A stretch of DNA of 64,000 bases, from contig JAGIQG010000006.1 of the NCBI GenBank assembly GCA_024679065.1, positions 54,436,001 to 54,500,000 on the forward strand, read 5' to 3'. Below, in pieces: positions 1-64,000 of the stretch. The notes under the pieces are model-generated. The model was not told the DNA's origin. It saw only the letters and a program-made list of their open reading frames with translations, and ran no database searches. Positions within the stretch are counted from its first letter, which is position 1. Each line of letters starts with the position of its first letter. A program made the translations under genes and the position numbers. The DNA is from Sphyrna mokarran. Its lineage: Eukaryota.

Positions 1-263
1 CATTTTTAAGTATAAAAGCAACCAAGAAAACTGCATATTGATTGCAATACTTCCATGAATATTAACAATTCCAGTGATTGCCACAGGGTTCTCATCTTAA
101 CCTCATTGGTGCACTTCAGGAAGCCTGGGAAATCTATGGATACAACGTTCTGTTAAAAACTGGATTGAAATATTGCTCCAGTTGTTCGATCAGCGTACGT
201 TAATACATAATCCTCCTCTCATTAGGGGGTCTTGCAAGCAGCCCAACATGCTCAAGCTAAATG
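1..263. repeat. Copy 1 of a recent direct duplication (runs off the window start)
   Basis: Matches 1213-1475 (offset 1212) with 7 substitutions, all transitions, in 263 bp. Confidence 0.95.
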
Positions 264-764
264 CTAAAGTTGGTGGCTTGGAGCCTGCTTCCTGATGCCC
301 TCATTATTAATGTCTTTAATTCCCAACTTCCGTTCAAATTCAAGTGATACTCTTAAGTTAAAATTCAAAATTAAAAATTAGAATTAAAATGCATGCAAGA
401 AAGAGTAACAGCATCACAGGGAGATGGATTGATAGATAGGGTAGAACTTCATGACTGTAAAGTTTCCATTTCTCAACTGTGCAGAGAGAGTGCAAAATTA
501 AATGGATGGAATGTCACTCCTTCAGATGTTGGCGCCCTCCCCTCAGGGACCTGGGAGCTCTGTCTCTCCCCCCACAAAACCTTAATGCTGATTTTTCAGA
601 GTTGAGCCAAAAAAGATTTTTAGAGAGCTCTTAGATTTTATCATCCGCTAGCTAGTCCAAAGTTTCACCATATTCCTGAATGTTAGAGTTATCTTGTAAA
701 ACCTCATAATTTAAGGTCAATTTAATTTATATATGCTCATAAAACACAGATATCAAAATATTGG

Positions 765-918
765 ACAACATTTAAGAATATTTAGATGAGCACTTGCGAT
801 ACCAAGGCATACGAGATGGGCGAATTGCTGGAAAATGGGATTGGAGTGGTTGGGTGTCTTTTTCCTTTGAAGAGATGTGGTGGGCCGAAGGGCTTTTTTC
901 TGTGCTGTATACTTCATA
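765..918 (+). mobile_element. CR1/HER1 LINE 3' end remnant
   Basis: CATTTAAGAATATTTAGATGAGCAC...GGGCCGAAGGGCTTTTTTCTGTGCTGTA, the CR1 ORF2 end and 3' terminal motif. Confidence 0.7.
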
Positions 919-951
919 CACACAGATTGCCCCCAGGTCCTTGGTACTTAC

Positions 952-1159
952 CTGAAGTGTGATCCCAGGATTTCGTCTCAGGCGTTGTGCTGCATTACCT
1001 CTTCTGACCATTGCAACAGTATGTTTGGAGGAGCTGGAGAGCTAACAGCTCCAAGAGTAGATTGAAGTCTGGTCTGCTGCCAATCAATGCGCACTTGAGT
1101 GTAAAATCCAAACTAATGCAGTTAAAGTACCACCCATCCTGCTGTGATTCCGGAAGCCT
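952..1159 (-). other. Candidate spliced exon (208 bp; non-coding, or 5'UTR plus first 20 codons)
   Basis: Minus-strand acceptor TTTTACATTTTAG| and donor CAG|GTAAGT. gcaATGg at 1011 gives MVRRGNAAQRLRRNPGITLQ ending at the donor in phase 0. All three full-exon frames contain stops. Confidence 0.35.
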
Positions 1160-1212
1160 CTAAAATGTAAAATGTACACTCATTGCCCAGGTGCCGTGAG
1201 CTCATTCATTCC

Positions 1213-1475
1213 CATTTTTAAGTATAAAAGCAACCAAGAAAACTGCATATTGATTGCAATACTTCCATGAATATTAACAATTCCAGTGATTGCCATAGGG
1301 TTCTCACCTTAATCTCATTGGTGCACTTCAGGAAGTCTGGGAAATCTATGGATACAATGCTCTGTTAAAAACTGGATTGAAATATTGCTCCAGTTGTTCG
1401 ATCAGCATACGTTAATACATAATCCTCCTCTCATTAGGGGGTCTTGCAAGCAGCCCAACATGCTCAAGCTAAATG
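1213..1475. repeat. Copy 2 of the direct duplication
   Basis: About 97% identical to 1-263; identity ends after CTCAAGCTAAATG. Confidence 0.95.
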
Positions 1476-3082
1476 ATCAGGCCTATCAGACTTAGCTGGA
1501 GTGCATTTCCCTCCGATTCTCAAAATAGCGGGCACTATGCGCTCGCCGTCCTGAAAGTTCCTGCCATAGTCTTGCTTACACCATTGAAGTATCATCTTAC
1601 CGCTATACACTCACACTGTATTGTTTCATATATATTTGTTACATGTGGGTAATTTTTTAAGCATAACATAATAGAGAAAAAAATATGGAAATCATAAGAC
1701 ATTTTTCATTCTCACTTACAAGCATGATGTGTTGTTGGGTCACCCTCTCCCTGGTGTTTAATGGATTTCTAGAAAGTATACATTATATGTTCACTGATAT
1801 ATATTGTAACATATGAAGAACATTCAATAAAAGGGAGTCATATGGTCAAAAAGCAAAGCTGCAGCTTAGCGAAGCCACACAAACACAATGGTATGACATG
1901 CGATTTATTCTAGTATTACAAAATAATAAACTATGTTTGTGTTTAAAGTTCAGTTTCCGTGCCACAGAGTAATTCCTTAATAGCGCTGTATCAATAGCAA
2001 TAGATTGCTATAGTGGACCTGTCAGCCCTGTGTAAATTCAGGCTGAGATGAAAGGCCACTTACTGCTGTGGCCTCTTTTTACTAACGTTCAACTGTGCAA
2101 TGGTGCTGTCAGTGAAACTTAATAAATTACTTTACTTGAAGAAGGTAACTATGGGAACAAATATTTTCAATGTCTCATACTATTCTATGTTGTGTTGTGT
2201 TATAAGTAATGGGTGAAATTTAGTTCCAGTGACACAGGTTCTCCCATTGCTTGGAAAACCAGTGTAAGCCTTGTATCTTTACTCTGTGCAAAGCCGGGTG
2301 CAGATTAAATGCACTCAGGCACATAACTGGCCAGCAACAGGCCTCTCATGTGATTTAGGTCCCCAAGGGCAGAAAGCCAGAGTCTGAAAGCTGTTTTCCT
2401 ATCAGAAGGTAACAGGTCTCTTTGTCAGTGGTAATGCTTCAAGTCCAACCTAGAAAATTGACACTGAATCCCTGGAGACATGTGAGTGTGGTGGTATGGA
2501 AACTGGTCAGAGGAGAATGCTGGACCAAGAGGATGGATGGAAGGATGTGGGGAGTGGTTTTCAGTAGCCTTTACTTCCCATTGCTGGGGTTCTTGTTTGG
2601 GTACTGAGTTTCAATCAATAAAACATTGCCCCGCACAACCCCCCCTCCCACCCTCAACAAGTCCACAGGAAAAAAGCAGGTAATGAATTGCTGAACAATT
2701 TTCAGGAGTAATGGGAGATCCATGCCGGTCCCACTTATAAACACAAAGTTCCAATAGTTCATGGATGAGTGGCTTTAAATAGTGTACTAATGAGCTTAAT
2801 TGGCATCCCATCACAAGCAGGTCGGATTATCATCCTTCCCATCCCCCAGATGGAGACAGTTCTCCTGATGCTGGGAATCAGGCTTGTTTACTCTTGTCCA
2901 ATTCCCCCGGCTTCTTCTTCCATCATGCGTGCTCCTGCACGACCCATGGAATTCAACTCAGTAACTCTACTTTTAAAATCTCTCATTAGAGCATTTCTTA
3001 CAGTTCAAAGGAACATGACCCCTCTGAAGTGGACTGACTTTGATGATGCTAGGCAGAAAATCTCTTCATATAATGAGGGAGG

Positions 3083-3970
3083 GGGGGGGATTCTCCAACC
3101 CCTTACACTGCTTCTATATGATATATGCAGACCCTAATATGAATCTTATTTAAATGCGGACACAGGATTGAAGTCTCTGGGCCTGCTAGCCTCTCCCTCA
3201 CCACCAGGAGTATTTCACTTCACTGGGGTTTAGTAGACCACCCCATTGTGGGGAGCCAAATCTGCCTGGATTAGAGGCGGGGGGGCAATCAGGGTTCCCC
3301 AGAACATTGGGCTGGGGGGAGTGGGTTCCCCCCTGGGCATTGCCACTTTGGCAGTGCCAGCCTGGGCCCCCAGTACTGTCCAAGGGAAACATGCCAAAAC
3401 CCAGGGGCCACATGGTACTGTCCATTGGGCATTGGGCAGTGCCATGAGGACAGGGCCTTCTGAGGGAAAGAACCTGATGGGGCAAGGCCTGCAGGGTCGA
3501 TCTGTGGAATGGAGAGTCCCGTGCCACCCTTTGTTTGGAGTGAGTGATAGAGGGAGAGAGGCCAACGATTGGAACTGGCCATCAGGTGAGGAGATTGTCA
3601 GCTTGGGGGGCTGGGGCTGCAGTGGGGAGATCGGGACTGTGGGGTTGAGGGTCTGGGCTGTATGGTGTGGGGGCGCAGTTGAAGTTGGCCCAGACACATC
3701 TGGGGGGGCCAGCGACCAGGCCGTGGGCGCATGTGCTAATCTCAGCACTGACAGATCAACACATGCGCAGTTGCCTGCTCAGTGCTATGCTGCCGGCCTT
3801 TCCAGCAGGAATAGGCCATGCCAACTAGTTTCTGAAGTGAATCATGCTAGTATACTCTGCAGTGCATAATGTGTGGGAGATTCATTTTGAAGATCCCGCT
3901 GAAAAGAACAGTGGGATTTACTTGTTTTTATGTGAATTTGACACTAGAATTTTATTGGGAGAATCATCCC
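3083..3970. mobile_element. GC-rich non-autonomous DNA transposon (MITE-like)
   Basis: Inverted termini GGG..GATTCTCC / GGAGAATCATCCC; internal GGCAGTGCC motifs; homologous in opposite orientation to 30410-31492. Confidence 0.65.
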
Positions 3971-4599
3971 CAATATCTCCCGTCAGAAACTAACAGCTTT
4001 TTTAGAGTATCTTTAATACAAATTTATTTCTTTAATATACTTTTGTTCATTACAACAACACCTTAGTGTGGACAGTGTCCAAATAAAGGAATTTTGATAT
4101 GTTCATGGATAGGCTGACTGTTTAAATTTGGGAAATTAGCAGATTGCAGCTGCAAAGACAATTCTAACTAATGTCTCAGCACTTAAAATTCATTTAAAAA
4201 TTGCTTTATTTTCCCCATATCGCAAATGATTCTTTAATGGGTCTGGCATACTGTAAAAATAATAGACTCACAATGCAGAGGAGCAGAATGCATCAGGAAG
4301 TTCTTATGCAATGAAAACAATTGGAGCAAAAAATTACAGGTTAAATTTTTCAAAAGATGTGAGTTGTGCCCCAGTACTGAGGGGACAGAACTTAAATATG
4401 CTTGTGAGTCCAACTGCAAAGAGCTCATGTGTTGTTTCGCAAGGGCACTCCAATTTCACAGTGCATTGGGAGATTACATTTTTCCCCCACCAACATCTGG
4501 ACCCCCTCTGCCCCATTACTGGCATGTTCCCTCACCCTACCCCAACATGGGTCATCGGTGTTGGTGCATTAGAGCCCTCGCAATGTGTCCCTTTGCCTG

Positions 4600-4935
4600 A
4601 TCATTGACCTGATCCCTCTATCATAATTTCCGAAATGCCCCCATTGATGATTCACTCCTCCACACTGCCCCTGCATAGCCTCTACTTCATAGCACACCCC
4701 CCATCATAGTCTCCACTCAGGCTTCTTTGTTATAGTTTTTTCGTTATGGCCCTCCTTAGCATTGCCTCCACTCAGGACCCCTGGCACAACCACCTTCAGT
4801 CTCTCCCATCATAGTTCTCACATAGGCATCACCATCATAGCCCTCCCAACACAGATCCCATCATCATAGTCCACTGGCAAAGTCCCCACTCAGGGCCCAT
4901 TCCCAATCAGGCGCCACCCCCACTCAGGCCTCATC
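4600..4935. repeat. Degenerate C-rich minisatellite
   Basis: CATCATAG and CCACTCAGG each recur 4 times at irregular spacing. Confidence 0.55.
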
Positions 4936-4939
4936 CCTT

Positions 4940-5407
4940 TGGCATTGATCTTGGCACACTAACAGCCCCCAATTAGAATAGTCAAAGTGTCCTGTTGACA
5001 GTGGCAGGGTGTCTCGTGGGCACTGCCAGTGTGCCAGGTGGGCAGTGCCAGGTAGGCAGTATCCAACGGGCACTCGACAGCCATGCCCCTGACACCTGAA
5101 GGCTTCAATGACCTCTGATTTGCCCTGGCCTGGCCATCATTCCTGGTTTCTGCTAGTAGAGACCAGTAGTGGTTCACATTGGTGTCAGCTCCTGCTGCAG
5201 AGTGGGGAACATTCCGGAATGGGGGGACAATCGCATGCCGAACTCACTGATGAGATTGAAATCCAGTCAATTTCAAGATAATCTGCCTTGAGCCCTTTCT
5301 GGGCATGATCCAATTTATTCTAGTAGAAAGGAGCTGGATGATTGCAAACTGTTTGGTGCTGCGCTCAGAACCAATTTTTAGGTGTGGTGAGATTGGAAGT
5401 CACCCCC
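4940..5407. mobile_element. Fragment of GC-rich MITE-like family
   Basis: Clustered GGCACTGCC/GGCAGTGCC motifs as in 3083-3970 and 30410-31492. Confidence 0.45.
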
Positions 5408-5501
5408 AAAGGCTAAGATTCTAGGTCTGAAAGCTGATATAATTTCTAGATCCATCGCAAGTGGAGAATATAGTATCCATCGTCTGCTAGCTGTATGCAA
5501 T

Positions 5502-5638
5502 GAACAAAGAACAAACAATGAAGAAAATTACAGCACAGGAGCAGTCCTTTTGGCTCTCCAAGCCTTCACCGACTGAACTAAAACCCCCTACTCTTCCGGG
5601 GACCATATCCCTCTATTCCCATCCTATTCATGTATTTA
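5502..5638 (-). mobile_element. CR1/HER1 3' end
   Basis: (GAACAAA)n-type tail followed by TACAGCACAGG..., the reverse complement of the CR1 3' terminus. Confidence 0.7.
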
Positions 5639-8474
5639 ACAACTGCAATGACTATGTGAAAATCTGATTATGTGGGATAATTTAAATTTATATACTCAAA
5701 CAATAAAGTGAATTGAAATATGCAGTGCTTTATTATAAAGGTGGTTTCTCACAGAATTGGCCACAGTACCAAGGCCCTCATTTTTCCATAAGACTTATTT
5801 TCTCCTTAAGTGAACTTAGTTAAACATTTTAAAGGCTATGAAAGAATGAGTAAACTTTCTTCTCATGAGTTAATATTTCCTTGACTTTGTGCAGATTTTC
5901 TTTTTAATTCCAGCTGACTGAGAGTTTAATTTAATTTGTTCTTCAAAAACAAGCTCAATGCTGGAGCAGCACCTTTTAAACCTACATTACCATTTGCTCA
6001 CTTCCTTTTGTTTAACGTAATACATATATAATGTATATAATATACGTATATATAATGGCAGCAGATGCAGTTGCCAGGTCCAACTTTTCATCCCTCATTA
6101 AACAATGTCAGCCTCTCATTAAACAATGTTGTGGGCATTTGGCAAGTAATGTAATCAGGATATAAAGAACACAATATGTTGTTAAGTGCATATTTTAAAT
6201 CGGGGAAATTGCCTTGCTGTGGTTAAAGGTGTGACTGATGAATGTTAATAATGATTGTGTATTTCAGTGTGCTGTGATTTACTAAGGTTCAAGTGCCATT
6301 CTTTGTTGCTTGACAAAGATTTCAAAGGAAGGTCAATGGTTCTGCTGAGAGATTATGACAGTTGAGTTATGGATTCAAACACTTCAGGCTTTTTACTACA
6401 AGCAGTAGAAATGAAATGGATCATGATTGATTGCCACTCAAGTCTAATATACATTTCTCTATTAGAAATATGCTATCCCTTAAACCATAAAAATTGGCAA
6501 ACTCAGGGCATCCATTGTTTATTTTTCTAAGATTCATCAGTCCAATGTGTATTGGCTATGGCCGCAATTCTAAACCCATTCCTTTTCCTGATTATGTAAA
6601 TATGTTTCCGGATGCTTTTCTTTGATAGAAATCATATATTTTATTGGAATTTAACTGAGCAAGGTTTATGTGATGACACCTGCTGTAAAGAATACTGTTT
6701 AAATTTTTCATTTAAACTACACAAGTGTAAGGGAATAGAATGGTACATTCTGATAGCGGAACATGAACCATTTTGTTAAAAAGTAAAAGCATTGATTAGC
6801 TTAGAAATACTGAAGAGCAGAAGTGCAAAATTTGAAATAAATCAGATATATATTGAATGTTCTAATTATGAGAAAACGCTGTGCACACCATAATATTCGA
6901 AGGAAGGTCATTTATTGCCAACCTTTCAATTTTGCAGTTGAATACATTAATAATTATTGAAGCAATGAATCAAACGTTTGAAGACATTGACCCATTATGG
7001 CACCATGCCTTGGTCATTTTGCACTGAGCATCTCTGATAGTACATTGTCGATGACACTGCAGATTAGCTCTGTAAGCCTATTTATACTGGAAATTTTCAG
7101 TGAAAGAATAAAATTTTAGTTTTGATGCTAACTTTATCATCCCTAAACCTGCAGACAAAATCCATAGTGGATTTTGATGGTGAAACACCAGGTTGATTTA
7201 AGTGCTACCTTATTACCTTTTCCACTGCAAATAGCGTTAAGCAAGCGAGTCAGTGAGGATTCATTTTGCTAAATGATATGGCTGTAGTCTCCTAGTTAGC
7301 AATAAAAAAAGCTACTAAAGGAATTGTAACAGTGAGGTGAAAAGGATTATGAGCAAGCAGTGGAAAATAATGCAGCCACAAATGTGCATTTAATTTTCAT
7401 GTATTTTAGTGAAGTGATGTATATACATCAAAATAATATACTTTATCAAGATGCATTTCAAAATGGTTGTTTACATATTTTCTGAATAGTTGATAATATG
7501 AGGTTCATCTAAAACATAAGTAGTTTTGTTGAATGACATTGCTCCTAATATGCAGTTATTGTGGATTGACAATTCAGAAGATATGTAGGTTATACAAATG
7601 AATAATTAAGGAAAAGGGAATGATCTGAAGATTTTCTGAGTTATTGTTTCCATTAGTGATGCAGGAAGCATTGACCAATGGTCCACATGTCTCCCAGGCG
7701 CGGCTGACGAGGTTGGATAATTGGTTTATCATCATTAGAGGCAGATGATGTCAAAGTAAAACCATATGGTGATAAATGAAAATGTCGAAGTTCAAGAAGC
7801 AAATGAGAACTCGTGAGAGCCAGTTTTCGTCTCTCAGCTTATCTGTCCCTTTGAATCTGGAGGAAACATTAATAATGAGAGGAGGGAAAGCTGAGAACGT
7901 AAATATTAAGCATGTCCATATGAATTAGAATTTATGTGAAAGGGACAAAGGTACAAAGATATAAATATGAAGATGCAAACAGTGGGTGACAGCTTGTGCT
8001 TCAAAAACTCGAGCAAACAGCAGAAGGTTGAAAGGTAACCTGTCTGGTGTGGCCTTACTGCGGCAAGAATGAGATAACAGAATTAGTGATAAGCTCAGAA
8101 GGATAATGATTAAGCTATGTCAAGGTAATGTGTGTAAATGGCTTTTGGGGTTATCCTTTTCAATGTGCTTTACTTCATTAATTAATTGCGTGAAGAAATT
8201 ACAGTATGTAGCTTATCTAGCTGATTATTTACATCTCTGTCAAAAAGATGACCAAGGTTAGGCAGTAGAAGTATTTCTAAGCGTGGCTGGCTCTTCCAAT
8301 AATGTCATTTTAAGGGTGGAGTGGACTGGTAATCCTAGTATAGAACATTTTCTAGTAGACCTTGTGTGTTTAATGCAGTAAAGAATTGTGCTGAGAAATT
8401 AATTATTTCATTACACAAAGACAGCATAGCGCTTTTCCTTTTTTAGTTTGAGTTCATCTGGGTCTCATTAAGAA

Positions 8475-8619
8475 GGATGTAGAGATGCCGGCGTTGGACT
8501 CGGGTAAACTCAGTAAGGGGTCTGACAACACCAATTTTAAATCCAACCGATTTATTTGATAGTAAACTTGCTAGCTTTCGGCCTTTGGTGCCTTTGTCAG
8601 GCGAATGAGGTGTTAAGAG
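8475..8619 (-). mobile_element. Solo Penelope-like terminus (family B) with decayed hammerhead
   Basis: 11-bp TSD CTCATTAAGAA (8464-8474, 8620-8630). Minus strand reads CTGACAA-A-GGCAccaaaGGCC-GAAA-GCTA. Homologous to 32020-32257. Confidence 0.85.
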
Positions 8620-8749
8620 CTCATTAAGAACACAGCTAATATTAAATACCAGGGTATTCCAAATCCCAGAAGGGAAATTTGGGATGGGATTTTCCAGTCG
8701 AGGTCCCCTCAAGACCAGAAATTGCCACTTAAGGTTAATGGACTTTTAA

Positions 8750-9320
8750 GAAGCTCTGAGGTTATAGAAGGCTCTGGTCAGACCCCATTTGGAGTATTGT
8801 AACCAGTTTTGGGCCTCGTATCTAAGGAAGGATATGCTGGCTTTGGAAAGGGTCCAGAGGAGGTTCACAAGAATGATCTCTGGAATGAAAGCTTGAATAT
8901 GAGGAATGGCTTATGATTCTGGAGTTTAGGAGGATATGGGGGGATCTTATTGAAAATTACAGGATACTGCGAGGCCTGGATAGAATGGACATGCAGTGGC
9001 TATTTCCACTCGTGGGAAAAATTAAAACCAGAGGGCACAGCGTCAGGCTAAAGGGATGATCCTTTAAAATGGAGATGAGGAGGAATTTTTCAGCCAGAGA
9101 GTAGTGAAACTGTGGAACTCTTTGCCATAGAAGGCTGTGGAGGCCAGGTCACTGAGTGTCTTTAAAATAGAAATAGATAGATTCTCGATTATTAAGGGGT
9201 TTAGGGTTATGGGGAAAAGGCAGGAGAATGGGGATGAGGAAAATGTCAGCTTTGATTGAATGGCGGAGCAAACTTGATGAGCTGAGTGGCCTAATTCTGC
9301 TCCTATGTCTTATGGTCTTA
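8750..9320 (+). mobile_element. 5'-truncated CR1 LINE (degenerate ORF2 C-terminus and 3' tail)
   Basis: Translates [35 protein letters not shown]; ends CCTAATTCTGCTCCTATGTCTTATGGTCTTA. Confidence 0.9.
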
Positions 9321-9610
9321 TAGCTGTGGACAGATGGATCTCAGCTATTGCCCTGGCACTCTATGCTAAAAAGGGCACAAGTAAATATGTCATGTTTTTA
9401 TTGTAAATGCCTGGCGTGATGTTATCATGATGTTAAATAGCCGTTCCAGCTGATCTGTTGTTAGATTCAGGAGTTTTGTTGCACATGTCCAAATGACACC
9501 TGTGCTGATCATTCCTGGCTGATCAGGTATTAAGTAGCACAAGAGTCTCCCATTTCAAAGGTCAGACACCAACCTGTAGGAGAGGTGTTCTTGACTGCTA
9601 TGTTATGTTA

Positions 9611-9730
9611 TGGAGATGCCGATGTTGGACTGGAGTGGGCACGGTAAGAAGTCTCACAATACCAAGTTAAGGTCCAACAGGTTTATTTGGTATCACAAGC
9701 TTTCAGAGCGCTGCTCCTTCATCAGATGAC
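9611..9730 (-). mobile_element. Penelope-like terminus (family A)
   Basis: Homologous to 13034-13165; contains a hammerhead motif. Confidence 0.85.
9692..9730 (-). ncRNA. Minimal type-I hammerhead ribozyme motif, core intact
   Basis: GUCAU-CUGAUGA-A-GGAGC AGC GCUCU-GAAA-GC-UU-GUGAU; stems I and II pair. Confidence 0.6.
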
Positions 9731-9895
9731 TTCTTACTATGACTTTTATTAGGCTGAGTTTGTGGGCATTCAGTATCATATTTTTGAAGGGGCTTTGGAG
9801 AATTAAAATTGAAGAGGACTTAGGATCTTAGCAGGATTTTCTAAACCCACCTACGGCAGGAAACATCATGATGAATTTGACGAATCAGCCAAAGA

Positions 9896-10115
9896 AAATA
9901 CGTTTTTATCCAGAGAGTGATGACAGCCTGGAATGCACTGCCCAGGAGGGTGGTAGAGGTGGAATGCCTCATAAGCTTTAAAAATAGTACTTCATAGACC
10001 ATAACATTCAGGGCTATGGGCTAATTACTGGCAAATGGGATTAGATGGGCAGGTCAGGGCCTTTCATGCATCAGTGCAGACTTGATGCACTGTAGGATTC
10101 AATGTTCTGTGATTC
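9896..10115 (+). mobile_element. CR1 3' fragment apparently inserted in a short MITE-like element (about 9830-10160)
   Basis: FFIQRVMTAWNALPRRVVE-like translation plus CR1 tail; flanks GGATTTT.../GGAAATCCCACCC. Confidence 0.75.
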
Positions 10116-10887
10116 ATTGATTTGGGATGGGAATTTTGGCGGAATCAGGAAATCCCACCCTTAGTTTCTGAGGTGCAAGCTCTGAGTACATCTTGATCTG
10201 CATGAGCATGAAATGGTTGCAGATCAATGAACCTCTGTGAGATGGGAGGAAGAGGACAGCTCCCCACAGAAAACCCTATCTATTAGGAGAATTTTGTGAC
10301 CACTTCCCTTAATTTCATCTGCAAGAGCAGTGCTTGAGGCAATAGGAGATTGTCACTGAAGTGTGTCACATCCTATCACCCAACTTGGAGACTCACACCA
10401 GCACAAGGACAGCCTTTCAAGTGGCATTCAACATTTGTGAGAACCTTGGAAACCTTAGTCCAGAATCTGTACACAGGTATCAGATGCATTCTTGGACAAA
10501 GGTAATTTTGGGCAGCAGATCTCTGGATTGAGCAATTCCCTTCAGGATTGCACTCTGCTCATCCCAAATGGGGATTGACTAGGAAAAATACCCGTGCCAC
10601 TTTCTTCTGCCTGGGAAACCATACCCTGCAGGATCATCTTCTTTGTGTCCAAGAAAGAAAATTTAAAATTTTGCAACTTGGAATATTAAAAGATTCATGG
10701 ATATTCTCAGAACTGACCATTCAGAAGGAAAATCTACAATGGAATTACTTGAGTTGTCAAGATTTACATGATGTTGCTACCCGCAGTGGGACCCATCTTC
10801 CTGGGGAGGGACAGCTGAAGGAAAAAGCATGGGATACATATTCGACCAGAAAAAAAATGATTGAAAACAATCTTTACGACTATAGAT

Positions 10888-11049
10888 AAAAGCAAAATGC
10901 TGCAGATGTTGGAGTAATCAAAACCAGAAAATGCTGGAAAATCTCAGGTCTGACAGTGTCTGTGGGGAGAGAATAGAGCCAATGTTTCATGTCTCTCCCC
11001 ACAGTTGCTGTCAGACCTGCTGAGATTTTCCAGCATTTTCTGTTTTTTT
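10888..11049. mobile_element. Palindromic mini-element made of two Penelope family-C termini
   Basis: CAGAAAATGCTGGAAAATCTCAG-GTCTGACAG..TGTGGGGAGAGA is inverted with TCTCTCCCCACAG..CTGTCAGACC..CTGAGATTTTCCAGCATTTTCTG; left arm matches 16520-16620. Confidence 0.8.
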
Positions 11050-11229
11050 ATGGCAATGGAGTTGGTTTTGCCAATGGAATAGGAATTTGGATTCCCGTTG
11101 AAATTCCTTAATTGTATAAATGAAACATGCATGACACATAACGCACAATTCAGCTGTAACTAATATGCCACTATTATTAGGACTTACGCCATGATCCTTG
11201 GTGTGTTAAAAACAAGTTCTGTTCTGATC

Positions 11230-11845
11230 ATGGTAAAGTCTTCACCGCTATCCCAAAGAAGAAAGTATTATCCTTCTTGGGACTTTCATCCCTAGGCAGT
11301 TATGACTCTGATATCTCGAATGGAACCATTGGAAACAATGGGGAGGGAAAAGCCAATGCAAATAGTGTACTCTAATTGACAAATATGTTTAACACGGCCA
11401 CATTGTAACCAACACTCTCTTCCACCAATGCTAAAGTATATGATCTCCGGCAACAAAATTAAGTGGCTTTCATTGTTTAGTAGAGCAAGCCTAGATCTCA
11501 AGGCAAAAAAGCACTCCAACAGCTCAGTGCTGATAGCCAAAGGCAAACCTGGAAGATAAAGGACATGTGGTGGAAAGTAAAGCATGAGAGATCCGACAAT
11601 ATACTGATCATCATGAAGCCAACCAAAGTCAAATAGACTAAATCCCCTTTGCCCACAGGGTGGTATTTCTCTTCTTAAGAATGACAATGCCATCTGGCCC
11701 AAATGGAAAGAACATTCTGAGCAACTCCTCATCCATGAATCTACAGTGGCAGCTGATACGAGGCCTGTTATAAAATCCACCCTTGATCTATCATCAATGA
11801 TAGTGCTCCAGCAGGCAATCAAACAGATGAAAAACAGCAAGAAAT
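11230..11845 (+). mobile_element. Degenerate RTE-clade LINE fragment (APE C-terminus and linker; traces may extend to about 12450)
   Basis: Frameshifted KVFTAIPK..IILLG-DF, NGTIGNNGEGKANAN, WKEHSEQLL and QAIKQMKNSK motifs typical of RTE ORFs. Confidence 0.7.
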
Positions 11846-13033
11846 AAATCACAATATCACTCTTGTGTGATTTGAATTTCATTTAGAATTTTTCAGACTG
11901 GATTCTTTTCCCAAGTAATCTGCATCTTGTACGATCAAGATGAGACCCAATTTTGTGCATGCTTATTTCTTTTCTAGTACTCCTGAGGCACTGGTGTTCA
12001 CAGGATTTTGTAGACATCAAAAATGAGCTCTGTTGGTCACTTGAGTGAGGTGGCCATTTTATCTGGAACACTACCCAGAACAAAGGTGAGAACACCTGAA
12101 CAAAGGAAACAGAGAAAACTCATCAAGGTAATATTTAAAAATGTTGGGTAAAATGTTATTCTGGTGATTTTTGGCAAACTTCAGCTTTTGCAAAGTGTGC
12201 CTTATTAGAAAGCAGGACAAGTCCCCAGTACTCTTCTAATTACAGACTTGACTTTTCACTCTAGTGTTACAACACTTACCGACATTCAACCCAGTTAATT
12301 TCAAGTGTGAGCAAGGAAAAGGAAAAAAACACTCTTCATTGGGCCTTTCCTCAGTGCCTTGATTTGTGGTTTGGCCTCCAGGTAGAAACTGAACTGTCCA
12401 AAGAGCTGTCTTTAATCTCAGAATCAAATTATTTCAGAAGGCACCATGTGTTCCAGAATTAAAAGGAGCTCCCTAGGCTGTGCCTGAGAAGAAAACATCT
12501 TCTACTTTCCATCTTCCTTCTTAATACCGAGGGAAGATCTGATCATGGTGGAGAGTTATGTTATATAGCTCTTTACCCTTTTAACTAATGAAACTCCAGA
12601 TTCTCACCGCAACGTTACAATTTATCCTGGTCAATTCTGACTGACTATCAGCCTCAGGGCAGACCATGAAAACGAAAGCAGTGAATGATGGTATCTGTGG
12701 GTGTTTCATTTCTAGGTGTGATAATCAATCACTGTTATATGAAGTAATGAAAAAAATTCACAACTGATAAAAATCCTGAAAAAAAATTACATGCAACTAT
12801 TAAGCAGCACTTCTAGTCAGAAGATTATAAAGGGCAATGAATTTACAAATAAGAATTTGCTTCCTAAAGTCTATAAAATTAAATTCAAACTTGTTTACTA
12901 TTTGCCAACCCTAATTTAGTGTGAGTAGGAAGGCAGATTCTTTCTTGAGTATACCATTTATCACAACTGAATCAACAAACCTTCACTGATTGTCCATCTC
13001 CTACAGGACTCACCTTCTGTGCCAATTAGGAGG

Positions 13034-14296
13034 ATGTGGAGATGCCGGCATTGGACTGGGGTAAACACAGTAAGAAGTCTCTCAACACCAGGTTAAAGTC
13101 CAACAGGTTTATTTGGTAGCAAACACCATTAGCTTTTGGAGCACTGCTCCTTCGTCAGGTGAGTGGGGAGTTCTGATCACAAACAGACCACATAAAGGCA
13201 TTCCCTCAGTTTACAGAATATTAATTAGAATGTGAGTCTTTACAGCTAATCAAGTCTTGAAGGTGCAGACAATGTGAGTGGAGATAGCATTAAGCTTAGG
13301 TTAAAGAGATGCATATTGTCCCCAGACAGTACAGTAAGTGAGAGATTGCAAGCCTAGGCAAGTCATGAGGGTTAAAAATAGTGTGCCAAGATCTCGATTG
13401 AGTCCATCCTCATGTTTTCGGAACTTGGCTATCAGTTTCTGCTCAGCGACTCTGTGCTGTCATGTGTTGTGAAGGCTGCATTGCAGAACGTTTGCCTGAA
13501 GATCAGAGGCTGAATACCCGTGACCACTGAAGTGTTCACCAACAGGAAGAGAACAGTCCTGTTTGGTGATTGTCGAGCAGTGTTCATTCATCCATTGTCA
13601 TAGCGTTTGCACGGTGTCTCCAATGTACAATGCCTTGGAATATCCTTTCCTGCAGCATATCAGGTAGACAACATTGGCCGAGTTGCAAGAATATGTACCA
13701 TGTACTTGGTGGATGGTGTTCTCACGTGAGATGATGACATCCATTTCGATGATCCGGCATGTCTTGCAGAAGTTGCTGAGGTAGGGTTGTGTGGTGACGT
13801 GGTAACTGTTCTCCTGAAGGCTGGGTAGTTTGCTGCAGACAATGGACTGTTTGAGGTTGTGTGGTTGTTTGAAGGCAAGAAGTAGAGGTATGGGGATGGC
13901 CTTGGCAAGATATTCGTCTTCACCAATGAAATCTTCAACATGTCATTGAAACTGATAGCCAAGTTCTATAACATGAGGACGGCCTCAACCAGGATCTTGG
14001 GTTCATGTCACACTTTTTGTAACCCATATAACTTGCCTTTACTTGCAATATCTCACTTCTTATGCCATATTGGGACAATACACATCCCTTTAACCTATGC
14101 TTAATGTTATTTCCACTTGCATTGTCTGCACCTTTAAGACTTGATTAGCTGGAAAGACTCGCATTCTAATCAGTATCCGGTGCTTGTGCCTTTCTATGCC
14201 CTGTTGCGATCAGAATTCCCCGCTCACCTGATGAAGGAGCAGTGCTCCAAAAGCTAGTGGCGTTTGCTACTAAATAAACCTGTTGGACCTGTGAGA
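13034..14296 (-). mobile_element. 5'-truncated Penelope-like element (family A) with inverted pseudo-LTRs
   Basis: 12-bp TSD CCAATTAGGAGG (13022-13033, 14297-14308). Inverted repeats about 13098-13440 and 13950-14288. Internal minus-strand GIY-YIG remnant (SCNSANVVYLICCRKGYSKALYIG...VGEHFSGHG). Decayed hammerhead in each arm. Confidence 0.92.
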
Positions 14297-14691
14297 CCAA
14301 TTAGGAGGGTCAGTCTGAATGCAATTTCCCAGGGTTTATACTCATAACCACATAGATTTAGCTCACACACCAGACACAATTATGTTACTGCAAGATGCAA
14401 GTAAAGTTTATAGAGTGGGATTTCCCATACCTGTTTTCAGCAGGTGGGAAAACCAGAGTAGGGCGGAGAATCTAACCAAATTCCCATATCAACATTTACA
14501 CTGGTAGGATTTCCTACTGAGATACTTCCCAGCCTCTGGCAATGATATAATAGAATTCCCAACCATCAATGACTGAGAACCCCATTACCATACATTTAAA
14601 CAACAATAGCACGTCTTTCCTCTCTATCAACTCCCACGTAAGGAACATCTCCCTCCCCTGCTGATGACATGCCCTGTCAGTAGGACTTACA

Positions 14692-15352
14692 AAGAACATA
14701 GAACATAGAACATAGAACATTACAGCACAGAACAGGCCCTTCGGCCCTCGATGTTGCGCCGACCAATATAAAAAGCAATGCCCCTCCAAACTAAACCATT
14801 TCCTTCTCTTCCATATACTTATCAACTAACCTCTTAAACGCCACCAAACTTGGCGCATCTACAACCGCTGCAGGCAGGGCATTCCACTCCCGAACCACCC
14901 TTTGGGTAAAGAACCTGCCTCTGATATCCGTCCTATAACTATCACCCCTTAATTTAAAGCTGTGTCCCCTCGTGCTAGCTTTTTCCATCCTAGGAAAAAG
15001 GCTATCACTGTCCACCCTATCTAAACCTCTAATCATCTTATATGTTTCGATCAGGTCCCCTCTTAGCCTCCTCCTTTCTAACGAAAACAACCTCAAATCC
15101 CTCAGCCTCTCCTCATAAGACCTGCCCTCCATACCAGGCAACATCCTGGTAAACCTCCTCTGTACCCTCTCCAATGCCTCCACATCTTTCTTATAATGTG
15201 GGGACCAGAACTGCACACAATACTCCAAGTGCGGCCGCACTAGAGTTTTGTACAGTTGCAACATGACGTTGCGGCTCCGAAATTCAATCCCTCTACCAAT
15301 AAAAGCCAAGACTCCATATGCCTTCTTAACAACCTTCTCGACCTGACTGCCT
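14692..15352 (-). mobile_element. Young 5'-truncated CR1/HER1 LINE with open ORF2 C-terminus (14791-15309)
   Basis: [20 protein letters not shown]...RRLRGDLIETYK...FFTQRVVREWNALP; (AGAACAT)n tail; 7-bp TSD ACTTACA (14685-14691, 15353-15359). Confidence 0.95.
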
Positions 15353-16519
15353 ACTTACAGCAGCTTTTGACAAATGGAGAGACTTGATTAATATAATCTG
15401 CCAGCAAATCACAGGTCAGTCCAGCCCCCCGGGGGCGGAAAGGGACATATCTGGTCTGCACCATGGCATTGGCCCCATTACTGCTGGAGATACTGCTGAA
15501 TCACTGCCAATGGGTAAGTGCTGGGAGCACTACCTGGGGACCTCCATCAGGGATCTTACAGGGTGCAGGGGGCTTCCCTGTCAGTGGGGCACAGGGTAGT
15601 GTACTCTGCATGATCAGTTTCCTTGGGTAGGCTTCCATGGGGTATTTCTATTCATATTTTTATTGCTTTTAGATTAGAGTGCCCTTTAAAAATAGTGGCC
15701 CGATCTGCCAGGGGCCTATGTTGTACTTACAGCATCTTTCATTTTATTTCAAAATGTTTGGAAATGTTGGCGGAAAACCTGTCAAGGGAGTTAACTGGCT
15801 GCCTTTTGCTTTTCCCAATGAGGCAACACTGAAAAGAAATCATAAAATTCCAGCAAAAAAGGGCAACTGGTTCACATTGGACAGGTTCATGTGACTCCCC
15901 TGTTCCCACTCATTTCACCTCCAAGCTCAAAATATAAGAATATTTATTGTGAACCATGAATGGAGTAAATCATTTACACATTGTGATTTTTCTGATTCAG
16001 ATTTTCAGTAATTATTATAAATGTGAAGCAATGATATAAACTGAAACTTTAAATCCCCAGTCAATCAGAGCAAGAAATATAAGAAAAGTAGGGTCATTGC
16101 GAATAGCTTCCAGCATCCTGAGTTAACTCCTGTTCTTCTCACAACATAGACATATGGCTGGAATCTCTTCAAAGCTGCACTTGTTCCACTGCTTTAATTT
16201 TTCCAGAAGTGTGGTAGAATCCAGGTTTACACACATAAACTGGGCATTCCCAGCGAAGATCTCTTTGGCAGGGTCGGCATAACACAGAGAAAAGACTCAG
16301 CCTCTGTTCTTGATAAACTTGATTTAAAGTTGAATCCAATGTTAATAAGCAATAACACCAACAGTTTTGGCACCACCTTGGGGATATTAGCTTTGTTAGA
16401 CTAGGATTGACATGTAAGGCTCAGTTTCCTAGCAATACACCGCCTCACTGGGACCAAAAATGGCAGGCAGGAACGATCGCTTCTGATATAGTGGGTCAAG
16501 GCAAAGGCCTTCTTTATTG

Positions 16520-17520
16520 TAAAAGCTAATTACTGCAGATGCTGGAATCCGAACAAAAACAGCTGAAAAATCTCAGCAGTTCTGACAGCATCTGTGGAGA
16601 CAGAACAGAGCTAACATTTTGTGTCTGGATGATTCTATCAGAGCTGAAGAAAACTGGAAATATTATGAGATTTATATGTAGTGGGGTAGGGTTGGGGGTT
16701 GGAGAAGTAGAGACTGGATAGAGGGCCAGTGAAAGAAGAAGGCTAAGGAGAGATTGACAAAGATGCCATGGACAGAAAGACAAAGGGAATGTAAATGGTG
16801 GTAATTGTAGCTAAGAAGGTTGCTGATAGTGGCAAATTAAGAGATCAGAATGTGTTAATTGCAGAACAAAGGTAAGCACTGTGACAAAGAATAACCTGGA
16901 ACAGATAACAGATGGTCCTAGATGGTTGGGGTGGGGGGAAGTAAGACAGTGGTAAGAGGAAAGAAAAGTGAAGCAGAGTAAAATAGGAAATGGTAAAATG
17001 AATCAATGGAAAAAATGAAAGTAAATGGATAGAAATAAAAAATGGAGTAAAGGAGAAGAGAAAGTACGCAGTGTGAAGTTGTTGAACTCAACATTAAGCC
17101 TGGAAGGCTGTCATGTGTCTAATTGGAAGATGATCCTCCAGTTTGCATTGGGCTTCACTGGAATATTGTAGTAGGCCAAGGATAGACATGGAGACATGAG
17201 AGCAAGATGGTGTGTTAAAATGACAAATGGGAGGAAAGTCTGTGTCACGTTTGCGGATGGACTGAAGGTGTTCTGCGAAGCAGCCACCTAGTCTGCATTT
17301 AGTCTCTCTAGTGCAGAGTAGACTGCATTGGGAACAGTGAATGCAACAGACCAGATTAAAGGACAGGCACATGAAGCGCTTCTTCACTTGCAAAGAGTAT
17401 TTAGGGCCTGGGATGGTGAACAGGGAGGATGCAAAAGGCCAGGGTTGCACCTTCAATGATTGCATGGGAAGGTGTGTTGGGAAGGGGGGGTGATGGAGGA
17501 GTAGACCAGGATATCCCGGA
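16520..17520 (-). mobile_element. Penelope-like element 3' part (family C): GIY-YIG remnant, 3'UTR and terminus with decayed hammerhead
   Basis: ORF 17094-17465 RFMCLSFNLVCCIHCSQCSLLCTRETKCRLGGCFAEHL...HFN, then GLNVEFNNF in a shifted frame. Degenerate AGCT-CTGATAGA...AAAATGTT-AGCT near 16606-16646. Confidence 0.85.
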
Positions 17521-18602
17521 GCTATCTGCCTTCTTTGTTAACGTCTGGAACAGGCAATAGACAATTTGCGTATGAAAATGAGAGGTGTAGAGTCTGCTTC
17601 CAGACTTTGCCTCAAATTTTGTTTGTCGTGAATCAGCACACAACAGTACACGTCAGTTGAGGTGAGGGGACAAAAGTAGATGTGCCACAAACTTAGCTTA
17701 CAGAAACAAAACAGTTTGGAAAAGCAAAGCATTGAATAATTCTGCTGGCAGTTGTTGAAGAAATGTTGCTGATTATGGTATTTGTGGTGTAAGAGATAAA
17801 CATCAGCCAAAAGATTGGCAGCAGGTATCATTTCAAATCTCAGCTCCAAGATAAAAGTGGAAATGATGACTGAGTAATCAGCCAAGTCTTTAATACCTAT
17901 CTCCTTCATTAAGCCTCACTGCATTAAAGGCAGCTTAGCTATATCTGTCACAAGCATGTTTCCCACATATGACTGATCAGAATTCAAGATATTGTTCATT
18001 ATGAGAAAAAAAAATTATGGTGAAATGTCCAGTCCACTTTGCAGATCCTTGAACACTTAAACAACTATCTATATTTTCTGCAGGCTTCTGATTTTGATCT
18101 CAGCAAAGTTATGTTCTTCTGCACCATGTTCCTTTTTGCAGGTTGTCCATCTGTTTTTTCCCCTCCAGTTATTCTCCTTATCTTCTGCACACAGGATGAT
18201 GTTGCATTCTTCCAAGCAATCAACCACGATTTGAAGTTTAAGTTTGGTGAATAATCTTTTCCACAATTCCCTCGCCATCGTGTGAAAATGTTGCCAATTT
18301 TCTATTTTTTTTACTTCCTTAAATTCATAATGCAAATAAAAAACAGATCTTAGTTCTAATTCCTCAAAATTTCTGGAAATTTTAACTATCTCTATCCCTT
18401 TCTGAGTAAAATCCCAGTGTGGGCATCTATATTTCACATCTTGCAGTTAAGAAATTTGTCTAGTAGTTTTCTTGCAAAATCCCAACAGTCTGTCTGTCCT
18501 AAGAAACAATTATCCAGAGATCAACATGTCTCTACCAACATAAGTTTTGCAAGGTTCACAGGAACCTTGTTTTTTTATGCAAGCACAGAATTTTTATATC
18601 AC

Positions 18603-19200
18603 AGAAGACCATAAGATCATAAGACATAGGAGCAGTATTAGACCATTCGATCCATCAAGTCTGTTCTGTCATTCAATTATGGTTGATATATTTCTCATCC
18701 CCTTTCTCTTGCTTTTTCCCCATAACACTTGATCCCCTTGTTAATCAAGAACACTCAATGACCTGGCCTCCACAGCCTTCTGTGACAACAAGTTCCTCAG
18801 ATTCACTACTTTCAGGCTGAAGAAATTCCTCCTTATCTCTGTTTTAAAGGATTGTCCCTTTAGTTTGTGAAGGAGGCCATTCAGCTCATCATATCTGCAC
18901 TGCCACTCTGAATAAGCAATTTACTTAGTGCCAATCTCATGAATTCTCCCCATAAACCTGTACATTTTTTTCTTTTCAATGCTTCTTTTCAGTCTTCAAT
19001 ACTTTGATTGAACCTGCCTCCACAATACTCTTAGGCAGTGTATTCATGACCTCAACCACTGTGAAAAATTTTGTTCTCACATTGCTTTTGCTTCCTTTGC
19101 CAATTACTTTAAACTTATGCCATCTTGTCCTCAATCCTTTCATGAGTGGAAACAGTTTCTCCCTATTTATTTCATCCAGACCTCTTATGATATTGAAAAA
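18603..19200 (-). mobile_element. Two adjacent CR1 3' fragments (about 18603-18868 and 18869-19200)
   Basis: (CATAAGA)n tail; IIRGLDEINREKLFPLMKGLRTRWHKFKV translation. Confidence 0.85.
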
Positions 19201-20049
19201 AGCGAACCAATTGTAATACCTTTGGGGTTTGGGCAACCGATCAAACAGCACAGGAGGCAATTTATGATACAGAATCAAAAATTGAATTGAGTACTCGATC
19301 TGAGCAAGTTCAAATGCAACCTTTACAAACATTTTTCCTTTATCTTGCTATATGTATTAATAATTTACTTATTTTTTGACCACCTGTACACACTAAACAA
19401 TTTGTAATGATCCATCCATCAAAACTCTCAAATTTATTTCTTGCTGCAAGTTATTGTTTCATATATACCCAGCTTTCTCAACCATTCTATTTAATTTCAA
19501 GACTTTGCATTGTCTGTGGTGAATTCTATTTGAAATCTGTTCATCCATTAATCTAGTATGTTTGGATTCACTGGTATTATCACTGCTTGCTGAACGCATG
19601 TTGGCCACTGTATCCAATTTGCAAACTTAGATATTATTTCATCCTCCAAGTAATTTCTAAAGCTTATTAACAATTTGACACAATCATCAGCCCTCGTTGA
19701 TCTCCCTTGCCAACGAGTTTTCACTCTAATTCTTCTTGATGCACCGCTGAACTTTTCTGTCCATCTTTCAGCATAGACTAATCAAGTCAAATCCTTTACC
19801 ATCTATTGCTTGGACATATACATTTGAGTTGAGTTTGTTCTATGTAATAGTGTTAAATGTCCTTTTGAAATCCATTCTTTCCACTGTTGTATCACAATAC
19901 TTTTAGAGCTATTATATTTTCCATTATATTCTGCTCATTTTTCCTGTTCATATCTCTTGGATTTCTTTGATTATATAATACAGGGCAATTACAAGTTACA
20001 CTTAACATAGAGATACACCTCAAGGCCCTTCAAAGAGAGATAATGTTAA

Positions 20050-20260
20050 AAGAAAGACATCAATCTGAGGAAAGGGATATGAGAAGGAATTGCTAGAAGC
20101 TTCATCAAAGAGATGATTTTAAGAAAGGTCTAAAAGGTAGAGCAGTACAGGGACTTACAAAAGGAATTCTGGATTGTGGTGCCTCAGAACCTGAAGGCAA
20201 AGCTACCAATGGTGGAATAGGATGGATGAAAAGATATGCGCAAGATGCCAGGATCATTCC
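20050..20260 (-). mobile_element. Old L2-like LINE remnant
   Basis: GAATTCTGGA...CTGAAGGCA...CCAATGGTGG resembles the reverse-complemented L2 ORF2 end; similar to 41110-41620. Confidence 0.4.
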
Positions 20261-20552
20261 ATGGTTTTAAGGCTGCTTGAGGTCTCAACAAAAAAACAGA
20301 TGATTTAGTTTAATCATGTTACTGTTTATTACTCATGAGAGATAATTAATTCAATGTGCTTTCCCTATGTCTGTGTCTTTTTATACAATATCCCTTTTAT
20401 TCAACTACCTATCTAAAATCTGTCATTTCCATCTACTCCATGCCTCGATATTTCAGAATTTTATTAAACTTATTTTTCTCTTTCCCTAACTTGCTTTGTT
20501 ATTTATGTTAGTATGCTCTCCAATCCTCAATTAATTTCTGAGGTCAATTGTT

Positions 20553-20862
20553 AAGTTTAAGCTTATTTATTAGTGTTACAAGTAGGCTTACCTCAATACT
20601 GTAGTGAAATTAGTGTGAAAATCTTCTAGTCACCACACTTCAGTGCCTGTTAAGGTACACTGGGGGAGGATCTAACATGGCCAATGCACCTAATCAGCAC
20701 AGATTACCCAACCAGCACAGGGAATCAAAACACCTGAGGGAAACACACGCACACTTGTGAAGAACGTGCATACTCCACACAGACAGTGACCCAAGCTTGG
20801 AATTGAACTCAAGTCCCTGGTGCTGTGAGGCAGCAGTGCTAACCGCTATGCTACCGTGCCAC
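20553..20862 (-). mobile_element. tRNA-derived V-SINE with a non-HE1 (Rex/Babar-like) tail
   Basis: Head GGCACGGTAGCATAGCGGTTAGCACTGCTGCCTCACAGC, B-box-like GAGTTCAATTCC, V domain GTGTGGAGTATGCACGTTCT; tail ...TTTCACTACAG...GTAACACTAATAAATAA. Confidence 0.85.
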
Positions 20863-21649
20863 TCCATATTGCATTGCTACACAATACAAAAGCAAAGTGT
20901 CTCTAAAGCTTTCCTTTTTTATCGCCATGTTCTTCTCTTTAAAGACTTCTTTCCATTTCGTTTGGTTTAATTAAGTATTGTATTCCCTCCTTGGAGACCC
21001 AAGTTTCTAATCAATTGTTTTATATGTTTAATTTTCAGTTAAACCTTAAAAGTAATTCCAGAAAGCCCATCATAGTAGCAATTTTGTAATGCAAGATAAA
21101 AATGGATCAGAACATTAGTCTGAACTTTCTTTGACTCTCCGCAGATGTGCTGATGCAACTTACTTGGGAGTAATGGAAAATCTGAGGAAATTTAGGGTCT
21201 AATTCTTTTTACTTCACATATTAATGCTTGCCCTGTGGTGTCATCAATTGATTTTCAAGCCCTGAATTTGCATGTGAGTTAAATTTACAACTCATCCTCC
21301 ATAAAATGTAACCTAGGTCTTTCTTAATGGCATATTACTTTGGTTCAGTACAAAATCCAGTCAAAATTGTGAAAAAGTGAGGATTGTTATTTTTAAGATT
21401 GTTGAGCTGTTTAATTTGTATGATGACATCCAATACTCTAGCAGTGTTAAAATGTGTGAATGGTAAACTTGCAGTTAATGTTTATTTTTCCTGAAAACCT
21501 CAGCTACATATTCTGATAGCATTTAAAAAAAACACAATGATATTTTCAGTGTTGAAACAAACTCACCTCTCACAACTCAATGAACTTTTGTCCTTTTTGA
21601 TCATCACCCTGCACCACCTGGATACCAGCAAACTACTAATTTTCAATAC

Positions 21650-22480
21650 AAGAACAAGAGCGTCTATCAGTAAATAGATGAATTCACTGTCAGAAGTAGC
21701 CCATTATTATTCACTGGTAGGAAATCTGGATTAGAGTGTCAACTTTCTGTTTAACTGCAAACATTAGTTAATGTTTAATTAATTGATAATGAGACTGGCT
21801 ACCCAAATAGATTTTATGCTGATAATGTTTGAAAGTCAAAAAGCAACAAAAATGTTGTCTCTGAAGCAATTTGCTCAGCACGTTGCCTGATTAAAATGCT
21901 TTAGCGTTCTCCAATGTAATAAATGCATCGAGCGAATTAGTCTGACTCCCATTTGCTGTTCTTCCATGTCTGGATGGTGCATTTAAAAAATCAATATTGC
22001 ACTGAATGTTGTTGGCTATAAAGAAGACACGTGAGAACTTTAGTCAATTTGATTTTGTTTCTTGCTTTTAAAATAACATTATTAATTTATTTAATATCCG
22101 TTAACTAAATTAGCTTGAGCCTCATGGGCATTAATTTTGGTTCTAATGTAACTGCAATCACTGTAACTCTAATGAAGTTTTTAGTGCTATTTTTTATTTA
22201 ATAGATAAATGAAGGTCGAGTCCAGCTTGCTATTAAATTCATTTTCATTGATTAGAGCAAAATGATGCATTTCTTTATTTGAGTTGGGATGTAGAAGTTG
22301 TGCAAGCCAGCAGGCACTCTGTCTTAATTGACCCTCAATTTTCAAAGACACTGACTGACAATCGAGGCTCCCTTTGTGTAGCTGGCTCCTAAAGGTGACT
22401 GAACCATCATTAATTGATTGGCCTATGCTGCTGTTAGATACCAACAATTCCACATAGTGCATTGCTCTCAGTCAGTTAAG
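21650..22480. promoter_or_regulatory. Candidate conserved non-coding enhancer-like block
   Basis: No recognisable repeats, AT-rich, dense TAAT/TTAATTAA/TAATTG motifs and CACGTG. Composition-based inference only. Confidence 0.35.
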
Positions 22481-22774
22481 TCATCCTTTCTGAGATGTCT
22501 TGGCAACAAGATAATTAAAATCAAAATTTTAAATGACTTAGAACTATATCAATTTCCTAATAAAGCGAATTGGATAGTGCCAAACAAGGAAACATGTACA
22601 GGTCTGCGGGGAAAAGACAGGGGAGTGAAACTTGGTGAATTGTCCCCATTGAAGGCCTTCACGGAGATAGTGGGCTGAATGGTTTCTTTTTGGACTGTAA
22701 TCATTCAGTGATTCAGTTCAGAGGTACTCAGGTTAAGTCCTGCTCTTAATCTCTCGCAACGAAAAGGAATGAAA

Positions 22775-22865
22775 ACGTTGCATTTCCATTGCACTTTTCA
22801 TGACTACCAGATGTTCCAAAAATACTTCACAGTCAATGAAACACTTTTGAAATGTAGTCATTTGT
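22775..22865 (-). mobile_element. Deu-SINE (SacSINE1-like)/L2-type 3' tail remnant
   Basis: TTGCATTT...CTTTTCATGAC...CAGTCAATGAAACACTTTTGAAATGTAGTCA. Confidence 0.5.
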
Positions 22866-23620
22866 GAAGGACAGCAGGACATTTAAAATAGCCCTGATCT
22901 CTATACTGTTTTTGATTACTCCCCTTATAAACAGTGACATATTTTCCCCAACCCTTCTGTTTTGGAGTGATCCAATCCCCTATTAATGACCCCACAGGAA
23001 ACTTAAGATAGGGTCAAACCAGAGCATTAGTTTTATTTTAAATACACTCAGACATGGGAAGGGAGTATCACTGTGAAACCCCAGGTATGTTCACACAATA
23101 AAATAGGGATAAGAAAATAAGAGGTATGGGACAATGACCACCAACACAGACATAAGTCCGGAATCCAGAATCAAAAATTCAACGCCTTATTTTTCTGAAA
23201 GGTTAGCAGGCTGAAGCTGATGTGGGGTAATCCACTTTTGCAGCAGCACTCATTTCCACATTGGGAGAAGTACTTTGCGATTAATTAAACATGGAGAAGG
23301 CACTGGAACAGAGGTTCAGATGTTCTCGTAGAAATGAGGGTCAATGAGGATTGAGCGATATAAAGCAGGACAAAGTTATTTTGTTGATGGAAAATGGCAA
23401 ACTGCCTCCTTTAGCCTCGCAAGACAATATTCAATATTACAGGTTTCAGTGGTTTGTTTGGGGCGGGGGAGCATGAGGTGGCAAGTATGGATAAGGGGAG
23501 GAGATGTTCATTTGACAATTCCCATTTCTTCCACTTGGTTTAGGCAAAATTTTTATATTCCTGGTCTAGATTTTTGAGATACTAAATGTTTCATTCATTA
23601 ATAGGTTTATCAGAGATTTC

Positions 23621-23747
23621 GGGTGGGAATTTACAATCTCGCTTGTCATAAAACCGTAAAATCCTGCTTGAGGTTATCAGACATTTCTGTTGCCTGCCCC
23701 TTGCCTGCTGTGGTTCCCATGGCAAGTTGAGTGGTAAAATTCCAGCC
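23621..23747. mobile_element. Short MITE-like element
   Basis: Inverted ends GGGTGGGAATTTAC / GTAAAATTCCAGCC; relatives near 8683, 34800, 39177, 48143, 59460 and 60043. Confidence 0.55.
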
Positions 23748-23991
23748 TTCATGTTCTTTGTCCTTGCAGACACAGATCATCACAATTACCAGAGCCTGCC
23801 TTAGAAATGTGAAAGGCCTTTGTGTCTTTCCTTTACATTAGAGGTCTGCAGTCACAGGTGGCATCAGCAGTTCTTTAGATGTCACAAGGTTGCTGTGTTT
23901 GTCTGAAGGCTAAGAATTCCTTTTCTGCATGTTGTAGCCAATCATGGCTTCAGTGAGTATAAAGCCTTTGTCTGTTTAAAAAATAATGTAA

Positions 23992-24134
23992 GTCATAGAG
24001 GCGTAGAGCTTTATAGCATAAAAAGCCCATCATATCTCCACTGGTCATCAAGTACCTATCTATTCCAATCCCATTTTACTGTAGTTGGTCATAGCCTTAT
24101 CAGTTATGGTGTTTCAAGTGCTCACCTAAATGGT
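23992..24134 (-). mobile_element. CR1 3' end abutting an LTR element
   Basis: CATAGAG-type tail then CTATTCCAATCCCATTTT..GTGCTCACCTAAATG. Confidence 0.6.
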
Positions 24135-24900
24135 TGTTCTGTGTCTCACTAAGAGATCTGGAGGCTTGTGTAGTTGAACATAAATCATTTATTGTTAACA
24201 GACTACTATATACACACCTCCAAGATACAGTCCTGATTAGGTGCTAACTTTTCTCAGGCTCTCTCTACACATAGTCTACCATGACGTGGCTCTATATATC
24301 CATAATATGGATAGTGCTGTTTCTACAGATCCTCATTAATTCTTACGACCCAAATACCCTTATAACAAACTCTCAAGTCTTCACTCAAACATATTTACAA
24401 TACAGTCTTTATTTCCAAGCTCCCAAAGCTTCTCCCTCTTACTTTACAAATTCAGACATGCTGGAGGATTAATGAATCAGCCAGATATCATTCTTGTCAC
24501 TTTCAGAGGAGTGATTGTCTCAGTTGCTTTGAGCAGTATTTGTTGGTTGGGAGTTGGAAATGCAGTATTTGGTGTTTCTTACAGCTGGATGACTCAGTCT
24601 GATTCATTTTCTATGCTCCTTGAAGTTATGTTTCTATTTATCAACAATCCATCTGCTTTGTTCATCCATTTATCGATTATCGATTCCATTTATCGAATGC
24701 ACCCTAGTTTTCTTTTTCCATGTGGTCTGCCATGCTCTTCCAGGAAATTGACATTTCAAAAATGGAGCCTTCCATTTCTTTAACAATTTCACCCAACTAT
24801 TTATTTATTGTCATATTTTGAAATTCTTTTTCAAGCTTATCAATCTTTCTATTCAGCTCAACAACTACTCTGGTGAGTTCAATTGTCATTGTTTCAAACT
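24135..24900 (-). mobile_element. Gypsy-like LTR retrotransposon 3' fragment (LTR 24135-24367 plus decayed integrase tail)
   Basis: TGT...ACA-bounded 233-bp LTR with minus-strand TATATA and AATAAA. Adjacent minus strand reads TRMISG*FINPPACL, like the Gypsy integrase C-terminal TRSGR..KPP..L motif. Confidence 0.6.
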
Positions 24901-25234
24901 TATCTACAGAATTCTTAAATAAGATTAACAGCTTCACTTGGGCATTCAGTTCCTTTCAGAATCTTGCTTATATTTTCACTGATTGCTCCTTAGATTCTTG
25001 ATTCACCAAGCCAGGCAATTGGTTCTGCAGTGACTAAATGGAGCTCTCAGAGCTCTCTGCTGAATTCTGTCAGGGGCGGTCTTCAGAGATTTGTGTCATT
25101 GATTGGGGTGCACCTAAGCTACTGTCCAGGTTCCCTGCAAGGTCTTGCTTATCCTCCATGAAACCACTGCCACCTGTATGAGACAAAACCTCAGCAGTCG
25201 GAGTAATCTGTTGTAGGGTAGATTGTCATACTGG

Positions 25235-25372
25235 TTTGACATCTACACTTTAGGGACTGCAATGGTTCAAGAAGGCTACCCACCATCAACTTCTGAAGGA
25301 CAATTAGGGGTGGACAATAAATGCTGCCCTAGCCAGTGAAGCCCACATCCCATAAAATTACATTAAAAAAAA
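25235..25372 (+). mobile_element. LINE-type 3' end (CR1/L2 group)
   Basis: GGACTGCAATGGTTCAAGAAGG...CAATAAATGCTG...CCCACATCCC plus A-tail; same family at 36541-36711 and 34283-34480 (-). Confidence 0.65.
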
Positions 25373-25402
25373 CCCTTTAGAATACTACATTCACAACTAT
25401 GA

Positions 25403-25486
25403 TGGCATCAATCTGAGCTTGCATTGCATTGACCTGATCTTGCCTGGTGCCAGTCTGAGCTTGCATGGCATCAAGTTAAGCTTGTC
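25403..25486. repeat. Minisatellite, 4 x 21 bp
   Basis: TGGCATCAATCTGAGCTTGCA / TTGCATTGACCTGATCTTGCC / TGGTGCCAGTCTGAGCTTGCA / TGGCATCAAGTTAAGCTTGTC. Confidence 0.8.
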
Positions 25487-26221
25487 ACACAGAAGATTGA
25501 TCTTCTGCTGCAGCACTCAGATTTCTGGTAGAAGCAGCTGATATTGCAATGGAAACTGATACACTGAATATCAGTTTGGGCCCACTTATGTTATTCATGC
25601 TGGAAAGGATAGGCTTCCCAAGCTTTGGACAAACCTTTCACCAAATTCATGCCAGACTGCTCCTTGTCATTGAGAACAGGTTTTCTGGCAGGCCTCCCAC
25701 TCTGACCTTGGGCAAGTTGGCCCTTGTTCTATTCTTGCTCTGACTGCAGCATACTTTTGTCAGGTGTTTCACTCGATGCAATTTGCCTCTAACCTAACCT
25801 CTAAGATATGTATGATATCAATATCTGAGCTTGTGGCTTTAACTGTAAGATTTACTGACAGACAGCATCAAAAAGAGAAAAGGTACAAGAATAAGATTGG
25901 GATGTGGGGAGGAAGGGAAAGTAAGAAATACATGCTCAAACATCTTGTAATTGCACCCCCCCCACCTGACTTACCCCACTTAGATTTCCTCCTGCCTACT
26001 GTTTGAAAGCCTTGGTGGTCATTCTCTTCAATGGTCAGTCCTTGTTGTTTGTTACACTGCACAATGCTGAATGATGCTGACTTCAGCAGCCATAATCCCT
26101 TTAAGTAGTGCAGGCTAACTTTAAGTAGTACCAGAAAGTAACAATATTGGGCTGTCTGCGGTAATGTGTGCAACTAATGAAGAATGCAGTTACTACTGGC
26201 TGCAAACAGCTATCATGGTAA

Positions 26222-27159
26222 TAAGTCACTTGGAATACTGCGCCCAGTTCTGGTCTCCGTACTATCGGAAGGATGTGGAGTCCTTGGAGAGAGTGCAGAG
26301 GAGGTTTACCAGGATGCTGCCTGGTATGGAAGGACTGTCTTATGAGGAACGATTAGATAGACTGGGGTTGTTTTCCCTTGAAAGACGTCGGCTTAGAGGG
26401 GATCTCATAGAGGTGTATAAGATTATAAGGGGTATAGATAGAGTAAATGGAGGTAAACTTTTTCCACCTTTAGAAATGGATAGGACGAGGGGTCATGGCC
26501 ATAGGGTGAGGGGGGCTATGTATAAGACGAATATTAGAGGGCAGTTTTTCACACAAAGGGTAGGGGGGGTGTGGAATGCACTGCCGAGTAAGGTGGTGGG
26601 AGCAGGCACGCTGGGGCTGTTTAAGGGTCTCTTGGACAGCCACATGAGCGGTATGCAGATAGAGGGATATAGTAGGACTGTTTAACTACGGCTTTTTTCC
26701 ACAGGTAATTCGGTCCATAATTTGAGCATGCATTCGGCAGGTGGTGCGGGTACAGCTCTTGGATGTTGATTCATGGGTTGCCTGGTACCTCATGTCGTAA
26801 ATGAGTGCTTTATGTGGACCATCTGAAGGGCACCATGACAGCTCAGAGACTATCGATGTGGCTGTGCAGACACTTGGAATTGGGCCGGTGTCTGCGGGAG
26901 TTTGCGCGTTCTCCCCGTGGTTGCGTGGGTTTTCTCCGGGCACTCCGGTTTCCTCCCACAACCCAAAAATTCGCTCTTAGGCTGATTGGGAAACAAATTG
27001 TCCCTATGGTGAAAATTTTCCATATTAGGAATAATATATATATTATTATATAGGAATATTAAAATAGGATAATGTATTTGCTACTATATAGTATGACGGC
27101 GGCGCGGGCTCTTTGGGCCGAAGGGCCTGTTTCCCGTGCTGTGTTGCTTAAAAAAAAAA
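26222..27159 (+). mobile_element. Young 5'-truncated CR1 LINE with a long 3'UTR containing a V-SINE domain
   Basis: Open ORF2 C-terminus to the stop at 26685 (HLEYCAQFWSPYYRKD...RRLRGDLIEVYK...FFTQRV). V domain 26888-27005. CR1 terminal motif GGGCCGAAGGGCCTGTTTCCCGTGCTGT, then A10. Confidence 0.9.
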
Positions 27160-28384
27160 GTAGTCAGTATGCTATCGTTATTACATGGAATGGGTACAGG
27201 ACAATATGCATCATGAATTTTGTTTTGGGGGGGCTATCCAAGTTAACCACCTTCCACCCCCCCTCTACATGATTCTGATCTCTTTCACAGATCATGTACA
27301 TTTTAATCTTGATTTAGCTATGGGGCACTTAATGAGGAACACTGCATCACTGGAATATTGTTAAGGTTGCTAATAATAATATTCTCCAGGATGGACAGAC
27401 CATTCAGGTGGATTTCTGACTGCCTTTGAGAAAACAAAATCTCTGGGTTTTTCTTTTGAACTGATGATCACAAAGTGACTTAATAACATGATTGATATCA
27501 TAAATGTTTCCATCAATAAGAAAGGAAATGTATAACAGAATGTACACACAATTAATAATGGCTGAGGATCACAATTCGAAGGAAATAATTCTCTTTGCAG
27601 GCATTCATAAATTCTGTCTGCAAACCTTGCCAGAAAAGTGTTTTGAAATGTATAAATATTGGATTAAATGAAGACATACCGAAAGGGAGTACTATTAACT
27701 GAGCAGACAATTGCCAGAAAGATGGCACTGTTTGAAAGCAATAAATAATCCCTAAATCCCAAATCTAAAAGGGATTACATGGAATACCAACAGCAAGGCA
27801 CATATGTTTAATGACATTAAATGCATTGAAAGAAAGAAAAAGCTTTTAGAGGATAAATTCCAGAGGAGTTGAAGGCAGGCCATCTGCAAGTAATTATGTC
27901 AGTTTTATAACTGTTCTCTTCAGAGTATTTTATACTATGTGGAGAAACTGCAGATGGAAAATCCGAATATACATTCAGGCAATTTAGTTATCATTTTACG
28001 TATCTCCAGATATAATAGCGTGCTGTATTATTTTGTTTTGCAATATGAGTGAAACAAATATTTAGCTTAAATCATAATGTCCAGAAATTTACAACGAAAT
28101 GTATTTGTGGGTAAGTGAGGGTGCGAATTGGATGACAGATTCAAACCTCAAAGAGCGCTGAATTCAAAATGGATGCTTGCTGAACATAAAAGATCATTGC
28201 AGTCATTGGACACTTTAGTGTGTGATCTATATCTGCAATATGTCAGGAAATAGAATTGTAGCACTCCAACACACTGTTGAATATGGAACAGCTCAAGAGA
28301 TATCTGAAGCGGAGACAATGTTAGGGTTGAAAATTGTATTGATGAAAGTCCAGCCCATAGCTTACAAACAATAAAGCAAACAAT

Positions 28385-28722
28385 TCATAGAATCATACAG
28401 TGCAGAAGAGGGCCTTCAGCCAATGGAGTTCACACCGACACATCAGAAAGACCCAAATGCCTGCTGAATCCCATCTGCGAACACTTGGGCCACAGCCTTG
28501 AATGTTGTGATGTGCCAAGTACTCATTCAGATACTTTTTAAAGGATATGAGTTAATCCACTTGACTACCCTCCCAGGCAGCATATTCCAGACCATCACCA
28601 CTCTCAGGGTAAAAAAGTTTTTCTTCACAACCCCCTAAACTTCCTGCCCCTCACCTTGATGTCCTCTCGTGACTGACCCTTCAACTAAGAGGAATAGCTA
28701 CTCCTTATCCACTCTGTCCATG
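28385..28722 (-). mobile_element. CR1/HER1 3' fragment (a second, older remnant at about 28918-29080)
   Basis: CATAGAATCATACAGTGCAG tail; CCCTCCCAGGCAGCATATTCCAGACCATCACC ORF2-end motif. Confidence 0.8.
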
Positions 28723-30409
28723 TTTCTCCCTTTGTTTTCAGAGGCTCATCCAGGTGCCGTGGAGATCCTCACTAAGTCGCCTATAAATGCTGGGAGGCCA
28801 TCCTGACATTCTTCCCACGGGACCAGACCGTCCCAAAGTGGCAAAATGCAACTATATTAGACAGGTGGACCTTGTGTGTCCTGTCTAATCTTTGAGTGGG
28901 CATCCGAGCAACTGATTCATAGAATGATTAGAGCCCAAAAGATGCCATTTAGTGTGCTCTGTTAATGCCAGCTCTCTGTATGAGCTATTCAGATAGTCCT
29001 AGTCCCTTGTCTTTTCTCAGTAATTTAATACAGAATTATCTGAAAAACACAATTTAATCTGCCTCCACAATACTCTCAAGATCTTAGGAATGGGCTTGAG
29101 GGTATTGTGGATGTATTGGGGATAGCTGTGGAATTGCAAAAGAAGGCAGAATGGATCTTCCTTTCCAACTCCTTGTAATTCACTTAGAGGTGGGTAGTTT
29201 GAGGATGAAGGCTGGAGCTGATAAGATGTTCAATTGCTCATTATTGGCCAATTAATGGCCATTCAAGTGTCACCTACTGCTGTGGCTGTTGTTTGTTTCA
29301 CCAGAAACCATGTACAGAGGCTGCCCAGTAAATGTTGACAATCTTCATGTGGCTAAGGGTGAGATGTTCACTGTGACTCATAAAAGGCCCCTTCTGAGAG
29401 CAAGAACTGCCATCTTGCCAAGCATCCTCCTACCCTCTTCAATAATCACTTTTTTTACTGACACTGAAAGTGATATTGCCATCAAGCGCTCCACGTGCAT
29501 CCATTCCATGTCCTCCCTCTATAATGCTGCTCCGATCCAGTTGCAATCCCAGCAGTGGTCATTGCTCTGATTAGCTGGCAGCTCTACATGGTATTGTTTT
29601 GCCCATAGAGAGACATAAATCCCGATGCTCAGCAGCTAATTACATCATGGACATCCAATTGCACCTAGGCTTTGGGAAATGGCTAGTTTGGGCTTGGCCC
29701 TAGTTTTCCAGCTACCAGATGGGGCTACCACTGTGGCCATTCAAATCAGTCCAAGTGATGCATTTCAGGTCTTAACCACTCTTGGTATAAAAAACCTTTT
29801 CCTCATGTCACCTTTTGCCAATCACCTTGTCCTCGATTTCTCGACCCTTCTGCCAATGGGGATTACCCTTATCTGTCTGTCAATGCCCAGATGGTTTTGA
29901 GCAAATTTATCAAAATCTCCTATCAACCTTCACTTTTCAAAGAGAACAAATAACCCATCTTCACCAAATTGCACATGGAACTGGGATTACTGATCCCTTG
30001 AGCCATTCTCATAACATTGAAGATGAAATCATTTTCAGTGGCTTCTCCTTAGTCAGACTGCAGTGCTGGTTCTGGGAGGTATTTTCTGTTATATTAAGAA
30101 TACCTGTTAGGAGTTACTGAGTGACTTTTGACTGAGAGGTGGGGGCCGCTCTTTCATTGCCTCCTGATTGATAACAAGATCAGGAAAAGGAAAGGCAGAC
30201 ATGGCAAACTCTGCAAGGAGGGAGGAAGGAAGTGAGGAGGAGGAGAGGAGGAATAAGTAATAGCAGGGAGAAGTTTTCTGGACTCCACATAGTTGGAGTG
30301 AAGTCAGGCAGGGGATTGCAATGTTAAAACAGAAAGTATTGGCAACAACTGTGGGGAGAGAAAAGTAGAGATAATGTTTCAAATCAAATATGACTTTGTT
30401 TAGAACGAT

Positions 30410-31492
30410 GGTGCCGATTCTCCCAAAAGTGCTGAATTGGCAGGAAAACTATTCTAGATTACGACTGTTTTGTCACTTCCTTTTCTTCCCACCCTGTGCA
30501 TTGAAGGAGTCCCAATCATGAATATCATTTAAAACCCATGATAAATGATAGCCTATTCACACTGGAGTCTGACATTTCTGGAATCCTGTGCATGCCGTCT
30601 ATCAGAATCCTCATTTGCTGGCCAGCCTGGGACTCCTGCAGTGCTGCCCCTCCAAGGCCTCCTCCATGGCCTGATCACAGCCTCCACAACAATTCCCAGA
30701 CAAGCCCTAACATCCTAATCGTCCTGGAGCGTCCTGATGACTAGTCCATTCCTCCTAGCAATGGCTATTCCCCCTCCCACTCTCATCCCAACAGATTCCC
30801 CCCACCGCTGACCCCTCTGGGGTCAGAGCCCCCCCTTCCCACCCGGGAGGTAGACCTCACCCCTCTCCCCCCCAGCAGACCACACTCCCATTGGTCTGCC
30901 CCCATTGCTGCCCTCCCTCCTTCCCAGACTGATCGCCATGCAAAATGGCAGCGGGACCCCACACCTTACCGATCACCCCTAGCCCTGGCCACAATAGGCC
31001 CTGCCCCTTTGGCACTGTCCGATGCTCAGTGGGCAGTGCCAAGGTGCCCCTGGTCACGGGCACTTTGCCTTTTGGGCAATGCCAGGGAGCGCAGGCTGGC
31101 TCTACTATGGTGTCTGTACCCAGGGAGCACCTTGCTGCCCAGTCCATTGGGGAAGCCCCGATTACCGCCCCCCTTCATTCTGGAGGGGTCTACCAATCAT
31201 TCCCTGAACACGGGGAGTTAGTCTGAATCCCTCTGGAATGAAGAACTTTTGGCAGGTAAGTTCCCAATAATTACACTTAAAATACATTTAAAACATATTA
31301 AGAAGAGATTCAATTCACTTACTTGTCTTCCTGTCGATTTCCAGCATGGCCTGGCCTCCAACTGTTCTCCGGCTCTGGGAGATGTGTAAGTGTTCCTGGC
31401 GCACGTGCAAATCCCAGAACAAGACTGGCGACACACATCTCCTACCCCAACCCGCCAGAAAAGTTGGGGGTCAGGATGGGAGAATTGCCCCC
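30410..31492. mobile_element. GC-rich MITE-like element, same family as 3083-3970 (opposite orientation)
   Basis: Termini GATTCTCCC / GGGAGAATTGCCC; internal homology 31140-31250 with 3210-3310. Confidence 0.65.
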
Positions 31493-32019
31493 AGCATTTC
31501 CAGCATTTTCTGCTTTTATTTCAGATTTTCAACATCCACAGTATTTTGTTGTTATTTTAGCGTTAGACAGTGGAAATCTGTTTCAAATCTCTTCTTCATT
31601 CCAACCTGAACCCACCAATCACCAAGCTCACATTCATTTCATACTCCCCATTACAATATTGTCTTGCCCAATGTCCAACAATAGAAGCCAATAGTAGGAA
31701 CATTAAGAAAAACAGTGAAGTTTATTTATTAATCACAAGTCATCTTACATTCATATTGCTAGGGAATTTTCACAGTAACTTCATATCTGTATGAATGTAA
31801 GTCTATTTGCAAGAAAACATCTTTATCCAACAACAAATCCATTAAGACTTGCAACTATCGATTATACACTGTTGTGCAATGTCTTTGTACCTTTCCGGCA
31901 GATGTGTTTCCCTGTTCTAGAGCACCTGCACCGTGTTATTCAGTTGTTGCAGCATGGTTGGTGGAAAGCTATTAACTTCCAGTGGGAGGAGATGGCAAGC
32001 TTTGGACTGCACCATCTCA

Positions 32020-32257
32020 GTAAGAGGTCTGGCAACACCAATTTTAAATCCAACCAATTTATTTGATAGTAAATCTGCTAGCTTTCGGCATTTGTGCCTT
32101 CGTCAGGCAAATGGCCATTTGCCTGTTGAAGGCACAAACGCCAAAAGTTAGCAGATTTACTATCAAATAAATCGGTTGGATTTAAAATTGGTGTTGCCAG
32201 ACCTCTTACTGAGTTTACCCCAGTCCAACGCCGGCATCTCTACATCATGACTACTAT
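32020..32257. mobile_element. Hairpin mini-Penelope (family B): two back-to-back termini plus a 3' tail
   Basis: 13-bp TSD CTGCACCATCTCA (32007-32019, 32258-32270); near-perfect palindrome 32016-32213 centred on 32114/32115. Confidence 0.92.
32074..32111 (-). ncRNA. Minimal type-I hammerhead ribozyme, core intact
   Basis: UUUGC-CUGACGA-A-GGCA CAAA UGCC-GAAA-GC-UA-GCAGA: 5-bp stem I, 4-bp stem II, palindromic AGCU stem III, CUA cleavage triplet. Confidence 0.75.
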
Positions 32258-32699
32258 CTGCACCATCTCAATAGGGGTGGCAGCTGAGTGTGATCCACAA
32301 TGGCACAAATCGTCCTGAGAATGAACAGAACCTGTGGAACAGAACCAGTGGAACACCCCCAGGTTGGAACTTCAACAATCCTGTAATTTGCTCGAGTAAA
32401 GATTGTCTTATTGTAGTCAAAACCTGAATGCCCCTCTGCAGTCACATGGCAACAGCTTAAATCTACATGGCAGCAGCATTGGATCCATGACCTCTGGAGG
32501 AGCTTTCACTGAAGCAGTGAGATTTCAGGAGGATTTTGCCTGTACTGTATTGGAAGTGGAGATATCTGACACTCCATCATGGGTTGATTTGGCAGCACTG
32601 TTGTGGAGTTGCCCATGGAAAAGGTGGAACCAGGGTCTTTGGAACAAGGCTCCATTTTGGCCCTGAATAGTGACTTTGGCCAGACAATTGGAAGACCAC

Positions 32700-34170
32700 T
32701 AAACATTGCAATGCTATTTAAAAAGGGAAAAAAGGACAGAATGAATAATTGCACATCAATAAATTAGTGTTGGGTAAATCATTGGAAAAAATGTGATTTG
32801 AAAAGGCATGTAGGGGAATCAAGAGCAGTCAGCATGCATGTGCTCCTGTCTAACTAACTTGATGAAGTTTCTATGAGTGAATAGCAGAAAGGGCTGTCCA
32901 TCTACTTGTCATCCACGTGAATTTTAGCAACATTATTGACAAGTTCCCATGTGGCAAATTAGTCAGAAATTAAAGAGTTGTGGGATCCAAGGGCATGTGG
33001 CAAATTGGTTTCAAAATTGGTTCAGTGACAGGGAGCAAACCGTTATGGTTAATAGGCCTTTTTGTACTTGGAAGGCTTTTTCAGTAAGCTTTGTATTAGA
33101 TTCGTTGCTGTTCATTATATTATCAATGACTTAGGTGCAAAGATAGGAACTGATGTGAAGAAGTTTGCAGATGATGCAAATATCAACTGCATAGGGGAGT
33201 GAAGTGAAAAATGGAATTCAATCCAGAGAAGTGTGCGGTAATGCATTTGGGGAGGACAAACAGGGAAAGGGAATACAATAAATGGTAAGATGCAGAGAGT
33301 TTATAAGAATAAAAATATCTTGCAGTGCATATCCACAGATCCCCAATATAGTAGGACAGGTGAATAAAGTAGCTAAGAAAGCTTTCTTTATTGGTTGAGG
33401 CCTAGAAGAGTATAAAAACTGTGCTAAATCTCCATAATTGACTTGTTATACCACAGCTAAAGGAGTGCGTACGGTCTGGTCACCACAATATAGAAGGGGA
33501 TTATTTGCACTAGAGATGATGCAGAAGAGATTTATGAGAATGTTGGCAGGAATAGAGAATTTTACCTTTGAGGAAAGATTGGATATGCTGGAGTTGTTTT
33601 CTTTGAAACAGGAGGACGAGGGGAGATTTTTCAATGACTTGTATAAAATTATGAGGGGCTGAGATAAATCGAACAAACAAATTGATTTCCCTTATCAGAA
33701 AGGTCAACCAGAAAGCACAGGTCTAAAGTAATTGGTTGGGCGATTAGAGGAGAATTAATTGTTGTGAAGGTATTGGTTACAAAATGGTCCTCATCATCTT
33801 CAGGTTAACTGTAAGTCTTTATTAGCAAGTAGAACTATTTACACAGGTATAATAAAGGACTCAACAGAGAAGTTATCACTGTGCTTAGGTCTTTCCATGT
33901 TTCTGTCTGAATACCACACTGACCCTTCAGTCTGGGTCGTGTGCCTTCTTATATCACCATGTGGTGGTACTGTACTCTACGTACACTACCACCCTATATG
34001 TGCCCTATTTGTGCCAAACCTTTATGCTACATTAATTTTCTTTTTCGCCCAGAGGGTATTGGGGTCTAGAACTCTACCTGAAAAGGCAGTAGAGGCTGAA
34101 ATCCTCACAGTGTTAGAAAAAAACACTTGGCTATGTATTCGAAGTGATGTTACCCACAAGGCTATGGACT
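32700..34170 (+). mobile_element. Degenerate CR1 ORF2 (RT to 3' end), interrupted by a solo LTR
   Basis: KLKSCGIQGHVANWFQNWFSDREQTV, KFADD, WSPQYRR..ALEMMQKRFMRML motifs. Confidence 0.85.
33760..34031 (-). mobile_element. Solo LTR (272 bp)
   Basis: TG...CA ends; 5-bp TSD TTAAT (33755-33759, 34032-34036); minus-strand ATATAA and AATAAA; splits the CR1 just before its FFAQRV motif. Confidence 0.85.
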
Positions 34171-34189
34171 ATATTCTTTTCTATTCATT

Positions 34190-34735
34190 TTCATAGAATT
34201 TGGACATCACTGCCAAGGCCAGTATTTGGTGACTGCCCTAATTTTTAAAAAAAAATCTTTCACAGGATGGGTTCTATTAGTTAGGCCAGCATTTTAATTG
34301 CCCATTCATTATTGCCCTTGAGAGGATAGTGGATGAGGTGCCTTCTTGAACTGTCGCAGTTGATACGGTGTAAATATGCCCACAGTACTATTAAGGAGGG
34401 AGTTTTTGACCCAGCGACAGTGAAGGTACGATGATATAGTTCCAAGTCAGGATGACGTGTAGCTTGAAGGGGAACTTTCAGTTGGTGATGTTGCCATCCA
34501 TCTATAGTCCTTGTCCTTCCAGAAGTCAAGGATGAATCTATTGTGTTGCTAGGCCATTTTGGCAGGCAGTTAAGAGTCAACCACATCTGCAGTCAAATTT
34601 AAGATGGAATAAGAACAGCAGATTTCCATCTCTAAAGGACATTCCACCACTGTCATGTTGAGATTGGAACCCATATACCTGGGGTATTAGTCTGGATGAC
34701 CAATCCTGTGACATCATCATTGCACCACTGTCTCC
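34190..34735 (-). mobile_element. LINE-type 3' end plus tRNA-headed SINE remnant
   Basis: Reverse complement of the 25235/36541 tail family. 34545-34735 is homologous to 60260-60493, with a tRNA-like head on the minus strand (GTGGTGCAATGATGATGTCAC...GGTTCCAATC). Confidence 0.55.
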
Positions 34736-35280
34736 CCTCTGAAGTTGAATAGCTCTTTTTGGCCAACACAGACACAATGGGCACTATTTTCTGTGTAATC
34801 TGGGTATTTTGAGGTGCACTGCCATTGGTCAATGATGGAAGCTACTGGTTTTGCTGTGGTCAATGGAGTTTCCTGTTGTACCCGTCACCACCAGGAAAAT
34901 CGGGGTGGCAGTGCACTGTCAGCGGGACGGAATATCCCACGAGCATGATCAACCAGAAAGTTCTAGCCACTAATTAAAAAGTCTGATTCCTGTGCTCAAT
35001 CTTTCTATGCATCTTTCTTAACTTTCATACATTCTCAGTGCTTCAAACATCTTTGTATGCATCATCAGCAGTACCCTTTTGTATGCTGTCCTAGTCAGGT
35101 TCTTATCTGAAACCCCTGCAATGGAACTCAACTGTAACCTTGCCTCCTGGGAAGCTGGAACACAAACTACAACCTCCCCTTCCGCCCCCACAGCCTGATG
35201 CAGGCAACTTTTACCCATGCGTCACTTCATATTATTTTTCCAGCTCCTCACAGTGCCAGTTTCTGAGCTGGTGTCATCTG

Positions 35281-35452
35281 AAAGATGTGCAGGTTAAGTG
35301 GATTGGCCATGTTAAATTGCCCCTTACTATCAGGTGAATTAGCAGGGTAAAGACATGAAGTTATGAGGATAGGGTTATGTAGGATTGTTGTCAGTGCAGG
35401 CTTGATGAGCTGAATAGCTTCTGTCTGCACTGTAAGGATTCTACAGTTCTAT
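35281..35452 (+). mobile_element. HE1-type SINE, 3' half
   Basis: AAAGATGTGCAGGTTAAGTGGATTGGCCATGTTAAATTGCCCC plus HER1-like tail. Confidence 0.85.
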
Positions 35453-35610
35453 GAAAGCATAGAAGCAAAAGGACAAGGTTGAGTTCAGGAAAATAGGATA
35501 TGAAGAGAACTGAGAGTGCCATGACAGCATCATCTTCAGCTTCCACTTGATATGTCACAGAATGAAGATGAGGTGGGAGTTGAAAAGATCTAAGATCTGT
35601 CATTTATCAT

Positions 35611-35776
35611 CATAGAATCACAGAATCCTACAGTGCAGAAGGAGACCATTCGGCCCATAGAGTGTGCATTGACCACAACCCCATCCAGGCCCTATTCCAA
35701 TAACCCCATGCATTTACCCCAGCTAGTCACCCTGACACTAAGAAGCAATTTAGCATGGCCAATCTGCCTAACCCAC
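35611..35776 (-). mobile_element. HE1-type SINE, 3' half
   Basis: CATAGAATC tail; CAATTTAGCATGGCCAATC..CCTAACC. Confidence 0.85.
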
Positions 35777-36540
35777 AGAGATGGATTTGTGGAGAGCTCC
35801 CTACCCTCATCCCATTCCTCCTCCAGTCTCCTGGATCTGTCTGATTTTGCAAGAAAATGTCTCCTGCAAGACAAAGGGCAGAGTGTGAGTGATTGAGGTG
35901 CAAAGTGCTTGAGTGATGGGTCTGCCATAATTAAACAACTGGAGGTATGATTTGTAATGTGAGGATGCACACTCTCACTTTTAAAGTCTACGTGAAATCA
36001 TTGTTTTTTTCCTGAACTTCTGTTGCATGATTCCAGATTCCCAGCATTGTCCTCCCAGGTGACTTGTTCCTCTTTCATTTTCAAGCTGAATTATGTGGGT
36101 AAGTTAAATGATAAATGTGGAATGGGATCTTACAAGTTGTCTGGAGGTGTGAGGCAGGGAATATGCCGAAGGTAGCTTATTTATATGCGTATTATACCCC
36201 TTGCTGACATTTTACCCCCCTCCTCCCTGCATGGGGAAAACAGCAGATACAATAAAAGCTTTCTCACCTGCTCTTCTTCCCCCTTAATCTCAACAGCTAC
36301 CATCCCTATTGGTTTTGTTGCCAAGGCTACCAAGCTGCTGGCCCTCTGATTAGGTCAAATCCTCACTGTGGTCCACCCATGTTAACTGAGAAACTATACT
36401 TAATCCAGGTGGCAGGACTCCCAGTGTACCAGTAAAATTCCACAGGGAAATTATGATGGGAAAAGCTGATATTAAAGAATGACTAGGAAATGTAGGAATA
36501 GAATGAAAATAATTGTGCAAAGTACCTTGTAGGTAAATCT

Positions 36541-36711
36541 TTCAATGTTGCTGGTCAAAATCCTGGAGCAGCACTGTGGGTGTACCTACACCTCAGAGAC
36601 TGCAGCGGTTCAAGAAGGAAGCTCACCACTACCTTTCCAAAGGTGATTAAGGATGAGCAATAAATGTTGCCTTAGCCATCGATGCACACTTCCCATAACT
36701 GAATAAAAAAT
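36541..36711 (+). mobile_element. LINE-type 3' end (same family as 25235-25372)
   Basis: GCTGGTCAAAATCCTGG...GACTGCAGCGGTTCAAGAAGG...AATAAATG..TGAATAAAAAA. Confidence 0.7.
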
Positions 36712-37911
36712 AATTTAAAATGTTACATACAAACTTACATTGATTCATAATATATATGTTGTAACCAAGAGGGCTACTGGCTTTCACTGTAAAAAATACA
36801 TATTACAATTATACAAGACATTGCCATCTAACTCTACTCCAAGGTTTTAATTTGCTTACATTCATGGTCAGCTAGAACTGAAATGTCCCACAGAGCCAAC
36901 TAAACACTGGCAGCTAGTTCAAAAATGCTACTTAATTAGCTGGAACCACTAGTTTGACCTTAAGCACATGTTAGGGCTTTTACTTGCATTCCTAATAGGG
37001 GATATACTGCAGTAGTTGCAATTGATGTGAAAACTTTATGAGAGAGTTGAATTGTTGACAAAATCTTAATAGTTCAAAGTATTTGTCTAAGCTGGAAAGT
37101 CATTTATCCAAATTTCTCAGACAGTTGTAACTGTTTCAAAGCAGAACATATTTCATTTTGAAATCACAGATATTGATCAAGAGATCTGGATATTCTAAAA
37201 TATTCCAGATGGAAGCTGTTTTTTTCTTTGAAACTTTTCCCTGCAGTTAAACACATCTGATTGCAATCCAGACCAAATAAAGATGAGATTGGACCTAAGA
37301 AAGTACTTGTACCAAATGAATCATTTAACATGGATTCTGGCTACACTGGCACAAACTAGCAATGCCTGTTAAGTGGATTAGTTCCCAGGGCATCAATCAG
37401 GGAACTGAGGGCTCCCTCAATGTTAAGATTAATTTTTTTTTGCTCAACCATCAAAACAGCTCTATACCATATTGTCCTTTGTGAATATTGGCCGTGTAAC
37501 AATAATCACTGCAAAGTAATTCTGTGCTGGTGTAGTCCTAGTGTTCCCAAGAGAAGTGATAAAGTGCTACACAAAATATGCCCCTTTCTCACATAGAGCA
37601 GTGGTATGGTGAAGCCTTTCGAACATCATATTTTAATAATCATTTTATATCCTACCCTGAATTAGAATTTGAATCCCTCTTTCAATTCATCTTACAGCAA
37701 CCAACCAAAATATATAAAGGGCCCTAAAATAAGCAAAACTAAATTTCTAACCAATGTTGACATGGACAGATCATGGAAGGGTAAAAACAAAACTATTCCA
37801 TTAAAAATATGCAGACATTGAAAGATTCTGTGGTGCAGTGAAATACCTCTTTTGAACAACTCCATTCAAGTAGCCACTGACAGCAACACATCCCAAATCT
37901 CATATGGTATC

Positions 37912-38222
37912 GAATCATAGAATAGAGTCCTGATAGTGCACAAGAATGCCCATTCAATCCATCAAGCCTACACCAACTCTCTGACAGAGTATTTTACCCA
38001 GAGTTTCTCCCCTGCCCTATTCCCATAACCCCACATTTTTCCCATGGCTAATTCACCTAACTTGCACACCTTTGGATTGTGGGAGAAAACTGGAGTACCC
38101 AGAGGAAACTACGCAGACAGTGGAAGATCGTGCAAACTCTGAGCACGCTGTAACCCAATACCAGAATTGAACCCAAGTCCCTGATGCTGTGAGACATGAG
38201 TGCTGCAATGCTGCCACCAAGC
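37912..38222 (-). mobile_element. HE1-type V-SINE, full length, diverged
   Basis: tRNA-like head, GGGTTCAATTC B box, V domain, (CATAGAAT) tail. Confidence 0.85.
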
Positions 38223-39559
38223 TACCCTATAATTTGCATGATAGAGACATATTTCTGTACCTGTACCAGCACATCGATTATATCGATCCTACTCAGATAG
38301 AAAGCTTTGAAATGGAATTTTGTTATTCCAATTGTGATGTTATGTGGCCAGCAGGGCCAAAAATCTTGTAAATTTTGTTCCTCCACCAGTGAAGAACTGC
38401 TCCTTCTACCCTGGTAGGACAACAATAATCAAATTGTATCAGGCCATTGTTTCTTTCTTAGCAGGTCCCACAATGTCTAGAACAGGATCTGTGCAGATGT
38501 AGATCCAACTAGACCTATGAGGATACGGGTAGGGATTAGAGGCACCAAGTATCTGAGAGGACAGAAGTGAAATATAGCGTAACTGGGTGACAGTAGAGGG
38601 AGGAAGGTAAAAGAAAAGGACACAAGTGAGATCAAAATACAAAGAAATTAGAGAGGACTAGGTCTGAGTACCAGCCAAAATATGCAGGTGGCTGTGCTTA
38701 TATAACAAAGCCCAGAAAAGAGACCTGTGGTAGTGACCTGGTCCTTCCCTCTCAGCATTTCTCCAAGCCTTATGGTCTCACATTTTCTCAGATACATCCT
38801 ATTTTCAATAGTGCCAGCATCCTAATACTGAGTGTCTTGTATCAAATATTATTGCCCTCAGCACTTCAATGTCACAATTAATGTTACAGAATCTGATGAA
38901 CCAACCACAGTTCACAGGTGCCAAACATCATTGGATCAATGACCTAATCAAACATTAAAATATTCCACAAAGCAAAGCTTACACATTCAGCCCCATTACC
39001 ACTGCCTTTGCCTTGTGTTTCATGGCATATTTATCATTGATTGCACCTTTCCCCATCAACCCCCTGCTCCTCTCCCTTCATCCTCCTCTAATCTATTCCT
39101 AATCCACTTTTCCACAATAAAAAAAATCTCACATTTACCTCTTTTCAGACCCATAAAATATTGGAATCAGAACATTGGGTGAGATTTTACCGACTTGCTG
39201 CCCAGGAACTGTAAAATTCCACCTAAGGTCGACAGACCTTCCCATGCTCCACCCCTCACCCACTCTGATCTTTCAGCATTTTCTGTTTTTGCAACATAGA
39301 TAGTCCTTTGCTTTTGTTTAAACATAGATTTGTTCTTTTGCAGCACATGAAGAGAAAATTTTTAAAATGTTTTTATACTTTGCTACAAATCGTGGCTCTT
39401 TGTAATTATTTATAAAAAGTAAAAATATGAACATTGGAGATCCAAAATATACTTCAGAAACACAGCCAGTTTGTTTTCAACTATAACGAGAACAGGACGT
39501 TTGTGCCTAGTTTTGCATTTATTTTGCACTTGTATGTGAGAGGAGGAAAAGGCAGTCTC

Positions 39560-40430
39560 ACAACTGTCATTCCTGGTGACCTGAGGTCATGTGGCATGGA
39601 GGAAATCCCCTTTAGGTAGAAAGTAAGCGCTCCCAGTCCATCACTGTGACTGTGGTATAAGCTGTCTATCAATTAATTGCAAACCGTAGCTCCTGTAGAT
39701 TTATTGAAGGATGTTAAAAAGATCTTCTGCCTGCTTTTACAGAAATGATAAACTAGAGAAAAGGTTTTAATTTCCTTAATTAACATCTTTTGTTTCAACA
39801 TTTACAAAAGGGCTGTAGAAGTAAAGCGCAGAGTTAGATCTGAAAGCCTGATGACAGAATCCTAAAGGAAAGGGCAGCAATTCAGGTCTGAACTGGATCT
39901 GAAAAGACTACTCTGGAACTGAAGAGCTTCTGTGCTTCCCAGCAGGCAGACACTCTGTGTGACTTCTGGCTGACAGCCAGAAGTGGCCATCAAGACACGG
40001 CTGTTCCCAGGTGGTGGTGGTAAGGGGGCAGATTGTGACACTAGATTTCTTCATTGGATTACACATTTTGCACATTCTTTCATCCTTTACTCCCTTTGAC
40101 AAGTCTTTTAAAGTCATACATCAGAGCGTTATAAAGAAGGTTTTGACCGATTACAAAACAGGCGAGACACAGCAACTTCTCCCATGGCAGCATCTGCTGA
40201 ATAAAATGGAAAATTATGTTTTTTGGACACAGTGCAAAATTGTTGATATAGACCAGTGACAGATAGCCAGGAGACGCCTGGAAGATGAAATTCACTTACA
40301 TAAGATTAATAGAATTGCTGATAAGCTTGACCATTGATGGCACTAATTATAATACATGAAAGTAAATAAGTTTTCTAATGATAATGATTCAGTCTGTAAC
40401 TTGGCAGAGAAATGCCCTGAATTCTGGACA
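39560..40430. promoter_or_regulatory. Candidate conserved non-coding block
   Basis: No recognisable repeats; CAATTAATTG, TTAATTAA, TGACA and CCTTTGA motifs. Inference only. Confidence 0.35.
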
Positions 40431-40482
40431 TGCATTTCTTCATATCATGCTTCTTTCGTTTAACTGTTTAAGGTTGAGGCAG

Positions 40483-40778
40483 AGTAGTGGTGCAGTGGTT
40501 AGCACTGCTCCCTCACAGCGGCAGGGACCCAGGTTCAATTACAGCCTCAGGTCACTGCCTGTGTGGCATTTGCATATTCTCCCCATGTCTACTTGGGCTT
40601 TCTCTCACAGTCCAAGATGTGCCAGTTAGGTTGATTGGCCATGCTAAATTGACCCTAGTATCAGGGGGATTTGCAGGGTAAATGAGGATAACGAGAATAG
40701 GGTCTGGGTGGGATTGTGGTTGGTACAGACTTGATGGTCCAAATGGCCTCCTTCTATACTGCAGGGACTTTAGAATTA
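40483..40778 (+). mobile_element. HE1-type V-SINE
   Basis: A box TGGTGCAGTGG, B box GGTTCAATT, V domain, CR1-like tail. Confidence 0.9.
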
Positions 40779-41109
40779 CTCTAACATCTGGTATGAAAAA
40801 TACAGTAATATTGCAAATCTTTGAATAATTAATACTGAAAATCACTGTGAATATATTCAAAAACAGAATGCAATAATACAGGGCAAAAAAAATTAATTTC
40901 AGATATTTAAGGCATTGTGCTGCTCAAATGAGCATTATGAAGAGCAAAGCCACTATAACAGCTATTTTAGATGTCTGCACTGATTCAGCTCCCTTCCCCA
41001 GACACTTCTTTAAACTGCATAAAAACTTAGCATCCTTTTTGAGCCAGAAATTAATTTGAAATCTCACATCCAATCTGCAACAACTCTATTATTTAGATCC
41101 TTTTACTTA

Positions 41110-41620
41110 TTTAATATCCAAAGGTGTTTCATTGAAGGCTTTTGGAAAACAAACTACAAAATAAGAATTGAGACGCTAGGAGGGCAACCAAATGCTTGGT
41201 CAAACAAAATTTCTGACAAGATTTTTGAGGGTAGGGAGAGTGGAAAGGAAGGGGAGGGTTTTAGGAAAAGAATTCCAGAGCTTACAAGTAGGTCGCTGAA
41301 CACTCTGCCAACAATGGCGAGGTGAAGGAGACAGAAATACGCAAGTAGTCAAACTCAGGGATACAGCATGTTTTTGGGCAGTAAAATAAATGGATTTTAA
41401 ATTTATAGCATTGGGAGATAGGGAACAGACAGGCCAGCTGAGGCTGAGTAGGATTTAACCTGGGGTAGGATACAGGCAACATGGTTAAATCCTGTGGACA
41501 TTGGAGGATGAGAGGATGAGAAAGGAGAGTATTGAGGTAATTAAGCCTGGAAGTGATTTCAGCAAGATTAAATGTTTCATCTTAGAGGGACTAAGGTATA
41601 TAGGGGGTGGACAATGAGGA
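41110..41620 (-). mobile_element. Old L2-like LINE remnant
   Basis: GGTTTTAGGAAAAGAATTCCAGAGCTT...CTGCCAACAATGG resembles the reverse-complemented L2 3' ORF region. Confidence 0.45.
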
Positions 41621-41689
41621 GAAAGAAATCTTTGTGATTGAAATGTTATGGATTCTAAAACTCAGTTCCATTTCAAACATAACACCAAG

Positions 41690-42823
41690 GTACACCTAGA
41701 TAACAAAGACATCTATGACAGACTCCTATTTATTGACTACAGCTCAGCCCTCAATACCATTATTCCTACAAAACACATCTCTAAACTCCATGGCCTCCTG
41801 ACCTCCCTCTGCGACTGGATCTTGAACTTCCTAACTTACAGACCACAATCAGAAAGGATAGGCAACACCTCCTCCACCACCATCCTCAACATAGATGCCC
41901 ACAAGGCTGTGTCCTCAGCCCCCTAATATACTCCTTACACATCTATAATTGTGTGGCCAAATTCCCCTCCAATTTTAAGTTTGCTGATGACACCACCGTA
42001 GTGGTCGGACTTCAAACAATGAAGAGACAGACTACAGAAAAGAAATAGAGAATCTGGTGAACTGGTGCAGCAACAATAATCTCTGCCTCAATGTCAACAA
42101 AATGAATGAGATAGTCATCGACTTCAAGAGGCTTAGTGGAGGACATATTTCTGTCTGATTCAATGAAGATGAAATAGTAATTGTAGAGAGTTTCAAGTTT
42201 TTAGGTATCCAGATCACCAACAACCTGCCTTGCTTCTGCCATGCTGACACTATAGTTAAGAAAGCCCACCAACACCTCTACTTTCTCAGAAGACTGAGGA
42301 AATTTGGCATATCTGCTACAACTCTCACCAACTTTTATTGATGAACCATAGAAAGCATTCTTTCTGGTCATGCCACAGCTTGGTATGGCTCCTGCTCTAC
42401 CCAAGGCCATAATATACTACAAAAAGTCATGAATAAAGTCCAGTTCATCATTCAAACCAGCTTCCCACTGACTGACAGTGTGTACACTTCCTGCTGCCTT
42501 GGAAAAGCAGCCAACATAATTAGGGACCCCATGCATTCCTGACATACTCTCTTCCACTTTCTTTGGTTGGGAAAATGGTACGAAAGTCTGAAATCACGTA
42601 CCAACTGATTCAAGAACAGCTTCTTCTCTGCTGCCATTGGACTTTTGTATGGACCTACCTTATATTAAGTTGATCTTTTGTTTCAACTTAGCTGTGGCTG
42701 GAACACTACATCCTGCACTTTCTCGTTTCCTTATCTATATGCAGTATGCTTTGTCTGTAAAGCGCGCAAGAAACAATACTTTTCACTGTATGTTAATACA
42801 TGTGACAATAATAAATCAAATCA
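41690..42823 (+). mobile_element. Rex1/Babar LINE (RT to 3' end), degenerate
   Basis: [49 protein letters not shown]; tail GTGACAATAATAAATCAAATCA. Confidence 0.88.
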
Positions 42824-43959
42824 GGTTGTGAATAGTTTAATTTAGTCCATGAGAGTGATGAACAAATAAATGAATGAGCTCAGAGTTCAGTTTGTTTATA
42901 ACTGGAGCCAAATATATTGGCATTCATAATTACAACATTGACCATGAGAAGGTAATAAACACCTTAAGTGAGAGTGAAATATTGAGCAAGCATTTGGCAA
43001 TGTCGAGGCAATTCAGGAAACAATAAAGGTGTGTAACTAACATACATGTGAATACTGAGTGTAGTAGCCAGACTTTGTTAGCCTGATGCAGGGCAAAAAG
43101 AAGTTGGAGAGATCCTGACCTCATTTCCATCTACTGCTATTTTCAAAAGCACGGGATAAGAGTGTGGTTTGCAATTCTACACTCAGCAATCCAGACAATG
43201 ACCATTTTGGAAAGCTTCAAAAGGCACAGGTTTCACATCAGGTCAGCAGGGTTCAAAACCATGACATAATCCTGTTCCTGAGCCAGGAATCATTTATGTT
43301 CGAAAGATGTTTCCAACTTGGAAAGCCTCCAGTCTCTTGGCATTGCCCAGTATTATCCAAAGGAAGAATGAATCCAATTCTGTTTTACACCAGTTCTGCT
43401 GCAGGGGTTTCTGCAGAGCTGCCTGATAAATTACAGATTCCCATTTAAGAAACTCATCTGTATTTCCTGTTATGGTTTACTCCCTTATTCTGCCTCTGTC
43501 CCTTCACACGCAGTGGTCCTATTTTCCCATATTTGGGAGTCTGATTCGTGAGCACGAGAGCATAGTCAAATACCAGTGGGCCTGTGGATTGCAGCGGGGG
43601 GGTCTCCTCCAGGTCCCCTGCAGTGTAACTTGGGCCTGTGAGGTACCCAATTTTCTTATATTGCCAGGGAAGGCACTGCATACAGCTTGCTGATGATGAG
43701 GCTCTGTAGACATGTTCAGCTCTCTTTTTGCAGTAGTTGTACTGCTAGCCAGCAGTGAGAACTGAAAGCAAGAGGTGACACCCAGGCTGACCATGATTCA
43801 CTAGCCACTAAAGTAACACACTTGACTCAATCATGTCAACGAAGAAATGTCAGACACAACCAGAGAAGCCTTATTTCATTGAGCATTGAACATTGAACAA
43901 TCCTGCACACCAATGTGAAGGTTGTTCTTTATTATGTTTGAAGACAATGAACTGTGTCT

Positions 43960-44520
43960 TTGGAAGCCTATGTTACTGTTCCATGACAATGTTAAAATAA
44001 TGATCTTAAACAAATCTCCAAAATTAGTTGTATGAAGTGTCACAAAGTCAGTTTATTACAAACAGAAACAACAATTCTAATCCAGTAAATCGATTTAACA
44101 GAAGCTCATTTGCTATGTTTTCTTATCTTGCCTTTACTGTCAGGTCTCAATTCCCCCGGAATTCAATAGTGTCGACTGCCCGCATCAAATCACAGTACTG
44201 GAGGCACACAACTGCTCCATCAGCAGCTCTGACAGTGAATAATGCTGTAAAAGCAATCACCCCTCTTGCAGTCATTCTCTTTCTGGCATTTATTTTCAAA
44301 GAAAAATAAAGAACTACATACTGTGATGCAAACTGATGCCTTAAATTCAACATTACCAAATCAAATGACAAAGTTGTTCGCGGGCTGCTGCAGTGCTATA
44401 CAGTACTTGTTCCTACTTCCTGTAACTGCATCTTAAATAATGGAAGAGCAAGAATGATTTAATGCCTTTTGCTCTTTATGCCTGAAAATTGTCTATAAAT
44501 TGTCTAGATTTTAATGATAG
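43960..44520. promoter_or_regulatory. Candidate conserved non-coding block
   Basis: No recognisable repeats, retained CpGs, TGACAG, ATCAAA, TAAATCGATTTA, ATGCAAA motifs. Inference only. Confidence 0.35.
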
Positions 44521-47500
44521 TTATTGAAAGCTGAAGGATCTCTGTAGTGTCCCTTCCACCCCCATCATCTCCTTGCCAATCTGTTCATCAAAAAAATCAA
44601 TAAGTGTAAAACCATGATTTTATAACCCCATCACCATTTCCTGAGTTAGAAGCTCTATTCTTTCTGCATGTCTTTAAGCCTTGCTAATAATAACCGTGTT
44701 TCCCTTTGGAGATTAAAGAATAGGAAAAGCTAACAAAACCCAAGAAATGCAAATACCAAAAGAAATGCTCAATCCACAATTGCAAGTGTACCAATTAGTT
44801 GCCAAAAATATAGCTTAAAAAGTGTTGTGCGCAAGCCACAAACCTTTGCAAATCTCCCCCCCTCCCCCCATCATTATATTGCACTTAATACATAAAGTCT
44901 AATAGATTATAGAGGTGGTGTACAATGTTCAGGTGAATATCTTCAAAGATCTGAAGAGAACTATACAGGGACAATTCTGCTAGCTGAGGTTTCTAGGGCA
45001 ACAGCTGAGAAGTTTCATATACTTCTGATGTAAACACTTGCAGAAGGGTTGGAGGCGGAGGGGAGAGTGTCAAGGGGCTCCAGCAGGTTTTTTATTTTAA
45101 CTGTAATTTGAGGCCAGCAGTAACACTAGTTTCTGTACTAGTAACTACCAGCTGAAGCTCATGAGGTAGCCAGAGTACATTTCTATTTGAAATAAATGAA
45201 AATGTGTGCAATTCCTTCAGTAATTGAAAAGTTAACGATAAATCAGTCAGGTAAAGCACCCAGTATTTAGAGAACTCACTCAATTTCCATTCCATAGATT
45301 TCAGTGGAAAAAACACGACTGGTTTTGTGGCAACAGGCGATCAATAACCGCCCAACTGACAGAACTGGAAATGATTCCTGCTGCTTCAGAATGTTACTTA
45401 TCTCAGCTGGTCATTTTCATCAAATTTAGTCCTCAAAGATTGTCCTGAGTAGCACCCATAAATTGATTTTGAAGAGGCCTCTTTCAATTCAAAAATGGCA
45501 TCTGCGGCATCCGCTACTTACGCAAAATGCATCAAACGCCATCTGGACGAAGAGTTTAGTGTGCGTGTACCTAACATCTGCTGCAAGTATGGAGAGCAGT
45601 TAGTTCATGATGCTAAGTAGTATGCAATGCTGTTTTGATGCCAACATTGTCATCTTGAACCCCTCCCTCTCCCCCTCTCAGCACCCCCCACCTCCAATCC
45701 CACAGCCCCTTTCTATGCTTCCTTGCACATTAAAGGACCCATCCAATTTTACTCAAGAGCACAACCTAAAAACATAATCCACTAATAACAAGTTAATACA
45801 GCTTTTTTTCCCCTTCTGCCCAGACCAGTAGACCATTCTCTTGAAATTGAGCATAGCTGGGAGAGTAAATAGAGGCCATCCAGAGCAGGACAATCTGCTA
45901 GTAGAGGAAGCAGAAGAAGGAGAGAAAGAGGCTCAGTAGGAAGCCATAGCGCAGAAAGCTTTTCAGGAGCAAACATGCTGGAAAAGATATTTGGAATACT
46001 GGTAAGGTGAAGTATGTGAGGATCGAGTGAAATTGACAAATTGTGAGGCTGGTACTGCAGTTGATAAGATGTGCATTCATGAACTTCTGTGAGAATAATA
46101 AACTTGCTCCCACACTACTGTTCTTGGAAGTAAATTCCTTGCATTGACCTCTGTTGCTATCATTTGCTACCCCCATCTAAGCATGTGTTTGAAAGTCCTC
46201 CAGACTCTGAGAGTATAGGACATCATGCTCTGTTTCACTTCTTCCACCAGGATTTCCAGTGTAGTGTCTGAAAACCTTGGTGCTTGCTATCTTCCATTGT
46301 CAGTTACTGTTGATTGTTCGATAGCACTCCCTCAATGATCTCGCTGTCTCCTGTGCCATAATGCATGCTCCTTCAGGTAATGCAGGTTATCTTTGAGCCT
46401 GTGAGAAGAAGTAACTTGAGCCCATGCAGACACATGCAGCCAACCAGTGCAAACAGAAATAGTTACAACAAGCAGAACTTTATGTTCTCTCAGCATGGAT
46501 TTGCAGATGAGTGGGCCTGTAAAGATCCCAAGTGGTCGTCACATCACCATCTTGCCCACTCCTGATCTATCCACACTTTTACATTGGTGAGCAAGGTCTA
46601 GGATGTCCTACCCATCCTCACCCAAATTGAGGCCCTTGTGTGGTCAATTACTGAGGCTGGCAGCAGGAGTTCAGGATCAGGAGGAGCTGAGCAGATCTCC
46701 CTACTCAGGCCTCAGGCAAGAAGTCGAGTGCAGCTCCCTCAACGATCCCTTTTCCACATTGTACACTCTCCCTAAGATCTGCCCCTTACTGGTGCTCCCT
46801 TGCCCCTCCTCTCAATACCAGCCCTTCTCCTCAGCCCCCTTTTAGGCCTCATATTTTCTCCCTATGAGTTCATCCTGCTCTCACTGGATCCTGGATTCTG
46901 AGACTTACAATCTGGAACTGCTAATACTCCTAGTCCTGGCCACTGCTGCCACTGGTGTGCCAGGGCTATAGAGCTGCTGGCCAGGCAGATTAAGTGGGAG
47001 CATCCTGAGGTGAACTTTTGCCCAAGTGAGGCTTGGAAGTTCTGTCACCAACTAATAACATTAAATGACAGTGGGATAGCTGTGATCAGCAGGGATGCAT
47101 TCACAGCAGGAAATCCCTCTATGTGTAAAATCCTGCCCAATAAGAAGTTGGCACAAAGTTGGTTTCTGCATGTGTTCCACTGAACGAGCATGGTTTAATC
47201 ATGCATTGTGATCCCCACACCCATTCTTGGGGCTAACCAATTTAACCCCTCTTGTATTCTTCAATTTTATAAATATATTTTTTGCAAATTGGCAATTAGG
47301 AGCAGTAATCAATTTAAAACTCAATACATCAGATGCTGTGGAATTTTTAAATCGTGAAATTTTAAATGACTGTCTCAATTTTAAATGTTCTATTAACTCA
47401 TGCATACAGTGAGAAATTTGACTGAATCCTCCAGTTTTCCTACAGAAAGGCCATATGGTTATGAGAGGTTTTCTTTGGACAACACATGTTAGAAAAAAAA

Positions 47501-48332
47501 ACTGTTGTTTTTTAGTAGCAAGTTCTCTGTTTTCTCAGTCAATTCACTGGGTATGTTGAATGAGGTGCTAAATTTGTAATTTAAACTGCAAGCCATTTAA
47601 AATATGTTTTTTTTGGGCTAGGTTTCAATTTCTAACTAAACGGCTACATAATATTTACCAAATGTTTTCTTTTCAGAATAGACATTAGGAGGAAAATTCC
47701 AACACTTCAAAAGAAAAACTAGACTACTTAAAAGTTATTGTCTATAGACTCCCCCTCGCACCTGGACAAAAAGGGTTTCAGCAGAGATGTGTATGGCATT
47801 CTTTTACATTTTGATAGCTCTTTACTAGCTTTTTGTTAGCTGCTTTCTCATGGGAACTAACATACTGTGTGGTCTCACCATTGGGCACAAGTCTACAGCT
47901 GTGGCTATACTAGTTTCTAATGTTGCTCAAGATGTAAGTCACAGAGTGCTTTGCTGTCTTGATCAGGCCTTGCATGTGGCTTTGTGCTAGAATCATTTGT
48001 GTATAGCCATAATTGCCAGACAGAAAAAAGTAAATTTAATAGTTTTAGCATCAGCCATGTGTCAACTTGTAATAACTAACAGAAAATTCTGGAAGTACTC
48101 AGGCAGCTTTGACAGCACCTGTTCAGAGAGAGATAGAATTAATGGGTGAGATTCTTTGGCCATTCATGCCAATGGGATTCTCTGATCCCGCTGCAGTGAA
48201 TGAAGATTTGGTAGAGCCCCAAATTCTCCATACTCGCTGGCAGCAGTGGTGGGGTATGAACAGTTGCAGGTCCGGTCCTGTACTACTTTCACCCCTGTTT
48301 GTATCAAATAATTTTATTATTCTTTGAGTGCC

Positions 48333-49274
48333 CTTAGAACCATAGAACACTACAGCACAGAAACAGGCCTTTTGGCCCTTCTTAGCTGTGCGGAACCATT
48401 TTTCTGCCTAGTCCCACTGACCTGCACCCCTCTCATCCAGGTACCTGTCCAAGTTTTTCTTAAATGTTAAAATTGAGCCCGCATTTACCACTTCATCTGG
48501 CAGCTCATTCCACACTCCCAGCACCCTCTGTGTGAAGAACCTCCCCAAGCCCCTACAATATTCCCTTTAAACTTTTCCTTCTTCATCCTTAACCCATGTT
48601 TTCTAGCTTTTTTCTCCCCTAGCCTCAGTGGAAAAAGTCTGCTTGCATTCACTCTAACTATGACCATCATAATTTTATACACCTCTATCAAATCTCCCCT
48701 CATTCTTCTATGCTCCAGGGAATAAAGTCCTAACCGATTCAACCTTTCTCTGCAACTCAGTTTCTCAAGTCCCAGCAACATCCTTGTAAATCTTCTCTGC
48801 ACTCTTTCAATCTTATTAATATCCTTCCTGTAATTAGGTGACCAAAACTGTACACAATACTCTAATTTTGGCCTCACAAATGTCTTATAAAACGTCACCA
48901 TAACATTCCAACTCATACTCAATACTCTGATTTATAAAGGCCAATATTCCAAAAGCACTCTTTACAACCCTATCCACCTGAGACACCAGCTTTAAGGAAT
49001 TATATATTCTCAGATCCCTCTGTTCTACTACACTCTTCAATGTCCTCCCATTTATCTTGTATGTCCTACCTTGGTTTGTCCTTCCAAAGTTCAATACCTC
49101 ACACTTGTCTGTATTAAACTCCATTTGCCATTTTTCAGCCCATTTTTCCAGCTGTTCCAAATCCCTCTACAAACTTTGAAAACCTTCCTCACTGTCCACT
49201 ACACTTCCAATCTTTGTATCATCAGCAAATTTGCTGATCCAATTTACCACATTATCATCCAGATCATTGATGTC
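48333..49274 (-). mobile_element. CR1/HER1 LINE (RT C-terminus to 3' tail)
   Basis: ORFs 48485-48922 and 48885-49160 (WAEKWQMEFNTDKCEV, VRPKLEYCVQFWSP); KFADD; (AGAAC) tail. Confidence 0.92.
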
Positions 49275-49374
49275 AACTCACATGATGATATAATCTTTGT
49301 ATCATCAGCAAATTTGCTGATCCAATTCACCATATTATCATCCAGATCATTGATGTCAATTCACCTGATGAAGG
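49209..49374. repeat. 83-bp tandem duplication spanning a CR1/Penelope junction
   Basis: 49209-49291 is near-identical to 49292-49374. Confidence 0.9.
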
Positions 49375-49448
49375 AGCAGTGCTCCAAAAGCTCTTGGTTC
49401 CAAATAAACCTGTTGTACTTTAACCCTGGTGTTGAGACTTCTTTCTGT
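49360..49448 (+). mobile_element. Penelope family-A terminus with decayed hammerhead
   Basis: TCACCTGATGAAGGAGCAGTGCTCCAAAAGCT...AATAAACCTGTTG. Confidence 0.85.
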
Positions 49449-51758
49449 ATAGGCAATGGAAGATTAGCATATGATGCTCATGGCTGGTGATCTTTGGGAG
49501 ATCAGTATTTAGTGATCAGATGCTAGCTGGATTTGGTGATGTGTAATGAGGCAGACTTGATTAGGCAACTTGAGGAGAAGGAACTCTTAGGGACCAGTGA
49601 CCACAATATGATAGAATTTACCTTGCAATTTGACAGGTGAAGGCTGGAATCAGATGTAATGGTATTACAATTAAATAAAGGTAACTACAATGATATGAGG
49701 GAAAAGCTGGCCAGAGTTGATTGCAAAGGGAGTCTAGCAGGAAAGACTGAAACAGCAATGGCAGGAGTTTTTGCGAGGCATTTAGGAGGCACAACAGAAA
49801 TTCACCCAAGGAGAAGGAAACATGTTTAGGGGAGGACGAGGCATCCATGACTGATGAGAAAAGTCAAGGACAGCATAAAAGCAAAAGAAAACATACAAAA
49901 TAGCAAGGATGAGTAGGAAGCCAAAGGATTGGGAAGCCTTTAAAAGTAAGCACAAGACAATTAAAAAAATCAATAAGGGGTGGGAAGAGAGGATGAAATA
50001 TGAGTGTAAGCAAGTTAGTAATATAAAAGAAGATAGGAAGATAAGAGAGAGGCAAAATAGACATTGGATCACTGGAAAATGAGGCTGGAGAAGTAATAAT
50101 AGGAAACAAAGAAATGGCAGAGGAACTGAGTAGTTACTTTACAGTAAGAAGTCTCACAACACTAGATTAAAATACAACAGGTTTATTTGGTAGCAAAAGC
50201 CACTAGCTTTTAGAACTCTGCTCCTTTGTCAGTGAAGTAGGAGTTGTGTTCATAAACAGACTACATAAAGACACAAACTCAATTTACAGAATAATGGTTG
50301 GAATGCAAATCTTTATAGGTAACCAAGTCTTAAAGACAATGTGAGTGGAGGGAGGGTTAAGAACAGATTAAAGAGATGTTTATTGTCTCCAGCTGGGACA
50401 GTTAGTGAATTTTGCAAGTCCAGGCAAGTCATGAGGATTACAGATTAGTGTGACATGAACCCAAGATTCCGGTTGAGGCCGTCCTCATATATGCAGAACT
50501 TGGCTATCAATCTCTGCTCAGCGACTCTGCATTGTTGTATGTCATGAAAGCTGTCTTGGAGAACACTTACACATAGATCAGCGGCTGAATGCCCGTGACC
50601 ACTGAAGTGTTCCCCAACTGGAAGAGAATACTGTTGCCTGGTGATTGTTGAGCAGTGTTCATTCATCCGTTGTTGTAGCGTCTGCATGGTCTCCCCAGTG
50701 TACCATGCCTCGGGACATCCTTTCTTGCAGCGCATCAGATATACTATGTTGGCCGAGTTGCAAGAGTATGTAACATGTACCTAATGGACAGTGCTCTCAC
50801 GTAACATGATGGCATCCATGCCAATGATCCGGCATGTCTTGCAGAGGTTGTTGTGGCAGGGTTGTGTGGTGTCATGATCACTGTTCTCCTGAAGGCTGGG
50901 TAGCATTCTGTGGACTATGGTCTGTTTAAGGTTGTGCGGCTGTTTGAAGGCAAGAAATGGGGGTGTGGGGATGGCCTTTGCGAGATGTTCGTCTTTATCA
51001 ATGACATGTTGAAGGCTCTGGAGAAGATGTTGTAGCTTTTCTGCTCTGGGGAAGTACTGGACAATGAAGGATACTCTGTCTGCTGTGTCTCATGTTTATG
51101 TTCTAGGAGGTCAGTGCGGTTTTTCACTGTGGGCGTCGGACCTGTTGATCGATGAGTCAAGTGCTGTATCCTGTTCTTATCAGGGCATCTTTCAGCATCT
51201 GAAGATGTCTGTTGCGATCCTCCTCATCTGAGCAGATCCTGTGTATAGGGAGGGCTTATCCAAAGGGGATGATTTCTTTAACGTGTTGAGAGCGGAAGCT
51301 GGAGAAGTAGAACATCGTGAGATTATCTGTGCGCTTGCGGTACGGTGAAGTGCTGAGGTGATCATCCTTGATGAAAAGGCATGTGCCCAAGAATGCAACT
51401 GATCCTGGAGAGTAGACCATGGTGAGTCTGATGGAACCTTTTGATGTCATCATATAGTTGTTTCAGTGATTGTCCACCATGATTTGGCCTCTGATCTTTG
51501 GGTAAGTGTATTCCAAGGCGGACTTCACAACACATGACGATGCAGAGTCGTTGAGCAGAGACTAATAGCCAAGTTCTGCACTTATGAGGAGAGCCTCAAT
51601 CAGGATCTTGGGTTTATGTCACACTATCAGTAACCCCCACGATTTGACTGGGCTTGCAAAATTTCACTAAGTGTCCCAGCTGGAGTCAATTCACATCTCT
51701 TTAACCTGTGCTCAACCCTCTCTCCACTCAAATTGTCCGTATCTTTAAGATTTGATTA

Positions 51759-52365
51759 GAACATAGAACGTAGAACATTACAGCACAGAACAGGCCCTTC
51801 GGCCTTCGATGTTGCGCCAACCAATATAAAAAGCAATGCCCCTCCAAACTAAACCATTCCCTTCTCTTCCATATACTTATCAACTAACCTCTTAAACGCC
51901 ACCAAACTTGGCGCATCTACAACTGCTGCAGGCAGGGCATTCCACTCCCGAACCACCTTTGGGTAAAGAACCTACCTCTGATATCCGTCCTATAACTATC
52001 ACCCCTTAATTTAAAGCTGTGTCCCCTCGTGCTAGCTTTTTCCATCCTAGGAAAAAGGCTATCACTGTCCACCCTATCTAAACCTCTAATCATCTTATAT
52101 GTTTCGATCAGGTCTCCTCTTAGCCGCCTCCTTTCTAACGAAAACAACTCAAATCCCTCAGCCTCTCCTCATAAGACCTGCCCTCCATACCAGGCAACAT
52201 CCTGGTAAACCTCCTCTGTACCCTCTCCAATGCCTCCACATCTTTCTTATAATGTGGGGACCAGAACTGTACACAATACTCCAAGTGCGGCCGCACTAGA
52301 GTTTTGTACAGTTGCAACATGACGTTGTGGCTCCGAAATTCAATTCCTCTACCAATAAAAGCCAA
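51759..52365 (-). mobile_element. Young CR1/HER1 copy nested in the Penelope inverted arm
   Basis: About 98% identical to 14696-15310; 5-bp TSD GATTA (51754-51758, 52366-52370). Confidence 0.95.
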
Positions 52366-52453
52366 GATTACCTGTAAAGACTCACATTCCAATCATTATT
52401 TTGTAAATTGAGCTTGAGTCTTTACATGCCTTGTTTGTGAACAGAACTCCCAC

Positions 52454-52490
52454 TTACCTGACGAAGGAGGAGCACTCTGAAAGCTAGTGG
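52454..52490 (+). ncRNA. Minimal type-I hammerhead ribozyme motif, core intact
   Basis: UUAC-CUGACGA-A-GGAG GAGCA CUCU-GAAA-GC-UA-GUGG. Confidence 0.6.
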
Positions 52491-52858
52491 CTGTTGCTAC
52501 CAAATAATCCTGTTGGACTTTAACCTGGTGTTATGAGTCCAATGCTGGCATCTCCACATTATAGTTACTTTACGCCAATCTTCATGGTGGAAGAAACCAG
52601 TGGGATGTCAGAGCTCCAGGAAAATCAGGGGGCACAAATGAGGGCCATCAATAAAGAAAAGGTCCTGGGAAACTGAAAAGTTTGAAGGCAGATAAATCAT
52701 CTGGACCAGTTGGACTACACCCAGGGTTCTAAAAGAGAAAGCTGAGGAAATTGTGGAGGCATCACCGGAGATAGAGAGAGTCCTAGAGGATTGGAAGGTA
52801 GCTAATACAACACTATTGTTTAAGAAAGGAAGGAGGCAGCAGAAGGGAAATTATAGCA

Positions 52859-53480
52859 ATGTTAGCATTCATGTTGAGAGGGCTAGAAAGCAAGACCAGG
52901 GATGTACTTCTGAGGCTGTATAGGGCTCTGGTCAGATCCCATTTGGAGTATTATGAACAGTTTTGGACCCCATATCTAAGGAAGGATATGCTGGTTTTGG
53001 AAAGCATCCAGAGGATGTTCACAAGAATGATCCCTGAATGAAGAACTTGTGGTATATAGAATGGTTGAAGATTCTGGGTTTGTACCCATTGCAGTTTAGA
53101 AGGATGCGGGGGGAATCTCATTGATACTGCGAGATCTAGGTAGAGTGGACGTGGAGAGGATGTTTCCACTAGTTGGAAAAACTAGTACCAGAGGGCACAA
53201 TATCAGGCTAAAGGGATCATCCTTTAAAACAGAAATGAGGAGGAATTTCTTCAGCCAGAATGTGGTGCATCTGTGGAAATATTTGTCACAGATGGCTGTG
53301 GAGACGAGGTCATTGAGTGTCTTTAAGACAGAGATTTACAGGTTCTTGATTAAGGGGATTGTGGGGAAAAGGTAAGAGAATGGGGACGAGAGAAATATCA
53401 GCCATGATTGAATGGCAGGGTAGATTCAATGGGCCAAGTGGCCTAATTCTGCTCCTATGTCTTACTCTCTTATGGTCTTA
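52859..53480 (+). mobile_element. CR1 ORF2 C-terminus and 3' tail (same subfamily as 8750-9320)
   Basis: ORFs 52859-53041 and 53121-53375; tail CCTAATTCTGCTCCTATGTCTT..TATGGTCTTA. Confidence 0.9.
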
Positions 53481-53861
53481 TAACTCCAGATAGATGCATC
53501 TCAGCTGCTGCCCTGGCTTTCTGGCCCAGCAGGACCGGAGAATCCCACTGGTGTGAACAGCTGGAAAATCCCAGCTTTCTGGCCCAGTTAACTGCCTGAT
53601 ACCATAATGAGTATTGATTGAGGAGGCAGTGAGAGAACAGATGTACTGTCATCGTAAGATAGGGCAACACATGTCACTCCCATTAAATGATTTCCAATCC
53701 TGTGCAACTGTTGTTTATCACTCCCATTGAAACTCAAGAATGCCAGTTTCAGGAGATCGAATGAAAAAGTAAAATAGTGACTTACTTGTTTCACGCAGGT
53801 TTCTTTGCAAGGTCAATGTTTCTCTTCTTTCTTAATCCTTTTATTTTGTTTTTGGATGACT

Positions 53862-54160
53862 GAATCATAGAATCTCTACAGTGCAGAAGGAGGCCATTCA
53901 ACCCATTGAGTCTGCACTCACCACAATCCTACCCAGGCCAATTCCCATAACACCATATATTTACCCAGATAATCTCCCTTCAGCTTGGCCAATCAACCTA
54001 ACCTGCATATCTTTGGATTATGGGAGGAAACCAGAGCATTCAGTTGAAACCCACACAGATATAGCGAGAATATGTAAACTCCACACAGACAGTGAACCGA
54101 GAATGAAATTGAACCCTGGTCCGTGGCGCTGTGAGGCAGCAGTGCTAACCACATGTGTGC
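53862..54160 (-). mobile_element. HE1-type V-SINE
   Basis: Reverse complement of tRNA head (GCTGTGAGGCAGCAGTGCTAACC), V domain and CATAGAATC tail. Confidence 0.88.
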
Positions 54161-54235
54161 CTTTCCTGACTGCTAACAGCCATTCACACCTCATAAAGAC
54201 ACATCTTTTGTTTTATTATTTACTCAATTTCATTG

Positions 54236-54546
54236 GGCAATTCAGTGATACAGTAGCTAGTACTGCTGCCTCACAGTGTCAGGGACCCGGGTTCAATTAT
54301 AGCTTCAGATGAGAATTTGCATATTCCCACGGTGTCTGTATGGGTTTCCTTTGGGTGCTTCAATTTCCTCTCATAATCTAAAGATGTGCATGTTAGATTG
54401 GTTGGCCATTATAAATTTTCCCTTAGTAACAGGGGGATTAGTGGGATAATTACACCGAGTTACAGGGATAGGGTCTGGGTGGGACAGTTATCGGTGCAGG
54501 CTTGATGGGATGACTGTCCTCCTACTGCACTATAGGGATTCTATGC
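54236..54546 (+). mobile_element. HE1-type V-SINE
   Basis: ACTGCTGCCTCACAG..GGGACCCGGGTTCAATT, V domain, GGGATTCTATG tail. Confidence 0.88.
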
Positions 54547-57537
54547 TACATGCTCAGAACTTCATCCTATCTGCACATTTCCCTCAAGAAGATTGGTGGG
54601 GAAGAGACTGTTGTCCACTTCCTTTGTTGAATATGAAGGTCAGGAGGGAGTTGATGTAGCACTTATCAAGTTTCCTCCCAAACAGCTCCCTGATGCAGTA
54701 GTCTGTGCTCTCCAGTTATTTCCAGGACATATGTTGAAATAAATACTAGCTGTTGTTGGAGGATCATAAATTTGTTGAAAGAAGCTCTTTAGTCTTTCCA
54801 AAACTTGTTCATCTTCCAGTATAGCGTTGTCCCTGATGTTGTAGATTTTATATTACAAGCGTTACAAAGCCTAGGACTATGTGCTGGGGGATGTAAAGCT
54901 TGGGGCAACTGCCACAGAGGTGTAATGAGGAAAGGTTCTTATCAACCATAGTGTATTGAAGGGCTGGAAATTATACAGAACCCCTTGGGTTTCTGATTCA
55001 TGTTGAATGTATGTGGTGAATATTATATATATCACAATTGTATTGAAGCACTTCAAAGGGCAACATGATCTATGTAGACAACTTAAATACCTTTGCAGCA
55101 TTTGTAATGATCATTCCAAAATGTCTGTAATGTTCCTTTGTTTGTATTGAAGCACCTCAGAGTGCAAATGTAAATATTGTTGCACTTTCTGTGATGGCTA
55201 TTTTGAAACATTTACAATGTTCTGTCAGAAATTTTAGGAACAAGTTATAGTTTCGCAAAATAAAATTGGTTTATTTTCCATATCTAAGAATAAAGAGCAT
55301 GCTCAAACATAATATTGGTCAATTCACAATATTTACAGGCGACGATCTCTGGACATTCCAGCCAAGCACAACATTGTAAATTGCTTTAATACCCCAAATG
55401 TACTGTAGATTTATGTTGCTGTTGATACTGGCTATTGGCATGAGCTGCAAATCCTAAGGAAATGTTATTGAACCTCCTGTAGTTATGGTAGCTCAGTTAT
55501 GCTGGTTGTACATCTGCCCTTTCCAACTTCCGGACTCAGATGTGTAGTCAAGTATATATTCTGAATTTCAGGTAAAGCAATTAATTCAGCTACATATGCT
55601 TATACATGGGGTTAGTCATTTATTGAGTTAAAAACACAGTATAGAAGGAGTGGGATCAATTGAAGTATTGATAAGTGCCAAGTGTTAAACATACTTATGA
55701 TGCTTGTTGATAAATGGGCAACGCCTGATCAACAGCTGGTATCAGATTGCAAATTCCAGCCAATCTAAAGAAATTTAGGAACCAAAATTTGAAATGTTTT
55801 GAACAATCTTATTTCAATATTCAGTTGAGGCTTTAACTCATTTCAAGGGTCACCTAAGAAAAAAAATTCCAAGCAATTCAGAGAGGTTGAACATCCAATT
55901 CATTTCAGTTGTGGGCTTTCACCCAGCTAAAATGGTTATGAGAAAAATTTAGATCTCATTTTGAATTTAGATCTCATAACATCTAACGCCATCAAAATTG
56001 AATGTCAGGAGAAGAAACAGAAAAACATCTGTTTGATCATCTTTCTAGAGTGCTTAGGGTATGTATCTTATTAAATTACCAGTGCATCTTGGGGGCGAAA
56101 TTGACTTTGCCTAACAGCACAAAATGGGTAAAAACAAATTGGCAAATTAGATTCTGAAATCAGATGAGATGTTAAGTAGGCTTCCAATTCACAATCACTC
56201 AATTTGTACTATTGACCATCACCAATTTCACTCTGGATGTTTCTTGTACATCAGTAAGCAAATCTGTTATTTTGTGGGGAATCTCTGTGGCAATCTTTCT
56301 ATACTGTTATCTAATGTGAATCTCCACCTTGGAAAGAATTACACTTTATCATCAGAAACCATTAGCAATGTTAAAGTAGAGTAAACTTCTCTGAGAAACA
56401 AAAATAGGACTTAACTGAACCTTAACCTCTTTCTGACCCTAGAATCATGGATTATTGACATAATTATCAACCAGACACTAATGTGATATATCAAGGATCT
56501 AATTGGATAACATTCAGAGAATTGAACAGAAAGCACTCAGATTCATATGTTCTTCATGGCATGAAGGTTAAGAATGTAAGAAGCGTATGATTAAATATTA
56601 CTACAGATCAAACATTTCCTTACATTATTTTGTTTTGTTTATGAAATATTTTGTCTATCTTGGCATTAATTGTAGCTAATCCTTCGTCTCTTAGAGAGAG
56701 TTCTATGAATATTAACACAGTTCTAAATAAATCAACATCAAGAAGCAGTTGAAACGCCACAGCGTTAATGAGTTTTTGGTTCAATACCTTTCCCAGTCCT
56801 TGCCAGGATGATCAAGGAATGTCATGCAGACTCAGGAAGAAACACCAACAGGAAGAAGCTTAGCCTACTTAGTTGCTTTCTTTTCATATTGTTTATATCA
56901 TGAGGCTTGCTAGTCCCTGAATCCCTGAAAGATAGATTAACTTTCCTTATCTGCAATCACCATAGAATGTGGGAATCATTGGTGCTATATCATTACCTAA
57001 GGTGACTTCTTCAGATGTGTGCAAGTTGAAGATTAGTGTTGCCCATACGATTGCCACTGAAACTGTATACTGCCAGTGTCATCAAGCCCATGCGGAGAAA
57101 TGTTTGAGAAAAGAAACAGGATGTGAATTGGGAACTCTGAGAATAGAAGTGTGAACAGTGCAATGCACAAACCAATAGTACATTTTAAACTCAAAACAAT
57201 AATTGTTATTGATGCCAAAAGAGATTTGACACTTTCTGTAGCAGCATGATCATCTTGTAACAGCAAATGATTGGTTAAAGTAAAATACTGGACAATCTTC
57301 TTCATTTCCGTGTCTATTGACCCAGCACTCTGACCATCACCACTTTTGTGCTTTTTTGAAAATTGTTCTTATCAAAGAATAAGAGCATATATTGTTCAAA
57401 GTATTCCTGATTTTAGAAAATAACATTCTTTCACTCAAATTTAATTTGAACTTTTTTAAAATAAACTTCTACTTATTCCATCCAGTTTCCTCTTGAATTT
57501 TGTTTTCAGACAATGGGCGGGTTTTTTTGACCATTCC

Positions 57538-59460
57538 TGATTTGATTTGTTGTTGCCACATGTATTAACATACAATGAAGAGTGTTGTTTCTTGTGTGGT
57601 ATGTAGACAGAGCATGTTTTCAGAAAAAGAAATGAGAGAGTGTAGAATGTAATGTTACAATCATAGCTAGGGTTTTAAAGAAAGAGTAACCTAATGCAAG
57701 GTAACTCCATTCAAAAGTCTGATGGCGACCGGGAAGAAGCTGTTCTTGAGTCGTTTGGTACGTGACCTCAGACTTTTGTATATATTTTTCCTGACAGAAG
57801 AAGTTGGAAGAAAGAATGCGTGGGGTCCTTAATTACGCTGGCTTCTTTGCCAAGGCAGCGGGAAGTGTAGACAGAGTCAATGGATGGGAGCTTGGCTTTG
57901 TGATGGATTGTGCTACATTCCTAACCTTTTATAGTTCCTAGCAGTCTTGGGCAGAGCAGGAGCCATGTCATGATATAATATAACCAGAAAGAATGCTTTC
58001 TATATTGCATCTGTAAAAGCTGACATGCCAAATTTCCTTAGTCTTCTGAGAAAGTAGAGACGTTGGTGGATTTACTTAACTACAGTGTCGGCATGGGAGG
58101 ATCAGGACAGGTTATTGGTGATCTAGTCACCTAAAAACCTGAAGCTCTCAATTATTTCTGTTTCATCCCCATTAATATTAGACAGGGGCATGTTCTCCTC
58201 TATACTTACTGAAGTCAATGACAACCTTCTTCGTTTTGCTGACATTGAGGGAGAGAATATTATTGCTGCACCAATTCAGTAGATTCTCTAACTCATTCCT
58301 GTACTCTGTATCAACATTGTTTGAGATCTGACCCATTACAATGATATCATCAGCAAATTTGAAAATCGAGTTGGTAACGAATTTGACCACACAATTATAG
58401 GTATGTAAGAAGTAGAATAGAAGGCTGAGAACATAGCCTTGTAGGGCATCAGTGTTGAGGATGATCGTGGAGGAGGTTTTGTTGTCTATCCTTACTGATT
58501 GTGGTCTGTGAGTTAGGAAGTTCGGGATCCAGTCACAGAGCGAGGTGCCGAGGCCCAGGTCATGGCGTTTGGAGATGAATTTCATGGGAATAATGGTATT
58601 GAGGGCTGAGCTGTAGTCAATAAATAGAAGTCTGACATAAGTGTCCTTGTTGTCTATGTATTCCAGGGTTGAGTGCAGGGCCAGGGAGATGGCATCTGGA
58701 AGGGACCTGATGTGGCTGTAGGCAAACTGTAGTGGATCCAGGTAATCTGGGAGGGTAGAATTGATTCATGCCATGACTAGCCTTTCAAAACACTTCATAA
58801 TGATAGATGTCAGAGTCACTGAACGATTAAGGTACACTGCTTGGTTTTTCTTAAGTACCAGGATGATGGTCATTTCTTGAACAAATAAGAATTACAGATT
58901 GTTGTAAAGAAAGATTGAAGATGTATGTGAATATTCCCGCCAGCTGATCCGTCAGGATCTGAGTGCTGGTCTGGGTATCCATCTGGGCCAGTCACTTTCT
59001 GTGGGTTGACTTTCAAGAACGGTGCTCTGAGATCTGCAATGCTGACTCCAGATACAGGTTCATCCAGGGCTTGCAAGTTGGAGAGCATGTTTTCACTGAT
59101 CTTTTGCTCAAAATGAGCGTAGAATGTGTTGTTCTCATGAGGGAGGGATGTGTTGGAATCGGCGATACTACCGACAATCCATCGACTCCAAGCAGCCCAT
59201 AGGAGATTATCCAATTCTTCAGAACAACGTTGCACAACTTTCTTTGTTGGATTCTCCTGCTTCAGTTTTTACTTGTAAACCAGGAGCAAGAGTACAGCCT
59301 TGTGATCTGATTTGCCAAACTGTGGGCAGGTGATAGAGTGGTAGGAATATTTGATATTTGTGCAGCAGTGGTCTAGGATGTTTGGTCCTCTGGTGGAAGA
59401 GAAGACATGCTGGTGGTAACTTGTAGAATGCTTTTGACCTTGGCCTGATTGAGCTTGGCC
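57538..59460 (-). mobile_element. Rex1/Babar LINE (APE end, RT, 3' tail), apparently inserted in a short MITE (57514-57537 plus 59461-59595)
   Basis: [36 protein letters not shown]; (TTTGA)n tail; possible CCTGAT TSD. Confidence 0.9.
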
Positions 59461-60042
59461 TGATCCCGCTGTTAGTGGGATCTTCAAATCCCATTGACAA
59501 TGGCGGGACTGGCAGGACCAGATGATCCCAACACTGGTCAACGTCAGACTGCTGTTGCCACAAAATATGCCATGGATGACGTGAAAAATCCCACTTAATG
59601 TCTTATGGCAAGAATAATGTCATAGTTTGGATTATTCCTCTTTGGTAGTGCAAGGAGCCAATATAGATTAGAAAGCACAGGGATTGTGGGAGAATGGGAC
59701 TTGATGTGAGTTCAGATATGGGCAACAGTTTTGGATGAATTTAAATTAATATAAGGTAAAAGAAGATGGAGTGGGGAGAGCATAGAATAGTCAAATCTAG
59801 TAATATAAATTCTGCGGATGAATAGTAAATGAACTGAGTCAATGACTAAATCAAATGTTACAAAGGTGGTTGTGATGATGCTACAAAGCCACAAAATATT
59901 AAGAACCTCTGTGACATTTTTTGATTGATAGGAAATTGTCCAGACCAATATTCTTCTGTCAACCACCATAATTAAAAAATAGGTTAATGGGTCCTTTAAC
60001 TCAATGCTTTTTGTAATTCCTTGCTGTATATGAATCGCCATT

Positions 60043-60170
60043 GGCCAGAATTCTCCCATCATGCCTGCCAACTGGAATTTTAGCGGGCAGGTTATGGAGA
60101 ATATGCAACACCATTGATGCTTGGGCAGGAATTTCCAGCTTTTAGATCAGCGCGGCTGGAGAATTCCGTT
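60043..60170. mobile_element. Short MITE-like element
   Basis: GGCCAGAATTCTCC ... GGAGAATTCCG inverted ends. Confidence 0.55.
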
Positions 60171-60259
60171 CATTATGTTTGCTTCAGTAACAACAGTAAC
60201 TGCAATTCAAAGTTATTTATTTTACAAAAATTGGTCCAGAAAACAATTTGATAATTGAG

Positions 60260-60493
60260 CAGACAGCTAAGAGTTGGTGTGGAACTAGATTCACATATAG
60301 GCTAGACAACATAGGTACAGCAACCTTCCTTCCCTAAAGTATATTATGTAGTGAGCCCATGGGTTTTTATAATAATCCAACAGTTTTGATGGTCACTTTT
60401 ATCAATTCATTCTTTGGCTGAATTCAAATTCTCAGGTTGCCTAGTATCAACTCACATTTCCTAGTTATTAATCTCAGCCTCTGTTACATAATC
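60260..60493 (-). mobile_element. Old tRNA-headed SINE remnant
   Basis: Homologous to 34545-34735; resumes after the Penelope insertion. Confidence 0.5.
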
Positions 60494-60603
60494 GCCTTTT
60501 GCCTCGCAGATTTACTATCAAATAAATCGGTTGGATTTAAAATTGGTGTTGCCAGATTCTTACTGAGTTTACCCCAGTCCAATGCCTGCATCTCTACATC
60601 ATG
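60494..60603 (+). mobile_element. Penelope family-B terminus with tail; hammerhead deleted
   Basis: Near-identical to 32151-32250; 8-bp TSD ACATAATC (60486-60493, 60604-60611). Confidence 0.88.
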
Positions 60604-60865
60604 ACATAATCACTACTGTCAGAGTACTGGATTGCATGATTGACAACCAAGGACATACAAAAGCAAAGGTTTATTGATAACCTGAGTTACTGCGCGTCTG
60701 CCCATTCTTTGGGGAGCGTCTTCCCAAACTCCCAACACATGGCCCTTATGCATCCATGTCATCCCAGTGTCCACATGACCACTCAGTTTGTAACTGCTCT
60801 CCCATATTGCTAGCATGAGAACAGATGCAAATAAAAGCAAACATGCTGTTTGTTCTAGTTCTAAC

Positions 60866-62835
60866 ATTCTGGAGTTTAAACAAAGGAAATTACATAGACA
60901 TGAGGACAGATTTGGCCTGACTGGAGTGGGCAGGAAGGCTAAAAGGTAGGACAGCGGATAAGCAGTGGCAGTTTTTCAAGGAGATACTTAAGTCCTTACA
61001 ACTAAAATATATCCCAGTGAGGAAGAAGGATGTTGAGAGGGGCGGGGTGGGGGGGGGGGGGGGGTGGTGGGTAATAAACATGTACGGCTAAACAAGGATC
61101 CTCGCATCCGTTATCAACAACTTTATAGCAGAGCATTTAGAAAGCAGTGGCAGGATCAGATAGAGACAGCATGGATTTATGAAGGGGAAATCATCCTTGA
61201 GAAATCTTTTGGAATTCTTTGGAGATGTAACTAGTAGAGTTGACATGGGAGAACCAGTAGATGTGGTATATTTGGACTTTCAGAAAGCATTTGGCAAAGT
61301 TAACTCACAAGGTGGCACAGTGGCTAACTCTCGCTTCACAGCGCTAGAGATCCAGATTCTATTCAGACCTCGGGTCACTGTCTGTGTGGGAATTTGCACA
61401 TTCTACCCCTGTCTGCGTCGGTTTTCTCGGGCTGCTGCGGATTCCTCCCATACTCCAAAGATGAGTGGGTTAGGTGGATTGGCCATGCTAAATTGACCCT
61501 AGTGTCAGGGAAATTAGTGGGGTAAATATGAGGGATTACGAGAATAAGGACTGGGTGGGTTTGTCAGTGCAGATTCGATGGGCCAAATAGCCCCCTTCTC
61601 ATTATAAGGATTCTCTGATTCTATGATTCTGCCAATCTGAACATTGTGAATATATAATTATTTCATTACTGAGCTCCATTCTTCCAATTGGATCCTGAAT
61701 CTACCTTTCCTTGAACTGTTTATAAGATTAGATCACCTGGGTTTAGGGATAATTTATTAGTTTGTGTAGGCGATGGCTGATGGACAGAAGACAGAGAGTT
61801 GGGATAGATTTTTTTTTCTGGATGCGCTGCAGGGTTTTGTCGTGGGGGCCCAGCTATTTACAATCCATGTTGATGACTTGGATACAGGGATAGAAGGTTC
61901 CATAGCCAAATTTACAGGTGAATGCAAAAATAGATGAGACAGTAAGTTGCAATGAAGAAATAAGAACCTTACAAATGCATATAGATAGATTAAGAGAGTG
62001 GGCCAAAATGTGGCAGATGGAGTTTAACGTGGATAATGTGTGGTCATGCATTTTGGTCACAAATATGAGAAGGTGACTTATTATCTAAATGGGGAGAGAC
62101 TTCAGGGTGCTGTGGTGCAGAGGAACCTGATTGTCTTCGTTCATGAGTCACAGAAAACTAGCATGCATGTACAGTGGATAATAAAGAAAGTGAATGGCAT
62201 GTTGGCATTTATAGCCAAAGGAATAGAATATAAAGGTAAGAAAGTGTTGTTGCAAATATTCAAGGCATTGATAAGGCCATACCTGGAGTATTGTGCACAG
62301 TTTTGGTCTCAGTATTTGAGGAAAGATGTTGTGACACTGGAGGCAGTCCAGAGGAGGTTCACAAAATTGATTCCAGAGATGAGGATTTGTCATATGAAGA
62401 GAGATTGAATAGTTTAGGCCTAGTTTAGGCCTGGAATTTAGAAGAATGAAGACAGGTCAAATTGAGGTAGTCAAGATGATAAAAAGTATGGATAAATTAG
62501 ATGTGGAGCAGATGCTTCCTCTTATGGGGCATTCTAAAATGAGAGGTCTTGGTCTTAGGATAAGGGGTAGCAAATTTAAAACAGAGTTGAGGAGAAACTA
62601 CTTCTCTCACAGGGTTGTGAATCTGTGGAATTCGCTACTCCACACTGCAGTAGCTGTTGGGACAGTGAGTAAATTTAAGGAGGAATTAGACAGATTTTTA
62701 TTTGGTAATGGTTGAAAGGTTATGGGGGGAAGGCAGGAAAATGGGGACGAGAAGTATATCAGCCATGAACAAATGATAGAGTGGACACGATGGGCAGAAA
62801 GGCCTAATTCTACTTCTATAGCTTATGAACTTATG
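60866..62835 (+). mobile_element. Degenerate CR1 ORF2 with internal deletions and an HE1 insertion
   Basis: QHGFMKGKSSLRNLLEFF..VDVVYLDFQKAF, WQMEFNV, YLEYCAQFWS, RRNYFSHRVVNLWNSL; CTTATG tail. Confidence 0.9.
61309..61628 (+). mobile_element. HE1-type V-SINE nested in CR1
   Basis: GGTGGCACAGTGGCTAAC head, V domain, (GATTCTAT)n tail. Confidence 0.88.
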
Positions 62836-63880
62836 ACACTGGATTGCTTGAGTTGTGCTGGTACAAGTCATGCCCTTGTCTGCCCCTGAGGAATCGAGGT
62901 AGAAGTGGAGCTATGCAAATAAATTCCACCCCCAAAATCTTTTCAGCTTCCATTGAATTTGTGCCAATAGAAAACTTGGGTATCTGAGAAGGAATGAAAA
63001 TAAAAGAATCCCTCCAAAATGCCTTGACTAATACCATAGCTCACATAGGATTCAATGTCCCCAGTTGTCTAGGTGCATAGTTACAGAATGACGTGATGTA
63101 CAAAAGGCTCATCAGGAAATTAAATTGTATCTCACTTCTTGTACATCTCTTCAATGTTGATGTTGGAAACTGTACTAGAGCAAAATCCATGTTGTCAACC
63201 TCTTGCTGAGCTTAATGATGATTTCATCTAGTTAATAGCATTGCTAAGAGTACTTAGAAATGACATCTAGTAAACAGTAAAGTAGTTTTTACTTAATTAA
63301 TTGGCCCCTGCCTGTTGTTAATAAGCTTAATTGATGTTTTGTGACAATTTCACAAATTGTTTTCAACATTGCAACTAGTGTGAGAAACTGGTAACTTTTG
63401 TCTCCAAGAGACAACTGGTCTTGTGAAACAAACTGGTGAAATAAAGTAAGATGGGAGATGTATCTAAAATTTGTACACTGGCAAGGAGTGTTTGCATAAA
63501 CAATCAGATTCTGTGCTGTAAATTCCATGTAATTTGTGAACTAAACACTGCTACTTCCAACTGTCTTAATTTTGTGCAAGTTGAATTACAGGAGGACATG
63601 TTTGTTACTAAATCACAAAATGTGATTGCAGTTCAAAAATATTTCCACTCTGGCAGCATGACTGAAATTTTCCGTGAATGTACTACTGCTATGGAGTAAA
63701 TTCTCCAAGTCTATTCATAAAGTAGGGCATCATAATAAATTACAGGGCATATAACTCATTCTGAAACTCTCTTAGACATGTTGCATTGTTGATTCTATAA
63801 ACACAGATGTGGCAAAAGAGTTGATGTTGCATTTGTGAAAAGGGAACTAGATACAATCCTCCTGCTATTATTTAATGAGA

Positions 63881-63980
63881 ACTCAGTAAGAATTTAGCAA
63901 CACCAATTTATAATCCAACCGATTTATTTGATAGTAAAAACGCGAGCTTTCAACACTCTGTGTCTTCTTCAGGCAAATGC
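63881..63980 (-). mobile_element. Penelope family-B terminus
   Basis: CTCAGTAAG..CAACACCAATTT..ATCCAACCGATTTATTTGATAGTAAA, homologous to 32016-32114. Confidence 0.85.
63941..63975 (-). ncRNA. Minimal type-I hammerhead ribozyme motif, core intact, covariant stem II
   Basis: UGC-CUGAAGA-A-GACAC AGA GUGUU-GAAA-GC-UC-GCG. Confidence 0.65.
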
Positions 63981-64000
63981 AGTGTTCTGGTCTGCAATAG

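Follow-up and report, generated by a model that had tools for sequence, protein, structure and literature searches.

A heavily truncated, head-to-head Penelope-like insertion in Sphyrna mokarran, probably built by priming on both strands

Insertions in which an inverted truncated copy and a tail lie within one TSD have been described for Penelope-like elements (PLEs) in excerpts of PMC8557442, PMC3846280 and PMC8969392. More specifically, the text and Fig. 2 legend of PMC8557442 and the passage on Pen2a_Av in PMC3846280 present EN+ PLE insertions that combine a 5'-truncated copy in inverted orientation with a tail of 30–40 bp on one side only. Self-priming was put forward for the inverted copies in PMC3846280, the excerpted text of PMC8557442 calls the formation of PLE inverted repeats and tails undefined, and neither account, in the parts cited here, gives a target consensus or an arm-length coupling. 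According to excerpts of PMC4209133, metazoan PLEs carry hammerhead ribozymes whose cleavage is low and dimer-dependent, and Schistosoma has opposite-strand pairs of them, 100–700 bp apart, that come from truncated PLEs. For Poseidon_Ac (PAc), an anole PLE studied in vitro, the excerpts of PMC11167929 report that the protein, a predicted dimer, cuts and extends both strands, that two adjacent internal positions delimiting the tail serve as start sites for copying, and that the ribozyme is unnecessary for insertion. Finally, the excerpted part of bioRxiv 10.64898/2026.07.22.740005 describes non-LTR retrozymes as non-coding, hammerhead-bearing elements that derive from PLE pLTRs and consist of head-to-tail tandem monomers.

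In this study, we analysed a stretch of 64,000 nucleotides of the Sphyrna mokarran genome (the window), in which a sequence-only reading had singled out positions 32007–32270 as a mobile hairpin made of two hammerhead ribozymes. The layout of this locus has already been published for PLEs, and the family-level rules presented below are a modest, testable addition. Much of the geometry that had been read from the letters was confirmed: a 13-bp exact direct repeat (32007–32019 and 32258–32270), extendable in neither direction, brackets 238 bp in which an inverted 5'-truncated pLTR end without a tail (32016–32114, minus strand) and a direct one (32115–32213, plus strand), 99 nt each, meet with zero spacer and six mismatches, followed by a one-sided tail of 44 nt (32214–32257, plus strand) in which the last part of the 5' leader passes into the beginning of the ORF. 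On its outer side the inverted arm ends at the fixed pLTR/tail boundary of the family. Since this arm overlaps the left TSD copy by the latter's last 4 nt (32016–32019) and the first base of the right copy is common to the element, the TSD is partly microhomology. At the centre (32114–32115) two non-family bases join arms that are truncated at the same position; at the centre position the family has T in 40 of 40. Compared with the published EN+ PLE insertions, as excerpted, both parts are cut to 99 nt with no ORF body between them, and TSDs in this family measure 12–13 bp rather than 8–10 bp.

The minus strand carries a putative minimal type I hammerhead motif (32073–32112) whose core, as had been claimed, is intact (CUGACGA...GAAA GCUA), with a predicted cut between 32079 and 32078 and, within the motif, an AGCU palindromic helix III region of the dimer type. 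The plus-strand motif (32117–32156) is indeed mutated (CUGUUGA/AAAA), having four substitutions of which two are at CpG sites. The two cores are ~20 nt apart, in contrast to the 100–700 bp given for the Schistosoma pairs in the excerpts of PMC4209133. Stem I had been placed 3 nt from the axis, which is close, but it can start 2 nt away (AUUUGC/GCAGAU). The whole hairpin folds at -156 kcal/mol (z -23.6), with none of 200 shuffles equally stable. In contigs of sequencing run X1, which may represent the assembly's own sample, the left flank joins the inverted arm (31531–32042) and the tail joins the right flank (32230–32800), each with 0 differences. No contig bridging the hairpin centre was among those listed for four sequencing runs, no empty site was found in the sequencing-run contigs, and no RNA run holding the hairpin was listed; these three results carry no weight either way.

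Relatives were sought in the 2.77-Gb genome. A DNA search returned 2229 candidates, and nearly all of the 40 that were scored are hairpins of the 32007–32270 type. Copies were also sampled by tail-side patterns that are blind to the centre, so that hairpins were not favoured, in four sets, each consisting of the first matches in contig order. Set A (90 of 149 matches) and set D (90 of 174 further copies) belong to the subfamily of the 32007–32270 hairpin, set B (90 of 1131 matches, 84 scored) to a younger sister subfamily, and set C (70 of 3864 matches, 69 scored), a noisy set, to an older relative; the six set B copies and one set C copy left out have a sense arm that runs off the fetched stretch. 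Inner ends were scored against multiple references, as scoring against one reference produced spurious pile-ups for sets B and C at points where alignments ended in the variable loop II.

The arms represent the pLTR, or 3' end, of a putatively Neptune-type Penelope-like retrotransposon, in agreement with the Penelope origin that had been proposed. Long set A copies continue from the same pLTR into an ORF, and four copies of the same subfamily (L056, L121, L131 and L140) reach the 3' part of the ORF with a GIY-YIG match that falls below the cut-off (E 0.003). A copy of the sister subfamily, L153, ~91% identical over 1.3 kb, has an uninterrupted ORF of 892 aa, in which RVT_1 was matched at E 4e-10 and GIY-YIG at E 4e-4, the latter falling narrowly short of the Pfam cut-off, and the intactness of this ORF indicates that the sister subfamily is young. 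The pLTR and tail of L156 and L157 run directly into an ATG, an order from which it follows that the tail at 32007–32270 ends in the first four codons (M-T-T-I; 32247–32258, plus strand; read from L153, L154, L156 and L157) of the parent RT and GIY-YIG ORF. The statement that the element has no coding sequence was therefore nearly right, except for this ATG and the codons after it. Tails measure 28–42 nt in 95 relatives, against 44 nt here. The L153 ORF has a linker of the form C-X4-C-X2-C, a pair of Cys flanked by the GIY and YIG equivalents, and a DKG motif, matching the CX2-5CxxC linker, two cysteines inside GIY-YIG and DKG that the excerpted text of PMC8557442 lists as Neptune and Nematis features; the linker is thus shared with Nematis, and the assignment to Neptune is made from motifs rather than from a tree. 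The insertion at 32007–32270 has the features of an EN+ Penelope-like insertion, namely a link to an ORF with RT and GIY-YIG, the order pLTR, tail, ORF, and an inverted truncated copy within one TSD. Open frames of 717–945 aa were also observed in L152–L159 and L162, several of them in kilobase-scale head-to-head layouts. The pLTR end and tail start at 32205–32223 resemble a branch point and a 3' splice site just before the ATG, which is a resemblance only; PLEs keep a 5' leader intron.

An inverted arm is present in 230 of the 333 scored copies (~70%), adjoining in 67/90 of set A, 56/84 of set B, 46/69 of set C and 61/90 of set D. The lengths of inverted arms extend from 18 nt to 1.9 kb and are continuous into ORF-bearing copies; L056 has the layout of the 32007–32270 hairpin in a copy that reaches the ORF, with a 13-bp TSD. 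The outer edge of the inverted arm falls within ~10 nt of the pLTR/tail boundary in 57/65 (A) and 51/61 (D). Five copies (L072, L074, L080, L097 and L133) have inverted arms that start ~50 nt further in (-47 to -61), at a second TTTAC motif that resembles the main outer edge, and this class possibly represents an alternative start site.

The target site is also regular. A TSD of at least 9 bp was found in 95 of the 102 set A and B hairpins with an outer edge near the pLTR end, compared to 1 of 102 controls, and its length is 12 or 13 bp in 60 of the 95. CTG stands directly left of the TSD in 56/95 (reversed control 2/95) and CAG directly right of it in 55/95 (reversed control 4/95), against a background of 14%, and the spacer between CTG and CAG is 16 nt in 19 of the 39 measurable cases. 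The insertion target is symmetric, CTG-N16-CAG with a ~12-bp TSD, and the site at 32007–32270, TTG-N16-TAG, is a near match to it.

Taking locus and family together, 32007–32270 is probably a heavily 5'-truncated insertion of a Neptune-type PLE, its two ribozyme-bearing ends head to head, likely built on site by cutting and priming on both strands. An enzyme, probably a dimer, would nick a loosely palindromic CTG-N16-CAG target with a stagger of ~12 nt; one nick would start copying at the tail end, the other ~35 nt upstream at the pLTR end. Both copies would stop early, usually at similar positions, whereupon host repair would join the two cDNA ends (with 2 extra bases in 32007–32270) and then fill in, and the hairpin stub would subsequently decay neutrally. 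Tails end between +28 and +42, and inverted arms start near 0; combining these data with the excerpted account of PAc in PMC11167929, we infer that one start site per nick would yield a head-to-head pair with a one-sided tail. PAc, in those excerpts, is a Poseidon element and so of another clade than the Neptune-type family, it prefers ATT/AT-rich cut sites rather than CTG-N16-CAG, and the scenario given for it does not derive the inverted arm. To the full specification, in which a dimeric Penelope enzyme at a palindromic CTG-N16-CAG makes nicks ~12 nt apart and two cDNAs ~35 nt apart on the same RNA, with palindromes as the default (~70% of insertions), we give an even chance. In L1 twin priming, a second nick primes a second cDNA, producing a 5' inversion inside one TSD, and what is inverted comes from another stretch of the RNA, further upstream. 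The two primings proposed here differ in that they would copy the same RNA stretch, with a palindrome as the result. Our literature searches, made mainly among openly accessible articles, listed no paper on a CTG-N16-CAG consensus, arm coupling, either arm being the longer, or twin priming for PLEs.

The published idea of self-priming is the alternative that survives best, although we consider it unlikely. It would also explain a one-off origin within this family, with the nascent strand folding back to prime the second arm and later deletions making the arms unequal. Coupling of the inner ends of the two arms is its direct prediction, and the coupling is tight (rho 0.83 in set A, 0.68 in B and 0.79 in D), with inner ends within 20 nt of each other in 41/67, 28/56 and 39/61, respectively, compared to ~11, 8 and 12 by permutation; in set C rho was 0.51 and the count within 20 nt was not beyond all permutations. 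The arms at 32007–32270, truncated at the same base, conform to this pattern. Priming on both strands needs an added assumption here, either one shared RNA or synchronous copying. Similarly, the arms are mostly of one source variant, in 19/26 of set B (24% when shuffled) and 16/32 of set A (38% when shuffled, and not beyond the shuffles), which fits fold-back and would fit two-strand priming if both copies usually read one RNA. However, the tail-less arm is the longer by >20 nt in 16/67 (A), 16/56 (B) and 15/61 (D), that is, in 47 of 184 hairpins, some of them extreme (1045 vs 58, 1810 vs 578, 571 vs 125), and simple fold-back of a tail-bearing cDNA is insufficient to produce such arms; the tail-bearing arm is the longer by >20 nt in 29 of the same 184. 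In L073 and L108, moreover, two arms with different loop-II variants lie under one TSD. Arms that are unequal or mismatched could also result from gene conversion or from deletions that affected one side at a later time. Self-priming would also face a target motif that is symmetric on both TSD sides and would require a separate explanation for the fixed outer edge. Overall, the symmetric target, the coupled truncation points and the fact that either arm may be the longer favour two-strand priming over the published self-priming.

The proposal that the hairpin is an undescribed, non-autonomous double-hammerhead element, derived from a hairpin master copy and transposing as a unit, fared poorly and is now very improbable. 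Short hairpins in which both ribozyme regions are complete are a common size class (11/90 in set A and 7/84 in set B), and 39 other near-full-length matches were present among the 40 candidates scored, as such a unit would lead one to expect. However, the search for copies with the same axis and independent TSDs matched only the locus itself: its centre junction pattern, with four degenerate positions and no other mismatch allowed, had one match in the genome, a stringency at which a sister copy that has decayed might escape notice. Inspection by eye of the 29 closest look-alikes showed a different centre in every one and a constant outer edge of the inverted arm. Inner-end pairs are distinct in 124 of 128 inverted copies (sets A and D), the three recurrent pairs all being ≤62 nt and devoid of a complete ribozyme, and the continuum of lengths up to ORF-bearing copies also argues against a unit, as does the rod transcript, which, in the folding model, would lock both ribozymes. 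Variable axes elsewhere, which the sequence-only reading had itself named as grounds for abandoning the idea, are what the genome sample contains. Of the fixed axis, what stands is that many junctions lie immediately 5' of the ribozyme (28/84 furthest ends in set B at -84 to -116, none at -117 to -131), but the exact axis of 32007–32270 is private. Many copies sharing ends and an internal junction, as in a SINE-, MITE- or retrozyme-like unit, were found neither by the genome-wide junction search, nor among the look-alikes, nor in sets A and D. A non-LTR retrozyme was considered and rejected, as the ribozymes are on opposite strands of a single unit, with no head-to-tail monomers; compared with the excerpted description of those elements, the locus is head to head, single, and has a private junction. 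Short inserts copied from nearby element sequence are frequent at the centres (seen in L074, L089, L181, L336 and L389), as would be expected of polymerase-theta-type end joining. L044 and L046, ~90 Mb apart on one contig, have element and flanks in common, which indicates that they were duplicated together with the surrounding repeat DNA.

Rearrangement after insertion, through either two independent insertions or the inverted duplication of one arm, is similarly improbable: L055, whose arms come from two subfamilies and for which no TSD was found, suggests that such events may occur, but a single TSD brackets both arms at 32007–32270 and in 95 of 102 relatives, and ~70% of copies have an inverted arm whose outer edge is fixed. 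An assembly artefact, a fold-back chimera of a long read, is barely conceivable, with nothing positive for it and against it the six sites at which the arms differ (four being CpG transitions), the TSD, both outer junctions in the X1 contigs with 0 differences, and a layout common to hundreds of relatives.

The ribozymes merit separate consideration. Mismatches had been said to cluster there, and five of the six arm mismatches do lie inside the ribozyme span; they cluster because four of the arm's five CpGs lie in that span, four of the six mismatches being at CpG sites. By side, the plus arm has four changes and the minus arm two. The contrast of an intact and a mutated ribozyme fits CpG decay and carries no signal. 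Selection for one working ribozyme per hairpin was considered and rejected, as neither side is favoured: among 37 set A hairpins both motifs are intact in 12, only the left in nine, only the right in eight and neither in eight, and among 26 set B hairpins the corresponding numbers are 12, eight, five and one. The suggestion that a rod-like fold outcompetes the ribozyme agrees with our modelling, in which forcing stems I and II would cost ~44–45 kcal/mol on either strand. On either strand the motif would be transcribed after its own complement, and in a 32007–32270 transcript the ribozyme would, by prediction, remain trapped in the hairpin.

The minus-strand motif has the attributes of PLE-type minimal hammerheads, including the CUGANGA/GAAA/UH core, an extra nucleotide after A9, G10.1-C11.1 and a palindromic helix III. 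These match the features in the excerpts of PMC4209133, the motif being known here from sequence. Across 240 motif instances, which are related and were picked by core pattern, stem II pairs in 94–97%, its second pair being G-C in 117, G-U in 84 and A-U in 32, and the AGCU helix III region occurs in 229; the hammerhead motif looks to be under selection in the source elements. An Rfam search of 32007–32270 gave no hammerhead match and four weak microRNA matches, as chance would give for a hairpin, so the ribozyme call rests on the motif reading together with the stem counts. Isolated arms of 65 nt fold no better than shuffles (z ~ -1.1). In set B, the young source variants differ greatly in loop II and keep the pairing of stem II, and loop II would work as a natural barcode for the source element. 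A further candidate, the ribozyme cut as the template's 5' end, was dropped. In set A, 15/90 copies have their furthest 5' point within 11 nt on the 3' side of the cut and 0/90 within 11 nt on its 5' side, with bins set post hoc, and this failed replication with fixed bins in set D (8 vs 7 among 90 further copies from the subfamily of set A) and set B (3 vs 3 in 84); the older and noisy set C gave 12 vs 4 of 69. In vivo cleavage is not claimed. A GATTTA/TAAATC microhomology explains some junctions near the cut, and a transcription start near -110 is suggested by the set B edge, which is blurred in sets A and D.

Other members of the family occur in the window. Single arms with a tail and short flanking repeats are present at 8476–8607 (minus strand) and 60503–60605 (plus strand), the start of the latter nearly coinciding with the predicted ribozyme cut, and a further arm at 63880–63979 (minus strand) lies so near the window end that its partner would fall outside. 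An older relative of the set C type forms a head-to-head pair (13033–13439 and 13948–14288) whose members are separated by ~500 bp and flanked on the outside by a 12-bp direct repeat; its layout is that of 32007–32270 on a larger scale. The older relative has also left decayed pLTR ends, several of which hold hammerhead cores, at 9602–9692, 49360–49452/50137–50236 and 52450–52562. A fold-back of ~128 bp with 81% complementarity at 10920–11047 belongs to a different repeat family. Open frames at 14791–15354, 26125–26685, 48485–48931 and 58178–58765 are like LINE reverse-transcriptase fragments, which we take to be CR1- or L2-like.

The locus at 32007–32270 is itself ordinary debris, a real, very short, decaying stub of a known element class. 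PLEs are the closest mobile relatives of telomerase, and the value of these observations lies in the family rather than in this one locus. Thousands of such insertions give measurable rules, namely a symmetric target, a ~12-bp stagger, a fixed second start site and coupled truncation. They also imply very many latent hairpins in the genome, which may be a source of dsRNA where they are transcribed. If the two-fold symmetric reaction is true, it would settle the origin of PLE inverted repeats and one-sided tails and supersede the model of self-priming; it would also provide, by name, a vertebrate Neptune ORF that is nearly intact and a target sequence for a direct test.
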